DNA from: Vulcanimicrobiota bacterium
GTDB taxonomy: Bacteria; Vulcanimicrobiota; Vulcanimicrobiia; Vulcanimicrobiales; Vulcanimicrobiaceae
Length of the DNA: 24,619 bases
Assembly (NCBI GenBank): GCA_003133025.1
Contig: PKZK01000180.1
Span: 1-24,619, forward strand
Direction: 5' to 3'
In this document: positions 1-24,619 of the stretch, one piece after another
How the letters are laid out: each line of letters begins with the position of its first letter
How positions within the stretch are numbered: position 1 is the first letter of the stretch
Made by a program: the position numbers and the translations under genes
Notes under the pieces: model-generated
The model's database searches: none
What the model was told of the DNA's origin: nothing
The model's input: only the letters and a program-made list of their open reading frames with translations

Positions 1-18
1 CTCGGCGTTAACGGCCAA
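1..18 (-). CDS. Possible N-terminus (TTG-AVNAE) of a gene running off the left edge
   Basis: GAGGA (minus strand, 29-25) lies 6 nt before TTG at 18, and there is a promoter-like motif at 113-87. Only 6 codons are visible. Confidence 0.2.
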
Positions 19-141
19 TGCACATCCTCGTTGCGAATTCGGGCGGCGCCGAGTTGTATCTCCCGGCCGTTACCGTTGCGCCCGTGCTTCTGTGCGGGGC
101 GGGCGGCACCTTGTCCGTCCGGCCCGAAATCTTTGGAATCC

Positions 142-1632
142 TCACGTCTGCGAAGATACTACCCGAATTTCCCGAAGTTCCGAATCGTACGGGCCCTGCA
201 TCCGCACGCCCGCACGCTGCTCGAGCCGCAGGTAGTCGATGATTTCGCGAGTGATCTCCTCGCCCGGCGAGATCACGGGTATGCCCGGCGGGTACGGCGT
301 GATGACCTCGGCGCAAATCCGTCCGGCGCTCTCCTTGAAGCGCACGAACTCCGTGTCGGCTAGGAAGGCCTCGCGCGGGTTCATCCGGATCGGCGGGATC
401 TTGGGCAGCGCATACGTGCCCGTTTTCAGACGGCGTTCGAGTACGCCCGAGGGCGAAAACACGTCGATCGGGCGATCCTCGCGCGCGAGTTCCTTCACGC
501 CATAGACCAAACGGTCGGCAGCCTCTTGCGTCGTCCCGATCGTGAACAGCGCGAGACAGTTGAACAGGTCGGCGAGTTCGCACTGCACGTTGTAGCGACG
601 CCGCAGAATCTCTTCGGCTTCATAGCCCGTATAGCCCAGATCCTTCACCGTGATCGTGATCTTCGTCGGATCGAGATCGAAGACGCCGGGCTTGCCGATC
701 TGCTCCTCGCCGAAACAGTACACGCCGGGAATTTCGTTCAGTCGGCGCCGCGTATCGTTGGCCAGATCGATCGTGCGTTGCAGCAGCGCGCGACCTTGCG
801 TGGCCATCTGGCGGCGCGCGACGTCGAGCGACGCGACCAAAACGAGATTCGGCGACGTCGAAAGAAATAATTTAACGACGGCTTTGAGCCGGTCGAGACG
901 GATTCGCGGGCTGCGTTCGTGCAGCATCGCGGTCTGCGACATGCTGCCCAGCATCTTGTGCGTGGAGTTGATGCACAGATCGGCGCCGGCTTCGAGCGCG
1001 TCGATCGGCAGATCGGGATGGAAATGGAAGTGCGGGCCCCACGCTTCATCCACGAGCAACGGTTTGTCGCGCTCGTGCGCGACGCGCGCGATGCCTTCGA
1101 GGTCGGCGGCGACGCCGTAGTACGTCGGGCTGACGACGTAGACCGCCGCAAGATCGGGATGTTCGTCGAGCGTGCGGCGCACGGTCTCCGGCGTGACCGT
1201 GTGGTCCATGTGCAGCGTCTCGTCGACTTCCGGTTTCATCCACACGGGGTGCGCGCCGCTCATGATCAGGCCGCCCATCGCGCTCTTGTGCGCGTTGCGC
1301 GGGATGGCGATCTTCTCGCCGGGATTGACGGCGGTCATCATCATGATCTGATTGCCGCTCGTCGAGCCGTTGATCAGGAAAAACGAGTGGTTGGCGGCGT
1401 AGGCTTCGGCCGCGAGTTCTTGCGCCTCTTCGATGGCCTCCGTGGGCTGCAGCAGGTCGTCGAGACCGCGAATCTGGGTGAGGTCGATGGCCAGCACGTT
1501 GTCGCCCAAAAAGTCGCGCAGGGCCGGGTCCATGCCCTTGCCCTGCATGTGGCCGGGCGTGTGGAACGGGATGACGCCGGAGTCGACGTAGTCGAGGAGC
1601 ACGTCGAAGTACGGAGTCCGGCTTTGATCCAC
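142..1632 (-). CDS. PLP-dependent Orn/Lys/Arg decarboxylase (Bacillus SpeA/YaaO-like), ~496 aa
   Basis: Motifs FHTPGH, INGSTSGN, RNAHKS, VDEAWG, STHK (PLP lysine), STSP and C-terminal PYPPGIP. Start placed at GTG 1632; ATG 1644 is the alternative. Confidence 0.93.
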   Translation of the reverse strand: MDQSRTPYFDVLLDYVDSGVIPFHTPGHMQGKGMDPALRDFLGDNVLAIDLTQIRGLDDLLQPTEAIEEAQELAAEAYAANHSFFLINGSTSGNQIMMMTAVNPGEKIAIPRNAHKSAMGGLIMSGAHPVWMKPEVDETLHMDHTVTPETVRRTLDEHPDLAAVYVVSPTYYGVAADLEGIARVAHERDKPLLVDEAWGPHFHFHPDLPIDALEAGADLCINSTHKMLGSMSQTAMLHERSPRIRLDRLKAVVKLFLSTSPNLVLVASLDVARRQMATQGRALLQRTIDLANDTRRRLNEIPGVYCFGEEQIGKPGVFDLDPTKITITVKDLGYTGYEAEEILRRRYNVQCELADLFNCLALFTIGTTQEAADRLVYGVKELAREDRPIDVFSPSGVLERRLKTGTYALPKIPPIRMNPREAFLADTEFVRFKESAGRICAEVITPYPPGIPVISPGEEITREIIDYLRLEQRAGVRMQGPYDSELREIRVVSSQT

Positions 1633-1642
1633 GCGCCCGACC

Positions 1643-1668
1643 ATTCCATGCCCACCGCCGGGACCTTG
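1643..1668 (-). promoter_or_regulatory. Sigma-H-like promoter (CAAGG-N17-GAAT) for the decarboxylase
   Basis: Same motif and spacing recur in at least six intergenic positions; GAAT ends 10 nt before GTG 1632. Confidence 0.45.
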
Positions 1669-1777
1669 CCTCGGCCCGAGGTCTTCCGGCCCAAGTTCGG
1701 AGGGGCGCTCGATGACGCTGCGATGTGGCCCGTGAACCCACACTCCCCGTGCTTCGCCCGCCGTGTCCTGAAGCCGG

Positions 1778-1808
1778 TAATGGCTTTTTAATGGCCCTGT
1801 TCTAGATT
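1778..1808 (+). promoter_or_regulatory. Putative SARP/OmpR-type operator: TAATGGC direct repeat with 11-bp period plus TAGATT -10 box
   Basis: TAATGGC at 1778-1784 and 1789-1795; TAGATT at 1803-1808; lies upstream of a SARP gene. Confidence 0.5.
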
Positions 1809-1857
1809 GGCCTCACGGCCCGCCGATTGGGACGGCCGGTGCATGAGGACGATGGCA

Positions 1858-2628
1858 ATGACAGACGAAACGGGTGCCGGCGTCGGAACCGGACGCGCGG
1901 AAATGGGCGAGGCTTGGGGCCGGATCGATCTCCTCTCCGGCGAGATCCGGACGAACGAACCGGGAACGAAGCTGACGCGCCTCGAGCGCGCGGTACTCGT
2001 GTACCTCGCGGTCAAGCGCGGCGGCAGCCGCGAGGAGATCGCCGACACGCTGTTCGGACACCTCGACCTCGAGTCGGCGCACAATACCCTGAAGGTGGCG
2101 ATCTGCCGGGCGCGCCGCAAATGCGGCTTGCCGCCCATCGTCAACTGGAGCGACGGCCGATACGCGCTGACGGAGTGCCCGCTGGACGAACTCCGTGCGA
2201 CCGAGAGCGCCGTGCGGCTGACCCGTCAAGCCCGGCGCCGGCTCTGCGCCGGCGAGATGGCCCGCTTCGAGGCCTACGCGCAGCGCCTCAAGCGGAGGGT
2301 CAAGGATCCTTGGGCGTGTGAACCCTGGTTCGAGCCGATCGAGTGGCGCCTCGGACATCTCAACCGCGAGGTGTGCACGGTCCTGGCCACGGACGCCCTG
2401 CTCGCCGGCGACCCGGCACGGGCCCTCGGACTCGCGATCGAATACGAAGACGGCGAGTCCCTGGACGAGGAGCCCCGCGAGATCGCCATCCGGGCCTACC
2501 ACGCCCTGGGCAACCGCGGCGCCGCACTAGCCGAGTTCCTTCGCTACGAGCGCGCCCTCGAGCGCGAACTGGGGATCAAGCCGGGTGAAAATCTGCGGAA
2601 TCTGGCGTTCAAAGGCATCGCGCAATAG
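1858..2628 (+). CDS. SARP-family transcriptional regulator (OmpR-type wHTH + BTAD), ~256 aa
   Basis: wHTH segment LTRLERAVLVYLA..SREEIADTLF..NTLKVAICRARR..GRYAL; BTAD segment LDEEPREIAIRAYHALGNRGAALAEF..LERELGIKP; GAGGA 8 nt before ATG 1858. Confidence 0.85.
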   Translation: MTDETGAGVGTGRAEMGEAWGRIDLLSGEIRTNEPGTKLTRLERAVLVYLAVKRGGSREEIADTLFGHLDLESAHNTLKVAICRARRKCGLPPIVNWSDGRYALTECPLDELRATESAVRLTRQARRRLCAGEMARFEAYAQRLKRRVKDPWACEPWFEPIEWRLGHLNREVCTVLATDALLAGDPARALGLAIEYEDGESLDEEPREIAIRAYHALGNRGAALAEFLRYERALERELGIKPGENLRNLAFKGIAQ

Positions 2629-2661
2629 GGTTGGGTACGCGGGTCCGTCCAATACGACCGA

Positions 2662-5520
2662 GTGCCCCCGCTACCCGACTCTTTGGCGGCGATTATTCAG
2701 CGAATCGACAAAGCGGACGTCGATCTCATTCTGGTGACCGCACCCGCGGGTTTTGGGAAGACCACGTTTGCAACGAGATTAGCGGCGACTCGTCGAGCCA
2801 GGGCGAGTTGCGACGTGTCGGGTTTAGCGCTGATCGATGTCGCGAAGAGCCTGCTCGAAGCTCTCGCCACCGAGAGCCCCCAGCGCGGACGCGCGCTGGC
2901 AGAGGCGCGTGCTTCATCCGACCCAAGCAATCCGGCCGACTGGCAAACTCTCGTCCAGCGCCTTTGGGTGCTCCCTCCGTCAGAGCCATCGTATCTTACT
3001 CTAGATAACGTCGAGGCGGCGACCTCGCACGCCGACATTCTTTCCTTCATCGGCACCCTCTTGTCGTGCCGCCCGAGCGGGAGAAGGGTCATACTCTGTT
3101 CGCGCAGCCGGCTGCCGAACGACATCAGTAGGCACGCCTTGCCTCATCGCACCGAATTCATCGGAATGGACGATCTGCGGCTGAGCCGCCATGAGGTTCT
3201 CGAGTTATTCCGAGCAGCCGGCGCCGGCGAAGAGTTGGCCGACGAGGTGTTCGCACGAACGGCGGGTTGGCCCATAGCGGTTCAACTCATGCGTAGGCTC
3301 GAGGTGGAAGGCCGATTGACTGAGGCACTTCGAGGTCGAGGCCCGAAAGCTCTCGACGCACTGATCGAATACATGTCCAGCCAATATCTCGACACTCTGA
3401 GTCCGACCGAGCGCAAGGCGACGCTCTTGTCTATCGCAATTCCCAACCTGGCAAAACACGAAGCGAGCGCCTGGGCTCGCCTCAGCGCAGCGGAGTATGC
3501 CTACCTGTTACGCGAATCGCCTCTATTACGCGAATCGGACTCCGGCCAGGTAGAGCCCCACCCGCTGCTGCGATCGATTGCTGCGGCACGGTACGGTCCG
3601 GAGTGCTCCGACCTCGCGAAGGACACCGCAGCGGCGTGTCAGCGGGACGGCGATGCCCTTCGTGCGGGCGAGATTTTCCTTTCCCTCGGTGACCGCGAAC
3701 GTGCTGCGGCCTGCCTAGCTAACCTACCCCCAACGACAGATCCGGCAAAGACCTATCGTCTCCTAAACGTGCTCAGCGAACTCGACTCCGAGAGCATCAT
3801 CAGCCACCCGTCGTTGTGGCTCGCCGCTTCGGAGTTCCGCCGCTTCGCCGTCCCACTCGAACAACTACTCGACGAGGCACGCCGAGTATATTACACGCTA
3901 CCCCATGACGCACCCGAGCGTCAGCGAAGTGATATCGCCATTCAATACTCCTGGCTGCTGTTACACGGTGGTAAGCCTCGTGAAGCTAAGGCAGTAATCG
4001 AGGATGCGCTCGAATTCATCGCAACCGAGGGCATCGCAGCGGAGCTGCGCGTCGTCAGGCTTTCACTCTTATCCATGCTCGGTCACTACCTAGAGGCGAG
4101 GGCCGCGACTCGCGACGTCTCGATGGCGAAGAAAAATCCGCGCCTCCACGCACAGCTCATGGACTTCATCGAGGCGACTACCGCCCTCCGTAGCGGTGAG
4201 TACGAGCGCGGTATCTCGCTGCTCGAAGAAACGGCGCGTCTGGCTCGACACCACGGGCTCGTTTCGCGCCTTCTCATCAGTTTATCAAATCTAGCTTTTG
4301 AGGCCTGGTACGCCGGAGACGACGAACGATTGGCGCGAGCGGTAGCGGAAATACGCGCCGCTTTACTCCCGGGCTTCGAGAACGCCTGGCACTTTTGGCT
4401 CGAGGCTGTTGCAGGAGACGACGACGCTCAACCCACCGGCTTCGAGGCCGTAACGCTGCGAACCATCGGTTTTCTGTTTCTTGCTTCGAGCGCGTCGGGT
4501 ACGAAGCGCGTACAGTTCGTGAGACGCGCGGTAGCGGAGTCGGATATCTCAGGCGACGTTGGCCTGCGCGTAATCTCGCGGATTGCAGCCGCCGAGTACG
4601 ATCCAGAGTTCAAGTTGGATCACGTAGCGGCCGCCTGCGACTTGGCTGCCTCGATCGATATCGCTCCGCTTCGCAACGCGGTTCTCGCATATGCTCGCCA
4701 AGACCCCGATCTGGGCGCGCTCCAGCGCTTTGTAGAGCTGCGGCTGCGTCGTAGTCCGCAGATCGCGTCCGGCATCGTGATCGAGCTCGTTAGGGGTAAG
4801 GTATTTCGCGACGGCCATCCCGTCGACGTCTCAACCCGCGAATTTGCGCTGGTGGCGCTCTTGGCGGTAAGCGGCCGGGCCATGCATCGCGATTCCATCG
4901 CCGACGCTCTTTGGCCCGATTTGGATGCGGACGCAGCCGCGAACAACCTCCGAGTCGTCGTGCACAAGCTTCGTAAGAAGCTGGGTGACGTCGCGATCCT
5001 CTCTATACGTGGAGGCTACGGGCTCGGCGCTGACGTATCGATCGATTTATCGAATATCGAGAGCCTCGTGCACGAGTGCTCGCTCATGGAAACGATACCC
5101 CCCGAACGCGCGCGAGCGTTGCGCAAATATCTCGACTCGGAAATGGACCCCACGCGCGAGGAACTCCTTCGCTACAATTGGTACGTTTCGCTCGACCACC
5201 GCCTGGCCGAACTGCGCCGAACGGCGACACTGACCTTGGCCAAAGACGCGTATGCACGTGGAGCTTGGAGCGTCGCTCAGCGTCACGCGGGCGAGCTCAT
5301 GGATCGAGACGCCACGGACGAATGCGCTTGCGAGATCATGCTCCGGACGCTCCTCAGAACATCCGACCTCACTGCCGCGAGGCGGCAATTGAACCGTTTC
5401 CTAACGGCCGTTGCCGAGGAAGGTGACGAGCTCGCCGAGCGGCGCATGCGAAGCATTTTTAGCCGCGAACTCAAGGCGAGCCCATTGCGGCAAGACTCGA
5501 CATCGCTCCTATCGTCGTAG
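2662..5520 (+). CDS. MalT-like STAND NTPase regulator: ATPase + helical/TPR-like sensor + C-terminal wHTH-BTAD, 952 aa
   Basis: Walker A APAGFGKTT, Walker B LTLDNVE, LCSRSR, TAGWP (STAND GxP motif), HPLLR; C-terminal STREFALVALL..RDSIADALWPD..LRVVVHKLRKKLG..GGYGL and BTAD-like DATDECACEIMLR. Confidence 0.85.
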   Translation: MPPLPDSLAAIIQRIDKADVDLILVTAPAGFGKTTFATRLAATRRARASCDVSGLALIDVAKSLLEALATESPQRGRALAEARASSDPSNPADWQTLVQRLWVLPPSEPSYLTLDNVEAATSHADILSFIGTLLSCRPSGRRVILCSRSRLPNDISRHALPHRTEFIGMDDLRLSRHEVLELFRAAGAGEELADEVFARTAGWPIAVQLMRRLEVEGRLTEALRGRGPKALDALIEYMSSQYLDTLSPTERKATLLSIAIPNLAKHEASAWARLSAAEYAYLLRESPLLRESDSGQVEPHPLLRSIAAARYGPECSDLAKDTAAACQRDGDALRAGEIFLSLGDRERAAACLANLPPTTDPAKTYRLLNVLSELDSESIISHPSLWLAASEFRRFAVPLEQLLDEARRVYYTLPHDAPERQRSDIAIQYSWLLLHGGKPREAKAVIEDALEFIATEGIAAELRVVRLSLLSMLGHYLEARAATRDVSMAKKNPRLHAQLMDFIEATTALRSGEYERGISLLEETARLARHHGLVSRLLISLSNLAFEAWYAGDDERLARAVAEIRAALLPGFENAWHFWLEAVAGDDDAQPTGFEAVTLRTIGFLFLASSASGTKRVQFVRRAVAESDISGDVGLRVISRIAAAEYDPEFKLDHVAAACDLAASIDIAPLRNAVLAYARQDPDLGALQRFVELRLRRSPQIASGIVIELVRGKVFRDGHPVDVSTREFALVALLAVSGRAMHRDSIADALWPDLDADAAANNLRVVVHKLRKKLGDVAILSIRGGYGLGADVSIDLSNIESLVHECSLMETIPPERARALRKYLDSEMDPTREELLRYNWYVSLDHRLAELRRTATLTLAKDAYARGAWSVAQRHAGELMDRDATDECACEIMLRTLLRTSDLTAARRQLNRFLTAVAEEGDELAERRMRSIFSRELKASPLRQDSTSLLSS

Positions 5521-5557
5521 AACGCGCAGCATGGAAAGCGCCCTGCGCTCACCCTTC

Positions 5558-6616
5558 CTAGTGAAGAAACGTTCGCTTGAGGATGCCGTTGCTATAGATG
5601 CCCTCGCACGAGATCGTCGGGGCCATCTCGTTACTAGTCTCGAGACTTAGCTCGCTAACGACCCGTTCGCAGACCTGCTCGTAGGTCAGCGGCCGCTCTG
5701 CTTTTTCCTTCAGCGCTCGTTCCAAGACTTCTACGAGCGCGTTGGTGAAGAACGTTCCACTCTCCATCACTTCCATATAACGGTCTGCCTGGCAGGCCGC
5801 AAAGTGAACGAATGGAATCCGCAGATCGCTCGAGCTATCCGTCGCTTGGGGGACCAATATACCGTAGAGGTCTCGATCCATGTCACAGACCTGCCTCACC
5901 ACGTCGGAGGATGAGGCATCCTCGTCGGGCTCGACTCGAGGCTTTAACTCCACCGGTGCTTTCGGCCCGAGCGCTTTCCCCTTCTGTCCCGAATGGTCTC
6001 CCGGTAACGAAAATCCGCCCGCCGCGCATGCATCGATGATGCTGATGAAACGCACGCCGCGAGGGAAGCGGGCCAAGAGGTCGGCGAACTCGGAAACCAA
6101 CATCATCCGGTCGTAAAGCAGGATCCCCGTCGTAGGAAAATGGGCGCCATCTGCGAGATGCGACGGCTGGGACGTTGGATTGAACATCTGAAGAGCTATC
6201 GGCGGCTTCACGGCGATCGGCTCTTCCAGCCTGCCGCGTGCGGAATCTGCGTCACCGGTAGCAAGCCGCTTTCGGCCGACCGGACCACTTGGCACGACCT
6301 CAGACGCAACGCTCCCGGTGATCACTCCCCCAACAGCCTGGCTCTCGAAACCGACTTCGAAGCGGACTCCATGCCCGTGAAAACTAAACAATACCGTATC
6401 GCCCGCTTTCGCGCGTAAAGCGAGGTCCCCCAGCGCGGCTACTGCAGTCGCTACGGTAGCGTCAGAAAAAACGACGCTTTCCAGGGGTTCCGGGGCCAGC
6501 CTCTCGATAACCCTTCTTAATTTCTGCGCACTATACACACACCCCCTGAGCGTGAGATGGAGGTGGGCAAAACGCTCGCTCACATAATCCATCCCGATAT
6601 GCAAAGCATAAAACAT
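5558..6616 (-). CDS. Caspase-like protease (peptidase C14, metacaspase/orthocaspase type), ~352 aa
   Basis: YALHIGMDY, LRGCV, GDTVLFSFHGHG (catalytic His), IIDAC (catalytic Cys), p10-like FAACQADR..GTFFTNALVEVL; GAGGAGG RBS before ATG 6616. Confidence 0.85.
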   Translation of the reverse strand: MFYALHIGMDYVSERFAHLHLTLRGCVYSAQKLRRVIERLAPEPLESVVFSDATVATAVAALGDLALRAKAGDTVLFSFHGHGVRFEVGFESQAVGGVITGSVASEVVPSGPVGRKRLATGDADSARGRLEEPIAVKPPIALQMFNPTSQPSHLADGAHFPTTGILLYDRMMLVSEFADLLARFPRGVRFISIIDACAAGGFSLPGDHSGQKGKALGPKAPVELKPRVEPDEDASSSDVVRQVCDMDRDLYGILVPQATDSSSDLRIPFVHFAACQADRYMEVMESGTFFTNALVEVLERALKEKAERPLTYEQVCERVVSELSLETSNEMAPTISCEGIYSNGILKRTFLH

Positions 6617-6637
6617 AAACGCCCTTCCTCCTCTACG

Positions 6638-6666
6638 TTGCGCAGCCACGAGAAACCGTGTATACT
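6638..6666 (+). promoter_or_regulatory. Sigma70-type promoter TTGCGC-N17-TATACT for the peptide + radical SAM operon
   Basis: -35 at 6638-6643 and -10 at 6661-6666 with a 17-nt spacer; RBS GAGGAGG at 6714-6720. Confidence 0.6.
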
Positions 6667-6731
6667 CGTTCTACGAGCAAGAGAGCGATTCTTGCCGCCC
6701 TTAAATTGAAGACGAGGAGGCCTTACTAATC

Positions 6732-7112
6732 ATGGGCACGTCGCCTGACGAACAATCAAAGAGCGGGGCGGAACCAGTTGCTAAACCAACTTCTGCCAAA
6801 CCACCCCTGAGCGCAAAGGCGGGAGTCACGCCGAGGTCGATGACAATCTACCTTTCAGATGGTAGCGTGTATCCGGTTTCCGACCCCGGCACGATTGCGC
6901 AGATTCATGGGGACGTGCCCCCTCCTCCGATTCCGAGCCCGTATCTAGGGCCGAGCCTATATCCGGACGCGGCGAATCCCGGACCGCTCGCCCTTCCATA
7001 TCTCGAAGAAACGTACTACCCCTACCCCACCGACCCGACGCCTCATCCAGACTTTGACTGGCGTGAGATAACCGACGAGGCGGCAGTGCGCAAGATCCTA
7101 GGCTTATCCTGA
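6732..7112 (+). CDS. 126-aa Pro/Tyr-rich hypothetical protein; candidate precursor/substrate of the adjacent radical SAM enzyme
   Basis: Strong RBS and promoter; ends 16 nt before the rSAM gene; 24 Pro and 8 Tyr; duplicated internal motifs. Function is inferred. Confidence 0.75.
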   Translation: MGTSPDEQSKSGAEPVAKPTSAKPPLSAKAGVTPRSMTIYLSDGSVYPVSDPGTIAQIHGDVPPPPIPSPYLGPSLYPDAANPGPLALPYLEETYYPYPTDPTPHPDFDWREITDEAAVRKILGLS

Positions 7113-7128
7113 ACCTTCTCGGGGCGAT

Positions 7129-8178
7129 ATGGAAATTGCACGCCTGCGGCCTCGCGTATTAACGCTCGTCACTACGCATCAGTGCACGGCAGCATGCGAT
7201 CACTGCTGTTTCGCTTGCACGCCACGGGTAACGAAGCGTATCCCTAAGGCCCGCCTTGCGAGCCTTATCGATGAGGCGAGCGCAATTGCGTCGATAGGCA
7301 CGATCTCCTTCGTCGGTGGCGAGTGCTTCTTGCTCGGTCGCGAATTGGACGATCATTTCAGGCGGGCTTCAAAGCACGGCCTCAAGGTCTCCACGACGAC
7401 CAATGGGTATTGGGCAGTAACCGAAAAGAGCGCGCGCGAGCGGATGGAGCGCGCCGCGGACGCCGGCCTCGGCGACATCACCCTCAGTACGGGTGAGATG
7501 CATGCAAAGTTCGTGCCGCCCGAACGCATAGTTCACGCAGCGGCTGCAGCGTTCGATTTAGGGATGCAGGTTCACGTCGCCATCGAGGATTTCGCCGACA
7601 CGACCTTCGACTGGCGATGGATCGTCGATGCGCGTGAGATACGCGAGCGCACGCCGGATCCACGTCTCGAGCTCTTTAGGCGCTCCTGGATTCCGCACGC
7701 CGACGGCGTCGGACGAGCCGTGCTCCGCCACAGCGCGGATGACCGCAGATTTCGACCCGATCCAGTTCCGGGATGCGGTTTCATCTTTGACGATCTCACC
7801 GTTACGCCCGACCTTTCGCTTGCGGCGTGTTGCGGTTATCCCATCGAGTCGATTCCCGACCTTCACCTCGGGTCCGTCGCAAACAAAACCATCCAAGAGG
7901 TCGTCGAAGAAGCGCCCGACGACTTCTTGAAGGTGATGCTGCACGTGGCGGGCCCGGAGCTCATCTTGGAGTTCGTAAAGAGGTTTATCCCAAACTACGT
8001 ATTGCCGGTGGAGAACGTGCACATGTGCCAGACCTGCCTGCACCTGCATCGCGACCCCGTTGCCCTTACCATAGTGAACGAGCACCGCGCTGAGATCGAG
8101 AGTAGAATCTGGGAGTTGTTCGACAGAAAGCGCGCACGCCCGACCAATCACGATCGCATGGCGGGCGCCGCAGGCTGA
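7129..8178 (+). CDS. Radical SAM enzyme with auxiliary Fe-S (twitch/SPASM-like) domain, EpeE/YydG-like, 349 aa
   Basis: C19xxxC23xxC26C27 (CTAACDHCCF), GGE, TNGYWA, and C216, C234-C235, C300xxC303. Confidence 0.88.
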   Translation: MEIARLRPRVLTLVTTHQCTAACDHCCFACTPRVTKRIPKARLASLIDEASAIASIGTISFVGGECFLLGRELDDHFRRASKHGLKVSTTTNGYWAVTEKSARERMERAADAGLGDITLSTGEMHAKFVPPERIVHAAAAAFDLGMQVHVAIEDFADTTFDWRWIVDAREIRERTPDPRLELFRRSWIPHADGVGRAVLRHSADDRRFRPDPVPGCGFIFDDLTVTPDLSLAACCGYPIESIPDLHLGSVANKTIQEVVEEAPDDFLKVMLHVAGPELILEFVKRFIPNYVLPVENVHMCQTCLHLHRDPVALTIVNEHRAEIESRIWELFDRKRARPTNHDRMAGAAG

Positions 8179-8194
8179 CGGCATTCGGGTGCAT

Positions 8195-8231
8195 CTGCGG
8201 CGCACGACGCTTCGTGCACGGTCCGCCGCAG
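8195..8231. terminator. Stem-loop between the convergent rSAM and M61 genes
   Basis: CTGCGGCG/CGCCGCAG outer stem with inner GCACGA/TCGTGC; no clear U-tract. Confidence 0.3.
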
Positions 8232-8286
8232 TGGGCCGCCTGACCCCAAGTTATCTTCGTTCTCAATCGAGCGGCCCGCGAGGGAC

Positions 8287-10152
8287 TCAGGTCGCTGCGG
8301 GCGCCCTAGGCGCGGCGATGTCTTTGAGCACGTCCGGCGTATTGGGAATGCGCTCGAGGTGCGGAAAGCGCGGTCCGCCGTGGTAATCGATGCTGACCTC
8401 ACGATATGTGTTGCCGGCGGTCAAGAGGAGCCGTACCTTACCGCCGCTCTGCGCGGCCTTGAGCGCACTGTCGAGTTGCGACTGACCGTCGGTGAGGGTG
8501 CGGCCGTCGATGCCGATGAGCTTCATGCCGGGTCCCAGGCCGGCTTTGGCGGCCGGTGATCCGTCGAGTACGTCGCCGACGACGCCCTGCGCGCTGGCCG
8601 AGAAGCCCAGCGAGTACCGCGCATCGAGTCCCCCGGCGTAACGGCCGAGCCTGCTGAACGCACTCGGTTCCGCCTGGTAGACGACCCGGTATCCGCCCGC
8701 CTCGAACGGGTTGGGCGGATGGGGCGCGACTGCGTCGAGGCGTGTGTGGAAGAATCCGGCCCAGTCGTACGGCTGCACGGCATTGAGGCCATCGACGACG
8801 TCCTGGCGCGTATAGGTCACCACGATCGGGCCCGTGTCGTGTTGACCAAAAAACGCCCGCGTGAAATCGTCGAGCGACCGTTTGCCGCCGGAGAGCTTGC
8901 GGATCGTGACGTCGGCCTCGAGCCAGAGTAGCGCGCCTTCAGTGTAGTAATCCTGCGTGCGGCGTGCCGCGGCGAAGGCGCGCGAGCCGCGCAGCACCGA
9001 CGCGGCCGTCGCGGTATCGACCAGCGGACGCGTGGCGCGTCCGGTGGTCGTGTCGAGGCTCGCGTATTCGCCCACCAGCACGTCGAGCCACTGCGCCTGC
9101 GTCCAAGCGCCGCTGCGCTCGACCTGCAACTGCCCGTAATGCTGCGTCATGCCCTCGTACACCCAGAGCAGATCGTCGACCATGGGCACCTGGAGGTTGG
9201 GCGTGGCGAGATCGGCGGGGCGGCGGTATTTGCCGTCCCACGAATGGTTGAACTCGTGTCCCAGCAGATCGCCCAGTGACCCGGCGAAGCCCTTATCCGA
9301 CGTCAGACTGTCGCCGCTGGAACCGTCGTCGCTCGACTGATGGTGTTCCAGGCCCTGTCCGGGCAACACGTCGGAGACGGTCAGCAAGAACGTGTAGTGG
9401 TTGAAGTGGCGAGCGCCGTAGAGCGCGGCCATTTCGCGCACGAGCCTGCGCAGATTTTCGACGTGCTTGTCGGAGATTTCGAGCTGGTCTTGCGTGTCGG
9501 CGAAGATCGCGATGTCGACCGGCGCCCCGCTTATCGCGCCCAGCGGAATCTTCTTCACGTTGAGGCCGGCATCGATCGGCGAGTCGACGAGTTGTTCCAA
9601 GGAAACCGGTTTGAACGAAACCGTCGCGCCGCTTTGCCCCGTGGATTCGAGCGCGGTCGCCCACTGCCAATCGGAGCCGGGCAAGGTTAGCGACGGCGCA
9701 ATGATCTGCGTCGAATAGTTTTCGACGTACGGCGTCAACACGACGCGGTTCCAACTCAGCGACATGATGTTCGGCGTGGCCAATCGTCCGCCGTCGGCGC
9801 CGGCGTTGTAGTCGTCGAAGCTGACCTCGAGTCCGCTCTTCCCGGCCGGCACGTCGACGTAGATCGCGTAGAGGTCGACCGGATCTCGCCGCCAGGCCAA
9901 GGCCTCGCCGCCACTGCTCACCGTAATGCTCGCAACCTCTGAGACCGGGCCCGTCGGTCCGTGCGTACCCGGTATCCACTTCGGATAGACGAGTTTCACC
10001 CGACCGCTTACGCCCGGAATCGTTTCGTGCACGTGGATGACGCCGCGCGTCACTTCACGCGTGTCGACCGATAACCCGATCGGAGCCGCGTCGGCTCGCG
10101 CCAAGGAAGAAGCGCCCGCGACGAACGCGAGCGTAAAGAGCAGTACTTTCAC
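8287..10152 (-). CDS. Secreted M61-family (glycyl aminopeptidase-like) metallopeptidase with C-terminal PDZ domain, ~621 aa
   Basis: Signal peptide (MKVLLFTLAFVAGASSLARA), PKWIPG, GLEH, HEFNH zinc motif, LWVYEGMT, PDZ-like GSPAAKAGL..LIGIDG. Confidence 0.9.
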   Translation of the reverse strand: MKVLLFTLAFVAGASSLARADAAPIGLSVDTREVTRGVIHVHETIPGVSGRVKLVYPKWIPGTHGPTGPVSEVASITVSSGGEALAWRRDPVDLYAIYVDVPAGKSGLEVSFDDYNAGADGGRLATPNIMSLSWNRVVLTPYVENYSTQIIAPSLTLPGSDWQWATALESTGQSGATVSFKPVSLEQLVDSPIDAGLNVKKIPLGAISGAPVDIAIFADTQDQLEISDKHVENLRRLVREMAALYGARHFNHYTFLLTVSDVLPGQGLEHHQSSDDGSSGDSLTSDKGFAGSLGDLLGHEFNHSWDGKYRRPADLATPNLQVPMVDDLLWVYEGMTQHYGQLQVERSGAWTQAQWLDVLVGEYASLDTTTGRATRPLVDTATAASVLRGSRAFAAARRTQDYYTEGALLWLEADVTIRKLSGGKRSLDDFTRAFFGQHDTGPIVVTYTRQDVVDGLNAVQPYDWAGFFHTRLDAVAPHPPNPFEAGGYRVVYQAEPSAFSRLGRYAGGLDARYSLGFSASAQGVVGDVLDGSPAAKAGLGPGMKLIGIDGRTLTDGQSQLDSALKAAQSGGKVRLLLTAGNTYREVSIDYHGGPRFPHLERIPNTPDVLKDIAAPRAPAAT

Positions 10153-10205
10153 GCGAGCGGCTTCTCGCCCACGCGCCGCAGGCCTGCGACTCATCCACGG
10201 AAACT

Positions 10206-10248
10206 CGGCGAACCCCGGTGCAACGCGCAAGCGTTGCTCCGATCGCCG
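10206..10248 (-). terminator. Long stem-loop just downstream of the HNH gene
   Basis: GCAACGC-GCAA-GCGTTGC core (10220-10237) extended by CGGCGA/TCGCCG; weak U tail. Confidence 0.35.
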
Positions 10249-10250
10249 GC

Positions 10251-10781
10251 TCAGACTTCGAGGCGTTCCTCGATCGAAACGTTGTAGAGGAACAAGAACT
10301 TGTGCCACTCGTCGGGTAGCGTGTTGCGCTTGACGCGGATCCACGGGATGTACTTCGGCGCCTTCGGCTTGCGTTTGAGGGGCATGTTCGCGTGCTCGGG
10401 CGTACGATTGTTCTTGCGGTTGTTGCAACGCATGCAGGCGCAGACGAGATTTTCCCACGTCGACGGGCCACCCTTACTCTTGGGCATCACGTGGTCGACG
10501 GTCATCAAGCGCTCGCCCTTGAGATTGCAATACTGACAGGTGTAGTCGTCGCGCAGGAGGATGTTCTTCTTGGTCAGCGCGACCTTCTGCATGGGGCGGC
10601 GGATGTAGTAGAGCATGCGGATGATCGAGGGCAGGCGCATCTCGTAGCGGCTCGACTTGAGCATCTGCGCGCGACCGCTGACGACCTCGGCCTTGCCCGA
10701 GAAGATCAGCTTGACGGCTCGCTGAAAGCTCGTGATGTTGAGCGCTTCGTACGTGAAGTTCAAAACCAGGACGTCGGTCAC
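10251..10781 (-). CDS. McrA-like HNH endonuclease, 176 aa
   Basis: VLVLNFTYEAL, LPSIIRM, RDDYTCQYC, TVDHVMPKSKGG, WENLVCACMRCNNRK; GGAGG before GTG 10781. Confidence 0.92.
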   Translation of the reverse strand: MTDVLVLNFTYEALNITSFQRAVKLIFSGKAEVVSGRAQMLKSSRYEMRLPSIIRMLYYIRRPMQKVALTKKNILLRDDYTCQYCNLKGERLMTVDHVMPKSKGGPSTWENLVCACMRCNNRKNNRTPEHANMPLKRKPKAPKYIPWIRVKRNTLPDEWHKFLFLYNVSIEERLEV

Positions 10782-10951
10782 GCGGCCTCCGCTAGTACGG
10801 AACGGTCGAGAAACGAACGAAGCGAGGCCATCGGGCCTCGCTTCACACACGTCGTCTGCAGGTCGGGGCCACGCCACGTCGCGGCGGACCGAGCGCCGGG
10901 GGAGACCCTCGGCTCTATTCGGCTCGCCGTCACCTGCGACTGGATAGCCAT
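10778..10951 (-). CDS. Putative 57-aa leader ORF (MAIQSQVT...VLAEAA) coupled to the HNH start
   Basis: Open frame from ATG 10951 to TGA 10778, overlapping the HNH GTG as GTGA; TATCGT 10 nt upstream; no recognisable domain. Confidence 0.3.
   Translation of the reverse strand: MAIQSQVTASRIEPRVSPGARSAATWRGPDLQTTCVKRGPMASLRSFLDRSVLAEAA
10809..10844 (-). terminator. Intrinsic terminator-like hairpin in the HNH leader
   Basis: Perfect 11-bp stem GAAGCGAGGCC/GGCCTCGCTTC with a 4-nt loop, followed by GTTCGTTTCT on the minus strand. Confidence 0.6.
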
Positions 10952-11008
10952 CTCGCCGACAACGATACGCCGCCGCGCGCGACCTTCCCCGCCGTATTGC
11001 GGGGCAGA

Positions 11009-11602
11009 TCAGGCGGCGGCCGGTTTCCCCTCGACCAGTTCGCGCACGAAGTACGCGTGCACGCGGCGGTCGCCGGTCAGCTCGGGGTGGAAGGACGTGC
11101 CCATCACGTTGCCCTGACGCACGAAGACCCCGTGACCTGCATATGTGGCCACGATCTCCACGCCCGCTCCGGCTCGTTCGACCCAGGGCGCGCGGATGAA
11201 GACCGCCGGAAACGGCTCGGAACCCAAGGCCGGAATTTCGAGGGGCACCTCGGCCGAGGCGGTTTGCCGCCCAAAGGCATTGCGGCGCACCGACACATCG
11301 ATCAGACCCAGCGTCCGCTGCTCCACGCCGACGACCTCGCGCGCGGCCACGATCAGTCCCATGCAGGTACCCCACAGCGGCAGGCCCGCGCGGACCGCAG
11401 CGACGATCGGCTCGTCGAGACCGAAGCGTTCCAATAAGCGTATCACCGTAGTCGATTCGCCGCCCGGGATGATCAGGCCGTCGACGGCGGCGAGTTGCGC
11501 GGGCGTCTTGACCGTCAGGCCGCATGCGCCCGAATCGGCGAGCGCGCTGAGGTGCTCGGCGACGTCGCCTTGCACGCCCAGCACGCCGATGATCGGGCTC
11601 AG
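11009..11602 (-). CDS. pdxT: Pyridoxal 5'-phosphate synthase glutaminase subunit
   Basis: [36 protein letters not shown]; adjacent to pdxS. Start inferred at CTG 11602. Confidence 0.96.
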
Positions 11603-12561
11603 TTGCCGCGCACCGACAGCATCGCCGACTCGGGCAACGAACGCAGGTCGATGCCGCTCATCGCGCGCGCGCCACCCAGCGACTTGTGCGCCTCCACGAC
11701 CGCTTGCGGATCGTTGAAGTGCAGGGTCGCCGCAACGATCGCCTTGGCATAGCGCAGGGCCAACTCCGGATCGACGCGCGGGAAGCCGTTTTCATCATAT
11801 TGCGCGACGCCGTTCTCGACGATGGCCGCAGCCTTGAAGATGCCGCTGCCCACGAAGATGCCTTCGGCGCCGAGCTGCATCATCAACGCCGCGTCGGCCG
11901 GCGTCGAGACGCCGCCCGCGCAAAAGAGCACGACCGGCAACTTGCCGTTCGCCGCGACGTCCTTGACCAGTTCGAGCGGCGCGCCGAGATCGCGCGCGCG
12001 CACGACCAATTCTTCCTTCGGAACGACGGTCAACTCGGCGATCGCGTCGCGGATCGCCCGCATGTGCCGGACGGCCTCGACGATGTTGCCGCTGCCCGCT
12101 TCGCCCTTGCTGCGAATCATCGCCGCGCCTTCGGCGATGCGCCGCAGGGCTTCGCCCAAGTCGCGCGCGCCGCAGACGAACGGAACCGTAAACGGCTCCT
12201 TGTCGCAGTGATACTTATCGTCGGCGGGCGTCAGCACTTCGGACTCGTCGATGAAGTCGACGCCCAGCGCCTGCAGGCACTGCGCCTCGGCGAAGTGTCC
12301 GATGCGCGCCTTGGCCATCACGGGAATGGTCACCGCATCCATGATGCGCTGCACGAGCGACAGGTCGCTCATCCGGGCCACGCCGCCCGCGGCGCGAATG
12401 TCGGCCGGGATGCGCTCCAGGGCCATCACCGCGACGGCGCCGGCCTCTTGGGCGACGACCGCCTGCTCGGGCGTCACGACGTCCATGATCACGCCGCCCT
12501 TGAGCATCTGCGCCAAGCCCCGCTTGACCTTGACCGTCCCCGTCTGCCCTTCGTTCGCCAT
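11599..12561 (-). CDS. pdxS: Pyridoxal 5'-phosphate synthase lyase subunit
   Basis: [67 protein letters not shown]. Confidence 0.98.
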
Positions 12562-12613
12562 CTTTCGCCCCTGCATCGTCAACTCGCCGCCGGAGGCGGC
12601 TCCGTGTGTATCT

Positions 12614-12622
12614 ATCGTAACA
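12614..12622 (-). promoter_or_regulatory. Possible extended -10 promoter (TGnTACGAT) for pdxST
   Basis: TGTTACGAT on the minus strand about 50 nt before the pdxS ATG, in an AT-richer patch. Confidence 0.35.
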
Positions 12623-12661
12623 GTCCCAACCAATGGAGACGCTAGGGACGGCCGCCGAGTT

Positions 12662-13102
12662 TCAGGTCGCGCCGGGTGCGGGCGTTGCCTCGATGTCGGG
12701 ACCGGGGGTGTCCGTCTCGCCGGGGGTGTGCGTGACCAGCGGCAAGGGCAGCGGCGGCGAGGTGTAGGCCGGGCCGGGCGCGCGCTTTTCGGGCCGCGGC
12801 GTCAGGGTTTCCGTCGGGCGCGGGCGCGGGGTTGCCGGCACTTCGGGCTCGGGCGTGACCCTCGGGTCCGGAAAGCCCGGATCGGTGGCCACGCTCATCA
12901 CGGTCGAGTGTTTCAATCCGGTGATCTCGTCGTGCTGGGCCGGATCTTCGGTGGCCGCCGGAACGGCGGTGGGCTGCACGGGCACGTGTGCCCCGATCTG
13001 ACCCAGCACGCGATTGCCCATATTCATGCCCACGCCGATGGCGATCAGCAGCACGAAAGCGCCGACCAGCAGCACGGTGGAGAGCGAAGCCCGGCCGCTC
13101 AC
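12662..13102 (-). CDS. Hypothetical protein with N-terminal TM/signal anchor and Pro/Thr-rich tail, 146 aa
   Basis: Hydrophobic [21 protein letters not shown] overlap with the upstream gene's stop. Confidence 0.75.
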
Positions 13103-15507
13103 TGCGCGAAGACCTCGCGTTCGACCGGCGCGCCCGCGAGCACGACCTCCGCCAGCTCACCGGCGGCCAGACGCCGGCGCACCGTGCGCCCGCGAAATTC
13201 GAGCGAAACCGAGCGCGCCGCATCGTCGAGATTGCACAGAAAGGCCCGGACGGCTCCACTCTCTTCTTCGAATGCGACGGCGCCGACCTCGATAGGCGAG
13301 GTCGTCACTTCGTCGCTGACGTTGCGTCCGGCATAGACGCAGCGGTACGGCTCCTCGGCCGAGGCTTCCCGCATGTCGCCGAAGATGGTCAAGCGCGCGC
13401 GATCGACGACGTAGGTGCACCGGCCCGCGCCCAAGCGCACGCTCACGCCGGCCGTCCACGTCCATTCGTCGGGCAGCAATGGAGAGAAGTGGGGACGCCC
13501 GCTCGTGCGATAGCCGTCGAGGCCGCAGACGGTCTCGGCGACGGCCCAGAGATATTTGGCCCCGGTCCAGGGCGAGAGATACATGCCCCGGTTCGTCAGC
13601 GAGCCGCCGTCGAACCACTCCGCGAATTGGCCGGGCACCGTGTTGCGCGACACGCCGGCTTCCATCGACGCGTAGATCGCCTTGAGCCAATGCACGGCCC
13701 TGCCGGGAAACCCGTTGCGCGCCAAAGCCACCGCGAACCACAGCGTGAGGTCGGGCCACACGCCGCCGAGCAAACCGAAACCGTGCGAGGGAAAGTACCA
13801 CGAATCGGCCAGCGAGATCGTGCGCAATCCCACGGGCGTGACGAAGTCGGATTCGGAGAGCCGCTCGAGAATGCGTTTGCGCTCGGCTTCGTCGCACACG
13901 CCGAAGAGCACCGGAAAGACTTCGTCCGCGGTAAAATTGTCTTGGTAGTTGCCGTCCTTGTCGTAGTTGAGCACGAAGCCGCCGGTGTCGGCGTTGAAAA
14001 GATGCGCGAGCATCTTCTCGCGCAGGGCGCGCGCTTCGCTCGAGTACGTCTCCCAGTGCGCGTTGTCGCCCGCGACGGCGCAGAGCATGGCCGCGGCCTC
14101 GAGCGCGAACACGGCCTCGGCGTTGATTTCGGTGACCGCACCGTCGAGCGTGTAGTGCGGGATGATGTTGCGCCACGAGGTGATGCCGTACATGTCCACG
14201 CCCTTGGCGCTGCAGAAGATCAAGCCGTTCTGGTCGCGCTGCGCGAGCAGATAGTCGGCGACGCGTACGATCAGCGGCAGGATGCCGCGCACCCATTCCT
14301 CGTCGAGCGTGGCATTGTAGTGGTGCAGGATCGCGATGAGGTGCAGCGGCGAATCGTCGTTGACGTTGAGATCGTACGACGTCGAAAAGCCGCTCACGCC
14401 GCGGACGTATTCCACGACCTGCCCGCTCGGCTCGATGAAGCGGTTGAACACCTCGATCGCATCGCGGCTGAACTGCGGCAGAAAATAGTCGAAGCCGTGC
14501 ACGAACCACGACGTGTCCCGCGAGACCAGGATGTCCGAGGGCGGGGAGTTTGTCGAACCCCAGCCCTGCGGGTAGTCCTTGATGATGCGCAGCATGTTGG
14601 CTTTGGCCCAAGCCACGCCGCGGGATATCTCGGGCGATGGCGTCATCAGCCTCGCGTCGGCCAGCGCGCGACCGTAATACCGTTGCGTCTCGTGCAACGC
14701 ACGCGGGTCGGCCACGAGATCGTCGAAGGTGGTCCGCGCCGCTTCCTCGCCGCGGACGTCGTGCACGATCGCGATACGCAGCGTCTCGCGCGCCCCCGGC
14801 GCCACCGCAACGCGATATTCGAGCGCTCCGAAGATTCTGCCGGCGACGTATTCGGCCAGCGCCGGGGTGACCTCACCGAGATGGCCGTCCTCGCGCAGCG
14901 AGCCGCGCAACATCGCGCCGAGCAACACCTGTTCGCGCAGCGCCACCACCACCGCGTGGGGCTCGCGCGAGGCGCCCCACCAGCGCACGGCGCCCGTCTC
15001 GCGGTTCCAGACGCGCACGCCGCGATCGCTCGCCGCCGCGTGCACTTCCTTCTCGGGCTCGCCGTACCAACGCTGGCCCACGATCAGCGCCCAGGGAAAG
15101 ACGGTCACCTCGACGGGCTCGGGCGACGCGTTGTGCAGCGTCACGTCGACGACGAAGGCCACGGCACGCTCGTGCTTGGGACCGTGCGGGACGTAGAAGC
15201 ATTCGGTGACGCGGATGCGCTCGTCGAGCGAAAATTCCGCGATCTGCGCGTAGGGCAGGAAGGTGAACTCGCGGGTCAGTTCGCGCGGAAACAGCGTGCG
15301 CTCGCGGTCGCGCACGCGATACGCGATCTGATGCGTTCCGAAGATGATCTGATCGGTATCGGCATCCCACAAACCGCGCACCGCGCCCTTGGGCGTCGAC
15401 GTCGCGAAGGTCTTGAAATTGCCGAGCGTCATGCCGAAGGGCGTCTCGTCTTCCGAGAGCACGTAGGCGCAAAACTCGTTGCGTTGGGCGTCGTAGCTCG
15501 GCGTCAT
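13099..15507 (-). CDS. Six-hairpin glycoside hydrolase (amylo-alpha-1,6-glucosidase/MGH1-like), ~802 aa
   Basis: SRDTSW, NDDSPLHLI, TEINA, GLRTIS, GGVWP, GQFAEWFDG, SPWT; substrate not assignable. Confidence 0.75.
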   Translation of the reverse strand: MTPSYDAQRNEFCAYVLSEDETPFGMTLGNFKTFATSTPKGAVRGLWDADTDQIIFGTHQIAYRVRDRERTLFPRELTREFTFLPYAQIAEFSLDERIRVTECFYVPHGPKHERAVAFVVDVTLHNASPEPVEVTVFPWALIVGQRWYGEPEKEVHAAASDRGVRVWNRETGAVRWWGASREPHAVVVALREQVLLGAMLRGSLREDGHLGEVTPALAEYVAGRIFGALEYRVAVAPGARETLRIAIVHDVRGEEAARTTFDDLVADPRALHETQRYYGRALADARLMTPSPEISRGVAWAKANMLRIIKDYPQGWGSTNSPPSDILVSRDTSWFVHGFDYFLPQFSRDAIEVFNRFIEPSGQVVEYVRGVSGFSTSYDLNVNDDSPLHLIAILHHYNATLDEEWVRGILPLIVRVADYLLAQRDQNGLIFCSAKGVDMYGITSWRNIIPHYTLDGAVTEINAEAVFALEAAAMLCAVAGDNAHWETYSSEARALREKMLAHLFNADTGGFVLNYDKDGNYQDNFTADEVFPVLFGVCDEAERKRILERLSESDFVTPVGLRTISLADSWYFPSHGFGLLGGVWPDLTLWFAVALARNGFPGRAVHWLKAIYASMEAGVSRNTVPGQFAEWFDGGSLTNRGMYLSPWTGAKYLWAVAETVCGLDGYRTSGRPHFSPLLPDEWTWTAGVSVRLGAGRCTYVVDRARLTIFGDMREASAEEPYRCVYAGRNVSDEVTTSPIEVGAVAFEEESGAVRAFLCNLDDAARSVSLEFRGRTVRRRLAAGELAEVVLAGAPVEREVFAQ

Positions 15508-15561
15508 GGTGCCCGGGGGAGGTTCGGAGCCGAACGCGAGGTCCTTGCCGAATGGGCCGAT

Positions 15562-16434
15562 ATGCTCTCCCTGCTTGCTCCGGCAAAGCTCAACTTGACG
15601 CTCGAAGTGCTCGGCAGGCGTGACGACGGCTACCACACGCTGCGCAGCGTGATGGTGCCGATCGCCCTGTACGACGAGATCGCGCTCGAACCGGCACCCG
15701 CGCCGAGCTTCGCGTGCGACGACCCCGCGCTCGAGACGGACGGCAACCTCGTGGTACGGGCCCTCGAAGCGAGCCTGCTGCGCACGTCCTTTGCCGTGCG
15801 CCTGCGCAAGACGATCCCCACCGGCGGCGGGCTCGGCGGCGGCTCCTCCGACGCTGCGGCGGTGCTGCGGGCGGCCATGAACGGCGCGCTCGGTCCCGCG
15901 CACTGCCCCGACTGGCTCGGTGCCGCCCGCTCCCTGGGTTCGGACGTGCCCTTCTTTCTCGCCGGTACCGCGGCGCTCGTCGAAGGAGTCGGCGAGCGCG
16001 TGACGCCGCTCGGCGGCGTGCCGCCGTGGTGGGCCGTCGTGCTGCGCCCTCGGGTGGCCGTGGCGACGGCGGATGCGTATCGCTTGCTCGACGGCGTGCG
16101 CGAGACGCTTGCGCCCGAATCGCGCCCGCGTTCGTCGAGCGTCTCGCTCGAAGTGGTCGACGCATTGCAACGTGCCGACTTTCACGCGCTCGAAGCGGCG
16201 CTGAATAACGACTTCGACGAACCGATCGCGAGCGCGTATCCGGAAGTTGCGCGCGCGCGCGAAGCGCTCGCGCGGGCGGGCGCGCGACGCGCGCTCCTTT
16301 CCGGATCGGGGTCGTGCGTCTTCGCCCTGTTTGCCGACGAGAGCGCCGCGCGTGCGTGCGTCGCGGCGCTCGCCGCCGATGACGTCGAGACGGCCTTCGT
16401 CTGCGCTTTCCACCACGACGCGGCGTGGCGCTGA
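15562..16434 (+). CDS. ispE: 4-diphosphocytidyl-2-C-methyl-D-erythritol kinase
   Basis: APAKLNLTLEVLGRRDDGYH, KTIPTGGGLGGGSSDAA, LGSDVPFF, NDF, LSGSGS. Confidence 0.97.
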   Translation: MLSLLAPAKLNLTLEVLGRRDDGYHTLRSVMVPIALYDEIALEPAPAPSFACDDPALETDGNLVVRALEASLLRTSFAVRLRKTIPTGGGLGGGSSDAAAVLRAAMNGALGPAHCPDWLGAARSLGSDVPFFLAGTAALVEGVGERVTPLGGVPPWWAVVLRPRVAVATADAYRLLDGVRETLAPESRPRSSSVSLEVVDALQRADFHALEAALNNDFDEPIASAYPEVARAREALARAGARRALLSGSGSCVFALFADESAARACVAALAADDVETAFVCAFHHDAAWR

Positions 16435-17201
16435 CCGCCGTCGTTCTCGCCGGCGGTCCCGCCGACGAACTCGTCGCCGCCGATCCGGGCGCACCCAACA
16501 AGGCCTTTCTCGATATCGCGGGCATGCCGCTCGTCGCGCGCACCCTCGCTCCCTTACGCGCCAGTCCGCGCATCGGCCGCATCATCGCGGTCGCGCCGCA
16601 GGGGCCGCGCAGCGCGAGCGCCCTGGCCCAAGCCGACGAAATTCGCACCGACGGACCGCACATCGGCGACAGCCTTCGCTCCGGACTGGCCGGGCTCGAT
16701 CCGGCCGAGCCCGTCCTGATCGCAGCCGGCGACTTACCCGTGCTCAGCGCGAGCGCGATCGACGAGTTTCTCGACCTCGCCCTCGCGCGCGACGCGGACG
16801 TCGTGTACGCGTGCGTGGAACGTCGCGCGCACGAGGCGCGCTATCCACAGATTCCGCACACCTGGGCGCGCCTGCGCGACGGCACCTACTGCGGCGGCGG
16901 CTGCGTGCTGTTGCGGCCGCGTGCGCTCGCGCCGCTGGAACGATTTCTCGACCGGCTCGGCAGCGCGCGCAAGAATCCGCTGCAACTCGCCGCGATCTTC
17001 GGCTGGGACGTCGTTTTACGCTATTCGCTCGGACGGCTGGGCATCGTCAACCTCGAGCGGCGCGCGAGCGAACTGCTCGGCGTGCCCGCGGCTGCGGCCG
17101 TCTGTACCCAACCGGAGATCGCGGTCAACGTCGACCGCCCGAGCGACGTCGCGCTCGCGGTCGCGCTGCTCGCGGCCAAGCCCGCTACTTCCAGCGCTTG
17201 A
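16425..17201 (+). CDS. MobA-like nucleotidyltransferase (NTP_transf_3 fold), 258 aa
   Basis: AVVLAGG, NKAFL..GMPLV, GDLP, NVDRPSD; overlaps the ispE stop. Confidence 0.82.
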   Translation: MALTAVVLAGGPADELVAADPGAPNKAFLDIAGMPLVARTLAPLRASPRIGRIIAVAPQGPRSASALAQADEIRTDGPHIGDSLRSGLAGLDPAEPVLIAAGDLPVLSASAIDEFLDLALARDADVVYACVERRAHEARYPQIPHTWARLRDGTYCGGGCVLLRPRALAPLERFLDRLGSARKNPLQLAAIFGWDVVLRYSLGRLGIVNLERRASELLGVPAAAAVCTQPEIAVNVDRPSDVALAVALLAAKPATSSA

Positions 17202-17742
17202 ACAGGTCGTTGGCGATCCCGAACTGATCGAGCGCCTTGCCCACCGTGTGCGCCACGATCTCCTCGACCGATTGCGGCCGGGCATACATGCCCGGAATCG
17301 GCGGCAGAATGACCGCGCCGATCTCGGCGAGTTGGGTCAGCGTGCGCAAGTGCCCGAGATGCAACGGCGTTTCGCGCACCACGAGCACGAGCCGCCGCTT
17401 CTCCTTGAGCGTCACGTCGGCGGCGCGCACGAGCAAATTGCCGTTCAAGGAATGCGCGATCGCCGAGGCGCTCTTGATCGAGCACGGGATCACGAGCATG
17501 CCCTCGTGCAGGAACGAGCCCGATGAGATCGCCGCGGCCAGATCGTCGTCGCGATAGACGTGATGCGCCAGCGCCTCGAGATCGACCGCGGTCGCGTCGG
17601 TTTCGAGTTCGACCGTGCGCCGCGCCTGATCGCTCATAACCAAGTGGACCTCGACGTCGGCGTGACGCAGGGCGCGCAAGGCGGCGAGCGCGTAGACGCT
17701 CCCGCTCGCACCGGTGACGCCCACGACGAGCTTACTACGCAT
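17185..17742 (-). CDS. ubiX: Flavin prenyltransferase
   Basis: VGVTGASG, ISSGSF, PCS, LLVRAADVTLKEKRRLVLVVRETP, ILPPIPGMY. Confidence 0.96.
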   Translation of the reverse strand: MRSKLVVGVTGASGSVYALAALRALRHADVEVHLVMSDQARRTVELETDATAVDLEALAHHVYRDDDLAAAISSGSFLHEGMLVIPCSIKSASAIAHSLNGNLLVRAADVTLKEKRRLVLVVRETPLHLGHLRTLTQLAEIGAVILPPIPGMYARPQSVEEIVAHTVGKALDQFGIANDLFKRWK

Positions 17743-17805
17743 GAGTTTCCCTTCCGCGCGGCGCCTGCGGGTCCCGCGTCGGCCGTCGCGAACTTCACGA
17801 GGTCG

Positions 17806-19272
17806 ATGTTCGAACCGATCTCAGCCGAAATAGACGCCGCCGGCGATGGAAACGTCGTCGTGCCGGCGACGCGACTGGTTTCCTTCGTTTGCGATGCCGT
17901 GCGCTACGCCGAGGGACTGGGCGACGCCGACGCCCGGCGGCTGGCTCTTTCGCCGTACTCCGGCCTCGCGCACGCCGACGCATGCGCGCTGATCGTTGCC
18001 GCGGGTCCGCGCGCCACATTTCTCGAGACGGTCGGCCGCGAACGCGTGCCGCTCGACCGCGAACGTTTGGCCGGCACGCACGCCTTTGCCCGCGCGCTCG
18101 CCGAACTCGAACGCGTCTATCGCACCCAGGGCGTCACGCTCGAGGAAGTGCTCGACGCCGTGCGCCTGCACTTCGCCTTTGCCGAGCCCGGTTCGCCGCG
18201 CGAACGCACGACCTTCGAGGCGCTCTTCGCGGCGGCGCGCACGTTCGACGAACAAGCGGGCCCGGCGTGGCACGTCGCTGCGGCGCTGCGCGCACTCGAG
18301 CGCGTCGCACCGGCACCGCTTGCGTGCGCTTCGGCGGCGCTCGTAGCGCTGCCGGCGCGCGAGCCCGAAGAGCGCCGCTCCGTACGCCGGCGCAAGACGC
18401 ATTATAGCGCCTCCTCGCTGGCTGCCTATGCGGAGTGCGAGCGACGCTGGTACTATCGCTACGTTTGCGCTTCGGTCGAAGACAAAGGCTCCTCGGCGTC
18501 GTTCTACGGCAGCGCGTTCCATTGGGCGCTCGAAGAATTCCACAAGCGCTATACACGCTCGGACTCCGCGCCGCTCGACGTCCTCGAAAACGAGCTGGAT
18601 CGCTGGCTCCAAACGGCCTTCGAACGCTATCGTACCGGATTCGAAACCGCGGTCGAACTCGATTTGCAAACGCGCCGCGCGCGCCGGACCGGGCGACGCT
18701 ACGTCCACTGGTTCGTCGAACGCGGCCAGACGCGTCCCTTCAGCGTGATCGGCACCGAAGCCGAAGCCCGGCTCGAACTCGAAGGCTACGACTTCATCGG
18801 CTATATCGACCGGCTCGATCGCGACGACGCCACGGGCGCGCTCACCGTCGTCGACTACAAGACGGGAAACATAGCCGAGAGCGCCGCGGAATATCGCAAG
18901 AAGGTCGCGGACTTTCTGGATTTTCAGCTGCCCTTTTATTACTGGGCGCAGACGGAACGCGGCGAGCGCGTCTCGCGCTTGGCGCTCGTGCCGCTCAAGG
19001 ATGCGCTGCTCGACGTGCGCCCGGTGGAACTCGAAGTCGTGCCCCTCTCCGTTCCACCCGGACGCGGTTCGAACGGCGCGACGACGGGCACGATCGGCAT
19101 CGACGAACTCGAACGCGCGCGCGCCAAAATGATCGCGATCGCGCGACGGTTGGCCGACGAGCCCATCGAGCATTTTCCGCCGGCGCGCGACGCCGAGGCC
19201 TGCGTCTTCTGTTCGTACCGCAACGCCTGCCGGTCGCGACCACTGCGCCGCGAAGACAGGTTCGGACGATGA
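17806..19272 (+). CDS. PD-(D/E)XK RecB/AddB-family nuclease with 4-Cys Fe-S staple, ~488 aa
   Basis: YSASSL..C, GSAFHWALE, GYIDRLD, VDYKTG, QLPFY, CVFCSYRNAC; start uncertain. Confidence 0.88.
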   Translation: MFEPISAEIDAAGDGNVVVPATRLVSFVCDAVRYAEGLGDADARRLALSPYSGLAHADACALIVAAGPRATFLETVGRERVPLDRERLAGTHAFARALAELERVYRTQGVTLEEVLDAVRLHFAFAEPGSPRERTTFEALFAAARTFDEQAGPAWHVAAALRALERVAPAPLACASAALVALPAREPEERRSVRRRKTHYSASSLAAYAECERRWYYRYVCASVEDKGSSASFYGSAFHWALEEFHKRYTRSDSAPLDVLENELDRWLQTAFERYRTGFETAVELDLQTRRARRTGRRYVHWFVERGQTRPFSVIGTEAEARLELEGYDFIGYIDRLDRDDATGALTVVDYKTGNIAESAAEYRKKVADFLDFQLPFYYWAQTERGERVSRLALVPLKDALLDVRPVELEVVPLSVPPGRGSNGATTGTIGIDELERARAKMIAIARRLADEPIEHFPPARDAEACVFCSYRNACRSRPLRREDRFGR

Positions 19273-21467
19273 GCGCCCTCGTGCTCGACGACGCGCAGCG
19301 AGTCGCCCTCGAATATCCGTTGGACGCGCGTCTGGCGCTGACGGGTCCGCCGGGAAGCGGCAAGACCACGATTCTCGTGCGCCGCGCCCTGCGCGCCGCC
19401 GCCGAAGGCCTTCCGGTGCTGCTGACCGCGCCGAGCCGGCGCGGCGTCGCACGCCTGCGCGCCGCGCTCGGCGACGCGCCGCAAGCCGCATCGATCGCGT
19501 GCGCGCCGCTGGCCGATGTCGCGTTCGAGGTCTTGCGCGCGTTGGACCCCGCGCGCGAGTTCGACGCAATCGGCGACGTACGGGCAGCGCAGATATTCGA
19601 GCGCATCGGCGCGCCGCTCTTCTCGCTGGAGTGGAGCGAGATCGTCGGCGCCGAGATCGATCCCGAGATCACCGGGCTTCGTACCCCGCAACGCTTCGCG
19701 GCGGCGGCTTACCGCTTGATTCGCAAGCTGCGCCGCGCCGGAATTTCCCCGCGACGCTTCAAGGAACTCTGCGAGAAGGGTGCGACCCAGTTCTTCGGGC
19801 GGATGCCCAATCTCGCCGCGCCCGATCTGATCATGGACACGGCGTCGAAGTATCGCGACTCGCTGCGCGCCGACCCGGCCGAACTCGCGCGGCAACACGC
19901 GCGTGAGATCGATCTGATCAAGATCCTGGTCAAGCTCTACGGTTCGTATGCGGTCGCGTTGACCGGCGCGGGCTGCTTGACCGGCGACGACGCACTCTAC
20001 GAGGCGGCGCGGCTGGCGCATGGCGCTCCCCGCGGAGCCGTCGCGCGATACCGCGCGGCCTTCGTCGACGACGCGCAAGATGCCACCAGCGGCCAACTCG
20101 CCTTTCTGCGCGCGCTCTTCGGCGAGGATCTGCGCGCGGTCACCTTGGCCGGCGATCCCGGCCAAGCCACGCGCGGCTTCGCGGGAGCGCGCGGCGATGC
20201 CGAACTCAACGCGGGCTCGCCGCTCGTCTTGAGCACCTCCTACCGGTGTGCGGCCCCGATCCTCGCGCTCGCCGCGCGCGCGCTCGACCCGACGAAATAC
20301 CCGGCGGTCGCCGCCGAAAGCGATGCCTACAGCCTCTATCGAGGGCAGGACGCGGACGACGAAGCGCGCTTCGTCGCGGCGACCGTCAAGCGTCTGCTCG
20401 CCGGCGGCGCTGCGCCCGAGAGCATCGCGGTCGTGACCCGCAGCCTGCCCGCTGCGCACGTCTACATCGACGCGCTTCTCGGACGCGACGTACCGCTCGA
20501 CGTTGCGGGCGAAGCGAGCCTCTACGATTTTCCCGCCGTGCAAGACGGCCTCGCCGCCCTCTGGGCCGCGGCGAATCCGTATCGCCACGAATATCTGATG
20601 CGCAATCTCGAAGCGCCCTGGCTCAACCTCTCCGACGCGTCGATCGCGATCCTCTGCGCCGAGCCGCCGGAGCAGAAACAGCCGCTGCTCTTCACCTTGC
20701 CCGAGGACGCCGAGGACGAAGATGCGATCCGCGGGCGCTGGGACCGCTTACGCGATCTGCGTCTGGCGCGCAACGTGACCCGCGGCGACGCCGACGCGGC
20801 GCTACCCGACGAAGCTCGCGCACGCATCGTCGCCTTCCGCAACGCGCTCGCGCGCTGGGAGTCGCTCGAACGCGAACTCGATTTGCCCCAACTGAGCCGC
20901 ACGATCCTCGGGGAGACGGTGCTCGCCGTCGCTCGCGACGATGCGCGCGGGCGCTTCGCATGCGGCTTGATCGCCCGGCTGCAGGCGCAGATCGAAGCCT
21001 TTGCGATGCGCCGGCCGCTGGGCACTTTGAGCGATTTCCTCGAAGAAGCCGAAGCCGTCGCGGCGCTCGATTCCGACTTGCTGAGCGTCGATGAGCGGCT
21101 GCCCGGTTGCGTGCGCGTGCTCGACGTGGAAGCGGCCAAAGGCTGCGAATTCGATCACGTCTTCATCGTCGACGTGCGGGCGGGCGCGTTTCCGCGCTAT
21201 TACGTTCCGGACGCGTTCCTGTTCACGCCGAGCTTCGGCATGATTCCCAAGGAAAACGTGGGCGAGGGCGCCCGCAGCGCGCGCACGGCCAAATTCACCT
21301 ACGCCCTCTATCGACTGGGCTTGCGCGCCAAATACAACGCGGAGGAGCGGCGCGCGTTCGCTTGCGCGGCCACGCGCGCCCGCACGTCCCTCTACGTCAG
21401 CGCCTCGGGCCGGCCCACACGCGGGGTGGCGGCGCCCGAAATCTTGGAAGAACTGACCCAGGCGTAG
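19269..21467 (+). CDS. UvrD/AddA/AdnA-like superfamily 1 helicase with divergent motifs, 732 aa
   Basis: LDDAQ, GPPGSGKT, VDDAQD, GDPGQ, STSYRC, AKGCEF, EERR..ATRAR; ATGA overlap with the nuclease gene. Confidence 0.88.
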   Translation: MSALVLDDAQRVALEYPLDARLALTGPPGSGKTTILVRRALRAAAEGLPVLLTAPSRRGVARLRAALGDAPQAASIACAPLADVAFEVLRALDPAREFDAIGDVRAAQIFERIGAPLFSLEWSEIVGAEIDPEITGLRTPQRFAAAAYRLIRKLRRAGISPRRFKELCEKGATQFFGRMPNLAAPDLIMDTASKYRDSLRADPAELARQHAREIDLIKILVKLYGSYAVALTGAGCLTGDDALYEAARLAHGAPRGAVARYRAAFVDDAQDATSGQLAFLRALFGEDLRAVTLAGDPGQATRGFAGARGDAELNAGSPLVLSTSYRCAAPILALAARALDPTKYPAVAAESDAYSLYRGQDADDEARFVAATVKRLLAGGAAPESIAVVTRSLPAAHVYIDALLGRDVPLDVAGEASLYDFPAVQDGLAALWAAANPYRHEYLMRNLEAPWLNLSDASIAILCAEPPEQKQPLLFTLPEDAEDEDAIRGRWDRLRDLRLARNVTRGDADAALPDEARARIVAFRNALARWESLERELDLPQLSRTILGETVLAVARDDARGRFACGLIARLQAQIEAFAMRRPLGTLSDFLEEAEAVAALDSDLLSVDERLPGCVRVLDVEAAKGCEFDHVFIVDVRAGAFPRYYVPDAFLFTPSFGMIPKENVGEGARSARTAKFTYALYRLGLRAKYNAEERRAFACAATRARTSLYVSASGRPTRGVAAPEILEELTQA

Positions 21468-21483
21468 CCGAACCTGCCCGCTC

Positions 21484-22065
21484 GTGATCAATCGCATCGT
21501 TACGAGCGCGCTGCTCGTCCTTCTGCTCGCGAGCCCCGCACCCGCCGCCTCGGACAAGGGTGTCGACGTTACGATCCGCACGACCGCGGGCCAGATCGTC
21601 GTCCACTTGGACACCGCCAAAGCTCCGCTCACGACGCGGAACTTTCTCAAGTACGTCGACGGCCATCTGTACGACGGCGCCTCCTTTTACCGGGTGCTGC
21701 CGCCCGATTCGAGCGGACCCACCAACGCGCCGGGCGTTATTCAGGGCGGTCTGGGCCCGAGCGGCAAGCAGCGCTTTCCCTCCATCGGCGTCGAGCGCAC
21801 CAGCACCACCGGCTTGCACAATACCTCGGGCACGATCGCGATGGCCCGCACGATGGACCCGAACTCAGCGAATAGCGAGTTCTTCATCTGCATCGGCGAC
21901 GACTCATACCTCGACGCCGAGCACAGCCAGGACGGCATCGGTTACGCGGCCTTCGGCAAGGTGGTCAAAGGCTACGACATCGCGGTCAAAATTCAGCATT
22001 CGCCGTCGATCGGCGACCAATTGCATCCGCCGATCAAGATCCTCAGCATCCGCCGAAGCCGGTAG
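21484..22065 (+). CDS. Exported cyclophilin-type peptidyl-prolyl isomerase
   Basis: Signal peptide; KAPLTTRNFLKYV..YDGASFYRV, IQGG, GTIAMAR, SEFFI, YAAFGKVVKG. Confidence 0.94.
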   Translation: MINRIVTSALLVLLLASPAPAASDKGVDVTIRTTAGQIVVHLDTAKAPLTTRNFLKYVDGHLYDGASFYRVLPPDSSGPTNAPGVIQGGLGPSGKQRFPSIGVERTSTTGLHNTSGTIAMARTMDPNSANSEFFICIGDDSYLDAEHSQDGIGYAAFGKVVKGYDIAVKIQHSPSIGDQLHPPIKILSIRRSR

Positions 22066-22262
22066 CGCGACCGATAGGGACGGCGCGGCCGTCCGCGTAA
22101 CGCCGTAGATCCGACCGCTGAGCTACGCCCGGGCCGGGCTGCGGCGCCTCGCGGGCGTGCGGACCGCTTCGGCGCCGGGGGCGCACGGAACTCGCGGCTT
22201 TGCTCGCCTCATCCTCATAAGGGGAAACGACGCGCGACCGCGGCGCGTTCAACCAACACGCC

Positions 22263-23660
22263 ATGCAACTCGACACGTCCACCGATCCGCAAGTCGGCTA
22301 CCGGCCGCCGGGGCAACTCGAGCCCGATGCGCTCGAGCGCTACCGCGGTAACTTTGGCAAGCGACAAGCCGCACATCTCGCGCGCCGCGCGGGCTTCGGC
22401 GCCACGCCGGCGGAGATCGATGCTCTGGTCGGTCGCGGGCTCGACGGATCGCTCGATGCATATTTGCATCCCACCCAGCCCGAGGGCGAGTTCGCCGCTT
22501 ATCCCGATGCGGCCGTACTCTACGATCCGAAGAAGCGGTATGGCGCGGCCAAGCTGTGGTGGCTCGACCGGATGCTCAAAACCAAGCGTCCGCTCGTCGA
22601 GAAGATGACGCTGTTCTGGCACGGCCACTTCGCGACGAGCCTGGCCAAGGTGCCGCCGCAGTTGATGGTGCAGCAGATCGATCTTTTCCGCGCGCACGCA
22701 CTCGGGAATTTTCGCGATCTGCTCTTGGCCGTCTCGCAGGATCCCGCGATGCTCATCTGGCTCGACAACCGCTTCAACGTCGCGGCGCATCCCAACGAAA
22801 ACTACGCGCGCGAGATCATGGAACTCTTCGCGCTCGGATTGGGCAACTACAGTGAAGCCGACATCAAGTCGGCCGCCCGGGCGTTCACCGGCTGGACGCT
22901 CGACAAGGACGCGCGCTTCGTCTACAAGGAGCAAGCGCACGACGCGGGCCTGAAGACCTTCCTCGGCCGCACGGGAAACTTCACCGGCGAAGACGTCGTG
23001 GCGATCATCGTCGAGCAACCCATCCACCAGCGCTTCATCTGTCGCAAGTTGCTCGAATACTTCGTCTACTCCGATCCCGAACCGGCGCTGATCGACGCTT
23101 TGGCCTCGGTCTACGCGCTCTCGGGATACGACGTGGCCAAAACGGTGGGCACGATCCTGCGCTCCAACGTCTTCTTCTCGCTGCGCGCCTATCGCGCGTT
23201 GCCCAAGAGTCCGGTCGAGTTCGCCGTCGGGTCGCTGCGCTATTTGGGCATCGCCGAGATCCCGGCCGATACGCCGGGCTGGCTCGCAAGAATGGGCCAG
23301 GATGTCTTGCAGCCGCCCAGCGTCAAAGGCTGGGACGGCGGCCCGCTGTGGATTTCGACGACGACGTTGCTCGCCCGCTTCAACTTCGTCAACAAGCTCG
23401 TCACCTCGCCGGCGCTGGCGCTCACGCCCGACGCGCTGGTGGCGCAAGCCGGGGGCATGAACGCGACGAACGTGCTCGAGACCATCGTCGCGGGCGCATT
23501 GCAAGACGACGTGACCGGCGACGTGCGCGGCACGCTGCGCGACTTTCTCGACTCCAAGAACGCCGAAGTCCCCGTGCCGCTCGGCCCGGAAAACTATCAG
23601 GCGAAGATTCGCGGCGCGCTCGCGCTCGTGCTCAATCTTCCCGCCAACCAGCTGAACTAG
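22263..23660 (+). CDS. DUF1800 family protein
   Basis: AAHLARRAGFG, LVEKMTLFWHGHFAT, PAMLIWLDN, PNENYAREIMELFALG, AARAFTGW, PPSVKGW. Confidence 0.93.
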   Translation: MQLDTSTDPQVGYRPPGQLEPDALERYRGNFGKRQAAHLARRAGFGATPAEIDALVGRGLDGSLDAYLHPTQPEGEFAAYPDAAVLYDPKKRYGAAKLWWLDRMLKTKRPLVEKMTLFWHGHFATSLAKVPPQLMVQQIDLFRAHALGNFRDLLLAVSQDPAMLIWLDNRFNVAAHPNENYAREIMELFALGLGNYSEADIKSAARAFTGWTLDKDARFVYKEQAHDAGLKTFLGRTGNFTGEDVVAIIVEQPIHQRFICRKLLEYFVYSDPEPALIDALASVYALSGYDVAKTVGTILRSNVFFSLRAYRALPKSPVEFAVGSLRYLGIAEIPADTPGWLARMGQDVLQPPSVKGWDGGPLWISTTTLLARFNFVNKLVTSPALALTPDALVAQAGGMNATNVLETIVAGALQDDVTGDVRGTLRDFLDSKNAEVPVPLGPENYQAKIRGALALVLNLPANQLN

Positions 23661-23669
23661 GACGCACTC

Positions 23670-24619
23670 ATGACATCACGCCGCAACTTCATCTCGAAAG
23701 GTCTCGGAATCGCCGTGCTGGGCGGAACGATTCCATCGTTCCTGCGCACGGCGGCGTTCGCGCAACCGCTCCCCGCGCTCGGAACGTCGCTCGATCCCGG
23801 TAACGTCTTGCTCGTGATCCAGCTGGGCGGCGGGAACGACGGGCTCAACACGATCGTGCCCTACAGCGACGACGCCTACCATCGCGTGCGGCCGGTCATC
23901 GGCATCCCCGCCACGGGCGTGCTGAAGATCGACGATCGGATCGGGCTCAATCCGGTGATGACCGGGCTCGACGACCTCTTCAAGGACGGGCGCGTCGCGA
24001 TCGTTCAGGGCGTGGGTTATCCGAATCCGAACCGCTCGCACTTCGAAGCCACCCAAATCTGGGAGACGGCGTCGCCCGAGGCGCCCGCGACGAACGGCTG
24101 GCTCGGACGCTATCTCGACCGCACGGTGCGGGTGCGGCCGGCGAATGCCGCCGACCCGAGCGACATCTTCACGGCCGTGACGCTCGGCGACACGGTGCCG
24201 ACCGCATTGATCGCGCAGCACGTCGACGTTCCCGCCATCGGCGCGCTGAACACGTTCGGTTACAACACGGGCAAGGACACGAGCTCGAAGACGACCGCAT
24301 CCGTGCTCTACGACGGCGCGAAGCCGGGGCAATCTCCGTACCTCGCGCTCCTTGAGAACACGGCGCGCAACGCGCTGCACGGCGGCGACGTGCTCAAGGC
24401 GAAGATCGCGGGCTACAAGCCGGCGGTCACGTATCCGAAGGACGCATTCTCGCAGCAGCTCCAGCTCGCCGCGCAGATCGTCGGCTCGAACCTCGGCACG
24501 CGCATCGTGTTCGTGTCGATCGGTTCGTTCGATACGCACGCCGGGCAACGCGCGCAGCAGGATCGCCTCCTCGGCTATCTCTCGCAAGGCCTGCGCGCGT
24601 TCTACGCCGATCTCGCCGC
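23670..24619 (+). CDS. DUF1501 family protein with Tat signal (truncated by window end)
   Basis: MTSRRNFI twin-arginine motif; IQLGGGNDGLNTIVPY, GVGYPNPNRSHFEA, GWLGRYLD, GSFDTH; usual partner of DUF1800. Confidence 0.92.
   Translation, partial: MTSRRNFISKGLGIAVLGGTIPSFLRTAAFAQPLPALGTSLDPGNVLLVIQLGGGNDGLNTIVPYSDDAYHRVRPVIGIPATGVLKIDDRIGLNPVMTGLDDLFKDGRVAIVQGVGYPNPNRSHFEATQIWETASPEAPATNGWLGRYLDRTVRVRPANAADPSDIFTAVTLGDTVPTALIAQHVDVPAIGALNTFGYNTGKDTSSKTTASVLYDGAKPGQSPYLALLENTARNALHGGDVLKAKIAGYKPAVTYPKDAFSQQLQLAAQIVGSNLGTRIVFVSIGSFDTHAGQRAQQDRLLGYLSQGLRAFYADLA

Follow-up and report, generated by a model that had tools for sequence, protein, structure and literature searches.

Epipeptide gene clusters comprise the precursor EpeX, the membrane protease EpeP and the transporter EpeAB, and the paper describing them ties EpeE-type epimerases to the epipeptides of Bacillota and assigns the role of H-donor cysteine to C223 of EpeE (PMC13012085). 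For metacaspases, a second paper describes an acidic S1 site as well as a precedent for precursor processing, the cutting of a peptide from PROPEP1 by AtMCA-IIa (PMC10235996). Caspases also occur in conflict systems, and for one such subsystem Kaur et al. (2020) propose that a radical SAM enzyme (rSAM) modifies a peptide effector; BTAD is absent from the main text of that paper (PMC7159879). Among the papers searched, none pairs a C14 caspase-like protease with an EpeE-type rSAM, as the initial annotation of the present locus had supposed. To our knowledge, the substrates of most bacterial caspase homologues have yet to be identified. The cassette described here points to a candidate substrate and a partner enzyme, together with a residue change that would predict a new specificity.

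The cassette lies in the window, i.e. the whole stretch of DNA that was analysed (24,619 nucleotides), and its host is a peat bacterium. The following features can be distinguished:

1807-2628, plus strand: stand-alone wHTH-BTAD regulator of 273 aa, a probable extra member (Pfam)
2662-5520, plus strand: MalT-like STAND NTPase-helical sensor-wHTH-BTAD-like transcription regulator of 952 aa (open reading frame)
5558-6616, minus strand: GSU0716-type C14 caspase-like protease, 352 aa (open reading frame, PF00656, fold)
6617-6731, no strand: divergent control region of 115 bp with a Shine-Dalgarno sequence for each strand (sequence)
6732-7112, plus strand: Pro/Tyr-rich small protein of 126 aa, predicted precursor (open reading frame)
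7071-7106, plus strand: C-terminal helix of the small protein, residues 114-125, predicted rSAM-docking (follower-like) element (complex model, likeness to locus L114)
7129-8178, plus strand: EpeE/YydG-like radical SAM enzyme of 349 aa (TIGR04078 below cut-off, Foldseek, alignment)
8287-10110, minus strand: M61 aminopeptidase-PDZ protein, probable passenger, start approximate (Pfam)

All four genes that the initial annotation had grouped are present, while the stand-alone wHTH-BTAD gene had been missed. The cassette genes sit within an 8.5-kb insertion, and four relatives lack the insertion at the same site. The atypical composition ascribed to the four genes is real: GC3 is 0.68, 0.66, 0.61 and 0.71 for the 952-aa, caspase, peptide and rSAM reading frames, respectively, values in the lowest 0.4–2.9 % of a genome whose median over 907 long reading frames is 0.83. 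The secreted M61 peptidase shares the insertion with the cassette, has a host-like GC3 (0.82) and is not a recurring neighbour elsewhere. The 273-aa protein may in fact start at a later ATG.

The divergent arrangement was read correctly, with exactly 115 bp between the caspase ATG (6616) and the peptide ATG and 16 nt from the peptide stop to the rSAM gene. We place the caspase start at ATG 6616 and not at the upstream GTG 6649, since GAGGAGG precedes it by 10 nt and the homologues begin there; the same motif lies 11 nt before the peptide ATG. A sigma-70 scan of the control region yielded no site above threshold, terminator counts are near chance, repeats are at chance level and the window contains no tRNA. 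Eighteen pattern matches in viral contigs included no relatives.

The 952-aa protein had been called a STAND-BTAD regulator. Its STAND nature is borne out by Pfam matches to AAA_16, NB-ARC (weak) and Trans_reg_C, a Walker A motif (GFGKTT at 30), a Walker B motif (LTLDNV at 112) and a C-terminal DNA-binding domain; Pfam calls no BTAD, and the putative BTAD-like part rests on the C-termini of full-length homologues, which resemble the neighbouring BTAD protein. The match to the MalT model (E 1e-11) is under the equivalog cut-off and the protein is therefore not MalT itself. Judged from its domains, it is built like a transcription activator and not like an NLR effector, and PADLOC returned a generic caspase model (residues 3-88) and weak pVip matches but nothing else, so that the defence role once suggested finds no specific support. 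The 273-aa protein matches BTAD (E 3.9e-9) and Trans_reg_C (E 3e-4) in Pfam, and its two best non-self matches adjoin caspases, in L101 (no rSAM) and in L134 (full cassette). Two other STAND paralogues of the genome have neither an rSAM nor a caspase within the flanks read.

The rSAM carries the CxxxCxxC motif, and on alignment to 8AI1 its cysteines 216, 234, 300 and 303 fall on the auxiliary-cluster cysteines of EpeE; we take them to be the ligands of that cluster. EpeE occupies Foldseek ranks 1-9 for the enzyme's model (pLDDT 94; E 6e-18, TM 0.70-0.81). Identity to EpeE is about 20 %, and the score against TIGR04078 is 89.1 bits with a cut-off of 300; the enzyme thus has the EpeE fold but is not a member of the epipeptide family. 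It is of the EpeE type with one auxiliary cluster (T-SPASM). The EpeE-like half of the earlier description stands, and the SPASM-type half has to be amended, as Pfam gives no SPASM match and a single auxiliary cluster is present.

The caspase matches PF00656 above cut-off (E 1.5e-11), and its best fold match is 3bij (E 9.6e-13). The catalytic dyad H82/C197 is intact, both the His-Gly and the Asp-x-Cys motif are present, and D195 is kept. Ser29, however, is aligned with the Asp of the GCxND motif, presumably the S1 residue, and the protein lacks this Asp of the acidic S1 pocket that marks Arg/Lys-specific metacaspases. The position is Ser in the window's caspase clade, His in L009/L010, and Asp in 72/77 other caspase homologues. 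The caspase model has a pLDDT of 61, dropping below 50 in two long inserts (89-161 and 204-234). Between strains, six synonymous and five non-synonymous SNPs in the caspase compare with 17 and one in the STAND gene (Fisher p 0.018), which indicates weaker selection, and one near-identical caspase copy bears a frameshift; both points weigh against the pathway proposed below. A word-index protein search returned self matches only, and phmmer 120 matches, the best non-self one at 32 % identity. A clade-specific caspase profile run over 348 genomes of the family matched nothing beyond the window and two L009-type genomes; NF047832 scored 27 bits (cut-off 140), a point of difference from the caspase conflict systems.

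We propose that the cassette encodes a regulator-controlled RiPP-like pathway in which epimerisation is followed by caspase cleavage, and consider the chances of this reading to be about even. Expression of the divergent genes would be turned on by the STAND-wHTH-BTAD regulator. For the 126-aa protein, docking on the EpeE-like rSAM through the C-terminal helix is predicted; the enzyme would likely turn one or more residues of this protein from L to D, and the core may be a Pro/Tyr segment, about residues 61-112, that directly precedes the helix. The caspase would then likely cut out the product, at a site other than Arg/Lys; for the repeat precursor of L009, cleavage at Asp would be expected. 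Since the insertion holds no exporter, the product may be intracellular or act locally; an immunity gene is likewise absent from the insertion. The initial remark that no exporter is visible applies to the insertion but not to the whole clade, as MFS and HlyD genes adjoin the caspase in L009/L010.

As expected of the recurring system that had been postulated, the genes do co-occur elsewhere. The rSAM set comprises 168 loci in 127 clusters at 90 % identity, and a STAND-wHTH gene lies near the rSAM in 42/50 clusters of the host-lineage clade as against 0/77 outside it. A C14 caspase adjoins the rSAM in 4/5 clusters of the window's subclade, the fifth (L113, where a wHTH gene again lies behind the rSAM) being a 2.2-kb contig. 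Elsewhere a caspase is found in 2/45 clusters of the rest of the host-lineage clade (L117 and L135) and in 3/122 overall; with 43/45 other clade loci devoid of a caspase, the rSAM therefore does not generally need one. A careful rSAM tree unites the window, L113, L114, L134 and L009/L010 in one clade (support 98/91) and pairs the window with L114/L119 (95/94) and L134 with L009/L010 (98/89). The same pairs emerge in the caspase tree (95 and 99) even though the layouts differ; there the two pairs are not sisters and two branches are long. In a quick tree, L009/L010 did not group with the window. Being related, the loci are not independent events.

These neighbourhoods are the ground on which a different reading has to be weighed, namely that the rSAM and the small protein form a working pair, with the caspase as an effector in its own right of the same STAND/BTAD regulon, active in stress or cell death and simply co-inherited. 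Of the five rSAM-free caspase loci used as controls, four have a LuxR-type regulator no more than about 4 kb away, in three cases one with an AAA/STAND domain, and caspases may therefore be mere regulator cargo. Moreover, in L101 a caspase accompanies the gene most closely related to the stand-alone BTAD gene of the window; in L134, which has all cassette parts, caspase and STAND gene share an operon; and the cargo of other clade loci includes sedolisin-type or subtilase proteases as well as proteins that weakly match toxin families. However, in L009/L010, which repeat the divergent layout of the window, the caspase stays beside the rSAM with no STAND gene within 8 kb. In L114/L119 it begins 6-7 nt past the rSAM stop, and the pairs in the two trees agree. 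It is mainly the rSAM-linked lineages that show the S1 change, whereas the control caspases keep the usual motif. We regard a separate effector as unlikely.

Of the small protein's 126 residues, 24 are Pro and 8 are Tyr, and the protein belongs to no Pfam or NCBIfam family. A word-index protein search gave a same-species match only, and the ESM Atlas gave no usable feature match for it or for the common small protein of the clade (structure TM 0.51 or less). Another strain has an in-frame 6-nt deletion in the gene. Contigs from 4/4 RNA runs, two of which are apparent duplicates, cover the gene, with DNA possible in the libraries, and permit no ranking of genes. A 54-aa reading frame of L114, the closest locus, is a homologue of the tail (z 5.0, 1/1000 shuffles). 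The complex model of the small protein with the rSAM scores 0.64 against 0.43 for the best of three controls, and the margin of +0.21 narrowly passes the mark of 0.20, which 116/157 solved pairs and 2/215 mismatched pairs reach. At least 13 % of contacts are common to the runs, with a partner pLDDT of at least 35. The predicted interface is the tail helix, the very stretch common to the L114 reading frame, and confident contacts occur there only. There is uncertainty about the fold of the partner, and an amphipathic helix of any kind might suit the rSAM patch. The model and the L114 tail homology make the 126-aa protein a plausible partner of the rSAM, as had been foreseen, and recognition through a C-terminal helix is suggested for EpeE-type enzymes.

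The small reading frames of the subclade are mostly unrelated to one another, only the window-L114 pair being significant. The tail motif scored p 0.011 of 11 targets against the common small-protein family, a value that an unrelated control equalled. For a helix in common with the L009/L010 precursors, there was no support in the window (p 0.28) and weak support in L114 (p 0.027 of 11). Comparison did not support a beta-hairpin or GP motif common to the small reading frames.

The small protein might instead be an adaptor or inhibitor, the rSAM modifying another protein, for example the disordered inserts of the caspase, and thus gating the protease in an intracellular switch. This would suit an insertion with neither exporter nor immunity gene, a caspase with two long low-confidence loops and a tail helix that is the sole region with confident contacts; it would also suit the small protein that occurs most often in the wider clade (22 clusters) and is conserved over its whole length like a folded partner. 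Yet most loci of the clade offer no caspase to modify, and precursors elsewhere look like substrates: those of L009/L010 contain 4-9 copies of a DEDATGTRxxGP-type core, and outside the host lineage the gene upstream of the rSAM ends in Val/Ala/Asn-rich cores, with methyltransferases and TIGR03975 RiPP rSAMs adjacent. The adaptor reading strikes us as quite improbable.

Much the same low probability is assigned to a pathway of identical logic in which the rSAM performs another chemistry, e.g. a Tyr- or Pro-based cross-link. The distance from EpeE and the score far under the TIGR04078 cut-off would allow it, as would a Pro/Tyr-rich core unlike the Val/Ile sites of EpeX. Epimerisation is favoured by C235, which corresponds in the alignment to the second Cys in the CC pair of EpeE, i.e. 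the C223 position, and is kept in 119/120 rSAM homologues; an H-donor cysteine would be needless for oxidative cross-linking. Chance assembly of unrelated island genes is extremely improbable and largely refuted: the site does take other inserts (unrelated genes lie there in G045), but the cassette recurs in several layouts, and three caspase genes lie in 36 kb of non-window subclade flanks where about 0.005 would be expected by chance, from a density (10 per 78 Mb) that is a lower bound because the search behind it missed the window's own caspase.

The preferred pathway, epimerisation followed by caspase cleavage, could be extended to a stereochemical switch in which epimerisation licenses or blocks cleavage by a caspase of altered specificity, the freed peptide acting back on the STAND sensor. 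We hold this to be rather unlikely; if true, a bacterial caspase would for the first time be seen as an enzyme dedicated to RiPP maturation, within an intracellular signalling circuit.

Compared with epeXEPAB of Bacillus subtilis (yydFGHIJ; EpeE PDB 8AI1-8AI6), the cassette shares the rSAM fold, one auxiliary cluster, the H-donor Cys, a small gene directly before the rSAM and a protease in the cluster. It differs in an unrelated precursor, an rSAM of about 20 % identity, a host outside Bacillota, a soluble C14 protease in place of the membrane protease EpeP, the lack of an ABC immunity transporter, a STAND-wHTH regulator and recognition via a C-terminal helix (predicted); family searches found no EpeX-like precursor, EpeP or EpeAB genes in the insertion. 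With the cassette, EpeE-type epimerases would come to include a large family whose precursors are very different. With the caspase conflict systems (EACC1-caspase, VMAP, iSTAND) the cassette has in common a caspase and a STAND NTPase in one neighbourhood, but the insertion is devoid of EACC1, MoxR, vWA, an iSTAND core and an alpha/beta-hydrolase partner. GSU0716-type metacaspases (3BIJ) and plant AtMCA-IIa resemble the caspase in fold and His/Cys dyad, and the release of Pep1 from PROPEP1 by AtMCA-IIa is the same job as that proposed here; unlike these and plant type II metacaspases, the cassette enzyme lacks the S1 Asp, has a 70-residue insert after the catalytic His and is linked to an rSAM. 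MalT/AfsR-like STAND proteins are transcription activators with which the regulator shares a STAND NTPase, a helical sensor region and a DNA-binding domain. MalT ends in a LuxR domain and AfsR carries its wHTH-BTAD module at the N-terminus, whereas the cassette regulator appears to bear this module at its C-terminus.

The cassette is real and recurring. All four open reading frames named in the initial annotation are present in the sequence, as are the 115-bp divergent spacer and the 16 nt that separate the peptide gene from that of the radical SAM enzyme (rSAM).

2662–5520, + strand: STAND-wHTH-BTAD regulator
5558–6616, − strand: caspase
6732–7112, + strand: small Pro/Tyr-rich protein of 126 aa
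7129–8178, + strand: rSAM
inside the insertion at ~1650–10250: stand-alone wHTH-BTAD gene
inside the insertion at ~1650–10250: M61 peptidase gene

The atypical composition of the four genes also holds, with GC3 values of 0.61–0.71 that fall in the lowest 3 % among the 907 long ORFs of the genome. The HNH and decarboxylase genes that flank the region adjoin directly in the relatives G063, G105 and G280, and other, unrelated genes lie between them in G045. Since the cassette is absent from this position in 4 of 4 relatives compared, the stretch at ~1650–10250 is an insertion. Fourteen sequencing runs from peat and permafrost contain at least half of the window's words, and the window may derive from two of these runs. 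Synonymous and non-synonymous SNPs among strains number 17:1 in the STAND gene, 6:5 in the caspase, 2:0 in the rSAM and 1:0 in the peptide gene, which also carries an in-frame 6-nt deletion among strains. In our judgement, the cassette genes almost certainly form a selected unit. An imperfect 23-nt inverted repeat (78 %; 5502–5524 / 6667–6689), of a length within chance, brackets the caspase gene, and no inversion joint at this repeat was found in 4 DNA runs.

The structure model of the rSAM, for which 285 homologues were found, has a pLDDT of 94 and matches the epipeptide epimerase EpeE at ranks 1–9, with E values from 6e-18 to 1e-16; BlsE follows as the second fold, at E 4e-10. Five cysteines, C216, C234, C300, C303 and C235, align with cysteines of EpeE, and C235 falls opposite C223, the H-donor of EpeE according to PMC13012085. 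Of the 127 rSAM clusters described below, 120 have a full-length representative in the alignment, and at least 119 of these conserve each of the five cysteines. By its anatomy the enzyme is EpeE-like in its working, yet it lies outside the epipeptide family, scoring 89 bits against TIGR04078 where 300 are required.

The rSAM loci compared (56 from GTDB, the best 80 of 204 from metagenomes and 30 from a phylum search of 401 genomes, 20 of which hold the rSAM) collapse into 127 clusters at 90 % identity. A STAND-wHTH gene lies near the rSAM in 42 of the 50 host-lineage clusters versus 0 of the 77 outside. Beyond the lineage, methyltransferases or TIGR03975 enzymes occur nearby; because the gene 5' of the rSAM there usually ends in a Val/Ala/Asn-rich core, the family pattern would be a substrate encoded just before the rSAM. 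In L002–L006, L013, L018, L024, L035, L120–L122 and L148, spread over at least six phyla, an EpeE-like rSAM follows a 160–240-aa precursor with an unclassified helical leader and such a core, often with a HemK-like methyltransferase; these look like hypermodified-peptide clusters. In 22 clusters (L012, L014, L016, L020, L027, L036 and others) a conserved, unannotated protein of ~85–105 aa (TDLATRRR ... GPLDCLVTDD), without match in Pfam, NCBIfam or Atlas, precedes the rSAM; these genes occupy a conserved kinase-MATE site, and downstream come a variable 175–230-aa gene and a convergent STAND regulator. An unannotated ~220-aa protein recurs beyond the STAND gene or 3' of the rSAM (L012:12669–13316, in 14 loci; L007:9140–9856), and rSAM-adjacent genes at L008:9185–10222, L116:8502–9779, L075 and L128 give weak Bacillus_HBL, Vps62/Toxin_10 and sedolisin- or subtilase-type protease matches. 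The cargo of the cassette seems interchangeable among loci. On plasmids of Thermus, Eleftheria and Streptomyces (L200–L202), distant rSAM relatives lie downstream of hypothetical genes, with a serine hydrolase close by in two of three and additionally SdpI and a methyltransferase in one.

A careful rSAM tree of 39 rows, selected for near-clade coverage, groups the loci L113, L114, L134 and L009/L010 with the window in a single starred clade, which an earlier quick tree did not recover. The neighbourhood check proposed in the initial annotation bore out the co-occurrence of rSAM and caspase elsewhere (L114/L119, L134, L009/L010). A caspase is present in four of the five subclade clusters, the fifth, L113, having less than 600 bp of flank per side; at the rSAM it occurs in 2 of 45 clusters in the rest of the host lineage and in 3 of 122 among all other clusters. 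In the window and L009/L010 the caspase and the small gene are divergently arranged; in L114/L119 the caspase comes immediately 3' of the rSAM, and in L134 it lies downstream of the STAND gene. The locus pairs of the rSAM tree recur in a caspase tree of 57 rows, which draws on 42 of the 85 database hits that were eligible; the two caspase pairs are not sisters, and some branches are long. Among 119 non-self matches to the window's caspase in 1.84 billion proteins, that of L119 (P0133) ranks 11th. Alternatively, caspases may be general cargo of LuxR-type or STAND regulators, since rSAM-free caspase loci also neighbour these: in four of five such loci examined from the window's caspase family (L207, L208, L210 and L211), a canonical caspase lies within ~4 kb of a regulator of the AAA-LuxR or LuxR type, three of these regulators having an AAA/STAND domain, and at one locus the caspase adjoins the gene most closely related to the stand-alone BTAD gene of the window.

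The most likely reading, to which as a whole we give an even chance, is that the regulator would govern expression of the cassette, the tail helix of the small protein would dock on the rSAM for C-alpha epimerisation within the Pro/Tyr segment, and the caspase would then cut at a non-basic site, the product staying in or near the cell. That the small protein is the rSAM substrate we hold to be probable; its cleavage by the caspase is slightly favoured. In the complex model, residues 114–125 sit on rSAM 210–215, 273–285 and 323–330 with a score of 0.64 versus 0.43 for the best control, at 13 % contact agreement across runs and a partner pLDDT of 35; the mark used is reached in 116 of 157 solved pairs and 2 of 215 mismatched pairs. 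This predicted interface supports rSAM binding by the tail helix. The small protein has no family in Pfam or NCBIfam and no database relative beyond its own species, and its final 50 residues align along the full 54-aa ORF of L114 (z 5.0, the best of 10 comparisons and also the pair predicted by the trees). Contigs from RNA libraries span its ORF in 4 of 4 runs (two resemble duplicates) and two link it to the rSAM start, DNA carry-over being possible in both cases. Counting against epimerisation followed by cleavage are the remaining small ORFs of the subclade, with no detectable relatedness to each other, the weaker selection on the caspase and its frameshift in the near-identical assembly L112.

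In the caspase, H82 and C197 are invariant across the alignment (92/92). In the GCxND motif, the S1-site Asp is replaced by Ser in the window's clade and by His in L009/L010, and is retained in 72 of 77 others. The 99.8 % identical assembly L112 lacks one G of the five-G run at 5848–5852, a frameshift that is either an assembly error or a natural null allele; the site is intact in contigs spanning it from two other strains. At L009:6994–9561 and L010:7396–9530 the rSAM is flanked by two precursor-like genes, with a DEDATGTRxxGP-type core repeated 4–9 times and repeated KIxxEL helices as spacers; the divergent caspase with its S1-site His adjoins, as do MFS and HlyD exporter genes. This Asp-rich repeated core would suit a basic S1 pocket. 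L009/L010 offer the cleanest case for testing the system.

The cassette has apparently not been described before. The one paper found on the theme of caspase, radical SAM enzyme and RiPP precursor reportedly deals with a pro-apoptotic proteusin. No paper joining a C14 peptidase to a RiPP leader peptide was found in mainly open literature and main texts; a bioinformatic mention of the pairing may exist, perhaps in the EpeE structure paper or in the source data of PMC7159879. Compared with EpeE and the epipeptides, the window's rSAM shares the fold and the cysteines, including the H-donor position, and stays below the TIGR04078 cut-off; the cassette is of the rSAM-epimerase RiPP kind, here with a caspase-family protease.
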